The notes beneath the pieces are model-generated. The model was not told the DNA's origin, made no database searches, and worked only from the letters and a program-made list of their open reading frames with translations. This document shows, one piece after another, positions 1 to 64,000 of a DNA stretch of 64,000 bases. Made by a program: the position numbers and the translations under genes. The stretch is from a virus. How positions within the stretch are numbered: position 1 is the stretch's first letter; every line of letters starts with the position of its first letter. The stretch spans positions 1 through 64,000 of IMG/VR virus record IMGVR_UViG_3300009509_000014; one strand, 5' to 3'.

Positions 1-35
1 GTCGGCCAGTTTCGATTGAGCCTAATGCTATTAGG

Positions 36-124
36 CAGAGGGAGAGGGATTCGAACCCCCGAACCCCTTGCGGGGCTTGCGGTTTTCAAGACCGCCGCGA
101 TCAGCCAGACTCCGCCATCCCCCT
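36..124 (-). tRNA. tRNA-Ser(TGA)
   Basis: Cloverleaf on minus strand: AGGGGGA/TCCCTCT acceptor, loop CTTGAAA, long variable arm, GGTTCGAATCC; no encoded CCA. Confidence 0.93.
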
Positions 125-787
125 AAATATATTCTTGAATTGATCCTCAAGATATGCGCTTGCGAGTGATAGATTGTCCTCCAATTCCCAATGCGCGAGA
201 CTTGGCTTTACTGCACTGTAAGCCTCCTGTTTTGGAGTCACTCCCAAGAAGCTCGCTACAGAGTCAACCACTTCATTTGTTTTAGAAATAAGGTCAATAT
301 ATCTTATCGACATCACATTCTCAAGGTTAACCGTATTTTCTATCATCTTTGCGAGATACCTAATAGTTATCATAAAGGCGATCTCAAATGGTATTTTGTT
401 TCTTTTTGCTAAAGATTTTGCCGAATTGAATGGGTCACGATAAATCGTAATCGTCTTCATGTCTGGAGCCGCCTTTATTAAAAGGGGGAGGCAATAACAC
501 AACCTTGGGTCTTTTATCGCCCATAAATCCTTCCAGACAAACGGGCCTAGTAAAACTTTGTACTCCGCGAGATATTTATCTGCCTGATTCATAGACGGGA
601 GTCTCCAATTGCCACCAATAACCTTGTCGTGGAAATCAACAATCTTCTTTTCTTCGTAATACCCTTCTGGATTGTGCTTGCTAGGTGGCAGAAGATTATC
701 CCCCATGTATGCACCCAATCCATGCACAACTTTCGCAAGTGCAGATGTACCCCCTCTGTGAACTCCAACAACCGCGACTCCGCTCAT
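101..787 (-). CDS. Sulfotransferase family protein (P-loop, PAPS-binding)
   Basis: GVHRGGTSAL 5'-PSB motif, NPEGYYE, WAIKDPRL, IYRDP..SAKSL; start at ATG 787 coupled to upstream stop. Confidence 0.85.
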   Translation of the reverse strand: MSGVAVVGVHRGGTSALAKVVHGLGAYMGDNLLPPSKHNPEGYYEEKKIVDFHDKVIGGNWRLPSMNQADKYLAEYKVLLGPFVWKDLWAIKDPRLCYCLPLLIKAAPDMKTITIYRDPFNSAKSLAKRNKIPFEIAFMITIRYLAKMIENTVNLENVMSIRYIDLISKTNEVVDSVASFLGVTPKQEAYSAVKPSLAHWELEDNLSLASAYLEDQFKNIFRGMAESG

Positions 788-1029
788 TTGCCAGCTCCAG
801 TCCAATTCTTTATATAGGCTATTGCCTTATCTACAACCTCTCCCTTGAAGGAGCCGTAAAAATATAGACCCACTTTTTCGCCCTCATCGTCTATAACGAT
901 TCCCCAATAAGTTCCGTTAAACTTAAAATAAATCTTCCCGTTACTGTATTTTACACTAATATAGTCTGGGAAACTAATGTTTCTAACAGCCTCTATTTTA
1001 TCAATCAATTCTTCTGTAAGGTGAATCAT
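784..1029 (-). CDS. hypothetical protein
   Basis: ORF with AAGGAG SD, fits the minus-strand gene array. Confidence 0.7.
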   Translation of the reverse strand: MIHLTEELIDKIEAVRNISFPDYISVKYSNGKIYFKFNGTYWGIVIDDEGEKVGLYFYGSFKGEVVDKAIAYIKNWTGAGK

Positions 1030-1044
1030 TGTATGTCTCCTTTA

Positions 1045-1118
1045 AGCGGGTTGCGGGATTCGAACCCGCGACACGAAGCTTGGAAGGCTACTGCTCTACC
1101 AGTCTGAGCTAAACCCGC
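1045..1118 (-). tRNA. tRNA-Gly(TCC)
   Basis: GCGGGTT/AACCCGC acceptor, loop CTTCCAA, T-loop TTCGAAT. Confidence 0.93.
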
Positions 1119-1122
1119 ACTA

Positions 1123-1195
1123 CTCGGACGGGTGGAGTTGAACCACCACACTTCGCATTAACAGTGCGATGCTCTGCCAATTGAGCTACGTCCGA
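1123..1195 (-). tRNA. tRNA-Asn(GTT)
   Basis: TCGGACG/CGTCCGA acceptor, loop CTGTTAA. Confidence 0.93.
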
Positions 1196-1416
1196 CTGAA
1201 TTCCATCTTTCCCCATGTTAAAGGCCATGCGATAAGCTTGATATTCTGTCTGTGGCCGATATGGCAAATAGCGGTAACTTCCATCGTGTAACCGTTCCGC
1301 AGTTTTGCCATTTCCGTCATTGTTATTGGTATGAACATTGTCCCATCGTCACAATGCCCACAACTTACCGCATTCACTCCAGGGCTTACAACAACACGTT
1401 CTCTCTTTTTAGGCAT
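1186..1416 (-). CDS. small Zn-ribbon protein (CxxC...CxxxH)
   Basis: GGAGG SD before ATG 1416; CGHC and CHIGH motifs. Confidence 0.6.
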   Translation of the reverse strand: MPKKRERVVVSPGVNAVSCGHCDDGTMFIPITMTEMAKLRNGYTMEVTAICHIGHRQNIKLIAWPLTWGKMEFSRT

Positions 1417-1831
1417 TCCCGCCTCCATCATACACTTTAATTGCAATCATGTTTTGCCTTGCGTCGAATGTATACAGTCCATAAAATCCGCCGTTTTTCT
1501 TGTCAACGGTCACAGTACCAACAATTATTGCCCCAAGGAGATCTAGAAGGTGCCGCTGTGTCATCCTGAACTCCTTGCGTCCATCATCAACATCTTCAAA
1601 CAAGACACTACCAGACTCACTTGCAGAAGCCCACGCATAAGGAACCAATGTTGCAGTAAATGTGAAATTTGGCACAACCTTGCAAGGCGATCCGAATACG
1701 TCTTCGTAAAATGCTTCTAGTTCAGGGACGGACATTTCTCCTGCCTTGCTAAATGGTACATTCCAAATGTGACCGTCTTCGGAAAAACCTATTAGTATAT
1801 TTGAAGCCTCATTTCTACCTATAATTTGCAT
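1409..1831 (-). CDS. hypothetical protein
   Basis: GGAGG SD before ATG 1831; the longer ORF-track start lies inside tRNA-Pro. Confidence 0.7.
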   Translation of the reverse strand: MQIIGRNEASNILIGFSEDGHIWNVPFSKAGEMSVPELEAFYEDVFGSPCKVVPNFTFTATLVPYAWASASESGSVLFEDVDDGRKEFRMTQRHLLDLLGAIIVGTVTVDKKNGGFYGLYTFDARQNMIAIKVYDGGGNA

Positions 1832-1844
1832 ATCGTCCTCCAGG

Positions 1845-1917
1845 TCGGGGGTCGTGGATTTGAACCACGGCTGCACGGTCCCAAACCGCGCGTTCTACCT
1901 GACTAGACTAACCCCCG
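1845..1917 (-). tRNA. tRNA-Pro(TGG)
   Basis: CGGGGGT/ACCCCCG acceptor, loop TTTGGGA. Confidence 0.92.
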
Positions 1918-1922
1918 ATAAA

Positions 1923-2014
1923 GATCGGCTACGTTCATCCACGGCAGGAATCGAACCTGTTCCAATTACAGGATGAGTATAATTGGTTACGCCAGTTATC
2001 CGACATAGCCGATC
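1923..2014 (-). ncRNA. tRNA-like structured RNA A (12-bp terminal stem, 9-bp stem with CTCATCC loop, T-arm)
   Basis: GATCGGCTATGT/ACGTAGCCGATC; CCAATTATA/TGTAATTGG; CAGG-TTCGATT-CCTG. Confidence 0.6.
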
Positions 2015-2016
2015 AG

Positions 2017-2097
2017 AACGGGTGATTGGGATCGAACCAATGTCGCCGTGAAACCCTTCACGAAGGGGGCGACCTATCCTCTATTTTAGCACCCGTT
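2017..2097 (-). ncRNA. tRNA-like structured RNA B (8-bp acceptor, 5-bp T stem, expanded anticodon arm)
   Basis: AACGGGTG/CACCCGTT; ATTGG-TTCGATC-CCAAT; GTCGCC/GGCGAC enclosing 20 nt. Confidence 0.6.
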
Positions 2098-2192
2098 GGA
2101 GGCCCTGGTACGAGCAGGGCCTTTGGTTGAACAATAAGCGTTATTTGTGTGATGGCGGAGACAGCGCTTCTCCTACTTATTCCTCAACCTAA

Positions 2193-2276
2193 AAGTGGGT
2201 GGTGGAATTGAACCACCGAAGAGATTGCTCTCCCTAGGTTATCCCCTAGTGCCTTTGTCCTCTAGGCTACCCCACT
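2193..2276 (-). tRNA. atypical or pseudo tRNA, GAT in a 6-nt loop, long variable arm
   Basis: AGTGGG/CCCACT acceptor with G7.A66 mismatch; CTAGG-GGATAA-CCTAG; V-arm GAGA-GCAA-TCTC; GGTTCAATTCC. Confidence 0.6.
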
Positions 2277-2332
2277 TCGGTAAGGTTATTCGCTTCTCGA
2301 AGCTGCTTGGGCTTAGAATCACCTTTACCTAA

Positions 2333-2417
2333 TAGCGGGAGGCGGATTTGAACCGCCGAAGGGATTTCTCCCGCAAGGTTATGAGCCTTGTGCCGTTAAC
2401 CACTAGGCAATCCCGCT
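2333..2417 (-). tRNA. tRNA with CAT anticodon (Met/Ile2) and a long variable arm
   Basis: AGCGGGA/TCCCGCT; CAAGG-CTCATAA-CCTTG; V-arm GGGA-GAAA-TCCC; GGTTCAAATCC. Confidence 0.85.
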
Positions 2418-2620
2418 TAATACTTGTCAGGCCACTTCAAGATAGTGTCAACTGTCCATTCAACTCCGCTACAAGTGGGTGCATGAACAGTCTTGCACAC
2501 CTTCGGCGTACATACGCCGTTTTCGTGACACCATTGTTTGCAACAGACAATTTCGTATTCACCTGCACACGCACTTATCAGAAACGCGATAAGTAACAAT
2601 ACAATAACCCACTTTTTCAT
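2417..2620 (-). CDS. small Cys-rich putative lipoprotein
   Basis: MKK + hydrophobic stretch + ISAC lipobox; GGAGGTG SD. Confidence 0.65.
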   Translation of the reverse strand: MKKWVIVLLLIAFLISACAGEYEIVCCKQWCHENGVCTPKVCKTVHAPTCSGVEWTVDTILKWPDKY

Positions 2621-2621
2621 A

Positions 2622-2984
2622 TCACACCTCCGGTTCGTCAATTGGCATCACAGAAAGATATATGTTATTTTTTGCATACGGCGAATCAGGCGATAACATC
2701 CAACGTGTCTCTGCCTCTATAACTGTGCTTTTAACATATCCAAAATGAAGGTGTGTCCACTCCTGTCCGTCAATTTTCTGCGTTGTCGTTCTAAGGTATT
2801 GGCATTTGAGGCCAGGGCCACCAGAGAACCCCCACATAAGAGTTTCTACCCATTGTCCAGGAACAAGTGTAAAGTTTACATCGTTCCACGCATTAAAAAC
2901 CTCAGCAATCTCTGGATGAAACACCTTTACCCATTCCAACAAGTTGTCTGGATAATATCCACCTGACCAATTATCGTCACTCAT
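2622..2984 (-). CDS. hypothetical protein
   Basis: AAGGAGGTG SD. Confidence 0.7.
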   Translation of the reverse strand: MSDDNWSGGYYPDNLLEWVKVFHPEIAEVFNAWNDVNFTLVPGQWVETLMWGFSGGPGLKCQYLRTTTQKIDGQEWTHLHFGYVKSTVIEAETRWMLSPDSPYAKNNIYLSVMPIDEPEV

Positions 2985-3010
2985 TGTACACCTCCTTAAT
3001 TGTGTGTGTG

Positions 3011-3083
3011 CGGAGGCTACGGGAATCGAACCCGTGGCTCCTGCTCGACAGGCAGGTATGTTGGACCACTACACCAAGCCTCC
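3011..3083 (-). tRNA. tRNA-Asp(GTC)
   Basis: GGAGGCT/AGCCTCC acceptor, loop CTGTCGA. Confidence 0.92.
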
Positions 3084-3091
3084 ATTACTAT

Positions 3092-3451
3092 TTACCAATT
3101 AACACAGCTAAGAACTGGATATTGATTGCACCTGATAAATACACACTCCACAATACGCAGGCCAGATTTGTAACGTGTCCTCCTTGCACTACAATCAAGT
3201 GTTGGATTGCTTATACTCTCCCATGTGACATTTTCTGTGGCTTCTCTTGCCGCTGCCCTATACAGCTTTGCCATTTCAGCGTCAGTGTTATATCCTGAGT
3301 AATCGTATTCGACTATCTCTCCAACTGGCATTGGTGTTTGTTCAACCACTGTCTCTTGTGGCGTCCCACAACCAGAAAGCACGATGATTATAAGGATGGT
3401 TATAACAAACCACATTAGGAACCCAAATCCTTTTATTTCAAAGTCTCTCAT
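3092..3451 (-). CDS. putative lipoprotein
   Basis: Hydrophobic signal + LSGC lipobox; Cys-rich C-terminus; AGGAGG SD. Confidence 0.7.
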   Translation of the reverse strand: MRDFEIKGFGFLMWFVITILIIIVLSGCGTPQETVVEQTPMPVGEIVEYDYSGYNTDAEMAKLYRAAAREATENVTWESISNPTLDCSARRTRYKSGLRIVECVFIRCNQYPVLSCVNW

Positions 3452-3463
3452 GTTAGCCTCCTG

Positions 3464-3733
3464 TTACTTACAACTACTTGTTGAATACTGCCCACAGTCT
3501 ACAAGGAAACAGTTCGCGTAACTGTCTCCGCATTTAAGTGTGTATGTGGTACAACCTGGCAGTTGAAGATAGCTATTTGTTGCTTGCCATGCACAGTCTT
3601 CTGTTATCCGTGACGTGTTGTTGTACTCTTCCGGTAGCGGTCCGCAGCCATTCAATAGAAAAACAAACACGACTGACACCACGATAATTATAATTGTGAT
3701 TGGTATGTATCTAGTCACTTTCTTTATTGTCAT
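3464..3733 (-). CDS. putative lipoprotein (paralog of 3092..3451)
   Basis: LNGC lipobox; shared C...C.QY...SC ending; GGAGGAGG SD. Confidence 0.7.
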   Translation of the reverse strand: MTIKKVTRYIPITIIIIVVSVVFVFLLNGCGPLPEEYNNTSRITEDCAWQATNSYLQLPGCTTYTLKCGDSYANCFLVDCGQYSTSSCK

Positions 3734-4001
3734 TGTCACCCTCCTCCAAAGGCACTTCCCACGGCAGGACGACTTCCTCCTCCCAAGGCAATTGCCTTTC
3801 AAAAAATGCTTCAAATAGCTCAAGTGCTATATGGTATACTACCAAATCGCCAACCATCCTACATTCAGAATGGTGCATATGTTCAGGGCAATCATCTAAC
3901 TTGGCAAACTCTACAGCTTCGTCTAAGATTTGATTGTACAACTCAGCTATATCCTGCCCTCTTGCGTCTATGGCCCTGTGTACAGCTTCTCTTATGTCCA
4001 T
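3711..4001 (-). CDS. hypothetical protein (paralog of 4207..4443)
   Basis: Shared LY..I, EC...GDL...H, E.F and Q..W.E pattern. Confidence 0.7.
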   Translation of the reverse strand: MDIREAVHRAIDARGQDIAELYNQILDEAVEFAKLDDCPEHMHHSECRMVGDLVVYHIALELFEAFFERQLPWEEEVVLPWEVPLEEGDNDNKESD

Positions 4002-4009
4002 ATAACCCC

Positions 4010-4204
4010 CTATAGGAAAATTATCCAAATCCAAAACGGAAGTGTCGTTATAAGCAGCACAATTATTGCCACAGCTAGCAACATTAAGACAACAATGCTT
4101 CCAACAGTGTAAATCACAAACAAGAATATGTTTATGATAAAACCTATAATACCTCCGTTTTGGACAAATGGATAACTACCCCACCTGCCCCAAAACCAAA
4201 TCAT
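4010..4204 (-). CDS. small membrane protein
   Basis: Almost entirely hydrophobic 64-aa ORF filling the gap in the array. Confidence 0.55.
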   Translation of the reverse strand: MIWFWGRWGSYPFVQNGGIIGFIINIFLFVIYTVGSIVVLMLLAVAIIVLLITTLPFWIWIIFL

Positions 4205-4206
4205 CT

Positions 4207-4443
4207 TTATTCCTTCCAGTCAAACTGCCAGTTAAACCAGTCCAAGAAGACCTCCATCATAAAGTGATGGATAATAAGGTCTCCGATTTGCATACACTCT
4301 TGAGACGAACGCGACTCTATGCACGGATTGTCCTCTTCTCCAAGCTTTTCAATCACGTATTGCATTATCTCTCCATACAGAGCTTCAACGGCTGGCCCAT
4401 ATGCGCTGACTGCTTCGATTACGGGTGTCCTCAAGTCTTTCAT
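4207..4443 (-). CDS. hypothetical protein
   Basis: AAGGAGG SD; paralog of 3711..4001. Confidence 0.7.
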   Translation of the reverse strand: MKDLRTPVIEAVSAYGPAVEALYGEIMQYVIEKLGEEDNPCIESRSSQECMQIGDLIIHHFMMEVFLDWFNWQFDWKE

Positions 4444-4456
4444 GTTCGCCTCCTTG

Positions 4457-4529
4457 TCCGCGCAGCAGGAATTGAACCTGCGACTCGCGGATTAAAAGTC
4501 CGCTACTCTTCCAACTGAGTTATGCGCGG
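4457..4529 (-). tRNA. tRNA-Lys(TTT)
   Basis: CCGCGCA/TGCGCGG acceptor, loop CTTTTAA. Confidence 0.93.
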
Positions 4530-4826
4530 CTGTTCTTGATCTTCCGCCTCTTTTGCAGCTATGGCCGCTTTGGCCTTTTCTAGCTTGTCAAGTGCAAATC
4601 TAATTGTCTTTTCGACAAAGGCGTCGTCTTCTGACATAAAATAGACTCCGATTAGGAACATTACATGCGATGGTACAAAAGCTTCGTCGTCATCGCCGTC
4701 CGGAAGCGCCAGTTTTGCCGCATCTGGCGCTAAGACTAGAGCAGCCTCATTAGGAAGCAGCTCAATCGTTGTAACTTCTTGCGTGTCTAACAAAACTCCA
4801 CCCTCTAAGTCTTTTGTTGCCGACAT
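4503..4826 (-). CDS. hypothetical protein
   Basis: GGAG SD before ATG 4826. Confidence 0.65.
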   Translation of the reverse strand: MSATKDLEGGVLLDTQEVTTIELLPNEAALVLAPDAAKLALPDGDDDEAFVPSHVMFLIGVYFMSEDDAFVEKTIRFALDKLEKAKAAIAAKEAEDQEQPRITQLEE

Positions 4827-4827
4827 T

Positions 4828-5016
4828 TTACTTCTCCAAATAAACTTGGACAAGGTACTCTTCAAAGCACCCAAGCCCATAATATACGACAAAGGTTCTG
4901 CCGCCAGAAATCTTTACATGCGAATAATTAAAGTCGTGAAACCGATTGCACTTTGCACAATACAAATTCCTTACAGGAACTTGATCTTTAACTCTTACCA
5001 TCTGCCTTTTGTCCAT
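4828..5016 (-). CDS. small hypothetical protein (CxxC)
   Basis: AAGGAG SD; CAKC motif. Confidence 0.55.
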   Translation of the reverse strand: MDKRQMVRVKDQVPVRNLYCAKCNRFHDFNYSHVKISGGRTFVVYYGLGCFEEYLVQVYLEK

Positions 5017-5029
5017 AATATACTCCTTA

Positions 5030-5103
5030 TGGGTGCGGGAGGATTCGAACCTCCACTATGTCGGACTTGACGCGACTGCCTCTGCCGATTGCGCTACGCA
5101 CCC
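5030..5103 (-). tRNA. tRNA-Leu(CAA), short variable region
   Basis: GGGTGCG/CGCACCC; loop GTCAAGT with C31.C39 mismatch; 5-nt variable region. Confidence 0.8.
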
Positions 5104-5597
5104 TTTTTGTGAAGCTCTTTATTCCAATCTGCCAAAGCATCAAGTACCCCTTTCCTGACCTCTACCATAATTGCCGTAGCGGCGTCTCCGGTACAACCGT
5201 TGAACTTTTCCATAAAATTGTCAGCAAACTCTATTTTCGTAGTAACGGTTGTATACGGACCATCTGGATTCGGCTCTATCGTTACCTTGATCTTCGACTG
5301 CAATTTCATTTTGCCTGCCGCCTTGTCATTATTTACACTGTATACATGAAATGGACTATTATCTGGAGTCCAGCCAAACGACGACGACGACGACGAAGAT
5401 GCTTCGTGTGAATATGTCCAAGACTCGGCTCCAACACCAGTAGTCCAATATTTGATTGGAGGAACCTTTATCTCATAAAACACTGGCGCTTCATGGTTTT
5501 GCTTATTAACATACTCTTCCATAGTCTTTTTGGCCGTCTCAAGTGCCTCATCAAAGGCTGCAGAACTTCCAGAGATTTTCATATTCATTTTCACCAT
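5094..5597 (-). CDS. hypothetical protein
   Basis: AAGGA SD before ATG 5597; the ORF-track start lies inside tRNA-Leu. Confidence 0.65.
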   Translation of the reverse strand: MVKMNMKISGSSAAFDEALETAKKTMEEYVNKQNHEAPVFYEIKVPPIKYWTTGVGAESWTYSHEASSSSSSSFGWTPDNSPFHVYSVNNDKAAGKMKLQSKIKVTIEPNPDGPYTTVTTKIEFADNFMEKFNGCTGDAATAIMVEVRKGVLDALADWNKELHKKGA

Positions 5598-5630
5598 AGC
5601 ATATTCCTTGATGCGTGATTGCCAAACAGG

Positions 5631-5705
5631 TAGGAGCAGGAGGATTCGAACCTCCACTGTTCAGGGTCTAAACCTGTTGCCTCTGCCAAGTTGGGCTACA
5701 CTCCC
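5631..5705 (-). tRNA. tRNA-Leu(TAG), short variable region
   Basis: GGGAGTG/TGCTCCT acceptor; loop TTTAGAC; Leu-type D arm. Confidence 0.87.
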
Positions 5706-5708
5706 GTA

Positions 5709-6008
5709 CTATACAATTCTCCATCTATATTCCCCCGCCTCCCTTTTGACTTGGTACAGCGGGAAACATTCTAGGGTTGAATAAATATAAACCCACCCTT
5801 CGTAATGGTTGCCTTTTCTGATGTCAACATAGGTCCAAAAGGTTCCATCGGATACACGCTCCAAAACCACGTCTCTTGTTTCAAAGCCGCCTTGTCTTGA
5901 TACCCAAGGGGTAGATTCGACAAACCTGAATTCGTATCCGGCAGTAACACCCTCATGAATGCACGTTTGGAACTGCACATCGTTTTTTACTATTATCTTA
6001 TTCATCAT
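5709..6008 (-). CDS. hypothetical protein
   Basis: AAGGAGGT SD. Confidence 0.7.
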   Translation of the reverse strand: MMNKIIVKNDVQFQTCIHEGVTAGYEFRFVESTPWVSRQGGFETRDVVLERVSDGTFWTYVDIRKGNHYEGWVYIYSTLECFPLYQVKREAGEYRWRIV

Positions 6009-6020
6009 TACCTCCTTTAG

Positions 6021-6111
6021 TGGGCGGGGCAGGAGTCGAACCTGCGATGTTTACCCTGCGGGATCGGTTTTACAGACCGACGCTACACAACCAACAGTAG
6101 ACCTCCCGCCC
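6021..6111 (-). tRNA. tRNA-Tyr(GTA)
   Basis: GGGCGGG/CCCGCCC; loop CTGTAAA; long variable region; atypical D arm. Confidence 0.88.
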
Positions 6112-6342
6112 TTAATCTTCAGCGCGGACATTCCACAATGTTAATGCCTCACTTATGCTAAGGCGTGACGGACCCTCTGCTCCACACGTACTGCAATACA
6201 CACTATACACATACGGTATGTTTTTTGTGGAACCGTACCTGTTTAGCTCGAAGTCAATCTCCCCGCAAAACGGACAGACGCGAAGCTCAATTTTCCTATG
6301 CGCGGCTGGTATGTCTACAATCTTTGTACGCTCCATAACCAT
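6112..6342 (-). CDS. Lar-family restriction alleviation-like Zn-finger protein
   Basis: CPFCG...VYCSTCGAEGP...A...WN.R pattern. Confidence 0.75.
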   Translation of the reverse strand: MVMERTKIVDIPAAHRKIELRVCPFCGEIDFELNRYGSTKNIPYVYSVYCSTCGAEGPSRLSISEALTLWNVRAED

Positions 6343-6357
6343 ACTCCTCTCATTACG

Positions 6358-6525
6358 CTCTAGGTTGGACGCTACCCCAACTCCAGGCTTGGCAGTCAGA
6401 AGAGGCCGCTACTCTCCCCCCTAGTAACACCACGCTACTTATCATGAATTTTCGCGTGATGCCGAGTGACGTTCACCTGGGCTAAGACTATATCCATGTG
6501 TCTGCGACTTTCCACATCGCTAGAG
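6358..6525 (-). ncRNA. putative multi-branched structured RNA (about 170 nt)
   Basis: CTCTAG/CTAGAG closing stem with nested helices GCGAT/GTCGC, CCAGG/CCTGG, ATCACGC/GCGTGGT, GTTGG/CCAAC; no minus-strand ORF. Confidence 0.5.
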
Positions 6526-6643
6526 ATTTTTACATTCCCGCCCGATGGGGGACAGCGGGATTGGTTCCCCGCCATCCCCCATCTTCGTGCGTTCTCCAGT
6601 TAAGCAGAGCCTAACTTAAAGTACCCCTATTCGGAAGGGGAGG

Positions 6644-6715
6644 CAGGGGTATGAGGACTCGAACCCCAATTCGCGGTGTTGGAGACCGCTGTCCTTCCAA
6701 TTGGACGATACCCCT
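6644..6715 (-). tRNA. tRNA-Trp(CCA)
   Basis: AGGGGTA/TACCCCT; loop CTCCAAC. Confidence 0.93.
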
Positions 6716-6734
6716 AATCGTCATTATCTCCTAT

Positions 6735-6763
6735 ATTATACTGGAAATAATGACCATTGTTGA
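6735..6763 (-). promoter_or_regulatory. sigma70-type promoter driving the tRNA cluster
   Basis: TCAACA-17-TATAAT with shared TTCCAG motif before -10. Confidence 0.7.
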
Positions 6764-6766
6764 GAA

Positions 6767-6925
6767 TTATTCGGACAATATCAACGCTCTGATTTTATGC
6801 AGCTTGTCAGAAGCGGTGGTGTTGTATTCCCGAATGATGTCTTCTATAAGAGCCAGCGTACCTAAGTTTACCGTTTCGGTAAAGCTGTCTATTAGACCTT
6901 GTGCCTCATATTCATCAAGTTCCAT
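6767..6925 (-). CDS. small hypothetical protein
   Basis: Short ORF overlapping the CCA-adding enzyme stop. Confidence 0.4.
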   Translation of the reverse strand: MELDEYEAQGLIDSFTETVNLGTLALIEDIIREYNTTASDKLHKIRALILSE

Positions 6926-8363
6926 TGGCCAACTTGGCACCTTCCCGTTCGGTAAAGATGTTTGTCTTTTTGATATTGATCGCTTCATTTAACAGTACTC
7001 CTGACTTGTTTTCGATCTTTCCTTCTATCACTCCGTGCAGTAATACATTTAGTATTTCGCCAACTTCCTTGCCCTCTTCAATCGCAAGGGCCTCCATTAT
7101 GTCGTGTCCGTTAACTGCCAGGTCTGTAACCCTGAATACGGATTTCGCGTCAATCTCTGCATTTACAAGATTGAGTGCATAATTTTCTATCTTGAGAAGT
7201 TCTTTGCTTTGATCCTTGCCGTTAACGCCAAGGTCCTTCTTTACATCGGCAAAGCGTGTTAGAAAGACAAATGCCATACGTCTCTTAAGCTCTTCCGTTG
7301 AGTTATTCCCGCCGAGATCAATCTTGCTCAAAAACCTACGTGCGGCTGCTGGAGAATCAACTGTATACATATGATACCTAACCGAAAGCCAGATAAGCCT
7401 ACGAATATCCTCTGGCAATCGCAGCCGACTGGTGATTATTTCCGAAATATCAGCACCAGCCTGCTCATGCTGGTAAAAGGTAGCCCCGTATTCGCGGCTT
7501 TTGTACTGCCTAACAACTGGCTTCCCAATATCATGCAGTAAAACTGCAAGTTTATTGTTGGCCTTGTAGCCCAACTCATCAGCTTTCGCCATACACCTTA
7601 GAGTGTGCATCCACACGTCTTCAAAGTCGTGGTGTACATTCTGAGTTACGCCATTTAGTGCATATACTTCTGGCAAGATTACCTCTAGAAGCCCAAGGTG
7701 CTTTAGTGTCAGTATATACTTCATTGATATAGGAGACTCAAGCCCCTTCATAAACTCCTTACCAATTGCATCCCAGGACTCCCTTGCGATAAGGATTCTA
7801 TACTTGGTAATAGCTTCGATCAGATCGGGTTCGATAGTATACATGCTGTCGAGAGACGTGGCGAATCTTACATATCTCATCATTCTAATTGGGTGAGCCT
7901 TGATTCTCTTTACCGGATCGCCGATTGCACGGATTCTTCGCTTTGCAATATCATTACGACCTTCAAATGGATCAATTATGTTTCCATCATGATCCATAGC
8001 TATTGCATTTATAGTCATATCTCTCCTTGCCAAGTCTTCTGTTAGGTCGCTTGTAAAGCTAAACTTTACAGGCTTCCCGTCAACATAATCGGCGTCAGAT
8101 TCCTGTCTCATTGTGACGACTTCTACAAAGTCACCCTTCTCTATCGAAGGAACGTTAACTGACACAGAGAATGCAGCACTTATGATCGAAGAGCCGTCAA
8201 ACAAGTCGAGAATCTCTTTAGGAGTAGCACTTGTTACAACGTCGTAATCCTTGATCGGAAGCCCAAGATACGCATCCCTAACAGCGCCTCCAACAAGATA
8301 CGCCTGATGTCCAGCGTCAATCAGCTTCTTCATTATATCCCTGTACGACAAACCTTCGCCCAT
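6915..8363 (-). CDS. cca: CCA-adding tRNA nucleotidyltransferase with HD domain
   Basis: LVGGAVRD...DYDV, EDLARRDMTINA, DPFEG, R..RFA; HD domain DVWMHT...LLHDIGK. Confidence 0.93.
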   Translation of the reverse strand: MGEGLSYRDIMKKLIDAGHQAYLVGGAVRDAYLGLPIKDYDVVTSATPKEILDLFDGSSIISAAFSVSVNVPSIEKGDFVEVVTMRQESDADYVDGKPVKFSFTSDLTEDLARRDMTINAIAMDHDGNIIDPFEGRNDIAKRRIRAIGDPVKRIKAHPIRMMRYVRFATSLDSMYTIEPDLIEAITKYRILIARESWDAIGKEFMKGLESPISMKYILTLKHLGLLEVILPEVYALNGVTQNVHHDFEDVWMHTLRCMAKADELGYKANNKLAVLLHDIGKPVVRQYKSREYGATFYQHEQAGADISEIITSRLRLPEDIRRLIWLSVRYHMYTVDSPAAARRFLSKIDLGGNNSTEELKRRMAFVFLTRFADVKKDLGVNGKDQSKELLKIENYALNLVNAEIDAKSVFRVTDLAVNGHDIMEALAIEEGKEVGEILNVLLHGVIEGKIENKSGVLLNEAINIKKTNIFTEREGAKLANGT

Positions 8364-8445
8364 AAGATTACCTCTCATTCTTTGGTATTATCATACGACA
8401 TAAATTACTGCGTCGTAACCTTTGGTAACGTTCTTACATGTCTCC

Positions 8446-8476
8446 AAAAAAACAAGCGGGGTAATTCCCCGCCTGT
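8446..8476 (-). terminator. intrinsic terminator
   Basis: ACAGGCGGGG-AATTA-CCCCGCTTGT followed by a T run. Confidence 0.75.
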
Positions 8477-8506
8477 CGCTTGCACTAGATTATTTACGTT
8501 CAGATT

Positions 8507-8704
8507 TTACTCTGATTCCTCTGGCGGAGATTCCACTTTTTTCCTTACCTTCGTCAATCTATATTCGCCAGACGCTAGTGCGTGAAGCACGACAAACGCG
8601 GACTGATTGATTCCGAGCGATTCGTCGTTATAGATACTGCGACCCAACTTCTGAATCTCTTGGGCCTCAGACATTATCATCTGCACTGTAATACTATGAG
8701 CCAT
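8507..8704 (-). CDS. small hypothetical protein, possibly DNA-binding; monocistronic
   Basis: Own promoter, AGGAGG SD, downstream terminator. Confidence 0.65.
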   Translation of the reverse strand: MAHSITVQMIMSEAQEIQKLGRSIYNDESLGINQSAFVVLHALASGEYRLTKVRKKVESPPEESE

Positions 8705-8741
8705 AATTTCCTCCTGTAATATAGCGTACTAATACAGGAGC

Positions 8742-8770
8742 ATTATAGCACAAAAGCTGCTAGTTTGCAA
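8742..8770 (-). promoter_or_regulatory. sigma70-type promoter
   Basis: TTGCAA-17-TATAAT with extended TG. Confidence 0.7.
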
Positions 8771-10187
8771 GTAACATACCAATATCTCCAGTGAATTTAT
8801 ATATCGTCGTGTTCACTGGCAATACAACCTTCGTGTCTGTCACTATTCCACCATGTACAGAACCAGAGTACGACAGTGTTTTTATGTCAGTGTTCGAGAC
8901 AACAGTTTCTCCCCTTATAGTGCATAGATATGGAGGTTTATAGTCTATGTCACTCTTTATTTGAACAAATATACCTTCCGGACTGACCTTGAATTCGCTA
9001 GCGACTTCTTCTAGGCTACTGCCGTGGCTCTTTACCCTGAACGCACGGAACTTGTTTGTTTTTGCACCAATGCCAACACGTAAGGAAGGCCATGTTGGGT
9101 CAACTTTCAACATCATATCTTTTAGTCGGTAATTGTCAAAGCTGTAAATCAATTCTTGCGAATTGGCATACCCAAGTTTCCATTCAAGTCGTCTAATGGC
9201 TTGCAGTGCCTGTGAACCAAAGCGCATAAACTTGACTTTTACATTCACGCCAACTGCAAGATAATTATTCATGAAGGTTATAAAGTCATAAATCCCATCC
9301 ATGTGTGCAGTTATATACATCGTTACCGTAAATCCTGCAGGATACTCATCTTTGAGCATGTCGAAGAGGTACATTATTGGCGAGTAAGCTAGTGTATAAT
9401 CCTCATTTTTTGGAATTGGGTACAACTGTTTTGCTGTTGACTTCATCAATTCACTTGGCGAATATTCTGTCATGCCAGATGGCCCATGCAAGAAAATCCT
9501 TGAATTGCCAGGGACACTATCGAGCCATCCCTTCCACGCATCTTTGTTCGCGAGTAATGTACGCCCCGCGTACTTCCTGTAATGTGGCGTGTCGGCTATA
9601 ATTATTATATGTGGCATGGCCTTTTGTACACCTTGCAATTCTGACACCATGACACTTGTCCGTTCGCCAGAACTGGCCTTTGCTGGAACTTTATATATCA
9701 TAGCCTCTTCGTTCAGGCGATATATATTCCAGTTGCCGACAGGTAGCAGCTTCCTGATCTTCGCTTCAACGCTAACCTTTTTGCGGCTAACGCTTTTACG
9801 CCCAACTGCCCAATAAGCTTCGCTGTCAGCGGTAATAACTCCAACAACTATCTCTCTTGCTGATTCCAGGAGCTTCCTTTGCCATTCAAGAGATGCAGCT
9901 AGCTTTTCGGTAACAATGTCGGCATAATTAACAGCGGTCCCAACCTCCTTTGCGAAAACCTCTGGCCGAGCGTCTTCTAGGAGCTTTAGACTTTGTATCA
10001 CAAGGTCAAGATATACCACTGCACTGCATGTTGCAATAATCCCTTTAGACGCAGGGTTCTTTACAAGGACTCCCTTCGTGGGGGCAAACACTGTGGATTT
10101 GTCACTTGAATACGAAAAGTAGGACGAAGGACTTATCCAACCTAGATCATACAGCAGTGGCTTCTGTGTCGTTTCCATCACCATCAC
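8760..10187 (-). CDS. hypothetical protein, last gene of the putative Ubl operon
   Basis: 475-aa ORF overlapping the upstream gene; no recognised motif. Confidence 0.75.
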   Translation of the reverse strand: MMVMETTQKPLLYDLGWISPSSYFSYSSDKSTVFAPTKGVLVKNPASKGIIATCSAVVYLDLVIQSLKLLEDARPEVFAKEVGTAVNYADIVTEKLAASLEWQRKLLESAREIVVGVITADSEAYWAVGRKSVSRKKVSVEAKIRKLLPVGNWNIYRLNEEAMIYKVPAKASSGERTSVMVSELQGVQKAMPHIIIIADTPHYRKYAGRTLLANKDAWKGWLDSVPGNSRIFLHGPSGMTEYSPSELMKSTAKQLYPIPKNEDYTLAYSPIMYLFDMLKDEYPAGFTVTMYITAHMDGIYDFITFMNNYLAVGVNVKVKFMRFGSQALQAIRRLEWKLGYANSQELIYSFDNYRLKDMMLKVDPTWPSLRVGIGAKTNKFRAFRVKSHGSSLEEVASEFKVSPEGIFVQIKSDIDYKPPYLCTIRGETVVSNTDIKTLSYSGSVHGGIVTDTKVVLPVNTTIYKFTGDIGMLLAN

Positions 10188-11751
10188 CTCCAGTGTCTAT
10201 TTCTTCGGCTATTGCATTGTCGGCCCCATTGTCTTTTCCAGCCGCCTGTGTATCCGCAGGTTTCTTGCCGTCATTAAACTCCCTGATCTGTGTTATTAAT
10301 CCCTTTGGGTGAGTCTCTTCATTTTTAACGTATGTCAAAAGTTCCCGCCTTTGCACAAATAAACATTCGGGACACACATAATTATACCCCCCTCCCGCTT
10401 GATAGAAGTACAAGGGGACATTGTGCTTGGAACAGATAAAATACGTTGACTCTACGTGCAGCCTTGCATTGAACCCGCATGAGCTATCAATACATATTCC
10501 ATTGGCTAGAGCCGAGTAACACATTGGGCAAACTTCCGAAATGCCTGCCTGTACTTCTTCTTCAACCTCAAACCAATCGCAGGCCAAACAATATGCTGTT
10601 CCGTCAAGCTCTACAACCATGCCTCCGCACTTCCCACAGGCGGTGGATCTCCTTACCGCAGTAGACGTACTTTTTGAACTTTGGACAGTGGTGGCCGGAG
10701 TAACTTCTTGCCTATGAACGGCGCTGGTCGCAGCATTCTTGGCCGTCCTTCTTGCATTGTCCCAGGCATTCAGCGTTTTACCTCCAACACGCGATGACCA
10801 GATAGAGAATTTCCTTTGGACAGAACTTGTTTCTTTCGACTCTCCTGGGAATGCCACTTTTGCGTTTGAGTATCTGTTAATAGACACCCCATTTACTTCA
10901 TTGTATTCAGCTAGAGGTCCAAGCTGAAACGCAATCTTCCAGTTTTTAGGAACTGAGTCTCTTGGACCAATAAAGTCTGCATGGCCCACTCCACTTGTCG
11001 TTGAAGACCATTGACCCTTTACTGTAGTCCCACCAGATTTTTTCACCTGGGCAGAACTTGACATCATAACTACGCATGGGACCATTGGTGGTTCGTCAAC
11101 AAACTCAAACCGGAGAGTGTCACGAATCATCTTCGCTTCTGGACCGTTTGGATCAAAACCCATAGCGTCTATGAAGTCATCATTCGATGCGCCGTAAGTT
11201 TGCAGTGCCAGTGGATTTATTCCCAATGCTTGTGCAAATTCCTTTAGCTGATCTCCAAGAGTTGACATCTTTGGAACATAAACCTTGGTAATTCCCTTGC
11301 CCCAAGGGACTGCAAGCCCGTGAGCGACAGCCAGAACATTTGCCTTGTTAACTCCATCAGAGTTCACCCTTGGGTGCTGCTCAAACCAATACTTGTCTCC
11401 AGGGGTGAGTGTCCCAAGGCCAAGTGCCTCCAGGTACTTTTTCGTGGCGTCATATACACAACTATTCACATGATAATGATATGTTGTTGACGTAAACCCA
11501 TCTCCCCCTGGATCGACCTTCCATACCGGAAGCTTCTTGTCTCCGGTTGTCATTTCTGGCTCTACGTTCCCAAGAAGGGATTCGGCGGCAAATTCACTAA
11601 TTTCGTGCATTGTGCCATTATTGTCGATCAGGTAACCTCCTGGCTCTTTTTTGACCGTGCCAGCAGTTGCTTTGAAAAATTGTTTTGCCACAACCGGAAC
11701 AAGTCCGGTTTGCCCCTTGCCATCACCTTTACTTGTCGGAATTAGGGACAT
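10147..11751 (-). CDS. putative Cys-His (papain/OTU-like) peptidase with C-terminal Zn ribbons
   Basis: NSCVYDA and GHADF candidate catalytic motifs; CGKC/CLAC, CPMC/CIDSSC, CSKH/CPEC; the function is an inference. Confidence 0.5.
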   Translation of the reverse strand: MSLIPTSKGDGKGQTGLVPVVAKQFFKATAGTVKKEPGGYLIDNNGTMHEISEFAAESLLGNVEPEMTTGDKKLPVWKVDPGGDGFTSTTYHYHVNSCVYDATKKYLEALGLGTLTPGDKYWFEQHPRVNSDGVNKANVLAVAHGLAVPWGKGITKVYVPKMSTLGDQLKEFAQALGINPLALQTYGASNDDFIDAMGFDPNGPEAKMIRDTLRFEFVDEPPMVPCVVMMSSSAQVKKSGGTTVKGQWSSTTSGVGHADFIGPRDSVPKNWKIAFQLGPLAEYNEVNGVSINRYSNAKVAFPGESKETSSVQRKFSIWSSRVGGKTLNAWDNARRTAKNAATSAVHRQEVTPATTVQSSKSTSTAVRRSTACGKCGGMVVELDGTAYCLACDWFEVEEEVQAGISEVCPMCYSALANGICIDSSCGFNARLHVESTYFICSKHNVPLYFYQAGGGYNYVCPECLFVQRRELLTYVKNEETHPKGLITQIREFNDGKKPADTQAAGKDNGADNAIAEEIDTGGDGDGNDTEATAV

Positions 11752-12469
11752 CAGAAACCTCCTTCTGGCCACTTGTTCCTGTTATGCACCGTGCCGTTGT
11801 ATTGATTCTGCCGTCGCCAATACCAACTACCCAATTCACCATGTCTCCGTTCTCGGCAACCCTTCCGCGATCTTGATAGACGATTCCGACAGGATCGTGA
11901 CCACTGATATAGATGAAGATTGATATTGCAGCACATTCTGTCACCAAGGCAGAAAACACCCGCGTTGCAACAAGCGCACAGGCAGGTTCCTTTTCCTCAG
12001 ACACCTTGTAGTCCTTCGCGATTCCTGTAAATGGCATGGTTACAACGTCTCCGTGCGACCACGACACAACCCCTCCAACCTGTGATAGACCAAGGTCGAT
12101 GTATGGAATGCCATATTCTTGCGACGCCTGTAGGAGTAGCTGCCTTGATGGAACATTGTCAAGCGCACCAACAATCAGCGTATGACCCTTCACGATCCAC
12201 AGGTTCTTCTCTGTGATTCTCACTCTCTGGACCTTGACATTAAGACCAGCGGCTTCATAGACAGGCGCAAGGATGTCAGCCTTGTTCTTGCCGATGCTCG
12301 CGGGAACTCCGAGATTCCCTGGCGAGTTCCGTTTCTCAACCTTGTCAAAGTCAACAAGGGTTACTCCAAACGGAACATCGAGAGAGGTCGAGAAAGCGCA
12401 TAGAGGGCTAGCGATCATGGAGCCTAACAATCCAGCGCCTACTATCAAAATGTTGTTCCCATTTACCAT
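11729..12469 (-). CDS. ThiF/MoeB/E1-family adenylyltransferase
   Basis: IVGAGLLGS, VDFDKVE..N, GKNKA, GALDN..SR, YIDLG; Cys in EPACA at the crossover-loop position. Confidence 0.88.
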   Translation of the reverse strand: MVNGNNILIVGAGLLGSMIASPLCAFSTSLDVPFGVTLVDFDKVEKRNSPGNLGVPASIGKNKADILAPVYEAAGLNVKVQRVRITEKNLWIVKGHTLIVGALDNVPSRQLLLQASQEYGIPYIDLGLSQVGGVVSWSHGDVVTMPFTGIAKDYKVSEEKEPACALVATRVFSALVTECAAISIFIYISGHDPVGIVYQDRGRVAENGDMVNWVVGIGDGRINTTARCITGTSGQKEVSDVPNSDK

Positions 12470-12470
12470 A

Positions 12471-13661
12471 TCATCCTCCTATCGTAATTGGCGGGTATAG
12501 TTGGCCAATCTGTTTAGACTTCGACCCAGGACTGACGCCATGAACCAGTGCGTACATTTGCTTCTTGTGGAGCGACACACCCATCGTCTGATATTTTGGA
12601 GATTCGCAAGTGCATCCATAGACCGAATATGGGCAGTACGGATCGCCACATTCGCATACATTTTGAACGGACTTTCCACATTTCACGCACATATTTTTCC
12701 CCGCTATGTCGTATGTAGAATTTGTACTACTGCACTTTGCGACAGGACACTTCCCGTATGGCTCATTTAGCATCATACCACACTTCGCACAGTACAGGCC
12801 AATCATCCCATACGGAGTTACTCCGGAAATAGCATTGGCCATAGCTGTTAGAATTGGTACGGATGCAAGCGGGTTAGAACTTTTCTTTTCTGGCTTGAAT
12901 ATCTGTCCAAAATCTCCAAAAACGTCTTTGCCTTGCCGCTTTAGCCAGAACAGCCTCAGTGAAGTCGTTGCCCATGTTCCTACAGTTTGGCCTTGTGTCA
13001 TGGATGCAATTCGGATATCCTTGTTATTGTACGAACCGTACCCTTCGCGCTGGCACCAATACGAACAGACAAATCCAGTTGGATAAGGGAATTCCTTTGG
13101 AATCTTCCGATATCTTGTATGGAAGCCATCCCACATTGGCTTCGTTAGCCAGTGAACAACATTATACCCTGGGTATAATGGATCAAGTCCCTTGATATCG
13201 AATACGGTTGCAACCACAAGCCCCTTGTAGACAAGTGGCTTTCTGAACATTGCGCCGATGGCGTCTGCAGTGTTTTCCATACGACCGTCAGACAGGTAAT
13301 AAATGTACCGAATTGAGTTACCCCTGATAGTAACGGCGTTGCCGAAATAGCGTTGCAGATCTCGCAGGACCATTCGCCGCTCAGCCGATTCGTCCCAAAA
13401 TTCCTGTGGCTTGATCACTGGTTTCACCCAGGTATTGTCGTGGTTAACATGGCCAGTTCTAGACCTCATTTCCCTCATAATTCTTAACTGGAGATCTTTA
13501 TCATACGTCACAAACTTTTGCGAAGCATCGCCAGTATTAGGGTCGTATACATGAAGCCTTAGTCCATGACGCCCCCCAAAAACGGTTACGTTATCAAGCA
13601 CCTTGTTTTTCTCTGTATCGTAAAGCCTTGTTGTTGGCCCATCATTCAATGTGACAAGCAT
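12471..13661 (-). CDS. putative E2 (UBC-fold)-like protein with Cys-rich Zn-finger C-terminus
   Basis: Helix ERRMVLRDL, YKGLVVATVFDI...LYP, H...GFVC resemble the UBC pattern; many C-terminal Cys pairs. Confidence 0.5.
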   Translation of the reverse strand: MLVTLNDGPTTRLYDTEKNKVLDNVTVFGGRHGLRLHVYDPNTGDASQKFVTYDKDLQLRIMREMRSRTGHVNHDNTWVKPVIKPQEFWDESAERRMVLRDLQRYFGNAVTIRGNSIRYIYYLSDGRMENTADAIGAMFRKPLVYKGLVVATVFDIKGLDPLYPGYNVVHWLTKPMWDGFHTRYRKIPKEFPYPTGFVCSYWCQREGYGSYNNKDIRIASMTQGQTVGTWATTSLRLFWLKRQGKDVFGDFGQIFKPEKKSSNPLASVPILTAMANAISGVTPYGMIGLYCAKCGMMLNEPYGKCPVAKCSSTNSTYDIAGKNMCVKCGKSVQNVCECGDPYCPYSVYGCTCESPKYQTMGVSLHKKQMYALVHGVSPGSKSKQIGQLYPPITIGG

Positions 13662-13682
13662 ATCTTACCTCCTGGATAGAAT

Positions 13683-13717
13683 AAAAAAGGCCGAGAGTGG
13701 CAGTCCACTCTCGGCCC
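13683..13717 (-). terminator. intrinsic terminator after the Ubl-like gene
   Basis: GGCCGAGAGTGG/CCACTCTCGGCC hairpin followed by T6. Confidence 0.85.
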
Positions 13718-13757
13718 TTGTGCTGTGTGTTCTGCCGCAGGCTCAGGTCAACTGCGT

Positions 13758-14216
13758 CTAGCCAAACGGCGCAGCGGCCAGCACATGCCATTCCACCCCG
13801 TCGTTCGGGATCACCACCATCTGCGGAGTGAGGTCGCCAGCCGCGATGTAGAAGTGGTCTGTCCCAGGGTCCTGATCGCTGATCACGAAGCTGTGTTCCT
13901 TCACCAAGTAGTTGCAGGTCGCGTCCACGATCCGCTGAGGGAGCGGCTTCGAGCTTGATGCCAGAAGATCGGCGGTGAGCTTCCCCATCGCTGCCTGCAG
14001 CTTCGCCGCGTTACCAGCCGCGCCGAGAGCTTTCAGTTCGTCAAAGTTTGGCGGAGCAACGTCTGCGACCTTCTCGCCATACTTGTCCAGGAACTCTGCC
14101 AACCCGCCGCGATAGTCAACCTGCCGTGTTGCGCGGCCTCCAGCACTCGTTGTCTTCGCGCCCGAAATAATAACCGAAATCTGATCGGACGCTCCTACTG
14201 TCAATTCTTTTGCCAT
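13758..14216 (-). CDS. putative ubiquitin-like (beta-grasp) protein with helical insertion and C-terminal Gly
   Basis: Ends MVVIPNDGVEWHVLAAAPFG, like MoaD/ThiS L.DGD.V......G; N-terminal beta-beta-alpha pattern; GGGAGGT SD. Confidence 0.55.
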   Translation of the reverse strand: MAKELTVGASDQISVIISGAKTTSAGGRATRQVDYRGGLAEFLDKYGEKVADVAPPNFDELKALGAAGNAAKLQAAMGKLTADLLASSSKPLPQRIVDATCNYLVKEHSFVISDQDPGTDHFYIAAGDLTPQMVVIPNDGVEWHVLAAAPFG

Positions 14217-14287
14217 GTTGTACCTCCCGTATACAGGAATTTTTGACGGGCCGAATCACAAAATGTCTGTGACCCGCCCGACTGTAT

Positions 14288-14316
14288 ATTATACTGGAAT
14301 TGTCTAACTTTGTTGA
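14288..14316 (-). promoter_or_regulatory. sigma70-type promoter of the Ubl operon
   Basis: TCAACA-AAGTTAGACAATTCCAG-TATAAT. Confidence 0.75.
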
Positions 14317-14843
14317 GAATTACTGCGGATCACCTTGTAAAAGATTGGATGATCTTTTCCAACATACCACCTGTAAGTACTCCCCAATTTGCCATAATCC
14401 ATTATATATTCTGGATAAGACTCTGTAAGTCTTTTATAGGAAATTGTGCCTTCTGTGGTGTTGATCCTTTTACATAATTCCCACGGTACAAGGTAAGCTT
14501 CCGCACTCATACGCCCCATTATTTTTTGTCTATTCCAGTCTAATTTCATACTTGGCATGTCAAGAAATCCTATAGCTACCCATGAAGACATTGGAGCTAG
14601 ATTTTCTACAAAATCTAATGCGCGAATTTGATGATCTCTAAATACAGACATTGGCATTGTCCATCCAGAAGCCTTTTTAGCTTCTATGGCGACAAACCTG
14701 AGAATTTTCCCGCCATTTACAGTAAGCGGAATTCCAACCACGTAGTCGAATGGCTTTAGCGATCTCCCGCAGTCTGGTATTTTTATAGAGAACCCAAGTT
14801 TCCTGAAAGCTAGCTTGCGTTCAAACTTGCTCTTAACGCTCAC
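14304..14843 (-). CDS. RecU-like Holliday junction resolvase (PD-(D/E)XK)
   Basis: KPFDY...FVAIEAK...HQIRAL. Confidence 0.75.
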   Translation of the reverse strand: MSVKSKFERKLAFRKLGFSIKIPDCGRSLKPFDYVVGIPLTVNGGKILRFVAIEAKKASGWTMPMSVFRDHQIRALDFVENLAPMSSWVAIGFLDMPSMKLDWNRQKIMGRMSAEAYLVPWELCKRINTTEGTISYKRLTESYPEYIMDYGKLGSTYRWYVGKDHPIFYKVIRSNSQQS

Positions 14844-15334
14844 ACTATAATACGACCTTTCTTATCGACGGAATATACAAGAGCGCCATCCTGTCTGCCA
14901 CCGCCGCTAAAAAACACCACTATAGACGGAAATGGTGCTTGATCTTTCTCGCCAACAAATCTTAACCTTCCCTTTATTATAAGTATTGCGAAAGCATGTT
15001 TCAATATTATGTCATGAAACCATCTGGTATCTGTTCTGGCAGGAAGAAGCATACAAACAAACGATCCATGTTTCACAGATTCGTGATACCCCTTCTTTAC
15101 CCATTTAGGAGTAATGTACTTCCCATACGGAGGATTAACCCATACGGTTCCTTTCCAGTCTTGGGAAAGTGCATCGTCCTCTTTTGTGTAAAACACTTCA
15201 CACTTTGCGTTCTTTGGTGTTGCTGCCGCATCTAGTGTAAAATGGAACATTTCGTTAAATGTGTCAAAAAGGTCTTGTGGAGTTTCGTACTCATCTTTTT
15301 TGGAGGACATCATAGCCCCCTTCATGTCAACCAC
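14840..15334 (-). CDS. phage DNA N6-adenine methyltransferase
   Basis: ETPQDLF, FTLDAAA, WVNPPYG, LLPARTDTRWFH, GRLRF. Confidence 0.92.
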   Translation of the reverse strand: MVDMKGAMMSSKKDEYETPQDLFDTFNEMFHFTLDAAATPKNAKCEVFYTKEDDALSQDWKGTVWVNPPYGKYITPKWVKKGYHESVKHGSFVCMLLPARTDTRWFHDIILKHAFAILIIKGRLRFVGEKDQAPFPSIVVFFSGGGRQDGALVYSVDKKGRIIV

Positions 15335-15342
15335 TCTGTCTC

Positions 15343-16443
15343 CTAGCCAGCGAAATACATTGGCATAATGCCATACTTATAATTATCAGAGTCGCTTAAA
15401 ACAATTAGTGCAGTTGGTGCATTTACGCTGAATGTAATTATGTCACTTTTTAGTTTTATCAATGCGTCTTTTAGGTATTTGATTGACGCCCCGAACCTTT
15501 TTGGAGGCCCATTAAATTGAAGACAATCAAGGTCACTTGTATGCTTGCCAGAACTTGACGATGCAGAAATCTCAACCTTACCATCATCGTTTACAGAAAT
15601 CACTACAAGGTTTTCAGAATCAAGGGCATCTGTTGTTGCTAAAGAGATAGCTTCGGCTAGCTCGTCGCGACTCACACTGAATGTTGTCTCAAACTCCGTT
15701 GGCATAAGCGACTTGTAATCAGGGAAGCTGTGATTGATAACAAGTGTTGCGATCACTCCGTCTTGCCAGCTAACTATAAATTTCCCGCCAACCCTATACA
15801 CGTAAATCTCTTCAAGCCCGTCAATGGCCTTTGCAATCTTGGCAAGGGAAACTGCTGGAACAAGAGTCTCTTCTTCTACAAGCTTTTCAGTGTTGTATAT
15901 TGATAACCTAGCTCCGTCAGCAGACACAACATCTGTGCCATTCATGAAGATTCCCTCTAGGGCAGGGAATGGGCTTTTAGGATCGGCAGCGGCCATAGTC
16001 ATTCTAATGGCTGTTACAAGTTCTTTCCCGTCTATCTTTTTTGCTACCTTGTCGGAGTCAACCATAAATGATCTGTCCAACGTGGGGAATAGGATTGTAT
16101 CAACTGTCGCAAGTTTAGAAGTATGGTTACCTGACTTGATTGTTACAAAATTCCCAAATGTCATAGACAGTTCCCCTGACGCCTTCGCTAGTATCTGCAA
16201 TTTAGGGAGTAGTCTGTCTGCAGGAATGCAGACATTAAAGCTTCCTTCTACCCCACTGGCGTCAATGTACATGGAAATGTCCGTTGTTCCACTGTCTATC
16301 GCCGACAGTTCTAAAACACCTTCTTTAAGAGAGAATTTTATACACTGAAGGGCTTGTACAGGGCTTTTCCTAGTAACCCACATAGAAACCTTGGATACAA
16401 CGTCAAGAATCTTCTCCGTCTGGAACGTCATCTTTATTGCCAC
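15343..16443 (-). CDS. dnaN: DNA polymerase III beta sliding clamp
   Basis: 366 aa, three-domain pattern, SADGARL, FPDYKSL.P, C-terminal IMPM. Confidence 0.9.
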   Translation of the reverse strand: MAIKMTFQTEKILDVVSKVSMWVTRKSPVQALQCIKFSLKEGVLELSAIDSGTTDISMYIDASGVEGSFNVCIPADRLLPKLQILAKASGELSMTFGNFVTIKSGNHTSKLATVDTILFPTLDRSFMVDSDKVAKKIDGKELVTAIRMTMAAADPKSPFPALEGIFMNGTDVVSADGARLSIYNTEKLVEEETLVPAVSLAKIAKAIDGLEEIYVYRVGGKFIVSWQDGVIATLVINHSFPDYKSLMPTEFETTFSVSRDELAEAISLATTDALDSENLVVISVNDDGKVEISASSSSGKHTSDLDCLQFNGPPKRFGASIKYLKDALIKLKSDIITFSVNAPTALIVLSDSDNYKYGIMPMYFAG

Positions 16444-17416
16444 TTGTCAGTATTCCTTTCGCCTTATCATACATGGCCGAAAGCACTTCGTCTTTACTTA
16501 TGTATTCATATAGATTTGTGCGACCATGAAACTTCTCCCCGTCTACCTCAAACCACGAACCACTTTGACTTATCAGCCCAAGTGAAATTCCAGCGTCGAT
16601 AACGCTTTCTACCTTGTCAAAGCCAACACCAAAGTTCAATCGCAGATCGGCACTCCTGAATGGAGTAGCTAGGGAGTTTTTCTTTATTGTAACCCTTACA
16701 ATTTGTCCGGTTGGATCTCCGCCAGATGTTGTTAATGTTTTTATCCTTCTCATGTCTATACGGAGTGATGCGTTATGCCGAAGCGCCCAACCTCCAGGTT
16801 GTGTTTGTTGTGGCCCCATAGCCAAACTCCCCATGCCGCCAATCTTTGAGCGTATTTGGTTCACAAAAATAACAGTTGCGTCATTTGCCTTCATAGAGTG
16901 AACCATTTGTCTTAGGTTTTGCGACAAGATTCTAGCTAGTAGTCCAACAAATTGATCTCCGGTAACACCCTCCCATTCTGCCTTTGGGACAAGGGACGGA
17001 ACGCTATCTATTACAACTAGCCTCACTCCGCCTTTTATTAGTGCGTGGCAGACATTTAGTGCGGCTTCCCCATACGGCGGTTGTGTAAAATACATTCTGT
17101 CAAGATCGACCCCAAGCGTTTCCGCCCATACAGGATCGATACGATGTTCCATATCAATGTACGCAGTCTCCAATCCGTGACGCTGAGCCTGCGCTATAAG
17201 CTGCAAGCATAGCGTTGTTTTCCCGACACCTTCCGGTGAGTAAACTTCTACAAAATACCCAAGCGGAATTCCACCAATTCCTATTGCAAGGTCTAGTTGC
17301 AGTAGGCCAGTGGGGATATAAGGCACTTGGGCGACTTCATTATCACCCAAATGCCCTATAAAGATGTCGTATTTCTTGGCAAGTTCGCTTGCCACGGCAT
17401 CTATCCCTTTTGCCAT
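16403..17416 (-). CDS. recA: RecA recombinase
   Basis: IPTG...LDLAIGIGGIP.G, PEGVGKTTL, VIDSV, FVNQIR.KIG, PGG.AL. Confidence 0.95.
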   Translation of the reverse strand: MAKGIDAVASELAKKYDIFIGHLGDNEVAQVPYIPTGLLQLDLAIGIGGIPLGYFVEVYSPEGVGKTTLCLQLIAQAQRHGLETAYIDMEHRIDPVWAETLGVDLDRMYFTQPPYGEAALNVCHALIKGGVRLVVIDSVPSLVPKAEWEGVTGDQFVGLLARILSQNLRQMVHSMKANDATVIFVNQIRSKIGGMGSLAMGPQQTQPGGWALRHNASLRIDMRRIKTLTTSGGDPTGQIVRVTIKKNSLATPFRSADLRLNFGVGFDKVESVIDAGISLGLISQSGSWFEVDGEKFHGRTNLYEYISKDEVLSAMYDKAKGILTSGNKDDVPDGEDS

Positions 17417-17427
17417 TTACCTATCCT

Positions 17428-17814
17428 TTACAGAGGAAAATCGTCGTCTTCAAAAACATCCGTGCTTGAACTTACAAGACTTTCATCCACTGATGATTCA
17501 GAACTGCTACCTTTTGGATCAAGGAAGATAACGCTATTAGCAATAATCTTTAGAGTTGTTCTGCGCTTCCCATCATCGCCAACCCAGTCATCCTGATCGA
17601 TGCGTCCGGTAACAGCGACGCGAGAACCTTTCTTTGTGTACTTGTTTACTAATTCTGCCAACTTGCCCCAAACAGAAACGTCAAACCACAATGTCTTCTC
17701 TGGTGCAACTTGTACAGCAAATCGAAAAGACGTTACCGCACTTTCATTAGACAGAAACTTCATTGACGGATCGACTCCCAACCGTCCGGTAAAACTAACT
17801 GCATTTAAGTCCAT
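17428..17814 (-). CDS. ssb: single-stranded DNA-binding protein
   Basis: GRLG.DP, VWGKLAE...KG..V.V.GR, acidic DDDFPL tail. Confidence 0.93.
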   Translation of the reverse strand: MDLNAVSFTGRLGVDPSMKFLSNESAVTSFRFAVQVAPEKTLWFDVSVWGKLAELVNKYTKKGSRVAVTGRIDQDDWVGDDGKRRTTLKIIANSVIFLDPKGSSSESSVDESLVSSSTDVFEDDDFPL

Positions 17815-18044
17815 TCTATGTCTCCATTTATAATTGTTAATCTTAAATCTATCATATCTATTGAAGCCTTTGAGTAGAACAATGGCGACTGCCCTGCTGG
17901 CTTCTCGGCACGACAGTTGCTATAATACTTACATGGAATTATACTATTATATCTTCTGCATGTCAAACATGACTTTGCTGAGATTGCTTCCGCTATGCTG
18001 CTGTAGGCCACAATTGGCCTGCCATTTAGATATCCAAGGCGCAT
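17805..18044 (-). CDS. small Cys-containing hypothetical protein
   Basis: Fills the gap in a coupled operon. Confidence 0.5.
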   Translation of the reverse strand: MRLGYLNGRPIVAYSSIAEAISAKSCLTCRRYNSIIPCKYYSNCRAEKPAGQSPLFYSKASIDMIDLRLTIINGDIEWT

Positions 18045-18331
18045 TTTGCCTCTCCGTCGTATTCATATCCATACATTTTTTGTAATTTTGAAAGCAGTTC
18101 TTTCCGGCCAGCATCGTTATGTACTTCCCCGTGGCACTTTCTGCACAGGCATACCCTATTTTTGATTGCGAATAGCTCTAACCGTCGCAGTGGCCCAAAG
18201 TGAGACTTAGGAATTATCTCATGAACGTCATCCGCGAGTCTACTGCACCGAACGCACCGGACTTTACCTTCAAGGTCGGTGTCTCTTGCTATTACCAGAT
18301 AATAAGTCGCTGCATCTTCTGGCTCTCTCAC
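18026..18331 (-). CDS. HNH endonuclease
   Basis: CVRC...DVHEI...N.VCLCRKCH...H. Confidence 0.8.
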   Translation of the reverse strand: MREPEDAATYYLVIARDTDLEGKVRCVRCSRLADDVHEIIPKSHFGPLRRLELFAIKNRVCLCRKCHGEVHNDAGRKELLSKLQKMYGYEYDGEAKCALDI

Positions 18332-18618
18332 AAATATTCGCTCTCTATGCCAAACCTGCCAATTACTTCTCTTGCCCTTGCGGCAGGATGAAGTTTCTCC
18401 GATCTGTCAAGCATTTTATATAATAACGCACATGATTCAAGATGCTCACATTCAACACAGAATGTGCTACCTATAAACTCTTTCGTAGAAATTCCTAGCC
18501 AGCAATTCAAGAGGCGTATATTGGCAACTGCTATCTTCCTTGCCGCCTCTTGCTCTGCAATCGGTAATAAGAGTTGTTTATTTTCATCATCCACATTTAC
18601 TGTATCCGCAGATTGCAC
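18328..18618 (-). CDS. hypothetical protein
   Basis: Coupled ORF with CVEC..L..C. Confidence 0.55.
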   Translation of the reverse strand: MQSADTVNVDDENKQLLLPIAEQEAARKIAVANIRLLNCWLGISTKEFIGSTFCVECEHLESCALLYKMLDRSEKLHPAARAREVIGRFGIESEYL

Positions 18619-20629
18619 AAGTAGAACATCCTCCCTGATAGTTTAGCTCTCCACTGCACTCTGGACACTTTGCTGCTGTTGTTTCGTACCTGCTAAGTGT
18701 TTGCGCTATAAGCGCGGGAATGCTAGTGACCGATTGCCCCTCAATCTTTCTCAGTTGTTCGATTATCTTTTCCAGTGGCGCACCAACACGCAGGGCCAAA
18801 CTGGAGAGCCTTGTGACTGCTGTAACCAATTGCAATTCTTTTAGCGACCTTATATAAGGAGTGTTTACAAATACTTCCCACGGTCGCTTGCCATCTATTG
18901 TATTTACAGTTATGTACAAATTTGTACTTTCACCTTCAATATTGCCAACTACCTTGTATGTATCGCCAGATAGAACCGCAGGTCTTGCTAACAACTCTGC
19001 CTCTTCAACGCGGGATGTGTATTCGGACGACAAAACTTGCCGAGTCCTAGAACCGTCTCTGTACACAGTACATCCATTACACCCCTTATCGTAAGCATAA
19101 AACAGTACATTAAGAACATCTTCTACCGTTGCGTTGTTTGGCAAATTAACCGTGTAAGATATACTGGTATCGACGTATTCAGAAAATGCGGCAACCGTGT
19201 CAATAACTGCTGACCAGGGAAGATCGTATAGTGTTACAAATCCATCTGCTCCAGCAAGATTGTGTAAGATTGTGTATTCGCCTGTCCTATCACTCCGCTT
19301 TGTTATTGCACTAAAGATTGGTTCTATGCCAGCCGAACAACCGGCTAGAAGGCTAATCGTGCCAGTTGGAGCAATTGATAACAAGGCATTATTTCTCCTA
19401 CCGTTAAAGTCTCCATGTGTTCCCGATCCCTTTTCCATCATTAGGGTTTTGCTTTCGTCTTCTGCGACTTTCATCAGCAGTTGCGCGATCCAGCCAGCCT
19501 TCGCTACGGCCTCAACAGAACCATACTTGTGTCCCATCTTAATAAGAGCATCAGCGAATCCCATAATGCCTAGCCCTATTGACCTGTTCCTGTACGACCA
19601 AGCCGCCGTTGCCGATGTCGGGAATTCGTTTAATGTAATCATGTTGTCAAGAAATCTAACTGCTACCCTTATAACTCTCTTAAACTCTTCAATGTCAATA
19701 TATCCTAGCTCATCGACGAATTCCGATATATTTATGCTCCCAAGACAGCAACTCCCGTTTGGTGGAAGTGGTTGCTCACCACACGGATTCGTGGCCTGAA
19801 TCAATGACGGATCATATTTTGTGCGCCTGCGAATCGTGTCAATAAACAGAACACCAGGCTCTCCATTCTCCCACGCCCCGTTTGCAATAGCTGTTAGAGT
19901 TTCCCGTTCTTTAGTGTCTATATGTGAAGCATTTTGCATAAACTCGTCAGAAGCCAACACGCTCATGTTAAAGTTTGACAGATATGTCTCCGATGCGGCT
20001 AGGATTGCACGGTCCTGCAGTAGTTGTTCGGCAACACCTTTTGGGTTGTCTGTAATCCTATTGAGATTTAGTAATTCGATTACGGAGTTTACTGGGGACT
20101 TTGCGGTAATGAAATCCACAATATCTTTATGGGAAGCATCCATAGTTGCCATACAGGCAGCGTCACGGAATCCACCCTGCGTCATCGTAAGCATGTCGTA
20201 TGAAAATGTCTTCCAGAATCCAACAGGCCCTCCAGCGATACCGTGGGTTGAACCGCGGACTGGAGATCCAGCAGGCCGAAGGTTTGAAAGGCCAATGCCC
20301 CAACCCCCTCCAGATTTCGTGATTGCCATAGCGGTAGCCTTGGCCTCTGCGATTGAATCCAGGTTATCTTCTAGTCCTATAACAAAACACGCGAACAAAC
20401 CCCCTCCGTGTCCAGCGTTTACAAGGCATGGGCTATTCGGCAGAAATTTACCAGACGCCATTACTTCGCGGAATATTAGCTTCCAGTCAGAACGTAGTCC
20501 ATCCTCTTCTGTCTCTGCGGAAGCTATAAATGACGACACTCTATCAAGGAGTTCGTCTGGTGTGCTTTCGCCATTACGGTAATATCTTTTTGCAAGAATG
20601 CTCTTTGCCATTTCTGTTTCAGCGAACAT
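18587..20629 (-). CDS. nrdJ: class II (adenosylcobalamin-dependent) ribonucleotide reductase
   Basis: FLPNSP.L.NAG, ATNPCGEQ, CCLGSIN, IAPTGTIS, TVYRDGSR; C-terminal Zn ribbon; no beta-subunit gene nearby. Confidence 0.9.
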   Translation of the reverse strand: MFAETEMAKSILAKRYYRNGESTPDELLDRVSSFIASAETEEDGLRSDWKLIFREVMASGKFLPNSPCLVNAGHGGGLFACFVIGLEDNLDSIAEAKATAMAITKSGGGWGIGLSNLRPAGSPVRGSTHGIAGGPVGFWKTFSYDMLTMTQGGFRDAACMATMDASHKDIVDFITAKSPVNSVIELLNLNRITDNPKGVAEQLLQDRAILAASETYLSNFNMSVLASDEFMQNASHIDTKERETLTAIANGAWENGEPGVLFIDTIRRRTKYDPSLIQATNPCGEQPLPPNGSCCLGSINISEFVDELGYIDIEEFKRVIRVAVRFLDNMITLNEFPTSATAAWSYRNRSIGLGIMGFADALIKMGHKYGSVEAVAKAGWIAQLLMKVAEDESKTLMMEKGSGTHGDFNGRRNNALLSIAPTGTISLLAGCSAGIEPIFSAITKRSDRTGEYTILHNLAGADGFVTLYDLPWSAVIDTVAAFSEYVDTSISYTVNLPNNATVEDVLNVLFYAYDKGCNGCTVYRDGSRTRQVLSSEYTSRVEEAELLARPAVLSGDTYKVVGNIEGESTNLYITVNTIDGKRPWEVFVNTPYIRSLKELQLVTAVTRLSSLALRVGAPLEKIIEQLRKIEGQSVTSIPALIAQTLSRYETTAAKCPECSGELNYQGGCSTCAICGYSKCG

Positions 20630-21087
20630 TACCTGTTAATCCCTCCTGATGTTCCGCGATCGGTGTTAAGGTTGACCTGGGTTATTTTCGTCAGTGGAAT
20701 ATTGAGGGCGAGAACAGGAACCATTTGGGCTATCATATCACCAGCGTTAAATAGGAGGATTTCATCTGTGGGGTTGTATACTTTTATCTTTACTTCGCCA
20801 CGGTACTCTACATCAATAACGCCTGCCAAAATTGCATGTTCACTTCGGCCCTTTGGCCACACCAATGTTCCAACTCCGGTAACATCTATACCAAATAGCA
20901 ATCTCCAAATAAATCTTTGGAGCTTTGTAAATTGCGGAAACTCAAATGAGAGTCCAGTGTTGATTGTTTTAACATCTCCAGGCTTAATTATATGGACGCC
21001 ACATGCAGGCATGTCTATTCCAAGGTCTGACTCACGACCCCTTTCGGGGTTATATTCGATTGTACTAAACTTAATCTCTTTAGCCAT
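20629..21087 (-). CDS. dut: dUTPase (trimeric)
   Basis: GIDM, AGVIDVEYRGE, GDMIAQ, RGTSGG. Confidence 0.85.
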   Translation of the reverse strand: MAKEIKFSTIEYNPERGRESDLGIDMPACGVHIIKPGDVKTINTGLSFEFPQFTKLQRFIWRLLFGIDVTGVGTLVWPKGRSEHAILAGVIDVEYRGEVKIKVYNPTDEILLFNAGDMIAQMVPVLALNIPLTKITQVNLNTDRGTSGGINR

Positions 21088-21616
21088 TAGTTATGCCAAC
21101 GCACCCCTTATATTTATCAACTGTGATTCCAACGTCTATCGCATTATCGGAACCGTCAACGGTATCAAACAACACAGTTCCGTTATAGATTATAGTTACT
21201 GCTACTGGACCTCTCATGTTATGCCGCACGGCAGTTTTATAGTCTACATCAATAACTCTATTCTTGTCAAGCCCAATACTGTAATGCTTTTTGGAGACAA
21301 CATCTATGGCTATATATGGGCCATCAATTGTTCCGTCAGGCCACAAGATATGAACATCTTTACCTTTGTCGCCCAACCTATATACTGCAACAGCACCGAT
21401 ATACCCTGCCCCTTCAAGCCACGCAGAGTAGTCACTTTTAGAATCTATATATCCTAATATAGTAGCCGTAGTCTCCATTCTTCCTTTTGAATAAAAAGCA
21501 GCACACCCACTCATTGACATAGCAGACGATTCTTCCTCCCACGGAATATATCCCGTGTGAGAAAATGGCACGGCAATATTAACAATTATCAAAATTACGT
21601 GAAATATCCACCACAT
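21080..21616 (-). CDS. secreted or membrane-anchored RlpA-like double-psi beta-barrel protein
   Basis: N-terminal hydrophobic signal; G.A.FY, GPY.AIDV, IDVD pattern. Confidence 0.5.
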   Translation of the reverse strand: MWWIFHVILIIVNIAVPFSHTGYIPWEEESSAMSMSGCAAFYSKGRMETTATILGYIDSKSDYSAWLEGAGYIGAVAVYRLGDKGKDVHILWPDGTIDGPYIAIDVVSKKHYSIGLDKNRVIDVDYKTAVRHNMRGPVAVTIIYNGTVLFDTVDGSDNAIDVGITVDKYKGCVGITNG

Positions 21617-21631
21617 AAAAATACCTCCTTA

Positions 21632-21892
21632 GAGAACAGAACTAGCCCTGTTTCCAGGGCTAATGCTGTTTGATATGCGTCCTATCCAGAGCGTCATATC
21701 TCTTCGGTCAGGTTGCAACGGAGTTCACCGTAATCGTTGCCACTAAAACAGCTTCACCACTCCTTCGGCGTAAGAGGTTGGTCCGTGCAGGCCAATCGTT
21801 GCCTGCACGGACCGAGTACCACACCAAAAAGGAGGTAAGTTGCGAAGACACCGAAGCACCCCGAAGCTCAACCCTATGCTATCGCTGTCGTC
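21632..21892 (-). ncRNA. structured leader or sRNA
   Basis: About 260 nt between a consensus promoter and the next SD; 13-bp perfect hairpin, anti-SD, GAAA-loop hairpin. Confidence 0.55.
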
Positions 21893-21897
21893 TAGCT

Positions 21898-21926
21898 ATT
21901 ATACTGGAAGATGTTAACTTTGTCAA
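21898..21926 (-). promoter_or_regulatory. consensus sigma70 promoter
   Basis: TTGACA-17-TATAAT. Confidence 0.88.
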
Positions 21927-21946
21927 TAAATCTTCAAAAGATTGTA

Positions 21947-23089
21947 CTATGTGCTGAATGTTAATTGCTCTGCCATTCCGTCATCTATTGCCGAAGCTTT
22001 TAGAATCTCATCCACGTCATTCCCATACTTATTTGCCATTTGCATCCACCACTCGGCCCTATTCCTGCCAGCGTTAGCATATTCGTGTGTTTTTTCAACA
22101 CTGACGATATGTTCCCAACCAGCCAGAATCGCACCTATTGATTCGCTCATAACTCCACCGAATGGCACAAGAAGTCTTCTTGGGCTGTACACGCCAGGCG
22201 GAAGCAGGAGCTTCGCAAGCCACACATTTAGGGAAATAGGTTTTATGGTTGGGTGGTTTATTCCGCCCAATTCTATCTCTCTCTCTGGCCCTAACGACTT
22301 CTTATTGTAATAAAGATTTACACCCTCTAAAAAGTCTGGCCCCCAAGAAAATGTTGGGAAGTACGCATTGTCGAAATTCCCATTATGAAGATTACACGTT
22401 GGGTGGCATTTTGCCTTTGTACAAAGTGGGTGGTGAGAGATAACGACATTCGTGGGCCACTTGCCTCCTTCGTACTTGCAAGCTTCTATATGTAATGCTC
22501 CAGAACCATACTCTCTTATTGAGTCAACCTTTTTACCTTCGTATGGTTTCTGGAAAAGGATGATCGGCTCAACGGCAGGTCTCAATGCCTGTATTCCATA
22601 CCTATACTCCCACCATGCGAGAGCCTCTTTCGATGCTGGCCTGGTCACAAAATGATCTTTGTTCCAACGCTCTCCAGATCGTTGATACCCATAAGTTGCA
22701 GTACTCTTTTCAAGTACCTCTCGTTCGTCGTACACACCTTTTTCTTTATCAATAGCTGTATCAATTCTCGCCGCTTTGTGCAATCCGGTTGCATAGGCCC
22801 AACAGAATATTGAAGGGTGAATTATAAAGCCTGCATCTTCAATTGCGGTTGCGATCCTGTGCCAAGTTCTAGCGCCGCCGTATGTCATTCCAAACGCGCC
22901 AGGAAGGAGATGTTTCCCAAGTGCGGCCCATGTATCGGGCAAAAAGCTAACTCCAGACGAATCCCAAGACTTTCCCATGAATCCGTACTCGTATGGGCAG
23001 TCTGTGAAAAGTGCGTGAAAAGGTGGTCCGCTGTATTCTTTACTCCATTTGTTTATATCTTCGTTGTAAATTTCTAAGGTAGTTTCCAT
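21947..23089 (-). CDS. DNA N4/N6 methyltransferase (beta class)
   Basis: TDCPY (DPPY variant), FMGKSWD, HPTIKP, LVPFGG motif I variant. Confidence 0.8.
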   Translation of the reverse strand: METTLEIYNEDINKWSKEYSGPPFHALFTDCPYEYGFMGKSWDSSGVSFLPDTWAALGKHLLPGAFGMTYGGARTWHRIATAIEDAGFIIHPSIFCWAYATGLHKAARIDTAIDKEKGVYDEREVLEKSTATYGYQRSGERWNKDHFVTRPASKEALAWWEYRYGIQALRPAVEPIILFQKPYEGKKVDSIREYGSGALHIEACKYEGGKWPTNVVISHHPLCTKAKCHPTCNLHNGNFDNAYFPTFSWGPDFLEGVNLYYNKKSLGPEREIELGGINHPTIKPISLNVWLAKLLLPPGVYSPRRLLVPFGGVMSESIGAILAGWEHIVSVEKTHEYANAGRNRAEWWMQMANKYGNDVDEILKASAIDDGMAEQLTFST

Positions 23090-23844
23090 TTTGCCGATGT
23101 CGGACTCCAATCGTTTTTCCAACGCCAGATTACTAAGCAGCATTTGAATATATCAAACAGCCCTTTTATGTTGTCTGCGACTTCAATCTCAACAGTGTTG
23201 CCGTCCTTCGGTATGCGAATAACAGCAACTTTGGTAATGTCTATGCCAAGCTCTTCCTCAAGGGCCTTTGCATATGCAGCACTCTGAACAAGGTATTCAG
23301 GATAAATCCCCTTGCTAGTCTTAAAATCAGCGGCGACGATATTCCCATTTATCTCTATTACAATGTCAACTGTACCAGAATACATATATCTTTTGGAAAA
23401 CAGTTTGCGTTCACTGTAATGATATTTAATGTCTGTATATCGTTTCTCCCAATCAATGTATGACATAACTGCTGCAAGCACCGGAGGATATTCTGGCAAG
23501 TCTGGCGCTGGAGTAGATAATATCTGAGCCTTAATGTATCTTTCCAGCCAGTCATGGGCCTCAGAACCTATATTCAACGCCTTTTTTGACTGCCTAAATC
23601 TTGCATCTTTTGAATCGCGCAAGATGAAATCAAGTTGCTCTTGTGTATATAACGTTCCAGGCTTTAATGTTTTTCTAAGATTATCGACGGTTTCGTTTAC
23701 CGCCCAAGGAATCAGGGCAGGTTTGTCTATAACCCCAAGGATACGTGTAACACTTGGAACAATTACACCGTCAACGGAATACAAATGCTCTGTTTCGTTG
23801 AATAGAAGCTCAACCTCCCCATTATAAAGTTTTCGTGTTGCCAC
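23074..23844 (-). CDS. PD-(D/E)XK exonuclease
   Basis: VPSVTRIL, G...H, SE..L, YSGTVD, DFKTS, Q.AAY. Confidence 0.85.
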   Translation of the reverse strand: MATRKLYNGEVELLFNETEHLYSVDGVIVPSVTRILGVIDKPALIPWAVNETVDNLRKTLKPGTLYTQEQLDFILRDSKDARFRQSKKALNIGSEAHDWLERYIKAQILSTPAPDLPEYPPVLAAVMSYIDWEKRYTDIKYHYSERKLFSKRYMYSGTVDIVIEINGNIVAADFKTSKGIYPEYLVQSAAYAKALEEELGIDITKVAVIRIPKDGNTVEIEVADNIKGLFDIFKCCLVIWRWKNDWSPTSAKWKLP

Positions 23845-23852
23845 AGTGTCTC

Positions 23853-24158
23853 CTATTCGAATGTTGCGTATGGGTCTGCAACGGCAATATCTATAAGCTT
23901 CCTCAAGATAGCTTTAAGTTCTTCGGCCTTAAACATTGGCCCTAGTAAAAATTCGGCTACACTTTCAATATCGGCAAGCCTATAAAGATCGACCAACATA
24001 TACCCAAGCGCAGCATCACGTAATTCCGTGGCCGAAAATCCATCCAGGGTGTTGTCTTTGTCTTCTAAAACTTTTACCAGTTCTAGCACTTTGTCTTCTG
24101 GTCCAAATAACATTACTTCGCCAACGCTTTTTGCAATATGTTCCATTTTTATCTCCAA
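23853..24158 (-). CDS. hypothetical protein
   Basis: ORF within the operon. Confidence 0.6.
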   Translation of the reverse strand: MEIKMEHIAKSVGEVMLFGPEDKVLELVKVLEDKDNTLDGFSATELRDAALGYMLVDLYRLADIESVAEFLLGPMFKAEELKAILRKLIDIAVADPYATFE

Positions 24159-24160
24159 TA

Positions 24161-24904
24161 CTAAAATAACTCTAGTTGTTTTATTCGTTCATTTACTGGT
24201 GCCAATGAGAATAACCTCTCAAGCCTGCTGTCCTTGCCTTCGGTTGTGTGTAAGTCTGTTTTTGTGCCAATCTCAAGGACTTTCTTAAAATCGTGTGGGG
24301 CTTTATATTCTGACACCACTACGTTGTGTCCAAGAGACTCCAATTCTCTAACCCTATTCCAAAATACACCAGTATCAAATGATGGCGTATTCCCGTAATC
24401 TGTTGTTCCAGCATACGGAGGATCGCAATAGATTAGCATTTTAGGTTCGGGGGGAGGTTCTGTTAAAAAATCGGCAGTAAAAAATCTTACACCAGAAAGG
24501 TATTTTACCTTCCGCAAGATACTCCTTGATCCCTCTCTCGCATAGTTTCGTGACGGATTGGCGTTTCTTGCATACCCGCCAAACCACTTACCTCCAAACG
24601 ATGTAGCAAACCCAACAAATGAAACAAGGCTTGGGGGATATTCATCAATGTTGTCTTTTATTTTATTGTAATCATCTTCTGTGATTGTCTCTGGTGGTAT
24701 CCAGCCGTTCACAGCCGCTTTCCACATTTCTATAAGATATGGGTTAATGTCGCTGGCATACTTCCTGCCACCACACCGTATCTTTACAAGAACCCATGCC
24801 GCTCCAACGAACGGCTCCCAATATGACTGTTTAGGTTTTATTATAGCATTTATATAGCTGGATATGTCTCCAGCAGTCCGATACTTCCCGCCTAAATACT
24901 TCAC
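24161..24904 (-). CDS. DNA adenine methyltransferase (D12/Dam class)
   Basis: YLGGK, EPFVG, IYCDPPY, VSEY. Confidence 0.9.
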   Translation of the reverse strand: MKYLGGKYRTAGDISSYINAIIKPKQSYWEPFVGAAWVLVKIRCGGRKYASDINPYLIEMWKAAVNGWIPPETITEDDYNKIKDNIDEYPPSLVSFVGFATSFGGKWFGGYARNANPSRNYAREGSRSILRKVKYLSGVRFFTADFLTEPPPEPKMLIYCDPPYAGTTDYGNTPSFDTGVFWNRVRELESLGHNVVVSEYKAPHDFKKVLEIGTKTDLHTTEGKDSRLERLFSLAPVNERIKQLELF

Positions 24905-24930
24905 ATATTCTATCCCTTCGTTTAGTCTAA

Positions 24931-25004
24931 TCCCCCTGGATGGATTCGAACCATCACTTATACGGGCTTAAGCCGTATGCCTCTGCCAGTTGGGCCACAG
25001 GGGG
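24931..25004 (-). tRNA. tRNA-Leu(TAA), short variable region
   Basis: CCCCCTG/CAGGGGG; TACGG-CTTAAGC-CCGTA. Confidence 0.88.
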
Positions 25005-25010
25005 AGATCT

Positions 25011-25229
25011 TTAAGTTAAACCACCATCCTTGATCTCTTCGGCGTGTACGTGCTTAAGTTCCGAATTGACATTCCAGGTACTGCTAAACCCATTCATCTT
25101 TTTCAGGTCTCTGACTAACTCAAAGATACTTCTTGTTACAAGATCGTTTAACACATTCTCGTTTAGTGCAGTATTCAATATCCATGAGTCTCCATCAAGC
25201 GTGAAATTTGTTGTTATTCTTATTTTCAT
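25011..25229 (-). CDS. hypothetical protein
   Basis: Coupled ORF (TAATG). Confidence 0.6.
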   Translation of the reverse strand: MKIRITTNFTLDGDSWILNTALNENVLNDLVTRSIFELVRDLKKMNGFSSTWNVNSELKHVHAEEIKDGGLT

Positions 25230-25681
25230 TAACCAATACCCCTTGGGTCTAATCCTTCCAGTATAGCTATTGCCCTATCGGCGTTTATAGTATGTAATCC
25301 GTGCCTGAAATTTGTTCTTACGCCAAACATTCCAGACGGAAATGCTTCTCGCTCGTCATCTATAACTACAAAGGTGTTATTCATGTCTTGGTAAAATGTA
25401 CTATCTGAGAGCCACCCCATAATCTCCCAACGTCGCTCGTATCCCTTCCAGTCTGGAGTTATATCTATCACATCTCCAGTAACTCCCCACTGTTTCAATA
25501 TGAGTGTTATTTTTGGCAACCCGTAATGTTTCCAGGATGATGAAACGACAATCTTTGCACCTGTCCTGTCCGTAATCCTATTCAGTTGTTCAACACAGGC
25601 TGGATCGGCCATATTAGTGTTTGCGTATTTCTCATTTATCAATACGCCGTCAATGTCAAGAAAGACTACTCTGTCTACCAT
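25229..25681 (-). CDS. HAD-superfamily phosphatase (Swiss Army Knife RNA repair-like)
   Basis: FLDIDGVL, IVVSSSW, R..EI..WL, FVVIDD. Confidence 0.85.
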   Translation of the reverse strand: MVDRVVFLDIDGVLINEKYANTNMADPACVEQLNRITDRTGAKIVVSSSWKHYGLPKITLILKQWGVTGDVIDITPDWKGYERRWEIMGWLSDSTFYQDMNNTFVVIDDEREAFPSGMFGVRTNFRHGLHTINADRAIAILEGLDPRGIG

Positions 25682-25865
25682 TTTGTTCTAGTAACCTGTT
25701 TGTTACATCGCTTAGTTTCTTTATGGCTTGAAGCACGTCGGTAAATGCCTCTGCAACCTCTGGCCTGAGATTCGGCCCAATATCTGCCGTGTCCATCTTT
25801 ATATCTGTGATAAGTGTATGGCACAGCATGTTCATCCTAAAGTCTCCGCGTGGAAAATCTGCCAT
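25656..25865 (-). CDS. hypothetical protein
   Basis: Gap-filling ORF; start uncertain. Confidence 0.45.
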   Translation of the reverse strand: MADFPRGDFRMNMLCHTLITDIKMDTADIGPNLRPEVAEAFTDVLQAIKKLSDVTNRLLEQNGRQSSLS

Positions 25866-25879
25866 CTCTATTCCATGTT

Positions 25880-26143
25880 CTAGCTCTTTTTGAGCCTCTC
25901 CCTTTCTCTTTCTATATACCATATAGCCTTTGCCAAGTCCTCATCTGCGCTAACTTTTGGTTTCAAGCCAACGCGCCAGATATATTTCATGGCAGCCCCT
26001 ATATTATAAGGCATATGTTCTATAATGTCAATACATTCAACTCCGGAAGGATGTTTACCATAATGTTCCGGATGATTTATATACTCGTATTCTTGTTGGC
26101 CTTTATTAAAGTGTTCCTCAAAGTGTTCTGTCAATAAAGCCAT
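25880..26143 (-). CDS. DUF3310 family protein
   Basis: INHPEHY...ECIDII...KYIWR.G.K...EDL.KA.WY. Confidence 0.88.
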   Translation of the reverse strand: MALLTEHFEEHFNKGQQEYEYINHPEHYGKHPSGVECIDIIEHMPYNIGAAMKYIWRVGLKPKVSADEDLAKAIWYIERERERLKKS

Positions 26144-26630
26144 CTATATCCTCTCCTGGCCCATGAAGTTGTGACTGTGGTAGTAGAAATGCTTCACCCC
26201 AGCCAAGATCTCCAAGATTCTTTCCGTTTATGATCTCTGCGGCAGTTGCCCAACCAACATATTTATATTGCGGGAACTTGCCAATAATGAGAACATACAC
26301 GTCTGTTCCTGTATCAAATTTGTTTTTTCCAACCAGAAGTTGGCCTGTTGGATAGTGGGTCGTCTTTACGTCGATTGTTACTCCGGAATGGGTTACGCAA
26401 TCGTATCCCCCCTTCCTAGCCCCAACCGACAGGTCAGGCCATAGATTCATAATGGCGCAGAATGCAAACTCACCCCCAATCCCCTCCAGGTCAGTTAATT
26501 CATTAGATTGTGGACCTTTTTTGGCGTTCACAACCCCCGCTTCCCGCGCAGTCTTGAATCTTGCCCTTGCCAACATACGCGCAACTTTCTGAGTGCTTCC
26601 GTCAAGGGTTATAGTATATTTATCGTTCAT
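26118..26630 (-). CDS. PD-(D/E)XK-like nuclease
   Basis: G..GE.A, GYD, IDVKT; ATG shares the last A of the tRNA-Ala CCA. Confidence 0.65.
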   Translation of the reverse strand: MNDKYTITLDGSTQKVARMLARARFKTAREAGVVNAKKGPQSNELTDLEGIGGEFAFCAIMNLWPDLSVGARKGGYDCVTHSGVTIDVKTTHYPTGQLLVGKNKFDTGTDVYVLIIGKFPQYKYVGWATAAEIINGKNLGDLGWGEAFLLPQSQLHGPGEDIDGFIDRTL

Positions 26631-26706
26631 GGTGGAGCCAGAGAGACTCGAACTCTCGACCTCCACAGTGCAAGTGTGGCGCTCTCCCAAACTGAGCTAC
26701 GGCCCC
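26630..26706 (-). tRNA. tRNA-Ala(TGC) with encoded CCA
   Basis: GGGGCCG acceptor with G3.U70, loop CTTGCAC, ends ACCA. Confidence 0.95.
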
Positions 26707-26712
26707 TTTTTA

Positions 26713-27083
26713 TAGTCCAGCTTCGCTATGCAACTTGCGTTGCATGGATTCTGGTATGTATCTACGCCTTGGGTCAAAATTGATCCTACTCCCCCCTGTC
26801 CCAAAGGAACAGAGAGGAGTTTTGCAAGGCACCTGCCGAAAAAGCAGGGCGATCCAGGTCGTTACGTGGGCGGGTGAATCCCACTAATTTACTCTACCTT
26901 GCAACTCCCAGCAAAAGCTAACGGACGGGATATGTTGTTCTTGTTTTATATCTAACAAGATTAACTCTGGATTTTTACCCTTCTAAATTGATATCGTTGC
27001 TTAGATCAACGTCAGTTTATAGTTGGGTCAACTGACTCCGAGTTTACGGCAACCTCTACGCACTACATGTGCTGCCTGGGACT
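26713..27083 (-). ncRNA. putative large structured ncRNA (about 370 nt)
   Basis: No ORF; many nested helices and a GNRA hairpin; lies between a promoter and tRNA-Ala. Confidence 0.55.
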
Positions 27084-27159
27084 TATGGCATAATAATACT
27101 ATATTTGACATTCCAACTGTTTGTCATTGTAAGTGGTGTTTTATATTCTATTGTTGTCT

Positions 27160-27188
27160 ATACTACTGGAAGAAACTTACTTTGTTGA
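27160..27188 (-). promoter_or_regulatory. sigma70-type promoter
   Basis: TCAACA-AAGTAAGTTTCTTCCAG-TAGTAT, same family motif. Confidence 0.65.
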
Positions 27189-27233
27189 GAACTCTTTTTT
27201 ACATTTCAATCCTGGTTGTTGCGATTCGGAATT

Positions 27234-27620
27234 CTACCGAGAAGAGTTTAGCGGAAACCACACAGCCTTGCCTTCTCTTTTTGCTGCCATAACCACAGGG
27301 TCTCCTTCGTCAAAGGCCATTACGCCATCTGCGTTGCTTATCATATACTTCATGTACTCTGGTTTAGTGGTCGATGTTATTGTTATCCCGCTTACAATGT
27401 CTAATGCCCTTGGTTGAATATTAAGGTCTGGAGCGTACATATGCACCGTTAAGCCAATCTCTGCTGCTATTGATGCAATCTTAACTCCAATAATTGTATA
27501 TCCCACAATAACAAGGAGTCCGTCTTTGTACTTATTTTTTGCGGCGATAAGTCCCTTCCTAACAGCGTTATGGTACTCTGGATTCCATTTTATCGCGGTG
27601 ATAGCTATTTTTCTCTGCAT
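27234..27620 (-). CDS. SLOG/YspA-like protein
   Basis: YMISNADGVMAF...AAKREGK pattern. Confidence 0.5.
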   Translation of the reverse strand: MQRKIAITAIKWNPEYHNAVRKGLIAAKNKYKDGLLVIVGYTIIGVKIASIAAEIGLTVHMYAPDLNIQPRALDIVSGITITSTTKPEYMKYMISNADGVMAFDEGDPVVMAAKREGKAVWFPLNSSR

Positions 27621-27647
27621 AGTATATTATCCAATATCCCTTTGTAT

Positions 27648-27676
27648 ATTATACTAGAACATGGGTACTTTGTCAA
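27648..27676 (-). promoter_or_regulatory. consensus sigma70 promoter (leftward arm)
   Basis: TTGACA-17-TATAAT. Confidence 0.88.
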
Positions 27677-27699
27677 CAGTTGATTGATGAAAATGTGAC

Positions 27700-27728
27700 T
27701 TGACAGTTTTTACAATAATTGTTATAAT
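27700..27728 (+). promoter_or_regulatory. consensus sigma70 promoter (rightward arm)
   Basis: TTGACA-17-TATAAT with extended TG; ATG only 9 nt downstream. Confidence 0.88.
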
Positions 27729-27737
27729 AATCACATA

Positions 27738-28448
27738 ATGACAGATAGCTTAGAACTTGTACAGATCGGCGACGAAGAGCGTCTGCCGTCTGAGTTGTTG
27801 ATAGATTGGGTTTCTTTAACCGATGGGCTTCCTGACGCATGGGGTGATTGGATGCCTTTCCTTGCATTCGGTGTTCCATATAACCAGATTGCTAAGATTT
27901 TTGGCATTGACAGGAGTACGATCACTCATGCGTTAAATGGAAACAAGGATTTTGCAAGGCGAGTATCTCAAGTCAAGAAGATGATTAAGCGTCAACTGCA
28001 TTATGTTTGGCTTGATCAGAAAGCGGTGACGGCTTGGAAAAATGTTGACTATTTTCTTTCGCTTGACCCTCTTGCAAAAGATGAGGAAGACAAGTATATT
28101 ATCAAAAATGAAACAACTCGTAGGATGATGTTCCAGGAAAAGGCCAAAATGACTCGGTTTGTATTGCAGCAGCTTGGGCTTCATGTCCAGCGCCACGAAG
28201 TGGTCCACCATACGCCACAGCCTATGTTCATGGGTGACGAAACTCTTGCCGCTTATGTTGTAGAGCGCGTCAGGAATGTTATGGAGTCTGGCGAAGAACG
28301 TGATGTTGAAGTTATTGCTGCAAAGTATAAGTATATCGAAGGATATAGTGAGCAGGAGACTTTACCTATGGAGCCTATAGGTGAGGAATTAGACACTGAG
28401 GCTCCGTATGACAAGACCAATAGCGGAAGGCAATTGCGTGTCGAATAA
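27738..28448 (+). CDS. putative terminase small subunit (HTH)
   Basis: YNQIAKIFGIDRSTI HTH; directly upstream of the large subunit. Confidence 0.65.
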   Translation: MTDSLELVQIGDEERLPSELLIDWVSLTDGLPDAWGDWMPFLAFGVPYNQIAKIFGIDRSTITHALNGNKDFARRVSQVKKMIKRQLHYVWLDQKAVTAWKNVDYFLSLDPLAKDEEDKYIIKNETTRRMMFQEKAKMTRFVLQQLGLHVQRHEVVHHTPQPMFMGDETLAAYVVERVRNVMESGEERDVEVIAAKYKYIEGYSEQETLPMEPIGEELDTEAPYDKTNSGRQLRVE

Positions 28449-30162
28449 TAACGACCTGTCGTTTGCAAGGAATATAGCCGAGATTTCGGAGAAGTCGCCG
28501 TTTGTTTGGGCTGTTAGTTATATAGCCCTCCCGAAGGGTGTTACTTGGACATTTGAAGATAGAAAGTGGCAGATTGACATTCTTGACGATTTGCATCCAA
28601 GGCAGGTAGGCAGGAAGCCTACTCAGATTGGATGGACAACTCTAGGGACTGCGAAGGCGCTGTGGTTTGTTTCGATGAAAAAGTCAAGGGCTATGTATAC
28701 ACTTCCAAGGCGCGATGATGTTACCGACTACGTTGCCACTACACTTGACCCAATGATAGAGAATAGTGATTATTTGTCTGGCAGGATGGGACGTACTAAC
28801 AATGCAAGAATGAAACGCATTGGGGATTCATTTTACCATGTTATGGAAGCGTCTGTTACTCCGCGTATGCTCCCAGTAGACATATTAATTAATGATGAAG
28901 TTGATATGTCTGACCAGGATAATATGGAGCAATTTATTGCTAGGTTGGACGCATCTAAGTATAAGTATCACTATCAGTTTTCAACACCTACGGTCGCTGG
29001 ATTCGGGATTGATGCAGCATATGAACGTTCTGATATGCGTATATGGATTGTAACCTGCAGTCGTTGCAATACAGATCAAGAGCTTGATTGGGAAGATCAG
29101 CTTGTTAATACTGGAGATGGAGTGTACCTTGCTTGTCGCGGATGTCGCCAGGAGCTTCGTTCTGAGGATATTGTAAGCGGGAAGTGGGTTGTAACTAATC
29201 CGAAGTCTGAGGTTCACGGCTACCATGTATCTCACCTTATGCTGCCATATACAAGACCTCTTGACACATTGTACCAGGAATCTAAGGTTATGGATAAAAA
29301 GACATTCTTTAATCTTAGGCTTGGCAGGCCGTGGAGACCAACCGGAGGTTCGATGCCAATGTCGCTGTTTCGGGATCACGCATTTTCAACTGGTCACAAT
29401 CATCAATCCCACAGAGAGAAAGGATATAGGTATTATATGGGGGCTGACCAGGGAAACGAAGTGCATACTATGGTCGGGAGAGTCCCTATAGGCGGCGACA
29501 GGATTGAAGTTGTGTACGCGGAGCATATCAAGCCATCCCCTGGTGAAGATCAATTCGAAAGACTCGGTGCAATTGCAAGAATGTTTGATATAGACTTTGG
29601 GCTATGTGATGCGAATCCAAACAGGCAAAGCATTTATAATCTTTGTAAGGATTTTCACGGCAAGCTTGGGGCGGCAGATATTGGCGCATACACATACCCG
29701 TTTAAGTGGAGTGGTTTCCACGGCGCATCTGCCTATAAACTTACATGCAGTAGGACAGATATGCTTGATGGGATTCGTGACGATTTGGCGAATGAACGTA
29801 TTCAATTGTGGGGTAGTTGGGATAATCGCACGCAGATAATAAGAGAGATTATATCACAGTGTGGGAGTCTAAAACGTGACACCACAAAGAAAAAGTTACA
29901 AGGTGGCGGCGAGACGGTTGTAGGCGTTTGGAGAAAAACTGGCGCAGACCACTTCGCGTTTGCCCTTGCGCTTTTACGGCTTGCCGTAATCATATCGCCC
30001 AACAGTATGAATTTTGACTTTGTTGTCGTTGGTGACGATATGCAGCAGTTGATCGATGGCGACAAGGGCGCGAAGATAGAAAAAAGCAAGATTTGGGAGG
30101 ACACATATTATAATGTTGAAGAGGATGGTACAAAAGTACCTCTTGGAACTCGTTTCTTCTAG
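28438..30162 (+). CDS. terminase large subunit (GpA-like)
   Basis: KPTQIGWT Walker A variant, LINDEVD Walker B, FSTPT, CxxC pair, MGADQG nuclease, DHF. Confidence 0.9.
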   Translation: MSNNNDLSFARNIAEISEKSPFVWAVSYIALPKGVTWTFEDRKWQIDILDDLHPRQVGRKPTQIGWTTLGTAKALWFVSMKKSRAMYTLPRRDDVTDYVATTLDPMIENSDYLSGRMGRTNNARMKRIGDSFYHVMEASVTPRMLPVDILINDEVDMSDQDNMEQFIARLDASKYKYHYQFSTPTVAGFGIDAAYERSDMRIWIVTCSRCNTDQELDWEDQLVNTGDGVYLACRGCRQELRSEDIVSGKWVVTNPKSEVHGYHVSHLMLPYTRPLDTLYQESKVMDKKTFFNLRLGRPWRPTGGSMPMSLFRDHAFSTGHNHQSHREKGYRYYMGADQGNEVHTMVGRVPIGGDRIEVVYAEHIKPSPGEDQFERLGAIARMFDIDFGLCDANPNRQSIYNLCKDFHGKLGAADIGAYTYPFKWSGFHGASAYKLTCSRTDMLDGIRDDLANERIQLWGSWDNRTQIIREIISQCGSLKRDTTKKKLQGGGETVVGVWRKTGADHFAFALALLRLAVIISPNSMNFDFVVVGDDMQQLIDGDKGAKIEKSKIWEDTYYNVEEDGTKVPLGTRFF

Positions 30163-30469
30163 TGAGGTTCTTGAGAGGGTTGCTGTTGGGCTTATTGGCA
30201 CAGAAGCTATATATAGCCTTATCAGTGACGAAGTTAGATCTGCCCTTGCAAGTAGTCGTATAAAGGCACTTGTAGCAGACGCCGTTAAGGAGGCTGTGAA
30301 GGACGAAATGGGAAGGGTTGTTATTGTTGTAGATGACAATGATATGCTTGTTATTCCAAGCAGCGGAATCTCTAGTCAGGAATTTGATAAGTTGTCGTCA
30401 ATGATCCCCGCGAATCGCCGCGTTGGGGTTATTGCTGCCGATAATGTTAGAATCTTAAAGTTGTCGTAA
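30113..30469 (+). CDS. hypothetical protein
   Basis: ORF between terminase and glycosyltransferase. Confidence 0.6.
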   Translation: MLKRMVQKYLLELVSSSEVLERVAVGLIGTEAIYSLISDEVRSALASSRIKALVADAVKEAVKDEMGRVVIVVDDNDMLVIPSSGISSQEFDKLSSMIPANRRVGVIAADNVRILKLS

Positions 30470-30470
30470 C

Positions 30471-31205
30471 ATGGCAGAGATTAGCTTGTGTATGATAACG
30501 TATAACAAATATCCATTTTTACGGAGAACGATTGCTGCGATTTTGGATAGTGTCGATGAATCTAAAGATACTGAGCTATTGATATATAACAACGGAAGTA
30601 CAGATTATACTACTAAATATCTTCCGATGCTCGAACATGCTTGTCCGGAATACATTAAATGCAAGGTCTTTTACGGAGACGAAAACATTGGGCTAAACGC
30701 ATATGGAGTAATTGTTCCGGAGGCTACTGGAGATATTATCGTTACAATAGACGATGACATTTTTGACATTCAGCCGCGTGGATGGGAGAAAATCTTCCGA
30801 AAGGCTTTGCATACAAGGTTTGATGGCAGGCGGTTTGGATATGTTAGCACGGATACAATGAATAAGGATGGAGGCAGATTGCCAGATCAAGCGATAGGGC
30901 TTGCTTCGATAGGTGGGTTAAATATAGAGGTTGGGCCTGCTGGTGGCTGGTTTGCGGCGACTACAAGGGAAGTTGTTGACCTTGTTGGTGGATTCCACAC
31001 AGGGAAAGGCAAGATGCACCTTGAGGATTTGGATTTCCAGCGTCGCGTGTGGGAGAAAGGGTTGCTTGTTGGGACTGTGCTAAATATAGAAGTATTTCAT
31101 GCAAGATCGCCAGAGGTCTATAAGCGATTTGGCAGGGAAGACACTTACCTAGAAAAAATGAGACTAGCACAACTTGAAGGGATCACTTTAGAGCCACTCG
31201 CTTGA
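30471..31205 (+). CDS. glycosyltransferase family 2
   Basis: ITYN, NNGSTD.T, GDIIVTIDDD, VGGF...EDLDF. Confidence 0.9.
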   Translation: MAEISLCMITYNKYPFLRRTIAAILDSVDESKDTELLIYNNGSTDYTTKYLPMLEHACPEYIKCKVFYGDENIGLNAYGVIVPEATGDIIVTIDDDIFDIQPRGWEKIFRKALHTRFDGRRFGYVSTDTMNKDGGRLPDQAIGLASIGGLNIEVGPAGGWFAATTREVVDLVGGFHTGKGKMHLEDLDFQRRVWEKGLLVGTVLNIEVFHARSPEVYKRFGREDTYLEKMRLAQLEGITLEPLA

Positions 31206-31230
31206 CAGAATAGTACAAAAGAGGTAGAAT
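31202..31230 (+). promoter_or_regulatory. sigma70 promoter giving a probably leaderless portal mRNA
   Basis: TTGACA-17-TAGAAT with ATG 6 nt downstream. Confidence 0.75.
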
Positions 31231-31236
31231 GCTAGT

Positions 31237-32814
31237 ATGAGTGTGAGAATTTTTATTAACGACGGAACTGTTAGGGACAAGGCGAGTGTGACGCAGGTCA
31301 CTTCGCGTTTGCCCAGGACAGCTATTGGGAGAAGTTCAAGGGAAGAAGAAATCCTTGACTTAATGGATGCTGTCGCTGTTGTTCCATTCCTAAGTGCCTC
31401 TGGCGCAGTGGTTGGTCGCGGAGTTGTCGGGCCTGGTTTCGACATTGTTGAGGCTGAGCTAGACGGCGGAGGATCGGAGAGGAAAAGGCGAAGAATTCTT
31501 GACTTCTTTAACTATATTAGCCCTATGCAAGCCAACGTGAAGGATGTTTTTAGCCCTCTGGCGAAGATATACACAACTGCATTTTCTTTTAGGATATTCG
31601 GTCATGCGGCCTGGGAGATTGTGCGAGATAGGGGGACTGGAGCGCCGTTGGGCTTTGATGTTATTCCAGGGGTTGTAAAACCTAACATTGAGGCTGATGG
31701 TACATTCAAAAGACCTGCCTATGTGCAGTACCTGAGAGTTGGTGGAGTAGAATCCAAGTCTGAGTTTAATAGTCCAGAAGATGTGATCTTTTTTGCGGTT
31801 CCTGATTATTCTGGTGGGGTCTATATGGCAGAGTTGTTGGCTCTGACTGAATATACACTCCCAAGTGAGATATATGCTGCGATAGCATATAGGTCACTGC
31901 ATGAAAACAGGGACGCCCCTTATTCTGGATTCTGGTACACTCCAAACGACATTGACGATGACACTTTCAATCGTTTTGTCGCTATGGTAAATTCCAGATA
32001 TACAGGCTCTAAGAACTACGGACGCAATCCTATAATTATGAAGGGGGAGGGTGGATTTAAGGCAGTCGCGTCTGTTAAGGATGATGCTCCATATGTCGAA
32101 GGTAGGGAGCTAAATAGAAGTGAGATATCAGCGTCAACGGGTGTTCCAGGTGCAAAGTATGGGATAGAAACCAATACTGACATGCGGGAACTCCGCAGGG
32201 AGTTTTACGAATCGACTCTAAGGCCAATGATGTCGCTGCTGGAAGAGTCGATATATACTAATGTTTGTATAAGGCTGTTCAATGCTCCGGAATGGAAGTT
32301 CCGGTTTAAGCGTCCAGATTTTACAACTGCAATTGAGGATGCTTCGATTGAGTTGCGCCGTATTCAATGGGGTCAGTGGTCGCCAAATGAAGCAAGGGCT
32401 TCTCGCGGAGAGGCTCCAAGAGATAACGGAGATTATTACCTTATCCCGAAAAATATGGACATGGTTGGACCTGACGGGAAACCTGGCCGTCCAGAAAACG
32501 AACCGATCAATGATGATGAGGGTGACATGGCTCCGTCTGACGAAGACAAGGTTCCTGGAACTCAGCCTCCGGTGCAACCAGATGTTGAAGAGTCTGTGCT
32601 GGTAGACGAGATCAGAAAATGGCGGAAGTTTGCTCTTAGAGTTGCTGGTGGTAAAAGGTTCAAGAGAGACTTTGTTCCTTCTGCCATTGACGAATCTCTT
32701 AGCGGGTATATTTTTAATGTACTAGACGAATTGGGTGACTCTGTAGAAGATATTGCAGAGTTTTTTGACTGGTTGATAGAGGAGGTGGAGAATGTGCGAA
32801 TGTTACCAGGGTAG
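31237..32814 (+). CDS. portal protein (HK97-like)
   Basis: FGHAAWEIVRD..G.P, EI....GVP, SPNEAR...G..P..GD; synteny. Confidence 0.9.
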   Translation: MSVRIFINDGTVRDKASVTQVTSRLPRTAIGRSSREEEILDLMDAVAVVPFLSASGAVVGRGVVGPGFDIVEAELDGGGSERKRRRILDFFNYISPMQANVKDVFSPLAKIYTTAFSFRIFGHAAWEIVRDRGTGAPLGFDVIPGVVKPNIEADGTFKRPAYVQYLRVGGVESKSEFNSPEDVIFFAVPDYSGGVYMAELLALTEYTLPSEIYAAIAYRSLHENRDAPYSGFWYTPNDIDDDTFNRFVAMVNSRYTGSKNYGRNPIIMKGEGGFKAVASVKDDAPYVEGRELNRSEISASTGVPGAKYGIETNTDMRELRREFYESTLRPMMSLLEESIYTNVCIRLFNAPEWKFRFKRPDFTTAIEDASIELRRIQWGQWSPNEARASRGEAPRDNGDYYLIPKNMDMVGPDGKPGRPENEPINDDEGDMAPSDEDKVPGTQPPVQPDVEESVLVDEIRKWRKFALRVAGGKRFKRDFVPSAIDESLSGYIFNVLDELGDSVEDIAEFFDWLIEEVENVRMLPG

Positions 32815-33154
32815 TTGGTTATACCTGGCGGCAATTCTCATTTCTGTATCAACTCTTGGAATTTTAATTTGGGCAAGAATAAAATTTAAGAGATTGGGTG
32901 CTGGAATGTGCGGTGTCGCCATGCTAGTTTTTCATATACTGGTGTTTTCTACTGTTAGGATAGTTGGAAAGATGTTAAATATAGATATTGTTGGGAATAT
33001 TGCTTCAATGTTTCCATACGATATTGTCAAGTACGTAATTTCATATACAACATGGTGCGCTGCTATTATGATCCAGACACTAATAGAAGTGTTATTGATG
33101 ACACTTTTGGTTGTTAGGAGGCAGCGATGGACGAGAAGCTTATTGACTTCATAA
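32792..33154 (+). CDS. membrane protein (3 TM)
   Basis: Three hydrophobic segments. Confidence 0.6.
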   Translation: MCECYQGSWLYLAAILISVSTLGILIWARIKFKRLGAGMCGVAMLVFHILVFSTVRIVGKMLNIDIVGNIASMFPYDIVKYVISYTTWCAAIMIQTLIEVLLMTLLVVRRQRWTRSLLTS

Positions 33155-33567
33155 CAACCGCTGCTCCAATAATAGTCGCATTTGTCATGTCGATTCCTGG
33201 GCTGCTAAACTATTTTAGGACAAAAAGAAGGGACAAGGTAGAGGGCGTTGCCGTTATAAAAGCGTCAGAGAAGTCAGAGGCCGATGCGACTGGAGTAATT
33301 GTTACTGCGGCGACTTCTTTAATTGAGCCTTACATTGAACGTGTTAAGTTATTAGAAGCTAGAGATAGTATGAGGGCAAAGGATTTAGACATATTGACAG
33401 TTAGGGTTTCTATAATAGAGAGGAATAACTATATACTTTGCGATGGCGTCAGAAGGTTAATAATGCAAATAATGTCGCTGGGCGCTACTCCGGTATTTGA
33501 GATTGACGAAAGTCTTTGTAACGAAATGGCAAATGGTGGTAGCGTTGATGGAATCCAAGAAAATTAA
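33127..33567 (+). CDS. membrane-anchored coiled-coil protein (possibly lysis-related)
   Basis: N-terminal TM followed by heptad-like region. Confidence 0.6.
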   Translation: MDEKLIDFITTAAPIIVAFVMSIPGLLNYFRTKRRDKVEGVAVIKASEKSEADATGVIVTAATSLIEPYIERVKLLEARDSMRAKDLDILTVRVSIIERNNYILCDGVRRLIMQIMSLGATPVFEIDESLCNEMANGGSVDGIQEN

Positions 33568-33577
33568 CGTTGATCAG

Positions 33578-33607
33578 TTGACATAGGCTGATCTGATGTG
33601 GTATAAA
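33578..33607 (+). promoter_or_regulatory. sigma70-type promoter for head genes
   Basis: TTGACA-18-TATAAA with extended TG. Confidence 0.7.
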
Positions 33608-33623
33608 TAGGAGGCGTAAGGTA

Positions 33624-33929
33624 ATGTTTGATTGGTCTAGCGGGAAGGCATATTACAGAACAGGTATCTTCCCTGACGATTCATCTGCGATAGACTTTGT
33701 GCTTGACACAAATGTTGTAAAGAGAATCTATGATGCGTGGGATGAATCTGTATATGGTGAATTAGTTGACTACGGTGGCGGGGTTAAAGCAATCACAACA
33801 AGAATGCTTCATCTTGCTGGCGAAGAGTTTTTGACTGGGATTAAGAACATAGGTGCAGTTAGGGCAGAGCAAATCTTGAAAGAGGTTGAGCTTGCTCTTG
33901 GTGAGGTTCCTTATGGCAGTGGTGTATAG
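33624..33929 (+). CDS. helix-hairpin-helix motif protein
   Basis: LTGIKNIGAVRAEQI; AGGAGG SD. Confidence 0.6.
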   Translation: MFDWSSGKAYYRTGIFPDDSSAIDFVLDTNVVKRIYDAWDESVYGELVDYGGGVKAITTRMLHLAGEEFLTGIKNIGAVRAEQILKEVELALGEVPYGSGV

Positions 33930-34095
33930 GCACATAGAAGATCGTGGTAGTAAGTACCTTGTGCGTTCTAGGTGCCTGCGGTGTGGAGAGTTGATTATAA
34001 GTATCGCGATGCACGATTTCTGTTTGGACTGCTCGCTAAAGATGAGAGAGAATGCCAGAGACGACGGAGAATTACCACAGAATCCCTGTAAGTAG
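33913..34095 (+). CDS. small Zn-ribbon protein
   Basis: CLRC...CLDC; GAGGT SD. Confidence 0.5.
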   Translation: MAVVYRHIEDRGSKYLVRSRCLRCGELIISIAMHDFCLDCSLKMRENARDDGELPQNPCK

Positions 34096-35548
34096 TGGAC
34101 ATAGTGGACATGAAATAAAAACAATAACCGTTAGTGAGTCAAAAGGCATTAAGGCTTTGTACTGCACCGACTGCAAGGAGATAATGACTTATCTCTTTGA
34201 CGTTGATAAGTGGACTATGGACGAAGCCAAGGAATGGGTTGAAAGCCATAAGTCTTATAATGGAGATGTTATGGATAAAAGATTAGATATGCGCTCGAAA
34301 GAGATAATTAACTCTAGGGTGCGATTCAAGTCTTATGGGACATTTTTGCCAAAGGGTGCAGGTGAAAGTGATACCGACGAAATGATGGTGCGTGGCTTTT
34401 TCACAAGCGACAAGATGGATGAGGTCGGTGACATTATCACTAAGGAGGCCACAGTTGGGGCTGTAGAAAAATGGCGTCAGTGGGGCAATATCAGAACCAT
34501 GCACAATAATCCGTCTGGTCGTATCGAAAAGATTGGTGAGGCTGACGGACTTGCGTGGAATGAAGTAATAACTGTACCTGTTGAGCAGAATACTAAAGAG
34601 CTTATTAAGGGTGGTGTTTTGAAGGCTTACTCCGTTGGCATTATACCAAGGGAGTACGAACTAAACCAGTCAGCCCTTGAGGCGATGGGCGATGACGCCG
34701 ATCCGTGGTTCTTCCCGCTGATAATCCACTCGTATGACATGGTGGAAATTTCTTACGTAGACCATCCAGCAAATTACGCTGCTACAATTCAAGAAATTGG
34801 AAGCGAGAAGTTCAGTAAAGGTATGTCCCATAGGAATGTGATTTTCAAAAATAGTGAAATTATGGGAGATATTGAAAATATGGACAAAGAAATTGAAGGC
34901 GCTGTCTCTGACGTAGAGGAAGAGGTAGCCGAAGAGGAAGTTATTGACAGCGCGGAGCAGGCCGTAGAGTCCAACGAAACTCCTGTTGAAAAAGAGGAGG
35001 AAGCTGGCAGCGCCTCTGATGTAGTTGCCGAAGAAGAAAAGGCAGATGATGCGTCAGAGGAAGAGACGGTAGAAAAGGCTGAAGAGGAAGATGTTGTTGA
35101 GAAAGAAGAAGAGGAGACCTTTGATGTCGCTTTGGCCGTAAGCGAAGTAAAGGACGCCCTTGGGAATCTTGAGGCTCGCGTATCTGGCCTAGCCGAATCA
35201 CTCGATCTGCTTGTAGACCGTGTTGTTGAAAGAATGCTTGATGCGATGTCCGCCAATTCGCCTGAGCCAGACGGCGAAGTAAGTGAAGAGGCGGTTGAAG
35301 GTGAAAAAGTTGGCAAGTTGTTTGACGAAGAAGAATTTGTCGAAAGGGTTGCCAATAAGGTTCTTGCTGGTCTAGTTGATGCACTTGTTCCGACCGCTGT
35401 ACGCTCTGCGAGAGTTATCGTAGATGAACCAGAAGATGAGGCTGTAAGTGTTGCAGACAAGACAAAGCAGTATATGGAAATGACGCCGCAAGAGCGTCGT
35501 GCAAGGATGAAAGAAGTTCTTGCTGAAAGTTTAACTAAGAATAAATAA
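34052..35548 (+). CDS. prohead protease fused to an acidic scaffold
   Basis: D.VGDII, RTMH, KAYSVG, EISYVDHPAN; Glu-rich C-terminal half. Confidence 0.88.
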   Translation: MPETTENYHRIPVSSGHSGHEIKTITVSESKGIKALYCTDCKEIMTYLFDVDKWTMDEAKEWVESHKSYNGDVMDKRLDMRSKEIINSRVRFKSYGTFLPKGAGESDTDEMMVRGFFTSDKMDEVGDIITKEATVGAVEKWRQWGNIRTMHNNPSGRIEKIGEADGLAWNEVITVPVEQNTKELIKGGVLKAYSVGIIPREYELNQSALEAMGDDADPWFFPLIIHSYDMVEISYVDHPANYAATIQEIGSEKFSKGMSHRNVIFKNSEIMGDIENMDKEIEGAVSDVEEEVAEEEVIDSAEQAVESNETPVEKEEEAGSASDVVAEEEKADDASEEETVEKAEEEDVVEKEEEETFDVALAVSEVKDALGNLEARVSGLAESLDLLVDRVVERMLDAMSANSPEPDGEVSEEAVEGEKVGKLFDEEEFVERVANKVLAGLVDALVPTAVRSARVIVDEPEDEAVSVADKTKQYMEMTPQERRARMKEVLAESLTKNK

Positions 35549-35562
35549 ACAGGTGGTGTATA

Positions 35563-36900
35563 ATGGATTATAAATCTGAACTGAAAAAGGCACTTACCGC
35601 AAGTTCTGCTAGCGGTACTGCGCTTATACCAGAAGACCTCGAACCTATGATCCGTGCCAACCTTCTAGAGCTTTCGCCATTGACGCGCATGGTTCCAGTT
35701 GTACGCGCAGACGGGAATATCCACAGGGTAGTTCGCCGTACAGCAAATAACACTGGCGCATGGTTTGAAGGTGAAATGACTGATGCTGGATATAACCAAA
35801 GCACTTATGCACGTAGATCAGTCGAAGTAAAGATTCTGCGCACACATGGGCAGGCATCTGACTTCGCAGTATCTGCTGCACGGTCATTTACGGATGTAAT
35901 GGCTGACGAAATTGAGTCAGCCACCGAAGGTCTGGCGGACCTATTCGAGTTCTCAACAATTTGGGGTCATAGTGATGATCTCAGCTTTACCGGAGACGCA
36001 TATCAGTACACTGGTCTTTACGGCTGGCTATTGAATGATTCTCCGACCAATAACGTCGTTGACGCAGATGGCACGATTACGCTGTCCGACCTTGACGACC
36101 TGCTTGATGTAACCATGCACAAGTACAGAAATGTACGTGATATGCAGTGGTTGTTCCTGATGTCTCCTCAAATGAATAGTAAGGTCACTGGACTGCAAAC
36201 ATTGATTCGCAGAGCAGTGCCGACTATCGGATTTGAGGGTGGTTTTGAGATGGAAACCTATCGTGGTGTTCCTATCCTCAAGAGTGGGTTTGTTCGCCCG
36301 TTGGGTACGACAACTTCGCCTGCTGTGACGGCAGCGGTTGCTGGTACTGGTGGTGGATTCGCCCTTGCTGACGGTCTGTATAGATACAAGATCGCCAGTA
36401 TCACACTTTACGGTGAGCAGGTGGCGGGAACCGCAGATAGCGACACCGTAACAACTGCAACGCACGATACTGTTGATTTGACATGGACTGCAGATGCAAC
36501 TGCAAAGCTGTATGCGGTTTATAGAACGCTTGCTGGCGAAGCGGATTCAGACGCAAACTATGACTTGATTGACGTTATCGCTGCAAAAACATATAACTCG
36601 GACGGTTCGGTAAATACAAATGTTGCCGCATATAGCGACACTGGGCTTACCGGATTGTCAAATATTCACCCGATGGCATCTGGCGACGAGACAATCTTCC
36701 TGGTTGGGCTTGGTCAACGTCAAGGGCTTTCACGCCCCGTGTTGATGCCAGAAGTCGGAGAGCCAATGGACTCGCTGGTGAATTATGTAACTCTGTCAGA
36801 GACGACAGATAGCCTGCAATTCAGGCTCAAGTCATATCATACTGTGCAGGTTCCGTGGGGTGAGCTTCACGGGGCAATTCGCCGTGTGACTGTAGCATAA
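35563..36900 (+). CDS. major capsid protein (HK97 fold) with Ig/FN3-like insertion
   Basis: ALIPEDLE N-arm; follows the protease; insertion YRYKIAS...VDLTWT...YAVYR...YSDTG. Confidence 0.88.
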   Translation: MDYKSELKKALTASSASGTALIPEDLEPMIRANLLELSPLTRMVPVVRADGNIHRVVRRTANNTGAWFEGEMTDAGYNQSTYARRSVEVKILRTHGQASDFAVSAARSFTDVMADEIESATEGLADLFEFSTIWGHSDDLSFTGDAYQYTGLYGWLLNDSPTNNVVDADGTITLSDLDDLLDVTMHKYRNVRDMQWLFLMSPQMNSKVTGLQTLIRRAVPTIGFEGGFEMETYRGVPILKSGFVRPLGTTTSPAVTAAVAGTGGGFALADGLYRYKIASITLYGEQVAGTADSDTVTTATHDTVDLTWTADATAKLYAVYRTLAGEADSDANYDLIDVIAAKTYNSDGSVNTNVAAYSDTGLTGLSNIHPMASGDETIFLVGLGQRQGLSRPVLMPEVGEPMDSLVNYVTLSETTDSLQFRLKSYHTVQVPWGELHGAIRRVTVA

Positions 36901-36932
36901 TAGTTGTTTGTTGTGCCTCCTATCCTAGAAAG

Positions 36933-36964
36933 CGCCCACCCACCTGCAGGTGGGTGGGCCTTTT
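36933..36964 (+). terminator. intrinsic terminator after capsid gene
   Basis: GCCCACCCACC-TGCA-GGTGGGTGGGC followed by CTTTT. Confidence 0.75.
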
Positions 36965-37000
36965 GGGTTATGGCGGCTACTAGAAGGGGATAGGAACAAT

Positions 37001-39196
37001 ATGAGTAAACTTGTTGTGAATTTCCAATCAATCCCTGGATTTGGTGAATCGCTTGTCGGAAACTCTGGCATGGAATATGCCTTTGTTATTGACCCGCCAG
37101 AAACGCCAGTATTCCCAGGTGCAAAAGTAATTGGAAGGACATATATGCCAGACAATGAGGCGAATGCCCTTGTGGCTCAAGGAGCAACTGGCGCGGAACA
37201 ATGGTTTAATAGATGGCTGCCTGTATATGAATCAAGATCGTATGTATACGCATGGGAGTCGCCAAATGAACCTCATCCAATGTGGGAGTCATCATTCAGG
37301 GTTGCCTTAAAGGAATTCCTTATAAGGTGGAGTGAGCTAATGCACTCGCGGGGATGGAAAACTGTTGGTGGATGCTTCAGTGTTGGGTGGCCCAATGTTG
37401 GGGATGCGAAAGACATTGGCTCTGGACTAGCAGCGTGTGATTTCTGGTCGGTTCATGAATATAGTGCGCCTGCCATGTGGGATAGTCAAACGTGGCTGTG
37501 CCTAAGATATCGCAGAACTGTTGCTGAGTTGATTGCTGCTGGATTCCCAGTTAGGCCATTGATTATAACAGAGTGCGGAATAGATGGCGGTGTAATTAGC
37601 CAAGAGTTTGCAAGAACTGGGTATAAAACATTTACCGTTGGCAATCAAGATGAAAAAGAGACACAGTATATGGAACAGTTGGCATGGTATGACGGCGAAC
37701 TGATGAAAGACGATTATGTAATGGCGGCGGCAATCTTTGTCGCAGGTCCAAATATGGACTGGATGGATTTTGAAGTTACAGAGACGTTGGGAGACAAGTT
37801 GACAGCTTATAGGCTTAGCCATGAAAACCCTGAGCCAGAGCCAGGGCCAGAAGTCAATAAGGCAAATGGCGTAGATGTAAGCCGATGGCAGGGAGACATC
37901 AATTGGGACAAGGTGAAGGCTGCAGGTTATTCTTTTGCCATTATCAGGGCTTCTGGTCCCAATGATGACAAGACTGCAGTTGTTACTGATCCGTACTTTG
38001 TTGCAAATTATGAACATGCAAGGTCCGCTGGACTTCTTATTGGCGCATATCATGGGCTGCAGGATGGATTCGCTGGACAGGCGTTGCTGTTTGTGAACTC
38101 TGTCGGAGATAGACCTCTTGATCTTGGATACTTTGCAGACCTTGAGGTTAGCACGTTGACAGATGAGAAATGTTTACAGCACGTTAACGCCGTTGACGCT
38201 AGATTGATAGAACGATTTGGGTGGGCAGAAGGTAAGTATTGTAATATATACACAAGTCCAGGATTTATGTCTGGAAGGGATACAGCGTTTGCCGAAGGCA
38301 GAGGATTATGGCTTGCCCATTGGACGGAAGATGAAAGTGATATAATCATCCCTGAGCCTTGGGACAATTGGGAATTTTGGCAATACAAGGTTGGGGATGC
38401 TGGAACTGTTGACGGTATTAGTACAAGAATTGACTTGGACTATTTTAACGGAACTGAGGAAGAACTTTATGATAAATATAGGCCAGATGATAATAATGGA
38501 GGCACAGATATGGAGTTGAAGATATGGGGGTTGGCCGAAGACGGCGTAACCTATGTTGAAAAGGATTGGGATTGGGTCGCTACCCGTTATGGAGTGAAGA
38601 TGGTTAGTGCCGATCCTCCAAAAGGGGAAACGGTCTTTCGTTTAACAGAGATTCGTCAAAAGGTTGGCCCTGCTGGATTTACAATTAAGGTTGTAGATGA
38701 AGCTGGACAGCCGATGAAGGGTGTTGCCGTTATCCAGGGATGGAAGGATGGTAATCTATTGGCTCCGCAAGATGCACCTAGAATAAGTGCAACTGTATGG
38801 GGGCAGCCGTTTGGACTGCCAAATAATGGTGGCGGCGGAATGACTGACGTTAATGGAGTTTACGGTTGGGGTTGGGGGTCTGGCGAACAATACGACCCTA
38901 CCGGAGAATGGGGTGAGGACAAGAAGGTTGGCCCTCACTGGTATTGGGTTCTCCCAGGCGGGAATGAGGTTTACAGTGATGTATTCGCGTTTATCGGATG
39001 GTTACTTGGAACAGATCACGATACCGTGACACTGACTTATACATGTACGATTGCCGACGATGGTGGAGATCCTGTTGATCCAGAGGAGCCAACAGATGGC
39101 GATCTTGGGGAAGTAGTCGCAGAGCTAAAGCGAATTGCCGCCGCCCTTGAAGGCATAGCTGGCAAATTCCCAAAATGGGATGTGTCTTATGATTAA
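37001..39196 (+). CDS. multidomain cell-wall hydrolase/endolysin: GH-A-like barrel + GH25 muramidase + beta-sandwich
   Basis: PNEP, VHEY, ITECG; GVDVSRWQG...GAYH...DLE...FWQY...IDLDYFNG. Confidence 0.82.
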   Translation: MSKLVVNFQSIPGFGESLVGNSGMEYAFVIDPPETPVFPGAKVIGRTYMPDNEANALVAQGATGAEQWFNRWLPVYESRSYVYAWESPNEPHPMWESSFRVALKEFLIRWSELMHSRGWKTVGGCFSVGWPNVGDAKDIGSGLAACDFWSVHEYSAPAMWDSQTWLCLRYRRTVAELIAAGFPVRPLIITECGIDGGVISQEFARTGYKTFTVGNQDEKETQYMEQLAWYDGELMKDDYVMAAAIFVAGPNMDWMDFEVTETLGDKLTAYRLSHENPEPEPGPEVNKANGVDVSRWQGDINWDKVKAAGYSFAIIRASGPNDDKTAVVTDPYFVANYEHARSAGLLIGAYHGLQDGFAGQALLFVNSVGDRPLDLGYFADLEVSTLTDEKCLQHVNAVDARLIERFGWAEGKYCNIYTSPGFMSGRDTAFAEGRGLWLAHWTEDESDIIIPEPWDNWEFWQYKVGDAGTVDGISTRIDLDYFNGTEEELYDKYRPDDNNGGTDMELKIWGLAEDGVTYVEKDWDWVATRYGVKMVSADPPKGETVFRLTEIRQKVGPAGFTIKVVDEAGQPMKGVAVIQGWKDGNLLAPQDAPRISATVWGQPFGLPNNGGGGMTDVNGVYGWGWGSGEQYDPTGEWGEDKKVGPHWYWVLPGGNEVYSDVFAFIGWLLGTDHDTVTLTYTCTIADDGGDPVDPEEPTDGDLGEVVAELKRIAAALEGIAGKFPKWDVSYD

Positions 39197-39377
39197 GAAA
39201 TTAGTAATTGTTGTTCTGGTGTTTTTGATTTTGTTTGTCGCTGTTACCCCCGTCCTTGCTGGCGGAGACAAGGTACATGGTGACAAGGCCAAGGGACCTG
39301 CGTCACAGAATGGCGATTGCCCATTTGGGCATGAAGATGCTAATATGTTCCATGCAGGTGATGGGCCACATAATTAA
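39189..39377 (+). CDS. small secreted peptide
   Basis: KK + hydrophobic stretch + VLA signal peptidase I site. Confidence 0.55.
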   Translation: MIKKLVIVVLVFLILFVAVTPVLAGGDKVHGDKAKGPASQNGDCPFGHEDANMFHAGDGPHN

Positions 39378-39387
39378 TAATATGGGT

Positions 39388-39416
39388 TTGACCGAATTGC
39401 CCATATGTGGTAATAT
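39388..39416 (+). promoter_or_regulatory. sigma70-type promoter
   Basis: TTGACC-17-TAATAT with extended TG. Confidence 0.55.
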
Positions 39417-39471
39417 ATAAAAAGAATCACTATCTCTAGGTCAGGGATTTGTGAATAACGGAGGAATCTAA

Positions 39472-39957
39472 ATGGCTGCAACTGTAACGATTAGAGTAAA
39501 TACAGGAGCTAGCGCAGGCACGCAGTCGGGTGCGGTTAGTGGTATTGACCTTATTAGTGCTGATAATGCAACTAATTCGACAACCAATAGACAAACATAT
39601 CCGATTACTGCAGGCGGGAAATCATACGAAAAGTGGATTACGGCAAGGGTTGATGTCGCTCCAGATAACTATGTGAACAACTTTGAGTTGTGGGGAGATG
39701 GTGCGGTTCAGTCGTCAACGGCATTGTATGTCGGAAAGACTGCTTCCGGTGTAACGCCTACTAATTCAGACAGCACGGTTGCCACGAACGCTTGGACTGG
39801 TTATCTAACTGGATCGAGATTCGCATGGCACGCAACGAATATGACTGGAATTGGTAGCGTGACTGACTTTGCGGTATTCCAGCTTGACGTGAACGCAGAT
39901 GCTGCTGCTGGTAACTGGACTCAGGAAACTATTAACTATAGTTTCGATGAGGCTTAA
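39472..39957 (+). CDS. beta-rich virion structural protein (fibre or decoration subunit)
   Basis: A/T/G/S/N-rich all-beta pattern; GGAGGA SD; own promoter and downstream hairpin. Confidence 0.65.
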   Translation: MAATVTIRVNTGASAGTQSGAVSGIDLISADNATNSTTNRQTYPITAGGKSYEKWITARVDVAPDNYVNNFELWGDGAVQSSTALYVGKTASGVTPTNSDSTVATNAWTGYLTGSRFAWHATNMTGIGSVTDFAVFQLDVNADAAAGNWTQETINYSFDEA

Positions 39958-40031
39958 GTGTAGTGTGCGGGGGAGAGGATATACCCTCTCCTCTGCCAAT
40001 GTTATAAAAATATAGGATAGGATATGGAGGC

Positions 40032-41492
40032 ATGATGGGCAAGGCTGTTTTTGTTGTAGGTACTGGAAGGTCTGGCACGTCTATGCTTGCTGGTATGCTC
40101 CACAAGCTAGGTGTGTATATGGGCGACGAATTTGCAAAGGCAGAGCAAACGTGGCTTCATAAGGACTTTTTTGGGACGTATGAAGAAAGAGAGATTTTCG
40201 ACTTCCATAGATCGATGAAGCCTTGGGACGATCTTGGCGAATGGATCGATGGATATATTGCAAAAAGAAGTGAGGGTCACGATCTGTGGGGTGTGAAAGA
40301 CCCTGTGCTGGTAAGGTCATTCCCGTACTTTACAGAGCGAGTTGACGGAGATGTTAAAGTCATTGTCGCAAGGCGGAATAAAATCCCAACAATTAGCTCA
40401 TATGTATATGCGTATCATTCCAAGCTTGGCGACGCACAAGATTGGTACAAAAGGGAAACTGGCTATCTTAAAGAATCGCTAGAGAAGTATGATGGCACAA
40501 TTCTGTATGTTGATTACGACGATCTTTTTGAGAATCCAAGAAGAGAGTTGTCTAGGGTTATAGAGTATGTGTTTGACGGAGAGAGCGTAGATCAGGGACT
40601 TGTAGAATATGCAATCTCTCACGTAAATGTAAAGGGTCGAAGATTTGACCGTGACGGAAAATGGCTTGGGGGTATTAGCAAGCCAGTTGACGGATGGGGA
40701 AATGTTGCCATAGGCGTTAGGGTCGCAAAGTATCCTGAGTATCATTTCTTTAACAGTTGGACAAAGCTATTAACCGGAGGCGTTCGTGGTGGAGATACTG
40801 TTTTAATGCCTGCTGGCTGGATGCCTGCCCATTGGGCTTCAAACGCCTTGGCTAGAGACTTTCTTAGAACAAACAAAGATAGTCTCCTGATGATTGACGA
40901 CGACATGGTATTTGAACAAGATGACCTGGAAAGGTTGAGGACAAATATCAAGAATTACGACTACGATGTTATATCTGGCTTTTGCACTCATAGAAGATGG
41001 CCACCAAAGCCTATCGTTATGAGGGAAATGGAAGTGCAACCAGAGGAGCCATATTCCCTGTATGGCAGATCATACGAATATGTACACGATGAGATCAAGG
41101 ATGGAGACATTGTTGATGTTGACGCAACAGGTCTTGCGTTTACGCTTATCAAGCGTTATGTTTTAGAGTCTATGACCGAAGAGTATGGGCCTATGTTTAC
41201 ATCATATTTCTCATACGGCAAAGGTGTAGAATCTGATGATATACCATTTGCTCAGAAGGTAAAAGAGCTAGGTTTTAAGATTGGGATAGATACGTCTGTG
41301 AAGATTGGGCATATCGGGCAGGCTGTGTTTGGATGGGGTGATTATAAGCAGTGGATGCGCGAACATAACTCACCCAATGTTGTAGAATTTAACGCTGGAG
41401 ATCTTGTTCCGATCCTTGAGGAGGCGATCCCTCTTCTTGGCAAGAATAAAAATGCAGCCCAAAATGTATTAAAGTGGATAGGCGGCGAATAG
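40032..41492 (+). CDS. sulfotransferase - glycosyltransferase (GT-A) fusion
   Basis: N-terminal GTGRSGTSMLA...WGVKDP; C-terminal LLMIDDDM, VDATGLAFTLI, SDDI.F...G.KI..DTS...GH. Confidence 0.85.
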   Translation: MMGKAVFVVGTGRSGTSMLAGMLHKLGVYMGDEFAKAEQTWLHKDFFGTYEEREIFDFHRSMKPWDDLGEWIDGYIAKRSEGHDLWGVKDPVLVRSFPYFTERVDGDVKVIVARRNKIPTISSYVYAYHSKLGDAQDWYKRETGYLKESLEKYDGTILYVDYDDLFENPRRELSRVIEYVFDGESVDQGLVEYAISHVNVKGRRFDRDGKWLGGISKPVDGWGNVAIGVRVAKYPEYHFFNSWTKLLTGGVRGGDTVLMPAGWMPAHWASNALARDFLRTNKDSLLMIDDDMVFEQDDLERLRTNIKNYDYDVISGFCTHRRWPPKPIVMREMEVQPEEPYSLYGRSYEYVHDEIKDGDIVDVDATGLAFTLIKRYVLESMTEEYGPMFTSYFSYGKGVESDDIPFAQKVKELGFKIGIDTSVKIGHIGQAVFGWGDYKQWMREHNSPNVVEFNAGDLVPILEEAIPLLGKNKNAAQNVLKWIGGE

Positions 41493-41917
41493 TGACAACA
41501 CCGGAGTTTTTGTACAAAATTATACTAATAGAAGATGGAGTTACCAGTGCTGTTATAGATTGGGGAAACGAACCTGGGTGGATTGACAAATATAAGGCCG
41601 AGCTTGAACGCGCAACTAGAATTTGGCTTGTGCCAAAGGCTAACGGGTCGCCACTAAGAAGTGTTTCGGTCAAGCTTGACAATGACAAAAGGTGGATTCT
41701 TTTTAGTCGTGTGTATGGGAAAAGCGATCTTGGCTTTGGGCATCTGGTAAGAATATATGCCCTTGGTTGGCAAGACACGCGAGATAAAATTAACAGAAAG
41801 AGCATGATGTGGATTTATCCAAGTGGTGAGGTTGAGATAGCAGAAGAACCTTCATTTGGCCCGTTACTTTTGAATATTGCAGACGGGATAATAAAGTCTC
41901 ACAGCAGGAGTGGTTAA
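41492..41917 (+). CDS. hypothetical protein
   Basis: Coupled ORF (TAGTG). Confidence 0.65.
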   Translation: MTTPEFLYKIILIEDGVTSAVIDWGNEPGWIDKYKAELERATRIWLVPKANGSPLRSVSVKLDNDKRWILFSRVYGKSDLGFGHLVRIYALGWQDTRDKINRKSMMWIYPSGEVEIAEEPSFGPLLLNIADGIIKSHSRSG

Positions 41918-42210
41918 TGTATGACGATAGATGCTTCGGTCCTGGTGAGCGATTTGCTTTCACACTCTTTATGGGGGTTTTTGGGGTTGCCATTAGCCTT
42001 CTGGTTGACGTGGATCATATCGTCGCAATTATTGAACATTGTGGCTGGCCGCTTACAATTTTCAAGCTCTTGGCCTGCACGTCGGGTAGGCCGTATCATT
42101 GGCCTTCTGTCATTATCAGTGGCGGTGTTCTTGGTATTGCTATTACACTCTTTGCAGGATTTTTATTGGGGGCCGTTGTTTCACGTTACCGTAGTAATAA
42201 AGTAAGTTAA
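41917..42210 (+). CDS. small membrane protein (YdjM-like D.DH motif)
   Basis: TM segments, LLVDVDH, GR..H. Confidence 0.55.
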   Translation: MYDDRCFGPGERFAFTLFMGVFGVAISLLVDVDHIVAIIEHCGWPLTIFKLLACTSGRPYHWPSVIISGGVLGIAITLFAGFLLGAVVSRYRSNKVS

Positions 42211-42286
42211 TAAAAATATAACCGCCGCAATTCAATGCTGGCTCTCCGTATCCCTCAATACAATGAATAGGGATATCGTTGCATAC

Positions 42287-42319
42287 ACAGCCAGGGTTGA
42301 CTCCTGGCTGTTTTATTTT
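42287..42319 (+). terminator. intrinsic terminator
   Basis: ACAGCCAGG-GTTGACT-CCTGGCTGT followed by a T-rich run. Confidence 0.75.
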
Positions 42320-42329
42320 ATGGAGAATT

Positions 42330-42662
42330 ATGGCACAGACACTTACGCTTCAATTTGCATCGTTTGGTGATGGACAGGTTGTTATTGAATATGACATACG
42401 CGATAACAATTGGACCGTCACGCAGTTGCGCTGCATAAACAATAGTCAATACCCCGCCATTGGCAGTATATACGAGGCGGGAGAACTTGTGTTCACCGCT
42501 GTAGCACCTCCAAATCAGACTACAAGCTGGAACATGGTTGGTATTCAACTTAGCTGGCAACCTGACTATTGGAATGATATTACTGAAACATGGGAGCCTA
42601 GTGGGATTGAGATGGGCGACTATGTATTCGTGGCTACATGGCCCTGGACATCGGAGACATAG
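42330..42662 (+). CDS. hypothetical beta-rich protein
   Basis: GGAG SD before ATG 42330. Confidence 0.65.
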   Translation: MAQTLTLQFASFGDGQVVIEYDIRDNNWTVTQLRCINNSQYPAIGSIYEAGELVFTAVAPPNQTTSWNMVGIQLSWQPDYWNDITETWEPSGIEMGDYVFVATWPWTSET

Positions 42663-42665
42663 CGC

Positions 42666-44480
42666 ATGGCGATAACAATAACTCCCTGGGGAACGGCAAA
42701 CGATTATAAGTCAAGCTCATATCTCACTTCTGGAAGTACAATCTTGTGGAGTAGCTTTGAGGTTGGCGATGTCATTGTTGTTGCGCTGGCCGACGATCAG
42801 TTAACTGCGTCAAGCGCTGTACAATGTTCGCGAGACAACACAAATTGGGATAGTGCTGGCAATCCAAGTGTAATTTCGACCGCAAGCAACACTGGTAATG
42901 TTATTTGTTCTATTGGTTATGTAGTAATAAACCAAACAGCTTATGACAATATAGAAGCGGGGTCTTCTGGAACAAATCTATACATTAGACAGTTAAACAA
43001 CAGTGCAACGGCAAGCGCAGTTGCGTTTTATCACATCAAGGGACTAGAGTCCTCCCCACATGACAAGTCTGGAAATACCACAGGTTCAGGAACTACGCAC
43101 TCTGCTGGATATACAGGAACTTTGTCGCGGTATACCCAAATCGTTATTGCCGCTATTGGTTCAGAACATAAAATAACAGAGCTTGCTGGAAGCTGGACTT
43201 CTGGAGGTCCATATGTTTCTGGGAACGAGCTAAGTGACGGAACCAATGCCAATGGTTCTACGGCAAACCAAACGATAAGAACTGCTGCCAAGACTGTAAC
43301 CTGGCTCACCGGAATGTATGGTGAGATAACCAGTGAGGGTTCCTCTGATTACGCTGGTTGTATTGCGTCATTTAAGGCTGAACTTGCAACAACGGAGTCA
43401 TCGGTAACGGCAGATGCATATATATCCACTGGCGGAACAACAGAGGATTCGGTTACAGCCGATGCTATTATTGAGAAATCTATAAGTCAGTCTGTTAATG
43501 CAAAGGCGGTAGTGGAAAAGTCTATTCCGCAATCTGTGATCGCAGACGCCTTAATAGTCAAGACTACAAGTGATTCCATTACTGCCAGTGCGGTCATATT
43601 TAAGACGACTGAGCAGTCAATTACTGCTGATTCTGTTGTACAAAAAAGCATATCACAGTCCATATCTGCCGATGCGTCAATTGTGTCTACCGTAGAAGAT
43701 TCTTTTGTCATCGACGCGACAATATTTAAGTCTACGCAACAGGCTGTTAGCGCAGACGCTATTGTAAAAAAGGCTTTGTCGGGTTCTTTTAGCGCAGACG
43801 CCTCTATCTCAAATTATATAGAACAAGACTTTACCGCCGATGCAACAATAAAGAGGTCCACGGAGTCATCATTTACCGCAGGAGCGACTGTTACAAGGTC
43901 TATAGAGTCTTCTATAAGTGTTGATGCCATTGTTGCAAAGGCTTTTGAGGATTCCATACTTGCCGACGCGACAATTTTCAAGGCTTCGTCTGGCTCTGTA
44001 GCCGCAGATGCAATAGTATTGGCAAGTAACAGTGGCTCTATAACTGCCAACGCAACGATTGTAATTACAAACCCTGGAAGTATTACTGCTGATGCCGTTG
44101 TGGAAAAGTACACAACTGGTTCTGTCGCTGTAGACGCTACAATTGTTGAGGTAGGGAATCCAGTGTGGGTGTCTCCAGCCGACACTGTTCCAATTAGCTC
44201 TACGCCTATATTGGTATTCCAGATGCCAGAGTCTACAGGTAATATGCATTTTCACATGCAACTTGACACGGCGAATACATTTGATACTGGTGACTTGCGT
44301 GAGTATAAAACCAGCGAGAGTCAAACGAATTGGGAGTACTGGAATGGAAGTGATTGGGTTGCTGTTCCGTCTGGAGGAGTATCTAATGTGTACTCTGGAA
44401 ATAACTGTCGCTATACTGTAACAACTCCTTTATCGGCTACTACATGGTATAGGCGTGTTAGGGGAGGGTTGGTGCCATGA
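42666..44480 (+). CDS. 14-aa-repeat fibre-like protein 1 (18 repeats)
   Basis: S[VI]xADA[IV][IV]-x6 repeats; C-terminal domain shared with protein 2. Confidence 0.75.
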   Translation: MAITITPWGTANDYKSSSYLTSGSTILWSSFEVGDVIVVALADDQLTASSAVQCSRDNTNWDSAGNPSVISTASNTGNVICSIGYVVINQTAYDNIEAGSSGTNLYIRQLNNSATASAVAFYHIKGLESSPHDKSGNTTGSGTTHSAGYTGTLSRYTQIVIAAIGSEHKITELAGSWTSGGPYVSGNELSDGTNANGSTANQTIRTAAKTVTWLTGMYGEITSEGSSDYAGCIASFKAELATTESSVTADAYISTGGTTEDSVTADAIIEKSISQSVNAKAVVEKSIPQSVIADALIVKTTSDSITASAVIFKTTEQSITADSVVQKSISQSISADASIVSTVEDSFVIDATIFKSTQQAVSADAIVKKALSGSFSADASISNYIEQDFTADATIKRSTESSFTAGATVTRSIESSISVDAIVAKAFEDSILADATIFKASSGSVAADAIVLASNSGSITANATIVITNPGSITADAVVEKYTTGSVAVDATIVEVGNPVWVSPADTVPISSTPILVFQMPESTGNMHFHMQLDTANTFDTGDLREYKTSESQTNWEYWNGSDWVAVPSGGVSNVYSGNNCRYTVTTPLSATTWYRRVRGGLVP

Positions 44481-44800
44481 CAGAATTAACCATTCATGGT
44501 ATTACATTTATACGCAGTGGTTCTTGTAATCGGTGTGGTGCTTGCGGTTGTGAGAAGATGGACTGTCCACATTTTTCATATGCTGGCAGATACGCCACAT
44601 GTGATGTTTATGACACGCGGAACGATATGTGTGAACAGTGCGGAATTAGTCACGACAATTGTGTTGGCTTTCCAGACAATCCCTGGGTACGTGTTGTACG
44701 TGAAGGCATTTGTGGGTATACATTTAACAGAAAAGACGGTGGTAGTATGGATGACCTACCATTCCTGAATGGCGAATCATGGTTTAGGGGCAGAGGATAA
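44477..44800 (+). CDS. Cys-cluster protein (YkgJ/CxxCxxC-like, Zn or Fe-S binding)
   Basis: CNRCGACGC, CPH, CDVYDTR, CVGFP, CGY. Confidence 0.7.
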   Translation: MTELTIHGITFIRSGSCNRCGACGCEKMDCPHFSYAGRYATCDVYDTRNDMCEQCGISHDNCVGFPDNPWVRVVREGICGYTFNRKDGGSMDDLPFLNGESWFRGRG

Positions 44801-46995
44801 TGGCGATAACCCTTGGGAATACAACTTCATCTGGCACTCAAATAAATGCCAATACGTCATTTTCATTCTCGCACACAACACACGCAGACACAGACCTCCT
44901 TAACATTACGATTGTAGCACAGGACACCGTTACGTCAGATCGTAACGTAACAGGGGTTACGTTTAACGGCGTAGCTGCAACAGAGGTTGTTGCCATTGAA
45001 ACAGGCTCAACGAATATGACCGTTGAGATATGGCGTCTAACAGAAACATCTTACGGCACTAATCTTGGTGGAGTAACCGCAAACGTTCAGGTTACATTTG
45101 CTGGGAAGACAAGTACTTCTGTTGCCTGGAGTACAGATCTTATAGGTGTAAATCAAACAACGCCTGTACAAAATTCTAATACGGCATACGGAACAAGCAG
45201 TACACCGTCTGTAACAGTTTCCGGTGCTGTTGCTGGCAGTATGACAATAGGCGGCCTTGGCACAGCACAGGGTGATTCAACGCTTGTTAGTGTTACGACA
45301 GGAACACAACTTGCAGAAGAAGACGCTGGTCCAGTTGTGTTTGCCGCAGCATATAATTCTGGCAATGGTACATTAGCGTGGTATATAACAAGTAGTTTTC
45401 AGTGGCACATTGCCGCCGCAAATTATAATGAGGCTGCTACTGGCGGGAGTGGTAGTGTTACCGCAGACGCAATTATCGAAAAGTCTATATCGCAAAGTGT
45501 TAGCTCTGACTCCGTTATAGAGAAAAGCGTACAGCAGTCTGTTTCATCTGACGCAATAGTCATGGTATCGGAGTCTGGATTGGTGAGCGCAGACTCTACT
45601 ATTAAGTCACAGCAGCAGCAGTCAGTATCGGCTGACTCTGCCATTTTGAGATCTTTTTCACAGTCTGTAACCGTTGATGCAGTTGTAGAGTCTAGAGTAG
45701 AGGCGAGTTTCACAGCCGACGCATATATTTACGCAGAGGCAGTTACGTGGTATTACTGGAGCGAGATTTGGAGTAACCCTGTATCGACAGCGTACTCGGT
45801 CACAGCAGACGCAGTAATTCTAAGACAGGTATCTGACAGTATAATTGCTGACGCAATTGTTAAAAAGACCATATCTGGTTCTGTTACTGCAGATTCTACT
45901 ATAAAGAAGGCGGTAGAGCAATCTATCGCTGGCGATGCGGTTGTCAAGAAGTCAAATTCGCAGTCGGCTACTGTAGATGCGACTATCCGCGTTTTAACAG
46001 AGCAGTCAGTAGTCGCAGACGCGACGATTGAAAGCTCTGTTACCCAAAGCGTAAATGCAGACGCAATTGTTTTACGTGCAATATCGCAGAGCATGATCGC
46101 AGACTCTATTGTAAAGAGTAGTGCTGAACAGTCAGTAAGTGCCGACGCATATATTCTTTCACAGGCAACAGAAGACTCTATAACGGCTGACGCCATAATC
46201 AAAACTTCTGTATCGCAAAGTATAAGCGCAAACGCATACATTTTTGGTACAACGGTTCAGGATATAACCGCTGATGCTGTAATCAAGAAGGGTGCTAGCC
46301 AGTCTGTAACCGCAGATGCCGTTGTAGAAAGTGCGGTGTCGCAATCTATAAGTGCTGATGCCGTAATTCAAGCAACGGTCGAACAATCTATAAGTGCCGA
46401 TGCTGTAATTGAGAAATCTATATCTCAAAGCATTTCCGCTGATGCGACCATACTTGTATATAACGAGCAGAGCGTAGTCGCAGATGCTGTTGTAGAACGG
46501 TCTGTAGATTCGTCAGTGACCGCAGATGCCATTGTAGAAAGTACAGTATCTCAAAGCATAACTTCTAACGCCGTTGTTGAAACGACAGTTGAAAGCTCTA
46601 TAGCGGTAGACGCCGTTATTGAACGTTCGTGGCAACAGTCTGTAACGCTAGACGCGACAATTGTATGTGTTGGTACTCCAGTATGGGTTTCGCCGCCAGA
46701 TACTTCTGCGAGTGGCACGTTGCCAGTGTTTGTATTTGAGATTCCAGAGTCGGTAGGCGGTATGCACTTTAAGCTAGAACTTGACAAAGTGAATACCTTT
46801 GACGGTCCAGATTATAGGTTGATCGAAACTTGGATAAGTACAACTGGTTGGGAATACCATGACGGTGTTGGGTGGCAACCATTCCCGTCAAGCGGTGTCT
46901 CAAATGTATACTCAGGGAATGAGTGTAGGTATACGGTGCAGGTAGAATTGACAAGTGGCGTCTGGTATAGGAAGATCACAGGAGGTGTTGCATAA
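44800..46995 (+). CDS. 14-aa-repeat fibre-like protein 2 (28 repeats)
   Basis: Same repeat; C-terminal PVWVSP...MHF..LD..NTFD...WEY..G..W domain. Confidence 0.75.
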   Translation: MAITLGNTTSSGTQINANTSFSFSHTTHADTDLLNITIVAQDTVTSDRNVTGVTFNGVAATEVVAIETGSTNMTVEIWRLTETSYGTNLGGVTANVQVTFAGKTSTSVAWSTDLIGVNQTTPVQNSNTAYGTSSTPSVTVSGAVAGSMTIGGLGTAQGDSTLVSVTTGTQLAEEDAGPVVFAAAYNSGNGTLAWYITSSFQWHIAAANYNEAATGGSGSVTADAIIEKSISQSVSSDSVIEKSVQQSVSSDAIVMVSESGLVSADSTIKSQQQQSVSADSAILRSFSQSVTVDAVVESRVEASFTADAYIYAEAVTWYYWSEIWSNPVSTAYSVTADAVILRQVSDSIIADAIVKKTISGSVTADSTIKKAVEQSIAGDAVVKKSNSQSATVDATIRVLTEQSVVADATIESSVTQSVNADAIVLRAISQSMIADSIVKSSAEQSVSADAYILSQATEDSITADAIIKTSVSQSISANAYIFGTTVQDITADAVIKKGASQSVTADAVVESAVSQSISADAVIQATVEQSISADAVIEKSISQSISADATILVYNEQSVVADAVVERSVDSSVTADAIVESTVSQSITSNAVVETTVESSIAVDAVIERSWQQSVTLDATIVCVGTPVWVSPPDTSASGTLPVFVFEIPESVGGMHFKLELDKVNTFDGPDYRLIETWISTTGWEYHDGVGWQPFPSSGVSNVYSGNECRYTVQVELTSGVWYRKITGGVA

Positions 46996-49259
46996 TGCCT
47001 AGTTACGCAAGACCTTCAAGTGATATTGCAGTAAGTACGTGGTATAAGTCAACTGGTCCTTCGCAAACTGACATTTATTTAGACATAGCCGAAGTGACAC
47101 GCGATGACAACGACTATATTTACTCTACTCCAGATGGCACTGTAGATTCAGCGCCGTGTGAAATAGGGTTGTCGTCACTGACCGATCCTCTCAGTTCTAG
47201 TGGTCATATCGTTCGCTATACATACAGACGTACAAAGACGAACAAAGACCTTACACTGGTTGTAAGGTTAAGGCAAGGATCGTCTACAACAATTGCTTCG
47301 TGGACACACACGAATCCGTCTGACGTTCTTGCACTTGCAGAACAAACGCTTACAAGTGGTCAAGCAGACAGTATAAGTGATTATACAGACCTTCGCTTGC
47401 AGTTTGAAGTAACCGTAAACGCTGGCGGAGGTGGTCACGCAGAGGTTACTTGGGCCGAGTTTGAAGTGCCTGGTGCTACGAGTGTTTCTGATTCTGTCAC
47501 GGCAGACTCTACAATAAAAAGGTCTGTAAGTCAAAGCGTAAACGCAGACGCAATTGTGCTATGGGCTGGAATGGCTGGAGACTTAACCGCCGACGCCATT
47601 GTAAAGAAGGGCGTTTCCAGTTCGGTTACAGCAGATTCCACGATACTGAGTACAAATTCTGACAGTGTTGTTGCAGATGCCGTTGTAGAAGTTTCTGTAG
47701 ATCAATCTGTGAGTGCTGATGCATACATTCAAACTGGTGGGCCTGTTCAGGACAGCATAACAGCAGATGCAACTGTACTGGTTGGACGTAGCGACTCCGT
47801 ACTTGCTGATGCCATTGTTGAAAGATCGGTTAGCCAATCTGTCATCGTAGATTCTACAATTGAGAAAACCGTAGAGCAAAGTATTTCGGTAAACGCTATT
47901 ATTTATGGTGTTGGTGCAGGTTCTATTGTTGCCGATGCCGTTGTTAAATCAAGCGTGTCTAATTCTGTACTTGTAGATGCTGTGATTGAACAATCTGTTA
48001 GCCAGTCTATCACAGTAAATTCTGTTATAGAGAAGTTAATAGAACAAAGTGTAACCGCAGGTGCCATGATCTCTGCTGGTGGCACTGGACTTATCACGGC
48101 AGACGCAACAGTTAAGGCTTCTAATGTTGGTTCTGTAACAGTGGACGCCCGTATTGCAGGGAGTGTATCAAGCTCGCTAACCGCAGATGCGGTCATTGAT
48201 CCTCCATGTTTTGGATACCCAAGTAGTATATGGAGTATCAATGTAACAGAGGCGCTGTATATTACAGCAGATGCCGCAATTAAAAAGAGCATCGCTTCAA
48301 GCATAGCCGCCGACGCCATAATTGAAAAGTCGATAAGTCAGGATATATCAGCAGACGCAATTGTAAAACACTCTATTTTAGAAAGTGTTACAGTTAATGC
48401 CGTTGTTGAAAAGGCTGTGTCTGGTAGTATAACTGCAGATGCTTATATAAGCAAGGTTGTTAGCGGATCAATAACCGCAGACTCCGTAATAGAAAAGGCA
48501 ATAGATCAATCTGTAACGGCTGATGCATTTATTTCTGTAACTGGCGCGGATATTATCCTTGCTGATGCTATTATCAAGAAGGCGCAGTCTCAGTCTATAA
48601 CCGCTGATGCGTGGATTGTAGAAACAATCAGTGATTCTGTTACACTTGACGCTGTAATAGAAAGATCTGTTTCTCAGGGTGTGTTGCTTGACGCTATTAT
48701 CAAGACTAGAGTTGAGAGCAGTATAGCTGTAGATGCTATTATATACTCAAGCCAATCTGATTCCGTTGTCGTTGACGCCATAATAGAATCGTCGTCAACT
48801 GGTGCAATAAGTGTAGACGCAGTTATTATCACAACAATAACGGATTCGTTTGTTGTAGACTCCATTATAAAGTCAACGGCGCTGAATTCCATCACAACTG
48901 ATGCTATAGTGAAGGGCGCTGTTAGCAATTCTATATTTGCAGATGCTGTTGTTGAGAAGAACCTGCCTCAGTCCGTGACAGCAGATGCACGGATTGTTAT
49001 TGCAGGTGCAGACAATTTCTCTGCCGATGCGTGGATTGTTATTGCAAGGGTTGGGAGTCTAACGATAGATGCTATAATAAGACTGGCTCCTTGCCCCGAT
49101 GTAACCGTGAATGTTATAGCCGATGCTATATTGTATAATACAGAAGATGATGAAGTATCTGTCAATCAGTCTTTTTACAATATCACTTGCAATATTTTGA
49201 GAAGTAGTGTAGAATGTGACTGTATAGTTGACAGTATTACATTTAATGAGAGATGCTGA
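46995..49259 (+). CDS. 14-aa-repeat fibre-like protein 3 (38 repeats)
   Basis: Same repeat; distinct N-terminal beta domain. Confidence 0.75.
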   Translation: MPSYARPSSDIAVSTWYKSTGPSQTDIYLDIAEVTRDDNDYIYSTPDGTVDSAPCEIGLSSLTDPLSSSGHIVRYTYRRTKTNKDLTLVVRLRQGSSTTIASWTHTNPSDVLALAEQTLTSGQADSISDYTDLRLQFEVTVNAGGGGHAEVTWAEFEVPGATSVSDSVTADSTIKRSVSQSVNADAIVLWAGMAGDLTADAIVKKGVSSSVTADSTILSTNSDSVVADAVVEVSVDQSVSADAYIQTGGPVQDSITADATVLVGRSDSVLADAIVERSVSQSVIVDSTIEKTVEQSISVNAIIYGVGAGSIVADAVVKSSVSNSVLVDAVIEQSVSQSITVNSVIEKLIEQSVTAGAMISAGGTGLITADATVKASNVGSVTVDARIAGSVSSSLTADAVIDPPCFGYPSSIWSINVTEALYITADAAIKKSIASSIAADAIIEKSISQDISADAIVKHSILESVTVNAVVEKAVSGSITADAYISKVVSGSITADSVIEKAIDQSVTADAFISVTGADIILADAIIKKAQSQSITADAWIVETISDSVTLDAVIERSVSQGVLLDAIIKTRVESSIAVDAIIYSSQSDSVVVDAIIESSSTGAISVDAVIITTITDSFVVDSIIKSTALNSITTDAIVKGAVSNSIFADAVVEKNLPQSVTADARIVIAGADNFSADAWIVIARVGSLTIDAIIRLAPCPDVTVNVIADAILYNTEDDEVSVNQSFYNITCNILRSSVECDCIVDSITFNERC

Positions 49260-49606
49260 TGGGGAAAACAATTGTTGGGATTATAGACGATTTCTTTGCT
49301 GGTGAAACTGTAGAGATAACTGTGCTGTGCAAAAAAGAAGGTGTTGCACAAGACATTACCTCCGACACTGTTACTTTGACGATTAAAGAGAACAAGTCTG
49401 ACGCAGATGCTGCGGCAGTTTTGCAAGACGATGCAGACGTTGTAACGTATGGAGTTACTGGAACAGCGTACTGGAATCTTACGCCAGCGCAGACGGACAT
49501 AGATTCTGGAACATATTACGTTGATATAGTCTGGTACGATGGCGCAAAAGAACACGTTGTTTATGATGGAACAATAACAATCATGGAAAGAGTAAGTGAC
49601 GTATAG
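49253..49606 (+). CDS. BppU-like Ig-fold structural protein
   Basis: GET..I, QDIT...VTLTIK, LTPAQT....G.YYVDI pattern. Confidence 0.6.
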   Translation: MLMGKTIVGIIDDFFAGETVEITVLCKKEGVAQDITSDTVTLTIKENKSDADAAAVLQDDADVVTYGVTGTAYWNLTPAQTDIDSGTYYVDIVWYDGAKEHVVYDGTITIMERVSDV

Positions 49607-49615
49607 GAGGATATA

Positions 49616-49927
49616 ATGTCAGAGCTTACGACAGCACAGGGATTCCTTGTGTGGCTTACATCAACCGCAGGTCTTGGGGTTGGTGTCACATTCATTGTTG
49701 GTCTAATTAAGAAAGTGTGGCCAGCACTTGAAGGATGGGTTGCGATGGCGGTTACTATTGGAGTCGCCATCCTTTTAGGAGCCGGTGGCACACTGGTTCT
49801 TGAACTTGGCCTATTCAAATACATTGAGCCTTATTGGGGAGTCATTATAGCAATTGCTACTGTCGTTGGAGGATTTGGTACATCGCAGATATTGTACCAC
49901 AAGGCTCCAGTTAGTAGCAATCGGTAA
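49616..49927 (+). CDS. putative holin (3 TM)
   Basis: Small protein with three TM segments; AGGAGG SD. Confidence 0.65.
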   Translation: MSELTTAQGFLVWLTSTAGLGVGVTFIVGLIKKVWPALEGWVAMAVTIGVAILLGAGGTLVLELGLFKYIEPYWGVIIAIATVVGGFGTSQILYHKAPVSSNR

Positions 49928-49950
49928 TTATTAGGGTGGGAGGCACCATA

Positions 49951-50646
49951 ATGAATATCGAATTTATAGAACGTGTGTATCCGGATAGAGATATGCGCGA
50001 TGCCCTTCTCCACGCCAGGGAAGCTTTTGTTCTCATGGTAGATGGAGGCGCTGGTGACAGTGAGGAGTTAGTTAGCGAGATTAGTTATATATATCCCAAA
50101 CTGCGATTTGCGTGGCTTAGTATGCAAAGGTATGAATTTGCGGCAAGATATTTGCGGGATGATGATTTCGTTTTAGACGCTCCGTGCGGAACTGGATTTG
50201 GGTCTGCAATTTTAGCAAGGAATGGGAATAAGGTATTGGGGATTGACATTGATGGCGATTCTATTGCTTATGCGTCCGATATGTATAGATACCCGAATGT
50301 ACAATTTGAAGTTGCCGATATGATGGTTGACAACCTTCCAGGTGTTGACTTTATTACCTGCCTTGACGGGTTGGAACACGTTACACCAGGGCATGTCTTA
50401 ATAGAAAGATTTGTTAGTTCGTTAAGCGACAGGGGGATTCTTGTTGTTAGCGTTCCGATAAACGAATTAAAAATAACTGGCGGGGAACGCAATCCGTACC
50501 ATAAAGAGGATTACGATCCAGAAAGTCTTTACGATTTACTGTCTCCATACTTCAAATGTGTTTCGATGTATGGGCATGACCTTAGTGGGTCGATCTCTGG
50601 AATTGGGAATGCGTTTGATGGAATTACCGCTGTGTGTGAGGTCTAA
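49951..50646 (+). CDS. class I SAM-dependent methyltransferase
   Basis: RYEFA, VLDAPCGTGFG, GIDID, LEHV, VSVP, NPYH. Confidence 0.9.
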   Translation: MNIEFIERVYPDRDMRDALLHAREAFVLMVDGGAGDSEELVSEISYIYPKLRFAWLSMQRYEFAARYLRDDDFVLDAPCGTGFGSAILARNGNKVLGIDIDGDSIAYASDMYRYPNVQFEVADMMVDNLPGVDFITCLDGLEHVTPGHVLIERFVSSLSDRGILVVSVPINELKITGGERNPYHKEDYDPESLYDLLSPYFKCVSMYGHDLSGSISGIGNAFDGITAVCEV

Positions 50647-51249
50647 ATGTGGAAGTATTGTACAAAAAGTGAGGTTGCTGGATTTTCTGGTTTAGCGGAA
50701 TCGACATTCGCCGACGCATGGAGCCAGATGGTAGAAGAGTATATAGATGAATACACTGGTGAAAGTTACTCTGGAGCTGCGACATATACAGAATCGGTTG
50801 ATGGCGATGGAATAAATGACACTATTATTTTGTCACACACTCCAATAATTTCCGTAACGTCAGTTTCAATTGACGGAGTTGCTCTTCAGTCAACTGATTA
50901 TAAGGTTTATAACAGCGGTTATATAAAGCTAGTAAGTTCTGTTGGGAGCGCAATTGACAGGGCAACGGGTACTGCCGGAGCGGCATTTCCAGAGGGACAG
51001 CAAAATGTGGTTATTGTATACTCTGGTGGAGTTGTATCAGTGCCAGCGTATGTAAAACTGGCTGCCATGTTATGCCTTGCGGAAATTAGTGTGTATAGTG
51101 AAAAGGCTGGAGCGAATGCTTCTCTTGCGGTTTCAAGGGCCTCACAAAGAGCAGGCGATGGAGCTAATTATGCCACATCAGCAGCGCTTGCAACTAAACT
51201 TAGGTCGATTATCCGGAATACAATAGGACAAAAGTGGAGATTTAAGTAG
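50647..51249 (+). CDS. head-tail connector/adaptor
   Basis: YCT..EV, ID.YTG, PIISVTSV, NV.I.Y.G, VP..VKLA. Confidence 0.75.
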   Translation: MWKYCTKSEVAGFSGLAESTFADAWSQMVEEYIDEYTGESYSGAATYTESVDGDGINDTIILSHTPIISVTSVSIDGVALQSTDYKVYNSGYIKLVSSVGSAIDRATGTAGAAFPEGQQNVVIVYSGGVVSVPAYVKLAAMLCLAEISVYSEKAGANASLAVSRASQRAGDGANYATSAALATKLRSIIRNTIGQKWRFK

Positions 51250-51803
51250 TGTATACAATTCGCGTTACTGGTGCAGACTGGTGGGAAAGGCGTGTGTACT
51301 ATCTATCGTCTGGTGGAATCGAAAGAGAAGGGACTTCGCCAGCCCTTAAGAAACTTGATAAAAAGTTCAGGGAAACTCTGACGGAGTTGTTTAAGCCTGG
51401 GGCTGGTGGACCTCAAGTTACATATAGACACGGTGATAAAGGAGCATATCTTCGCGGACTCCATAGTGTTGTGACTCCAGACACCTTGCAAATTATAGAA
51501 AGTAATCCAACCGGAGGCAAACAGATTCGCGAAGGCGGAAAGGTTGGTTCTTGGCACGATCTTGTTTTTTGGGCAGAGCGTAAACTGGGACTTAGTATAG
51601 AAATGTACCAGGCTCAGGAATTTGCAGATGCTATGGTAAAACGTGGGTATGTTGGCGGGAAAAACTCTCCAATACAGAGTGAGTATCCAGAAGGTGGATC
51701 GACGTTTAAGTTTCCAGAATGGATAGTAAAGTATAAGAATGCAAGGGATATAGATGACTGCTCTAGGACAATGGAAACGATGATTGTGAGGTATTTAAGT
51801 TAA
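51249..51803 (+). CDS. neck/tail completion protein
   Basis: Synteny between adaptor and tail terminator. Confidence 0.55.
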   Translation: MYTIRVTGADWWERRVYYLSSGGIEREGTSPALKKLDKKFRETLTELFKPGAGGPQVTYRHGDKGAYLRGLHSVVTPDTLQIIESNPTGGKQIREGGKVGSWHDLVFWAERKLGLSIEMYQAQEFADAMVKRGYVGGKNSPIQSEYPEGGSTFKFPEWIVKYKNARDIDDCSRTMETMIVRYLS

Positions 51804-52279
51804 TGGGTGTATATGATTTTGCAGGTAACATTCGCACGGTTTTGCTTGCAGATTTAGATCAACTCCAGTATGATGACGCTGGTGCGAATCTTGGGGTCGG
51901 CTACTCCGGTTGGGACTCCGCGCTATCGTATGCGAGAGCGAATGATTTAGATTACTTTGGGACAGTTATGCCTGCTATGGGCGACGACAGAGCGCCGAAG
52001 GCATTTCAGTATAGTATGTGGCAGTGGTCATTCTATATTAGGCTTCACGTGAAGTTTGAAGTTGATGCAAACCCATCTTCTGATGAGTTGGTTGCTAACC
52101 TTGCAGACGATTTATTTAGTGCGCTTATAAATCCAGATAATATTAGAACAATTACACCGACAGGGGCAGTAAAAGTAACTGCATTTAACTATATGGGCGA
52201 TCCGGAAAACATAAACGACGTTACATATTTGACGCTGGAATGCCTTGTTGCAGTTACGGCGCAAATAGATAGGACATAG
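51803..52279 (+). CDS. putative tail terminator
   Basis: Size, acidic alpha/beta pattern, synteny. Confidence 0.55.
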   Translation: MGVYDFAGNIRTVLLADLDQLQYDDAGANLGVGYSGWDSALSYARANDLDYFGTVMPAMGDDRAPKAFQYSMWQWSFYIRLHVKFEVDANPSSDELVANLADDLFSALINPDNIRTITPTGAVKVTAFNYMGDPENINDVTYLTLECLVAVTAQIDRT

Positions 52280-52280
52280 G

Positions 52281-52556
52281 ATGGAAGAGAAAATAGACGA
52301 TGGTTTCTTGACTTGTATGCAAGCATGTGATACAATCTCCTTGATGCTTGGAATGGACATTAACAGCTTGATCGCGAATGGCCTTGAATTTACTAAGGCA
52401 ATTGCGATAGTATTAAACACAGATATTAAGAAACTGCCAGTTGGTATGGTGAAACCTATTGCAAATGTTCAGAGTGCAATACTTGAGTTTCTGGAAGGAA
52501 ATAGAGAGAATGAAGATTTTAACAGTGGCCCCTGGGCCAAAATTCTCAACGTATGA
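52281..52556 (+). CDS. hypothetical protein
   Basis: AGGA SD. Confidence 0.55.
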   Translation: MEEKIDDGFLTCMQACDTISLMLGMDINSLIANGLEFTKAIAIVLNTDIKKLPVGMVKPIANVQSAILEFLEGNRENEDFNSGPWAKILNV

Positions 52557-53586
52557 TACATTTATGTATTATACCAGGGCATTTGCTAGTTTAGGGCATG
52601 AAGTTTCAGCATTTAACTATCACGACCATTATGCGTATCATGCAACTGCGCTGGCTTACGTTGAAGACGAAGACCCCGAAGATCAGGGGTTGCAGGCTAG
52701 GGCAATTATGCTGGCTGCCGAAGACTTAATATCTAGGATAGCCAGGAAGGGACCTGAGTTTATCTTTGTGGTTTCTGGACTTGCATTACCACCTGGGGTG
52801 TGGGACTGGCTTGATACATTTAACGGAATGTTAAAGAATCGGTTTAAGACAATGGTTCTGTTTACGGAGTCTCCGTATATAGATGAGAGCCAATACCCAA
52901 TCCTTGAAAGGGTTGATATTGCGGCTACAACTGATAAGGCAAGCCTTGACAGCTTCTTATCGGTAAACAAAAACTCTATATATGTTAGACACGCATACGA
53001 ACCGACGGTACACAAGCCGATGCCAATGTCTGAAAGGCATATGGCTGACGTGTTCATGGTTGGGACTGGATTCCCTGAGAGGATCAATCTCCTAACAAGC
53101 GTTAATTGGGACGGTATTGACTTGAGATTGTTCGGTGGGAATTGGGGCGACCTAGGCGAAGAACTGGACAAGTATTATGTACCAGAATTTTTGTCCAACG
53201 AAGAGGAAGTCCCGTATTACTACACGAACTCAAAGATAAACCTTAACATTTACAGAACGGCCAAGTGGCCTGGAAAAAATGTGACACACATTGATCCAGA
53301 ACTTGCTTATAGCGTGTCGCCGCGCTGCTATGAGATTTTAGGATGCGGCGGGTTCCTTCTAACCGACTCACGGCCAGAGTTGTTAGAACTCTTTAGGGAT
53401 GGAAGGGACTTGGTAGTTTTTGACGGGGCAGATGACCTATCAGAGAAGATAAGGTATTATCTGAACCGTCCGCGCCAGAGGGAGAGAATCTCTGCGTCTG
53501 GCATGAGAGCCGTTGCGGAGCATACATATATGAATCGTGCGGCAGAAATTTCAAAATACTTAGATAATAACTGGAGGGTGTTATAA
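52510..53586 (+). CDS. CgeB-like GT-B glycosyltransferase
   Basis: LGHEV, TESPY, SKINLN, R.YEILGCGGFLLTD, LF..G, HTY..RA. Confidence 0.88.
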   Translation: MKILTVAPGPKFSTYDTFMYYTRAFASLGHEVSAFNYHDHYAYHATALAYVEDEDPEDQGLQARAIMLAAEDLISRIARKGPEFIFVVSGLALPPGVWDWLDTFNGMLKNRFKTMVLFTESPYIDESQYPILERVDIAATTDKASLDSFLSVNKNSIYVRHAYEPTVHKPMPMSERHMADVFMVGTGFPERINLLTSVNWDGIDLRLFGGNWGDLGEELDKYYVPEFLSNEEEVPYYYTNSKINLNIYRTAKWPGKNVTHIDPELAYSVSPRCYEILGCGGFLLTDSRPELLELFRDGRDLVVFDGADDLSEKIRYYLNRPRQRERISASGMRAVAEHTYMNRAAEISKYLDNNWRVL

Positions 53587-53987
53587 TGGCAAAGGTAGTA
53601 TGTATAGACGCCCTGGTATACTTCAATGGGGATGTTTTGGCAGAGCGTTCGGACGCAACTATTAGTTGGGATACCGATATCGCCGAAGCTCGTCCATTTA
53701 AGGCTTCTGCAGCGGAAGCGTTCGCCGACAAGTCACCGACTTGGAAGAGCTGGACTGCATCCCTGGAAGGCTTTTATGATGACAGCGACGACGCGCTTGT
53801 AACTGCTGCTATTGCCAACACTCGCGGAATGTTGATTGTATATCCGACACGCGCCAATATGACGAATTATTGGTACGGATATGCCTACATCGCGAACGTT
53901 GAGCATGGCATCAATTCGGAAGACTTCTCAAGCCTCAGTGGTGAGGCCGAAGGTGACGGGACTCTTAAGTGGGTAAATAACGCATAG
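53586..53987 (+). CDS. tail tube (major tail) protein
   Basis: KSWTASLEGFY, W.G.AYI, EGDG.L; followed by a hairpin and chaperone genes. Confidence 0.8.
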   Translation: MAKVVCIDALVYFNGDVLAERSDATISWDTDIAEARPFKASAAEAFADKSPTWKSWTASLEGFYDDSDDALVTAAIANTRGMLIVYPTRANMTNYWYGYAYIANVEHGINSEDFSSLSGEAEGDGTLKWVNNA

Positions 53988-54000
53988 ACGTAAAACCCTG

Positions 54001-54024
54001 GCGGGGAGGTTTGCGCCTCCCCGC
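54001..54024 (+). terminator. GC-rich hairpin (terminator or stabiliser) after the tail tube gene
   Basis: GCGGGGAGG-TTTGCG-CCTCCCCGC; no T tail. Confidence 0.5.
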
Positions 54025-54070
54025 CTAGTACAAAATTATACGAACAAATATAGGAAGGATACATAATAGC

Positions 54071-54523
54071 ATGGCGAATTACAGATGGGACGAAGAAAAT
54101 CCTCTTGTTCTCTATATCGAAGACGAAGAGGTAAATCTTGAGACTAAGGGTGTGGAGTATGCAAGGCAGTTTGGTCGGCTAACTTCATGGCTTGGTCGAT
54201 ATGCACTTCCTGCGCTTGCGAGTGCGCTGGATGCTGGAGACATTGAACAGGGCGATGATTATAGCGTTGCCTTCAACCTCTTGGCGAACTTTATGGACCT
54301 TGGGTTCTCGCCAGAGTCACTCGTAGAGCTTTCTGGAATTCTGATCAATCGCGATGATGCGTTTGTTGAAGAATACTTTGATCCAGGATGGTTTGTAGAA
54401 GCACTCCTGAGATCGTTTGATTACCGGCCTGGAGTTAAGTCTGCGTTTGTGAGTTTGTATCAACGGTTTTTTCTGGCAATACGCACCAACTCCGATGATG
54501 CAGAGGATCAAGCATCAGATTAG
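54071..54523 (+). CDS. tail assembly chaperone (G-like)
   Basis: Between tube and tape measure; slippery T run near the 3' end. Confidence 0.75.
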   Translation: MANYRWDEENPLVLYIEDEEVNLETKGVEYARQFGRLTSWLGRYALPALASALDAGDIEQGDDYSVAFNLLANFMDLGFSPESLVELSGILINRDDAFVEEYFDPGWFVEALLRSFDYRPGVKSAFVSLYQRFFLAIRTNSDDAEDQASD

Positions 54524-54878
54524 ACAGGCTTATGGATACACTGACGAACAGATATTAAGCCATATTCAGGAATATAGTGAGGAGTGGGCTTATGACTCTT
54601 ATCAGTTTATCATGGAAGATAAGGTAACTCATTGGCAGACATTAATGGCAGTAATGCCATTGGCCAGAACGCCATCTGATAAAAAGTTCTCAAAGTCCTT
54701 GATAAAATACACAAAGGACTTGAGAAAGTCGATAGAATTAACATTTGCGCCTTGGATGGAGCAAAAGAGAATAGAGGCTATCAAAAAGAGGTTGGCAAAA
54801 CCTCCAGAGGGTGTAATGGTAGATGAAACTGGCAAGAAGATCGACCTTAGCGATCCGGAGTGGTGGAAAAAGTTATGA
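54495..54878 (+). CDS. tail assembly chaperone extension (T-like), probably reached by frameshift
   Basis: Overlapping ORF in the +1 frame; no SD. Confidence 0.65.
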   Translation: MMQRIKHQIRQAYGYTDEQILSHIQEYSEEWAYDSYQFIMEDKVTHWQTLMAVMPLARTPSDKKFSKSLIKYTKDLRKSIELTFAPWMEQKRIEAIKKRLAKPPEGVMVDETGKKIDLSDPEWWKKL

Positions 54879-55663
54879 GTAGGGATAAGTTTATAGTCCT
54901 TGACGATAGAGTAGAAGTAAGGTGGTCGTCCAGAACGAAGACACATTATGAATCACTAGGTTATGACTACACAATGATGGGTGACTCGTTCAGGGTTGAC
55001 GTTACAGACCTTCCGCCTAAGTCAAAGATGAAGGTTCTTGTACAGTGTCCGGAATGTGGGGCTACAAGAAGGGTAGCTTGGCAATCTATCGTTGATAAGG
55101 ATGATACATATTGCCAGAAGTGCGCTTCTAAAGTTGCAAACTTTGAGGATTTGACCGGACGAACATTTGGGCGGCTATTTGTTATAGCATTAGCAGATCG
55201 CCGTGGAGCTAGAGGGCAGTATTATTATACTTGCCAGTGTGACTGTGGGAATATCACAGAAGTTGAGGGCGGGTCCCTCTCTTTCGGCGCGACTCAATCT
55301 TGCGGATGTTTACAGAAAGAGATTTCTAGTGAGCGTATGAGCCAGATGACGGGCGAGAAAAACGCGATGTGGGATGCAACGAAAAGTGACGAAGATCGGT
55401 ATAGTAGGCATACAGAAGCCGATCATAAAAGATGGCGCGATGAAGTCCTTGAACGTGATGGATATGCTTGCAGAAGATGTGGGTCTGAGAAAACCCTTCA
55501 TGCACACCACATATTCCCGTATACTGCACATCCAGAGCTTAGAACGGACATAGATAACGGAATAACTCTATGTAATAAATGTCACTCTGCGTTTCACGGC
55601 GGGTATGGCGCGAATGCAACCAATGTGGAGCTTGAGGAATTTATGGAGGAGTATATTAGTTAG
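54875..55663 (+). CDS. HNH homing endonuclease
   Basis: DLTGRTFGRL.V, CQCDCGN, SCGC, RDGY.C..CG...HAHHI...NGITLC..CH..FH. Confidence 0.88.
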   Translation: MSRDKFIVLDDRVEVRWSSRTKTHYESLGYDYTMMGDSFRVDVTDLPPKSKMKVLVQCPECGATRRVAWQSIVDKDDTYCQKCASKVANFEDLTGRTFGRLFVIALADRRGARGQYYYTCQCDCGNITEVEGGSLSFGATQSCGCLQKEISSERMSQMTGEKNAMWDATKSDEDRYSRHTEADHKRWRDEVLERDGYACRRCGSEKTLHAHHIFPYTAHPELRTDIDNGITLCNKCHSAFHGGYGANATNVELEEFMEEYIS

Positions 55664-58600
55664 TGGCGACTCCAGTAATCATTGAAGTAAAGGCAAACGC
55701 CTCACAAGCCAAGCGCGAACTTAATAGCATTGGCGCATCAATGAAATCATTTGGCTCCAGTATACGGTCTGTTATAGCTATGTCTTCACAGGCCGTTACT
55801 GGTGTTCGCCAGATGGCACAGGGATTGCAAAACCTTGGTTTTACCATGTCTGCCATGATTGGCTTGCCAGTCGCAGCCGCTATGAAGAATATTGCTGAGG
55901 AAGCAACATCATTCGAAAAGGCTATGGTTGAGGTTGAAAAGACCACTGGTATTGCCAAGAAAGAGATTATGGATTTGGGCGAGCAGATTCGTGATCTCGC
56001 CATGACAACGCCAACATCTGCAAGGGAACTTGCAAATCTCGCTGCAGAAGCAGGCCGCGCAGGTGTTGGACTTGGTAACACTCTTGCTGGGAATATTGAG
56101 GGTGCAAAGGCTGAGATTCTGGAGTTTGTCCGTGTTATGGACATGATGCAGGTGTCTACAACGCTTACTGGAACGGAGTCGGCTAAAGCATTTTCAAGAA
56201 TCATAACACTGTTTGACGAGATAGACACAACTAATATTGAGAATTTGGGTTCGGCAATCAACGAGCTAGGTCAGGCTACTTCCGTTTCTGAGGATGAGAT
56301 CGTTGGGGCTATGTTGCGTATTGCGCCTGCGGCTGTAACCCTTGATATGACGGCGGCGCAGGTTGCTGGCCTTGCAACTGCAATTACCCAAATGTCAGAA
56401 AGTATGTCTCGCGGTGGTACAAGTGTTCGCGTTGCCCTTGACCAGATGGCTATCAATTATGAGGAAGCAGCCAAGCTGATCGGGGTAAGTACCGAAGAGA
56501 TGAAGAGCCGCATGAATGACGAAGCGTTGCCTGTCTTCATGGAGCTTGTCTATGCTATGGGGCAAATAGACGATGCGACAACGGCAACTGCCGTTGCGGT
56601 AGATATTTTCGGTACAACTGGTGGCAAGGCTGTAAGGAGATTCGCTGAAGCCTATCCAGAGCTACTAGAATTGATGGCATTGTCAAGCTACGCATTTGAA
56701 GAAGGCACATCACTTCAAACAGAGTTTAATCGTGCGTTAACGGCAACTGCTAGTCAATTTGATATCCTCAAGAATGCAATTACAGAGGCGGGGTTAAGAT
56801 TTGCTGATGACCTGCTCCCAATCGCGCAGGAGATAATCTCTGCATTGATACCAGCCGTCCAAGAACTAGCCGATTGGGTTGGGAACCTGACAGTGGAGCA
56901 GAAAATGCTTGCCGTTGGGATTGCAGCCTTGGTAACAGTCGGGCTTCCACTTTTGGCCCTGCTAGGTTCAATAGGTTTTGGGTTCTCAATGATCATCAAC
57001 GGTGCTGTGAATTTAATAGGTGGTATCGTTGGATTAACCGCGACTGTTCTTACTTTTGGCGGGGGCCTTGCTTCGTTAAGCACAATAATAACAGCACTCG
57101 CTGCACTTGTCGGAGGAGTACTTGTAGCGAAACTCATTGATGGCGGGAAGGGATTTGATGTCATCATGGAAAAGTTGCGCGAAGTTGCAAGTGGGGCATT
57201 TGATTGGGGCGAAAATTTAATCGCTAATATTGCAGAAGGTATAGTCTCTAGTGCGGCAACTGTGCTAGTGAATGCCCTGGAGTTTGTTGGGAATATAATC
57301 TCAAGTTTCTTGGAAGGTCACTCGCCTCCAGATGTTGGACCTCTTAGCACGATTGGTGAATGGGGTGCTAGACTTATAGACACTTATCTGCGGGGGTTCT
57401 TTAACGCAGATTTTAGTGTGCTGAAAAAAGTTTCTGGCATAATATCAGATGTACTACAAACATTTGTCGATATTGGCAGAATTCAAGATATAGATTTTGG
57501 GCCAATGCTTGCAAGCGCAAGAACATTCGTTGCAGAGTTTATTAACACATTTAATAAAACTGGTGTGATATCCGAAAGCATATTAAGTAAAATCTCTAGT
57601 ATGCTTGGGGAAACTGGCGACGAAATAACTAAACTATTGCGACTGCAAATGCAATACAACCAGGCTGTAAAAGAACTTGACAGAATTCGCCAAAGCATGA
57701 CCGACATAGAAGAATCTTACAGCGCAGAAGCCAGGGCAATCGCTGCGCGTACAGACCTTACAGAAGCAGAGAAGATGGTTGCGATTCGCTCTGCAAAGAA
57801 ACGTCGCGATCTTGCCCTTACAAATGCGGCAACAGAACGCGATGTGGCCCAGGATAATGTTGATAGCCTTAAAGATGAGGTTAGTTGGCAAGAACAATAC
57901 ATTGGCGCGATGCAGGATCAGGATGATGTTCTTACGGATCACATGAAGGTTATTAACAAGCTGACAAAGGCCATAAAGAGTGTTGGGAATGCTGTAAAGT
58001 CGCTTGCAGATAAGATTCGCGACTTGATAGCTGATCTTCTAAAACAGCTTGCATTGAACGAAAGGCTCAAAGAGCTTTATGAAAGCAAGGGAATGGACAC
58101 AACTCCGCTACTTAGAGAAGAGTTGAGTCTTCGCAAAAGACTGGTTAAAGCCCTGATGGAAAAGAAGCTTATGTTCGAAGAAATGAACAAAGAGCTTCCA
58201 GAGTCAGACTGGCTTAGCCTTTCGGCAGAAGAAGAAGCTATGATTAGCACCAATCTGGATCGCATACAAGAACTTGAAAGCTATCTTGACTCTCTTTCTG
58301 GAGCAAAGTCGGTCAAGATTCCATCAATTGATACGTCGGACGCCGATAAGGCGAAGGATGCAATAGACGACACAATCTCTCAGCTTTCAAGGCTTGGGAG
58401 TACAGTGTCAAATGTTTTGGCAGAAGGTCCAAAGTTTTGGGAGGCCTTCAAGGCTGGGTTAACCGGAGGTACAATTGAGCCAATTGTAGCTGGGATTGAT
58501 CCGAAAGATGCCAAGGGTGGCCTTCAAGAGTTTGGACAGATGTTTATCCCTGAGCTTGATTCTACATCTGCCAAGTTCTATGAGTGGGGACAGAAGATAA

Positions 58601-61488
58601 AAGAAGTCATTGATAAAGTCAAGACGAAAATTGAGGAGTTGACAACAGCTTGGGAAACTGCAAAAACTAAAATAACTACAACTATTGACAATCTCAAGGG
58701 TTCGGTAGATAGAATCTTTAGCGGTGGGAAGGTTGGTGCTACCGCAGGCGACATAGTTCCTGGCATACAGGAATTTGGGCAACAGTTCATTGTGGCCGAA
58801 GATGCCACTATGGGATTTGGAGAGAAGATTAAGAAGCTGCTCCCAATCCTTGCTGCCGGTGGAGCAGCACTGTTTGTGCTTCGTGGACCGTTGCTAAAAC
58901 TGCTAGGATTGCTTGCAGGAACAGGTGTTGTTGGAAAGTTTGGTTCAGCAATAGGGGGGCTTGTTGGTCCTAATGGGCCACTTGGAAGTTTGGCAGAATG
59001 GGCAACTGAGAGCCTTGGGATATTCCCGAAGATGAAGAGTGGTTTGGGGGCATTGACTGGGGTTGCTGGTAAGGCGAAGTCTGGATTTGTTGGTATGGGA
59101 GAGGGGCTTGCCAGGATTCTCGGTGTGGCATCAAAGAAGGTTGTAACCTTCATCAACCTGTTTGGCGCTAAGGGTGGCATAAAGGGTGCCGTTGCTCAGT
59201 TCGGCGGATTGTTAAAAAGCGGTGTCGGGAAAGGTCTTACTGGAGTATTGTCTCTCGCTAAAGGTGGAATTGGGACACTTATTGGGAGTATTGCATCTTC
59301 AATCGGCCCGATTGTTGCTACAATTGTAAAATTTATTGGCGCATTTACTGCAATTGGAGGCGCTGTTATTGCGGCCATAATTGCTGTAGTCGCAACCATT
59401 AAGTATATGAAGGATCATTGGGAGGACTTTAAGGATTCCTTTATAGAAATATGGGATAACATAAAATCTGCCATTAAAGGGTTCGTTGACAGCTTTAAGA
59501 AAGCTCTTGGTATCACCGGAGAGAAAGGTATAGATTTTAAGAAAATCCTTGATGACATTTATAAAAAGGCAGAGCCTGTTGCTAAATTCTTAGCTGGCGC
59601 ATTTACAAAGGCACTCCTTGTTATTAGCGGACTCCTTAAAACAGTATTGCCTGCTGTTGGCAAGGCCATTGGTGGGATATTCAAGGGCATTACCTGGGTT
59701 GCGTCTGGAATCTTAGATGTGCTTAGTGGTATTTTCAAGTTCTTTGAGGGATTATGGCACGGAATTTCTGATGGTGATTGGTCAATGCTTACAGACGCCT
59801 GGGAAAAGATTAAAGAGGGTGCCAAAGAAATCTTCGGCGGGATTGCCGTTGCAATTGGTGGTGTCTTTTCAGGTATATATGATGTTGTTGTCGGCGTTGT
59901 AAGGAATATCATAGACAGCATTAAGAAGGCAATTAGCGGAAACAAATTCCTGTCTTCGCTGTTTGGCGGTATAGGCGAATGGTTTAATAAAGTCAAGCAG
60001 TCGTTCCAGCCTGTAATTGATACGGTTAAAAATGTAATAGCCTATGTGAAGAAGGCATACAAGATTGTTAAAAGTGCATTTAGTTTTGGTGGAGCAGTAA
60101 AAGGCTTTGCCGCCTTGGCTAATGTTATTAAGCCACTAAAGAAGGTGCTAGGGCCAGTTTTGGAAGTATTCTGGAGGCTGTGGAAGGTTGTCAGCCCACT
60201 CATTGAAGCATTTAAGTCTGGATTTGCAGAGGGTGGATTTAAGGGTGCGTTTGAGAAAATTAAAGAGATATTGCCAGAGGTACTAGGGAATTTGTGGAAA
60301 TTACTTGGCAGTCTTGTAACGATGGTTCCGAAGATGCTCTCAGGAATAGCCCAAATGCTATGGCCTTGGATTCAGAATACACTAATTCCTTGGGTAATGG
60401 GGGTTGTAAATACTGTTTGGGAATATCTAAAAACGAATGTTCCAATTTGGGTAACGGCAATCTTAGCAGCCCTTGGAGTACTTGTTGCGAAGTTATGGTT
60501 GTGGATAACAGAAACGCTAATTCCTTGGGTTACTGGCATGATTTCACAGGTTTGGACATATATAAAAGATAACGCGCCAGTTTGGCTGAAGGCAATTATG
60601 GCCGTTCTTGAAACCGCAGCCGTTGCGATGTGGGGGTGGGTTTCTGGAACATTGATTCCTTGGGTGGTAGATGTAATTAAGAAAGTTTGGGATTATCTAA
60701 AAGAGCATGGACCTGACTGGATAGCCAAATTCCTAGAGATATTGGCGACAGTAGCAGTTGCAATATGGGGCTGGATAACAGAGACACTTATTCCGTGGAT
60801 TGTAGATGTTATAAGAACAGTTGCAGATTATATAGCAACGAATGGACCAAAGTGGCTAGCAAAACTCGCAGTTGTATTAAGGAGTCTTGCCGTGAAACTT
60901 TGGAACTGGATAACTACGACAGTAGTGCCGTGGCTGAAAGATATAATTGACAAGGGTAAAGAATGGCTTGGGAAGATTGCAACAGAGTGGTGGGAAAAAG
61001 TTAAGACTGGACTTAATAAGATAAGGGAAAAGTTCAGGACTATATTTGAGTCTATAAAAACAATCATAGCGTCTGCACTCAAGACTGCGATCAACGGAAT
61101 GATTAGCGCACTTGAGAGAGGTATAAACAAGGTTGTTGATGGAATAAACGACTTTATCAAGAAAATAAACACTATCCTTACAAAGATGGGGATTGGTGAA
61201 ATTGGGCTTCTTGGCAAGATCAGTATCCCAAGACTTGCAAAGGGTGGTATTGCCATACAAGAACAATTGGCAATAGTTGGCGATGTTCCAGAGGCAATTA
61301 TACCGCTTGACAGATTGCCTGACTTTATGGGTGTAGCGAACCAGGCACAGCAGCCAGTGCATATCGAAATAAGGGACAACACCGTGCGGAGTGAGGACGA
61401 CTTGCAGCAAATAATCCGCGCCGTAGAAAGGCAGTTGGGGATTAGCCTTGGAGCAAAAAGAAGGATGCTGTCTAGGAGCTTTGGATAA
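55663..61488 (+). CDS. tape measure protein
   Basis: 1941 aa helical; FEKAM.EV.K core; HSPP..GPL; Trp repeats; LAKGGI...VGD.PEAIIPL. Confidence 0.93.
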   Translation: MATPVIIEVKANASQAKRELNSIGASMKSFGSSIRSVIAMSSQAVTGVRQMAQGLQNLGFTMSAMIGLPVAAAMKNIAEEATSFEKAMVEVEKTTGIAKKEIMDLGEQIRDLAMTTPTSARELANLAAEAGRAGVGLGNTLAGNIEGAKAEILEFVRVMDMMQVSTTLTGTESAKAFSRIITLFDEIDTTNIENLGSAINELGQATSVSEDEIVGAMLRIAPAAVTLDMTAAQVAGLATAITQMSESMSRGGTSVRVALDQMAINYEEAAKLIGVSTEEMKSRMNDEALPVFMELVYAMGQIDDATTATAVAVDIFGTTGGKAVRRFAEAYPELLELMALSSYAFEEGTSLQTEFNRALTATASQFDILKNAITEAGLRFADDLLPIAQEIISALIPAVQELADWVGNLTVEQKMLAVGIAALVTVGLPLLALLGSIGFGFSMIINGAVNLIGGIVGLTATVLTFGGGLASLSTIITALAALVGGVLVAKLIDGGKGFDVIMEKLREVASGAFDWGENLIANIAEGIVSSAATVLVNALEFVGNIISSFLEGHSPPDVGPLSTIGEWGARLIDTYLRGFFNADFSVLKKVSGIISDVLQTFVDIGRIQDIDFGPMLASARTFVAEFINTFNKTGVISESILSKISSMLGETGDEITKLLRLQMQYNQAVKELDRIRQSMTDIEESYSAEARAIAARTDLTEAEKMVAIRSAKKRRDLALTNAATERDVAQDNVDSLKDEVSWQEQYIGAMQDQDDVLTDHMKVINKLTKAIKSVGNAVKSLADKIRDLIADLLKQLALNERLKELYESKGMDTTPLLREELSLRKRLVKALMEKKLMFEEMNKELPESDWLSLSAEEEAMISTNLDRIQELESYLDSLSGAKSVKIPSIDTSDADKAKDAIDDTISQLSRLGSTVSNVLAEGPKFWEAFKAGLTGGTIEPIVAGIDPKDAKGGLQEFGQMFIPELDSTSAKFYEWGQKIKEVIDKVKTKIEELTTAWETAKTKITTTIDNLKGSVDRIFSGGKVGATAGDIVPGIQEFGQQFIVAEDATMGFGEKIKKLLPILAAGGAALFVLRGPLLKLLGLLAGTGVVGKFGSAIGGLVGPNGPLGSLAEWATESLGIFPKMKSGLGALTGVAGKAKSGFVGMGEGLARILGVASKKVVTFINLFGAKGGIKGAVAQFGGLLKSGVGKGLTGVLSLAKGGIGTLIGSIASSIGPIVATIVKFIGAFTAIGGAVIAAIIAVVATIKYMKDHWEDFKDSFIEIWDNIKSAIKGFVDSFKKALGITGEKGIDFKKILDDIYKKAEPVAKFLAGAFTKALLVISGLLKTVLPAVGKAIGGIFKGITWVASGILDVLSGIFKFFEGLWHGISDGDWSMLTDAWEKIKEGAKEIFGGIAVAIGGVFSGIYDVVVGVVRNIIDSIKKAISGNKFLSSLFGGIGEWFNKVKQSFQPVIDTVKNVIAYVKKAYKIVKSAFSFGGAVKGFAALANVIKPLKKVLGPVLEVFWRLWKVVSPLIEAFKSGFAEGGFKGAFEKIKEILPEVLGNLWKLLGSLVTMVPKMLSGIAQMLWPWIQNTLIPWVMGVVNTVWEYLKTNVPIWVTAILAALGVLVAKLWLWITETLIPWVTGMISQVWTYIKDNAPVWLKAIMAVLETAAVAMWGWVSGTLIPWVVDVIKKVWDYLKEHGPDWIAKFLEILATVAVAIWGWITETLIPWIVDVIRTVADYIATNGPKWLAKLAVVLRSLAVKLWNWITTTVVPWLKDIIDKGKEWLGKIATEWWEKVKTGLNKIREKFRTIFESIKTIIASALKTAINGMISALERGINKVVDGINDFIKKINTILTKMGIGEIGLLGKISIPRLAKGGIAIQEQLAIVGDVPEAIIPLDRLPDFMGVANQAQQPVHIEIRDNTVRSEDDLQQIIRAVERQLGISLGAKRRMLSRSFG
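60358..60945 (+). repeat. 135-bp (45-aa) tandem repeats in the tape measure gene
   Basis: W..W...TLIPW recurs every 45 aa, about 4.5 copies. Confidence 0.8.
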
Positions 61489-63647
61489 TGAGTTATAAGT
61501 TAGGGATTGCAAACAACAGATATAATTTTACAACATTTGTGGAAGAAGACTACAGGGACTATATCATCCTTGATGGCAAAGGTACTGACAGAATAGTGGT
61601 CCCTACATTTAGCGGAATCACCAGTATACCTACCACGACAACCAAATCAATTGAAGGATGGTTTAGGTTTGACGGGTTTGGAGTAACTTCATCGCCCGTT
61701 ATTATGTCAAAAGGCAGCTGGAAAATTCAGATGCACCCGTCTTATTGGCAGCGGATAAGGGCAACAGCAGATTATTCTGTTACAGACTATTACGTCTACG
61801 AAGATGCAGAAACTCTTGGGTTTGCTCCTGGCGACTGGTTCCATATATACTTTACATCTGACTTTGGGTATATGAGCATGGCGGTGAATGGTGTATGGAC
61901 TGGTGGTAGTGCAGGAAGTGGTACATATACCAGCGATACCAGCGATGATTTAGTTATAGGGAATTACAAGTCGCCGTATGCTTACCCATTCAATGGGGCG
62001 ATTGGTTGGGTTAGGGCGACCAGTGGGACGGTAAGAAGGACTCCTGGAGTTCCTTTTACACCACCTTCAAGGACATCTCCGCCTGCATGGGACGCCAACA
62101 CCGCACTTCTTTTATGGCTGGATGAAGGCACTGGCACGAACATAGATGATCGCGCCACAGGCGATAATGACGGAACGCTTACTGGTGGTGCGTGGGCCAA
62201 GGAAACCGCGTATTGTATAGTTAGTGACGGAGGACTCAGGATTGATAAGCCTTCAATAAGATCGGTAGAATCCTATGGAACTGGCCGTGGAGGAACAAGT
62301 ATCAGCGAGACAAATTATGGCAAACGGAACATCTCGATTGAGTTTGAAATTATCGGTGACACATTTTCTGACATAATGCAAACTAAAGCGGAGATAGCGG
62401 CGATGATTGATTCTTGGTCCACTTCTGGATCTGCGGTAAATGTTCCAGGATCAACCCTTGTGTATTCCAACGATGGACTTGATGATTCTGTTCAGTTTGA
62501 TATATTGCGTGGGTGGGTAACACTCCCTGAAGATTTTATGTCGCTAGAGAAGCAGTCGTGGACGAAAGGAGACGGTGCCAAGACGGTGAAGGGCTGTATG
62601 CTTGATTTAGAGTGCAGGCCATTCGCAAGGGGCTTGGAGTATCAAGTGGCATCTGATAACGCAAACTTTTCTACAGATGGCTATTATGAAAACTCTATAT
62701 CCTTTAAGGCGACAAAAGGAGATGTGCAAAGCCCAGCAAGAATAAGGTTTTACTCCTACACAAGTGGGTGGGACTATGAGGAGTTGTGGGTAGGAATACG
62801 TGACACTGGCCTTGTTGACAATTTCGTATCAACTGTTGAGGCAGAGGACGGTGTATACTCTGGACACGGAGGAACACTATCATCAAAAAGCACATCATAT
62901 TCTGGAGACTCTGGTGACGCTACCGGAGGCTACCGTGTTAACTATAGTGTTACTGGCACGACTGCTAGAACATTGTTGTGGGAATCTCCCGCAAGCCCCG
63001 ATGTAGAATCTGTATATGATATTGGGCAGTACATTAGGGTAATTGCAACTGGTAGCTTCCAAGATAAGGGAGTATACCAGATGGCCGTTGACAACGCCAA
63101 TTCGTCAGAGATACAATACTTTAGGGGAGTCAGAGCGTCAGCCGCAACTGTTCCTGTTCTAGACCTTGGAACTTTGCCATGTATCCCTGGTGACGCAGTA
63201 TGGGACGATTTCGTGATCCCTCAATACTCTGAGTTGGAGCTTTACTATACACCGGATGATGCTAGCGAAACAACTACAATTAACCTAGACTGCTTTGTGT
63301 TTATACCAGTCGGGGATTATAAATACAAAAGAATCGGTGGCGATGGGTTTGAAATGTCCGGTAGTAATAATCCAGGAGCTACCCCAAGAACAGAATACAT
63401 GGAAGACGCCGTAAATGGCAGAGTTGTCATGCTTTACAACGACGTGAACATTCCATACGACGGGGAATATGACTACACAATTGCCATGAATATTGACTAT
63501 AGTGGGATGCCAATATACCTAACGCCAAACATAAACTCAAAATTGTTTATTACTGCGTATGATACAAGTGGACTTTGGGTTGCTGGGAGAACCATTGGTT
63601 TATGGATATATTCCACCCCGTACTACATAGAAATACCACAGGAGTAA
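61488..63647 (+). CDS. distal tail protein with LamG/concanavalin-like insertion
   Basis: SIEGWF, WFHI, FNGAI, LDEGTG lectin-like block; RNISIEFEI, LECRPFARG; follows the tape measure gene. Confidence 0.75.
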   Translation: MSYKLGIANNRYNFTTFVEEDYRDYIILDGKGTDRIVVPTFSGITSIPTTTTKSIEGWFRFDGFGVTSSPVIMSKGSWKIQMHPSYWQRIRATADYSVTDYYVYEDAETLGFAPGDWFHIYFTSDFGYMSMAVNGVWTGGSAGSGTYTSDTSDDLVIGNYKSPYAYPFNGAIGWVRATSGTVRRTPGVPFTPPSRTSPPAWDANTALLLWLDEGTGTNIDDRATGDNDGTLTGGAWAKETAYCIVSDGGLRIDKPSIRSVESYGTGRGGTSISETNYGKRNISIEFEIIGDTFSDIMQTKAEIAAMIDSWSTSGSAVNVPGSTLVYSNDGLDDSVQFDILRGWVTLPEDFMSLEKQSWTKGDGAKTVKGCMLDLECRPFARGLEYQVASDNANFSTDGYYENSISFKATKGDVQSPARIRFYSYTSGWDYEELWVGIRDTGLVDNFVSTVEAEDGVYSGHGGTLSSKSTSYSGDSGDATGGYRVNYSVTGTTARTLLWESPASPDVESVYDIGQYIRVIATGSFQDKGVYQMAVDNANSSEIQYFRGVRASAATVPVLDLGTLPCIPGDAVWDDFVIPQYSELELYYTPDDASETTTINLDCFVFIPVGDYKYKRIGGDGFEMSGSNNPGATPRTEYMEDAVNGRVVMLYNDVNIPYDGEYDYTIAMNIDYSGMPIYLTPNINSKLFITAYDTSGLWVAGRTIGLWIYSTPYYIEIPQE

Positions 63648-63650
63648 ACA

Positions 63651-64000
63651 GTGTCTAACATTAGTGTGAAATTGTATAACTCTACAGACGGGAGCGAACC
63701 GCTATTTGCTGGAACACACTATACTGAGGACTGGTCACGAATAGTTAGTAACCTGTCATTCTCCACAAAGAACCCTGGAGGGTTTAGCGAATGTGGATTT
63801 AGCATTACAACGGCTAGCCTTGAAGCATTCTCTGAGTATGCCGACTCTCTGTATAGGTGGGTTTCTGTAGAGGATGGGCTTGGACACGTACTGTGGCGCG
63901 GAAGGATCGAAGAGGTTTCTTATGAGCCTGGTCAAGTGTCGTTTGTTTGCGCGGGATCGTGGTCGTCAGCATTTGACACATTCTATGACGACGGATCATT
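63651..64000 (+). CDS. tail tip/hub protein (partial, runs off the window)
   Basis: AGGAG SD + GTG; open to the window end: MSNISVKLY...PGGF...LWRGRIEEV. Confidence 0.7.
   Translation, partial: MSNISVKLYNSTDGSEPLFAGTHYTEDWSRIVSNLSFSTKNPGGFSECGFSITTASLEAFSEYADSLYRWVSVEDGLGHVLWRGRIEEVSYEPGQVSFVCAGSWSSAFDTFYDDGS

Follow-up and report, generated by a model that had tools for sequence, protein, structure and literature searches.

The analysis concerned the initial 64 kb (called the window here) of an IMG/VR virus record that is 73.9 kb long and is estimated to be ~60% complete. This phage is present in marine-sediment, mangrove, sludge and soil metagenomes, and no DNA match to it was found among GenBank phages, where the closest TerL stands at ≤28% and the closest CCA enzyme at ≤32%. 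The minus strand of the window carries a tRNA array that extends from 34 to 6715, comprises 12 ARAGORN calls and is interspersed with small ORFs. At the head of the array lies a gene for a phage-encoded CCA-adding enzyme (6915–8378, minus strand; PHROG 2244, E = 9e-64), and a database protein identical to this enzyme carries the Pfam domains PF01743, PF12627, PF01966 and PF13735. A Lar-like restriction-alleviation protein is encoded inside the array (6112–6342, minus strand), and a T4-type Dam and a D12-class adenine methyltransferase are found at 14840–15334 and 24161–24904 (both minus strand).

Within this array a tRNA-like element of 92 nt occupies positions 1923–2014 of the minus strand. 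A canonical tRNA-Pro(UGG) gene (1843–1917, minus strand) begins 5 nt downstream of it, and a non-canonical tRNA-like gene, termed C (2017–2097, minus strand), ends 2 nt upstream, a spacing that supports the proposal of the preliminary description that the element belongs to the tRNA transcript. No promoter or terminator match was found near the element on the same strand, no predicted protein corresponds to a translated frame across it, and the downstream ORF 1409–1831 had no homologue anywhere that was searched. Upstream, three irregular tRNA-like genes follow one another on the minus strand (2017–2097, 2192–2277 and 2333–2417). The first of them, gene C, consists of an orphan T arm, a 7–8-bp acceptor and a 6-bp stem around a 20-nt insert that replaces the anticodon loop. 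The second is a class II tRNA-like gene with a 6-nt anticodon loop, GGAUAA, which ARAGORN reports as ‘tRNA-???’ and which scores 28 bits with the tRNA-Sec model, under the threshold; it is a paralogue of the third, a class II tRNA(CAU) whose loop CUCAUAA is normal, whose variable arm is long and of class II type, and which has A73 and a D stem of 3 bp. In both class II genes the 3′ trailer (UUAGGU...AGG; 2320–2345 and 2180–2200, minus strand) is complementary to the 5′ half of the gene's own D arm (GCCUAG.GG), so that alternative helices of 11–12 bp can be drawn. Long-arm CAU tRNAs, that is, ARAGORN tRNA-Met(cat) genes of 82–94 nt, were encountered in 32 loci (31 from IMG/VR, L216–L252, and this window), and tRNAs of this class II-arm type thus recur in uncultured phages.

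The element is numbered here so that el equals 2015 minus the window position. Its ends are joined by a closing stem of 12 bp (el 1–12 with 81–92), made of 11 Watson-Crick pairs and one G-U. The 5′ strand of this stem (2003–2014) is composed of the leader GAUC (4 nt), the acceptor 5′ strand GGCUAUG (7 nt) and the U at tRNA position 8, and the 3′ strand (1923–1934) consists of ACGUAGCC, a G in the place of the discriminator and the trailer AUC. The helix reaches 12 bp through the pairing of leader GAUC with trailer GAUC and an additional U8-A pair; the chance of a 4-bp leader/trailer extension is ~0.004–0.02, and GATC as such is not special at the two ends of the element, since the window holds 193 such sites against 244 expected. 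The D-arm equivalent (1987–2002, el 13–28) contains AACUGG, in which A14 and G18G19 are placed by the Rfam tRNA alignment, and forms 3 of the 4 pairs of a D stem GGAU/AACC. It is followed by the anticodon-arm equivalent (1962–1986), a 9-bp hairpin (el 29–37 with 45–53) that shrinks to 6–7 bp if C29 and C30 join the D stem, with a 7-nt loop CUCAUCC at 1977–1971 in which U33 is present, CAU takes positions 34–36 and C37 and C38 follow. The T arm (1944–1960) has 4 bp, CAGG/CCUG, an A.C apposition at 49–65 and a canonical loop UUCGAUU (CAGG-UUCGAUU-CCUG, 1959–1945). A 9-nt bulge, CGUGGAUGA (1935–1943), separates the T stem from the 3′ acceptor strand and is flanked by a CGU direct repeat. All these parts agree with what had been described before from the sequence (12-bp stem, AACTGG, 9-bp hairpin with CTCATCC, TTCGATT and bulge).

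The predicted fold of the 92-mer has an MFE of −33.3 kcal/mol (z = −3.8; 1 of 200 shuffles equally good), and no base pair is broken among the 25 that make up its three main helices. The element is single in the window: a covariance model built from its sequence (R1) returned one copy, the element itself, the 13-mer around the bulge occurs once more, at ~17479 with two mismatches, and there is no close paralogue of the element core among the tRNAs of the array.

What kind of RNA is encoded here? ARAGORN gives no call on the native element, even with the relaxed -ps option, and the Rfam tRNA model (RF00005) assigns it 13.9 bits against a cut-off of 29, which bears out the initial impression that it is not a canonical tRNA. 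When the 9-nt bulge (el 72–80) is removed in silico, however, ARAGORN calls a tRNA-Met(CAU) with an 8-bp acceptor, GGCUAUGU, and the Rfam alignment, despite its sub-threshold score, places U8, A14, G18G19, U33-CAU and the T loop correctly. Because of these two results the element is plainly a tRNA(CAU) derivative of the methionine type. The notion of a new ncRNA class, which had been put forward for it, has to be narrowed accordingly, as this is not an RNA unrelated to tRNA. Measured against canonical elongator tRNA-Met and tRNA-Ile2 (CAU), it shares the elbow nucleotides (G18G19, T54-Psi55-C56 in UUCGAUU, U8/A14), U33-CAU in a 7-nt loop, a 7-bp acceptor if the distal 3′ strand is used, and the location inside a tRNA array; it differs by the bulge between 65 and 66, C37 where a purine is expected, C38, A49.C65, an anticodon stem 1–2 bp over-long and a paired leader and trailer, and it falls below the thresholds of both tRNA finders. 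If the proximal strand CGUGGAU is taken as the acceptor, only a weak cloverleaf results, −2.8 kcal/mol in total.

Could such an RNA still decode? A working, if unusual, tRNA that accepts Met, or Ile once lysidine has been formed, and that tolerates the bulge by looping it out would be in keeping with the CAU anticodon behind U33, the intact elbow and the perfect 7–8-bp acceptor formed via the distal strand, and the array has neither a canonical tRNA-Met nor a tRNA-Ile(CAU). Yet the pyrimidine at 37, C38, G73 in place of A73 and the paired leader speak against it. In tRNA, the acceptor/T helix recognised by EF-Tu and by the CCA-adding enzyme runs unbroken over 12 bp, and it is this helix that the 9-nt bulge at the 65/66 junction would interrupt. 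The class II tRNA(CAU) at 2333–2417, with its normal loop, is moreover the better candidate decoder. C37/C38, the junction bulge and the paired leader/trailer together argue against decoding, and we regard a decoding role as very improbable.

The combination of a tRNA-mimicking domain with a stem joining the 5′ and 3′ ends is also seen in Y RNAs, and the element could be pictured as a Y RNA-type partner of Ro60 (Rsr), whose closing stem serves as the Ro60 handle and whose tRNA-like part serves as the effector module. The order of its arms (D arm, hairpin, T arm) is that of Deinococcus radiodurans Yrn1 and unlike that of YrlA (RF02553), in which the T arm comes first, followed by an acceptor-like hairpin and the D arm (Chen et al., 2014; PMC4201824). 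The end of the closing stem carries GUCGGA, which resembles, with one mismatch and thus inexactly, the GNCGAA of the motif GNCGAA(N0-1)G that Y RNAs have in the 5′ strand, and the stem, at just 12 bp, is much shorter than that of Y RNAs and has no bulged Ro60 helix. The YrlA covariance model reaches 11 bits (at 1879–1990) against a gathering score of 69 and gives no match at E ≤ 10 on a 541-nt stretch, and no TROVE/Ro60 gene (PF05731) was found in the 73.9-kb record of the ~60% complete phage, while control genomes were matched. The membership in YrlA or other Y RNA families for which an Rfam comparison had been suggested is therefore unsupported, and a Y RNA-type function is hardly credible.

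Two further candidates were set aside. A tRNA-Sec or allo-tRNA of the 8/5, 9/4 or a similar form, defined by 13 bp of acceptor+T helix and a long variable arm, would be compatible with an 8-bp acceptor, but the element has no variable arm, and RF01852 does not match it. An attP/attB remnant, for which a duplicated tRNA 3′ segment beside an integrase gene would be expected, was considered for the two candidate 3′ strands, which are 3 nt apart with no element between them; the record encodes a single tyrosine recombinase, close to its end (72713–73183, minus strand) and ~70 kb away.

The feature that had first drawn attention to the locus, an exact match between GGATGA in the bulge and TCATCC in the loop, is present in the sequence as claimed: GGAUGA (1940–1935) is the exact complement of the loop UCAUCC, so that six contiguous Watson-Crick pairs can form, with a duplex energy of −7.7 kcal/mol. 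Among random 9–10-mers of the same composition, six such pairs or an equal energy are found in ~0.2%, or in 1.3% if any unpaired loop is admitted as a partner. As a control, 1043 tRNAs from phages or metagenomes were examined: a match of at least 6 nt between the anticodon loop and the 10-nt 3′ trailer was seen in one gene, and between the loop and the leader in four. The complementarity is thus real and uncommon, but suggestive and not proof, since it was spotted after the fact among ~16 tRNA-like genes. A second short match exists as well, as UGAAC of the bulge region (1937–1933) is able to form 5 bp with GUUCG of the T loop.

When the loop-bulge helix is imposed, a nested fold has a computed energy of −30.8 kcal/mol, about as stable as the tRNA-like folds that use the distal strand (−28.5 to −30.2). 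The pseudoknot proposed earlier would likewise be topologically feasible, with stems of 9 bp (S1) and 6 bp (S2) and loops of 1 nt (L1), 0 nt (L2) and 21 nt (L3); an H-type pseudoknot of this kind, with the anticodon stem left intact, could stack helices of 12, 6 and 9 bp end to end. It may be supposed that this pairing is the very purpose of the RNA, which would alternate between the L-shape of a tRNA and a rod with a pseudoknot, or assemble head-to-side into dimers or chains, and in this way control its own or its neighbours' processing or the binding of a partner. The six contiguous pairs with P ~0.002, the near-equal energies and the permissible geometry are in favour of this explanation. 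On the other hand, the sole architectural analogue that was found has no more than three complementary loop/bulge bases (see below), and the observation was made post hoc, which leaves such a purpose unlikely. A still more specific version, in which the anticodon loop is captured by a ‘codon’ bulge (GG-AUG-A) at the element's own acceptor/T junction, to give a 27-bp coaxial pseudoknotted rod or dimers and chains that would act as a self-locking, switchable decoy or scaffold in infection, is a speculative picture to which we give little credence.

Relatives of the locus were sought in contigs from four sequencing runs, compared with positions 1–8400 of the window. A 2116-nt contig from run X16 (also present in X18), ~80% identical, aligns to 1897–2125 with 45 substitutions and one gap, and thus covers both the element and gene C; it is devoid of 2192–2277, as position 2125 is joined to 2329. 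The single gap, at 2082, falls in gene C and outside the element. Since there is no indel across 1923–2014 in this alignment, the element length of 92 nt, bulge included, is kept in the relative, and the bulge is not a private mutation. In another relative, no difference in the tRNA-Asp of the array was among those listed, although the flanks differ by 14%. Given ~20% divergence at the element against no listed difference in tRNA-Asp, the odd tRNA-like genes probably evolve much faster than the canonical tRNAs, a pattern that would fit covarying stems and relaxed constraint alike. The RNA contigs of run X20 do not cover 1681–2240.

A plain alternative is that the element is a decaying tRNA-Met/Ile(CAU) gene, which suffered a 9–10-bp insertion at the CGU repeat and point changes (C37, C38, A49.C65), the loop-bulge match being due to chance; such a gene would persist only through its youth or as a processing spacer. 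The failure of tRNA finders and the return of a tRNA call upon deletion of the insertion would follow directly, the CGU...CGU flanks are those of slippage insertions, the ~20% divergence in the relative contrasts with no listed difference in tRNA-Asp, no family was found elsewhere, and the additional complementarity of the bulge to the T loop indicates how easily short matches are found. Against decay, the 25 stem pairs are all preserved, the closing helix extends 4 pairs beyond a tRNA (P ~0.004–0.02), the length with the bulge is unchanged in a relative that carries ~20% substitutions, and the match to the anticodon loop spans 6 bp (P ~0.002). We consider decay the main alternative, though on balance a doubtful one.

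The searches beyond these contigs returned no homologue of the element. In IMG/VR, an exact 23-mer of T loop plus bulge gave 0 matches, as did a gapped loop/T-loop/bulge pattern and a pattern of the tRNA-Asp anticodon arm; a two-T-arm pattern matched 34 loci, all ordinary tRNAs, and a class II CAU tRNA pattern matched 37 loci with no homologue of the element among them. The 8 loci obtained from GTDB genomes are bacterial and unrelated. Covariance models R1 and R2, run over ~3 Mb of phage tRNA-array loci, gave no further members, and a descriptor scan for a T arm with a bulge and a long closing stem returned mainly canonical tRNAs with leader/trailer helices. Where relatives of the phage itself were located, their sequences bear on other regions: those found through TerL (L002–L005, 79–86% identity) do not include the tRNA array, and that found through the CCA-adding enzyme (L007, 47%) ends 476 nt past the gene. 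A metagenome search with an alignment of the CCA-adding enzyme gave relatives of ≤39% identity among the matches listed, and relatives of this enzyme at 55–62% also exist. In the literature that was searched, no description of such bulged phage tRNA-like RNAs was found.

Our preferred reading, held tentatively and with somewhat less than even confidence, is that the element is a non-decoding, structurally reinforced mimic derived from tRNA(CAU), which is kept in the phage array as a gene for a structured RNA, is matured by the tRNA machinery and occupies a reader of tRNA shape or of CAU. Its departures from tRNA are the 9-nt junction bulge, C37 with C38 and the closing helix of 12 bp. The structure looks selected and not decayed, judging from the 25 intact pairs, the z of −3.8 and the leader/trailer extension. 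The length kept in the relative (in which 2192–2277 is missing, and next to an ORF with no homologue), the tight packing between a tRNA-like gene and tRNA-Pro with no promoter or terminator match on the strand, the phage's own CCA-adding enzyme and the uncommon complementarity also favour a maintained mimic. Against it, the ~20% divergence in the relative may reflect relaxed constraint as well as covarying stems, and nothing similar was found in IMG/VR, GTDB genomes or 3 Mb of phage tRNA-array loci.

According to this proposal of a tRNA-derived mimic, the element would share a single precursor transcript with the adjacent genes. RNase P, 3′-end trimming enzymes and perhaps the phage CCA-adding enzyme would recognise it by its elbow and its acceptor-like helix, so that a stable RNA of ~85–92 nt would accumulate. 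The mature RNA is not expected to serve in elongation, given that the bulge falls at the part of the acceptor/T helix gripped by EF-Tu and that a pyrimidine stands at position 37. Its likeliest job might be to occupy a reader of CAU-type tRNAs or of the tRNA shape, candidates being an anticodon nuclease of the host, a modification enzyme and a synthetase. The 6-bp pairing of bulge and loop could, in addition, produce an H-type pseudoknot rod of ~27 bp or join two molecules.

Phage tRNA arrays are increasingly viewed as a means to counter host defences in which tRNAs are cut or starved, with many uncatalogued tRNA-shaped RNAs inside them, and the element belongs among the irregular tRNA-like genes of such arrays, a kind already known. 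If it is a maintained non-decoding mimic, it would be a compact natural case in which a single bulge, a clamp helix and two altered loop positions turn a tRNA into something else, and the loop-bulge pairing, if it proves conserved, would be a self-recognition motif new to tRNA-like RNAs; should it be just a decaying gene, it would be an ordinary by-product of the fast turnover of tRNA arrays. Phage tRNAs with altered anticodon loops that escape or counter tRNA-cleaving defences are functional decoders. The element is likewise tRNA-shaped and has an atypical anticodon loop, but it carries a disabling bulge, so it would have to be a decoy. Phage T4 reportedly produces two stable non-tRNA RNAs from within its tRNA cluster, species 1 and 2 (rnaC/rnaD), which are said to be matured by the tRNA machinery and to have no known function. 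The element is similarly embedded in a phage tRNA cluster, whereas an anticodon-type hairpin with a self-complementary bulge is not known for the T4 RNAs.

One architectural analogue was found, an orphan T-arm element at L241:5004–5089 (minus strand) in an uncultured 119-kb phage unrelated to this one. Like the element, it starts with GAUC, has a D loop GGGUAACUGG, a long hairpin, a T arm CAGGUUCAACUCCUGCCG and a closing stem of 7 bp with a 7-nt bulge ahead of its 3′ strand, and receives no ARAGORN or Rfam call. It is unlike the element in that its loop and bulge have at most three complementary bases and that it folds weakly (z = −0.8). Ordinary tRNAs also reach its score of 20 bits, so neither a family nor homology is established by this resemblance. 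It sits between two tRNA-Lys genes in a phage with 33 tRNAs, and its hairpin loop and its 5′ end each contain the palindrome UGAUCA.

Several other unusual tRNA-like loci were noted in the course of the searches. In a 239-kb phage, a 105-nt element (L048:22030–22140, plus strand) is closed by a stem of 13 bp, contains the T arm GGUUCGAUUCC twice and is not called by ARAGORN. At L215:4830–4935 and L249:6350–6460 (both plus strand), T-arm RNAs or intron-bearing tRNAs of other phage tRNA arrays are enclosed by leader/trailer clamps of 15 bp and 11 bp. Extended clamps of this kind seem to recur around tRNA-like genes. Finally, a contig of a Verrucomicrobiae MAG (L176:3240–3915, minus strand) carries a GC-rich array of 11 tRNAs; although otherwise unrelated to this phage, it contains an uncalled stretch in which the unusual Asp-type anticodon arm CCUGCCUGUCGAGCAGG is the same as that of the phage's own tRNA-Asp.

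Follow-up and report, generated by a model that had tools for sequence, protein, structure and literature searches.

A phage gene cluster for a possible virus-owned ubiquitin-like pathway with an unusual carrier protein

Introduction

All ubiquitin-like (Ubl) conjugation systems characterised so far in the bacterial world are, to our knowledge, anti-phage defences of the host (Bil, Bub and type II CBASS). A cluster of five genes in an uncultured phage from sediment raises the question of whether a virus may own such a pathway, which would show the same chemistry used on the phage side also. From sequence motifs, the original prediction read these genes as a Ubl, an E2-like protein, an E1, a Cys/His peptidase and a fifth protein, all transcribed from one promoter. 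No description of a virus-owned Ubl conjugation kit was found in the literature searched. We followed up this reading in the window, i.e. the whole stretch of DNA analysed, which comprises 64,000 nt (positions 1 to 64,000 of IMGVR_UViG_3300009509_000014, a record of 73.9 kb in full, about 60% complete).

Results and Discussion

Organisation and conservation of the cluster

A sequence check found the five minus-strand open reading frames (A to E) at their predicted coordinates, along with several associated elements:

14288..14316, minus strand: sigma-70-like promoter candidate 5' of gene A (TCAACA-17-TATAAT, 10/12)
13758..14216, minus strand: gene A, candidate ubiquitin-like modifier (152 aa, helical insert, ends ...AAAPFG-stop)
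13686..13719, minus strand: strong hairpin terminator between A and B (15 bp, 9 GC, T tail)
12471..13661, minus strand: gene B, conserved-cysteine protein in E2 position (396 aa)
11729..12469, minus strand: gene C, minimal single-domain ThiF/E1 adenylating enzyme (246 aa, Pfam PF00899)
10147..11751/11772, minus strand: gene D (534/541 aa, three zinc ribbons at aa ~365-465)
8760..10178/10187, minus strand: gene E, accessory (472/475 aa)
8507..8704, minus strand: 65-aa ORF, possible sixth gene of the close-relative cluster, 3' of E
8451..8477, minus strand: terminator-like hairpin closing the cluster (11-bp stem, 7 GC pairs, T tail)

The co-orientation of the five genes and the tight packing of the last four were borne out, with gaps of 96 nt (A-B) and 1 nt (B-C) and overlaps of 23-44 nt (C-D) and 32-41 nt (D-E). 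A single promoter for all five genes would need read-through at the 15-bp hairpin terminator between A and B. This hairpin was absent from the earlier description of the region. The 65-aa ORF has counterparts at the same place in the loci L006 and L007 (56-75% identical) and matched no family in Pfam, PHROG or NCBIfam. The cluster is located in a replication and early region, beside a CCA-adding enzyme and a tRNA array.

The search of viral sequences for conserved neighbours revealed a core of four genes (A-like, B-like, E1 and D-like). They lie side by side in the window, in L006 and L007 and on the contigs L008, L009, L015 and L016 (194-235 kb), seven viral loci in all, which show two gene orders and share about 20-30% identity at the protein level. 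The core is carried by distant jumbo phages too, and it was not found in GenBank phages or in the 185,579 prokaryote genomes searched. The recurrence of the core in seven viral loci places the cluster far beyond chance.

The E1 enzyme

Judged from its sequence, the product of gene C is a true ThiF/E1 enzyme. It matches Pfam PF00899 with an E-value of 4.7e-17 (62.4 bits versus a cut-off of 28.1), the whole-genome search returned the same match, and the GxGxxG loop, the Arg finger, the Lys and the Mg-binding Asp are all conserved. The residues G11, G13, G16, D40, R47, N48, K63, D104, N105 and C164 are invariant in the five sequences compared, whose identity is about 25% and goes down to 22%. The last of these residues is of particular importance:

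11978..11980, minus strand: codon of E1 Cys164 (KEPACAL), invariant candidate catalytic cysteine

The window shares an unchanged K-x-P-x-C motif with L006, L007, L008 and L009, and the cysteine of this motif lies 60 residues past the Mg-binding Asp104. From this spacing, we take the cysteine to be placed like the loop cysteine of ThiF/MoeB, a placement that the E1 of the Atg system shares. The predicted combination of a ThiF/E1 fold with a cysteine and without CxxC pairs was thereby upheld, C164 being invariant even in the jumbo-phage homologues and the C sequence being devoid of any CxxC pair.

The best NCBIfam ThiF/MoeB matches of C reach 22-38 bits, far under their cut-offs of 159-450. The nearest named relatives are ThiF, MoeB and TcdA, and the weak matches include the SAMP-activating UbaA. 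An assignment of C as ThiF or MoeB proper was rejected on these scores, which fall under the equivalog cut-offs, and on the lack of a C-terminal CxxC...CxxC zinc site. In PADLOC, the best match is BilD (1e-7), spanning only BilD positions 210-330 of 453, and the matches to 'E1-E2' are weak and partial (1.5e-4 or worse).

The candidate tag and its transcript

The protein A had been predicted to be a Ubl-like protein with a free Gly tail. It does behave like a Ubl precursor, as the terminal Gly is invariant in homologues, and the beta-grasp-type matches obtained by fold comparison of its structure model are weak. All homologues end with an aromatic residue followed by Gly and 0-3 extra residues (A, A, HAA, K and F in five of them). 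The AAAPFG end is kept in 15/15 close sequences, three of which carry extensions, and the four distant jumbo-phage forms terminate with QWG, VWGK, VWG and TWGF. A search of Pfam returned no ThiS or MoaD profile match. The extensions are short and may be cleavable, as in a Ubl precursor.

Turning to expression, sigma-70-like sites are no commoner in the region than in shuffles (11 observed versus 9.3 expected), so that the consensus match of the promoter candidate alone proves nothing. In L006 and L007, too, similar sites precede the A homologue, and RNA contigs start at 14269-14273, 15-19 nt 3' of the -10 hexamer, which fits the promoter candidate. RNA contig ends fall at 13713-13744, a near-identical hairpin lies 3' of the A homologue in L007, and the A-B hairpin is probably an attenuating stop. 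The tag gene is found expressed in environmental metatranscriptomes: across 6.5 kb, every RNA contig except one, from four metatranscriptomes of two studies, covers 13713-14273 (A alone, between the promoter candidate and the hairpin), bearing in mind that such contigs carry neither strand nor level. These A-restricted contigs fit a tag that is produced in larger amounts than its enzymes.

The data on A and the E1 bear on two other readings of the cluster. First, A could be a sulfur carrier, which would be adenylated, converted to a thiocarboxylate and used to deliver sulfur to tRNA, a DNA base or a cofactor, with B as the enzyme that carries the persulfide or accepts the sulfur and D as a protease that trims the tail. 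The kinship of the E1 with ThiF, MoeB and TcdA, the conserved cysteines in both the E1 and B, and the adjoining CCA-adding enzyme and tRNA array all speak for this reading. Nevertheless, we regard it as improbable: the record holds no rhodanese; desulfurase, PP-loop, ThiG and MoaE families were unmatched among the 17 proteins scanned; the E1 reaches 38 bits where the cut-offs stand at 159-450 and has no CxxC zinc site; A is 150 aa long, ends with aromatic-Gly instead of Gly-Gly and matches neither ThiS nor MoaD; and its mRNA is apparently in excess, as would seldom be seen with a sulfur shuttle that acts catalytically. Second, the genes could be neighbours without a common pathway, the ThiF protein performing an unrelated (e.g. 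nucleotide or peptide) modification beside unrelated early proteins A, B and D. Only the E1 has a family assignment, as this reading would have it, yet the adjacency of four genes in seven loci, at about 20-30% identity and in two orders, and the invariant terminal Gly of A make it barely credible.

The cysteine protein in E2 position

The motifs RRMVLRDL, YKGLVVATVFDI and GFVC, from which B had been assigned to the UBC fold, are present as quoted, and the mapping of E2 motifs onto them fell. Many close homologues have Ala in place of the GFVC cysteine (C198) on which it hinged, and the wider family has not kept H181. Non-conservation of C198 was named in the original prediction as a refuting outcome, and the mapping fails by that rule. 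The invariant cysteine is instead C203, five residues further on:

13047..13058, minus strand: WCQR motif with invariant Cys203 of B (Cys codon 13053-13055)

Of 1.84 billion representatives, 35 belong to the B family. Five residues never vary in the 34 sequences compared (Y122, D125, G147, C203 and R205), none of which is a His, and the family has no HPN motif. The L009 paralogues and the short form of L016 retain WCQR as (W/Y/N)C(Q/E)R (short B-like forms being 216-241 aa). B starts with a small barrel (aa 1-72), which is followed by a core domain (aa ~85-250) and a tail with a double zinc ribbon (aa ~285-340); Pfam DZR matches this tail in 11/34 members. Its structure model (pLDDT 85) matched neither UBC nor any other solved fold in PDB, nor any model in BFVD, and the UQ_con, Prok-E2, BilB and Cap2 profiles matched none of the 34 members.

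B should be named an 'E2-position cysteine protein of unrecognised fold' rather than an 'E2'. We propose C203 as the putative thioester cysteine; an invariant Cys without an invariant His would suit a carrier better than a hydrolase. This carrier role rests on the position of B, the size of its core and its one invariant cysteine. L009 harbours three B-like paralogues beside one E1, which resembles the several E2s per one E1 of known systems.

The failure to match a UBC fold or an E2 profile also suits a reading with no E2, where the E1 alone activates A and passes it to targets, in the style of archaeal SAMP/UbaA, Thermus TtuB/TtuC or Urm1, and B, instead of carrying a thioester, adapts the substrate, serves as an E3-like ligase or is itself the chief target. 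The E1 is indeed minimal and single-domain, with UbaA among its weak matches, and the barrel and zinc ribbons of B could bind targets. Against this, the (W/Y/N)CxR cysteine is invariant in 34 very diverse sequences and in the 216-241 aa forms, which argues for chemistry there, and B adjoins the E1 gene in 7/7 loci. We consider this reading rather unlikely.

The Cys/His protein and the accessory protein

The predicted catalytic Cys and His of D, proposed from the NSCVYDA and GHADF motifs (both present as quoted), gained support: C98 (VNSC) and H257 (GHA), together with H126 and R264, do not vary across 14 sequences that include the jumbo-phage forms. A translation check located the codons of VNSCVY at 11452-11469 and those of VGHAD at 10975-10989. 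HMM matches to the homologues in L008, L009 and L015 range from 1e-30 to 5e-32. The language-model neighbours of D are the Peptidase_C39, C39_2, C70 and IpaJ clusters (0.78-0.83), a lead only. Pfam, NCBIfam and PDB-sequence searches returned no peptidase match, and the Atlas model is poor (pLDDT 0.44). From its conserved residues, the domain at aa ~40-300 is probably a papain-type peptidase. The cluster would thus use a Cys/His protease instead of a JAB, as in eukaryotic Ubl systems.

A peptidase of this type invites one more reading, in which the aromatic-Gly end of A is linked to the head group of a lipid (e.g. phosphatidylethanolamine) or to another small amine, like Atg8, and D acts like Atg4 in processing and recycling the tag. 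The aromatic-Gly with a short extension, the cysteine-type protease, the small single-domain E1 with its cysteine placed like the ThiF/MoeB loop cysteine, and the non-canonical carrier are all in keeping with it, as a lead only. Since neither sequence nor fold comparison tied the cluster to Atg8, Atg3, Atg4 or Atg7, and the likeness of the tails could be convergent or due to chance, we view it as distinctly improbable.

Homologues of E occur in the close relatives L006 and L007 only. Its absence from the jumbo-phage versions deprives the 475-aa protein of the core role first envisaged for it. It matched nothing in Pfam, PHROG, PADLOC or NCBIfam, and its structural neighbours are VWA-like at a TM of ~0.3, from a poor Atlas model.

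Proposed pathway

On balance, we favour a system for Ubl activation and transfer that belongs to the phage, in which the carrier is non-canonical and a papain-type protease replaces the JAB. A phage-owned conjugation pathway remains the best reading of the cluster, minus the label 'E2' given to B. No JAB or sulfur-pathway partner was found; specifically, JAB and rhodanese were absent from the 73.9-kb record, of which the completeness of about 60% means that partner genes could lie outside.

We propose that A is an abundant small protein exposing a C-terminal aromatic-Gly, directly in the window phage and after trimming in relatives with 1-3 extra residues. The E1 would adenylate this Gly with ATP and probably take A onto Cys164, from where the tag would move to Cys203 (WCQR) of B, which sits where an E2 would and has no recognisable UBC fold. 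From B, the tag would pass to an amine on its target, which could be a protein of the host or of the phage, or perhaps an amine other than that of a protein. D would be the trimming and/or removing protease, in the place held by a JAB in Bil, Bub and CBASS. The zinc ribbons of B and D, together with protein E, would be lineage-specific additions that may select targets. Of this scheme, the linkage of the genes in distant phages, the identity of the E1, the invariant Gly, Cys and His residues and a high expression of A compared with the enzyme genes are observed, while the adenylation of A, the relay by thioesters, the protease activity of D and the conjugation as such are inferred.

A bolder version is tentative and somewhat doubtful: a complete and self-contained conjugation pathway, in phages of at least two very different size classes, whose structurally new non-UBC carrier is an independent 'E2' invention, whose tag and protease resemble Atg8/Atg12 and Atg4, and which early in infection tags host or own proteins or even a membrane lipid. 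A carrier without a recognisable UBC fold may show how E2 function arises independently. The four-gene system is small and should be easy to reconstitute, to see what the phage tags and whether a non-UBC protein relays a Ubl thioester.

Comparison with known systems

The eukaryotic Atg system comprises the Atg7 E1, the E2-like Atg3 and Atg10, and the cysteine protease Atg4. Its tag Atg8 is joined to phosphatidylethanolamine and recycled by Atg4 (PMC13712035). The cluster has no detectable sequence or fold relationship with Atg8/Atg12, and the likeness is functional: a tag that ends with aromatic-Gly and a short extension to be removed, a protease of the cysteine type in place of a metalloprotease, and a non-canonical carrier. 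With ThiS/ThiF, MoaD/MoeB and SAMP/UbaA, the cluster shares a ThiF-fold adenylating enzyme and a Gly-ended small protein, but it lacks the Zn CxxC, the rhodanese and the Gly-Gly, and has two extra conserved partners, B and D.

The TAPI of phages lambda and T1, with the JAB and NlpC/P60 TAPK, also combines a phage Gly-ended beta-grasp-like protein with a papain-fold peptidase (PMC1779556). The TAPI systems have no E1 and lie among tail genes, whereas our cluster has an E1 and a cysteine protein in a replication and early region. Identity with type II CBASS (Cap2/Cap3) was rejected, as the 'E1-E2' matches are weak, the record holds no JAB and no cluster protein matches a CD-NTase.

As described in PMC11601596, Bub (6E/DUF6527) forms Tyr and Ser oxyesters without catalytic cysteines and uses a Ser-His DUF6527 protease. 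Like the cluster, it is a Ubl pathway that has diverged strongly, its protease belonging to a new family other than JAB and its E2 being non-canonical. The cluster differs by the invariant cysteines of its E1 and B and by the Cys and His of D; no homology between the two was found, DUF6527 being unmatched in all five proteins by Pfam. An identification as Bub was discarded on the lack of a DUF6527 match and the invariance of the E1 and B cysteines.

The Bil systems (BilABCD) are bacterial ISG15-like anti-phage conjugation systems (PMC10557695; PMC11601596). They are host-encoded, with an IAD-AAD-CYS E1 and the JAB BilC, whereas the cluster is phage-encoded, with a single-domain E1 of 246 aa and a Cys/His protein; its carrier has no UBC fold match, and its tag of 150 aa has a helical insert and a single aromatic-Gly end. 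The cluster was not retained as a Bil, since no Prok-JAB occurs in the record and the E1 matches only part of BilD (210-330 of 453). Nonetheless, both are four-part tag/E1/carrier/protease operons, a cysteine-based E1 and carrier are likely here too, and BilD remains the best PADLOC match of the phage E1 (1e-7).

Gene cluster and source phage

The IMG/VR record whose first 64 kb form the window is 73.9 kb long and about 60% complete, and its source virus is a tailed phage. The right arm of the window carries a GpA-type terminase and a portal gene, and the left arm carries genes for RecA, the beta clamp, the Dam methylase, a class II ribonucleotide reductase and a CCA-adding enzyme, together with a tRNA array. 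Its other cargo includes a sulfotransferase-family protein (101-805), the class II-type ribonucleotide reductase, which has a TSCPD domain (18587-20629), and, directly downstream of the cassette, the CCA-adding tRNA nucleotidyltransferase with an HD domain (6915-8378).

The five minus-strand ORFs on which the original prediction of a ubiquitin-like protein (Ubl) conjugation operon was built occur exactly where it had placed them, so that its observation was confirmed; its interpretation was upheld in part, with the loss of its E2 mapping (see protein B). Genes B, C, D and E are tightly packed or overlapping, and 96 nt separate A from B.

Features of the cluster
14316-14288, minus: promoter-like site, upstream of A
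13758-14216, minus: gene A, tag candidate
13719-13686, minus: hairpin terminator of 15 bp, in the A-B gap
12471-13661, minus: gene B, cysteine protein in the E2 position
11729-12469, minus: gene C, E1
10147-11751, minus: gene D, Cys/His protein
8760-10187, minus: gene E
8507-8704, minus: 65-aa ORF, 3' of E
8477-8451, minus: second terminator, closing the cluster 3' of the conserved 65-aa ORF

The 65-aa ORF, which may be the sixth gene of the cluster, has 56-75% identical counterparts at the equivalent position in two close-relative viral loci (L006 and L007).

A conserved core of four genes

The core of the cassette consists of four genes (A, B, E1 and D), which are found in two gene orders in very distant phages, as follows. 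First, L006 and L007 repeat the A-B-C-D-E-65aa order of the window, and their clusters adjoin resolvase-like, Dam, clamp and RecA genes, as in the window. Second, B has 12 full-length homologues (40-63% identity) and 35 relatives at E ≤1e-3 among 1.84 billion representatives, ten distant ones of which were scanned against Pfam and matched no family; distant B relatives (about 20% identity) led to viral contigs of 194-235 kb (L008, L009, L015 and L016). Third, each of these contigs has its B-like gene directly adjoining a ThiF gene that belongs to the same subfamily as gene C. Fourth, the D profile matches D-like genes at 1e-30 to 5e-32 in L008, L009 and L015, and at 1.8e-8 in L016.

Gene order in the distant viral contigs
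L008: small protein, E1, B, D
L009 and L015: small protein, B, E1, D
L016: small protein, short B, E1, D

This four-gene linkage across very distant phages is the strongest evidence that the proteins work together, and a chance neighbourhood of genes is most improbable. Gene E was ruled out as a core member, being absent from the four distant contigs. No match was obtained in 50,697 GenBank phage records by DNA and protein searches whose queries were the whole region, the E1, B and its jumbo-phage form, nor in 185,579 prokaryote genomes by pattern scans with both B-family alignments.

Seven other ThiF-bearing loci (L001-L004, L017, L019 and L020), which have no A-, B- or D-like genes, were set aside as other systems. 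In two of them, from IMG/VR (L019:4991-7870 and L020:6971-9673), two ThiF-like genes lie a few genes apart and are followed by an ORF of about 900 aa; the A, B and D families are all absent, and the arrangement looks like a different ThiF-based system. Another locus (L001:3733-6546) encodes a viral protein of 937 aa that carries a central ThiF domain and may be an E1 fusion; judged by the other profiles, it has no relation to this cassette.

Searches of Pfam, PHROGs, PADLOC and NCBIfam gave no match for A, gene E or the 65-aa ORF, and only zinc ribbons and sub-threshold noise for B and D, with no peptidase profile for D. Comparison of the A, B and D families with PDB sequence profiles yielded zinc-ribbon or noise matches only, and Foldseek found no match to the A model in the PDB, or to the B model in the PDB or BFVD.

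Protein A and the E1

Protein A has 15 homologues (47-74% identity), in which the ...AAAPFG end is invariant and is followed in three by the residues A, A and HAA. The small proteins occupying the A position in the jumbo-phage loci measure 145-164 aa and end in QWG, VWGK, VWG and TWGF. The A profile matches that of L015 at 1.1e-5, and a profile-profile alignment (E 0.015) runs end to end, finishing on the terminal glycine. An invariant terminal glycine, with or without a short extension, and the neighbouring E1 gene mark A as a putative Ubl precursor.

Gene C belongs to the ThiF family (PF00899, 4.7e-17) and, judged by its sequence, is orthologous to neither ThiF nor MoeB: its NCBIfam matches all lie far below their cut-offs (15-38 bits where 145-647 are required); its matches to PDB sequences are weak (TcdA, 1e-5; UBA6, 1e-3); and it has no CxxC zinc site. 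An alignment with four homologues, the most distant of which shares 22% identity, showed that the glycine loop, D40, R47, N48, K63, D104 and N105 are kept, as is C164 within K-x-P-x-C. This cysteine lies 60 residues past the Mg-binding Asp, a placement presumably akin to that of the loop cysteines of ThiF and MoeB, which lie 57 residues past their own Asp.

Protein B

The original prediction had assigned the E2 active site of B to the cysteine of GFVC (C198) and to H181, a mapping that failed the conservation test proposed along with it: 8 of the 13 close B homologues carry Ala in place of C198, and H181 is lost in the wider family. The residues invariant across 34 sequences are Y122, D125, G147, C203 and R205, which lie in the motifs R-Y-x-x-Y-x-S-D-G, P-L-x-Y-x-G-x-A and W-C-(Q/E)-R. 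Since the short B of L016 (241 aa) keeps versions of all three (NDG, AGRA and NCER), and the CxR motif persists in the two extra B paralogues of L009 (216 and 311 aa), the B core should be roughly 200 aa long. The three B-like paralogues of L009 (6665-7600, 7590-8240 and 8877-10313), all bearing (W/Y)C(Q/E)R, stand in a row upstream of a single E1 and recall several E2s serving one E1. No UBC-type E2 was recognised in the cassette. A scheme dispensing with an E2, in which B would be an adaptor, a ligase or a target, is unlikely.

Protein D and gene E

Among 14 D sequences, jumbo-phage forms included, C98 (within VNSC), H126, H257 (within G-H-A) and R264 are invariant; this Cys-then-His order and the G-H-A context are reminiscent of papain-fold enzymes. 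The language-model neighbours of D, mostly Peptidase_C39, C39_2, C70 and IpaJ clusters, score 0.78-0.83; as this falls short of the 0.9 level, a C39-type kinship is only a lead. The three zinc ribbons of D are shared only within the close group. D is the sole candidate protease of the conserved core, and certain A homologues have to be trimmed; the logical assignment of D is therefore as the candidate processing and deconjugating protease.

A ...LLAN motif is conserved at, or close to, the C-terminus of gene E and of its two homologues. Weak VWA-like structural neighbours (TM of about 0.3 on a poor Atlas model, pLDDT 0.38) give no more than a hint of a VWA domain in gene E.

Occurrence and expression

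The 8760-14316 region occurs nearly unchanged (0.98-1.00 of sampled words) in DNA runs from at least six studies; the runs are labelled as marine sediment, mangrove, sludge and unspecified metagenome, and soil gives a partial match. The IMG/VR record may itself derive from some of these runs. The RNA data come from four metatranscriptomic runs of two studies, whose contigs were mapped on 8400-14900 (6.5 kb); they give neither strand nor level, and uncovered genes need not be silent.

RNA contigs
13713-14269
13720-14273: continues directly into adapter sequence at 14273
13736-14247
13744-14075
14098-14258
13325-13540: low depth, 216 nt, inside B; the only one outside the A span

The 13713-14273 span corresponds to gene A; it reaches from a point shortly after the -10 hexamer as far as the terminator hairpin. 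A carry-over of DNA into RNA libraries is possible in principle, but it would not single out one transcription unit in four libraries. Together with the promoter-like site and the nearly identical hairpin kept in L007, the closest relative, these contigs support an abundant monocistronic A mRNA, the enzymes being supplied by read-through. The abundance of A, its size and its aromatic-Gly end argue against a sulfur-carrier pathway, which we regard as improbable and for which no rhodanese was found in the record and no acceptor enzyme among the 17 proteins scanned.

Proposed pathway and comparison with known systems

On balance, we lean towards a Ubl conjugation pathway operating as follows. A would be produced in excess; the E1 would adenylate its Gly152, probably with a thioester formed on C164; C203 of B would accept the tag and hand it to an amine of the target; and D would trim the precursors and/or take the tag off. 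The parts list would also suit the tagging of a lipid or another small amine in the manner of Atg8, a reading that seems to us quite improbable. For the Atg8 system, conjugation to PE and recycling by Atg4 have been described (PMC13712035).

Full-text literature searches turned up no account of an E1-Ubl kit encoded by a phage. The Ubl of the phage TAPI/TAPK tail-assembly system has no E1 (PMC1779556), unlike the present cassette. By analogy, the conjugation pathway favoured here would work like the Bil, Bub and type II CBASS systems, and it is a member of none of them. No JAB metallopeptidase was found in the record, and the cassette has neither the multi-domain BilD of Bil, nor the Cap2 fusion of type II CBASS, nor the DUF6527 protease of Bub. 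Bub is oxyester-based (PMC11601596), a chemistry from which the cysteines of the phage cassette set it apart. On the favoured reading, the cassette would be a distinct phage Ubl variant, with a candidate Cys protease, an aromatic-Gly tag and, in the E2 position, a protein with no recognised UBC fold.
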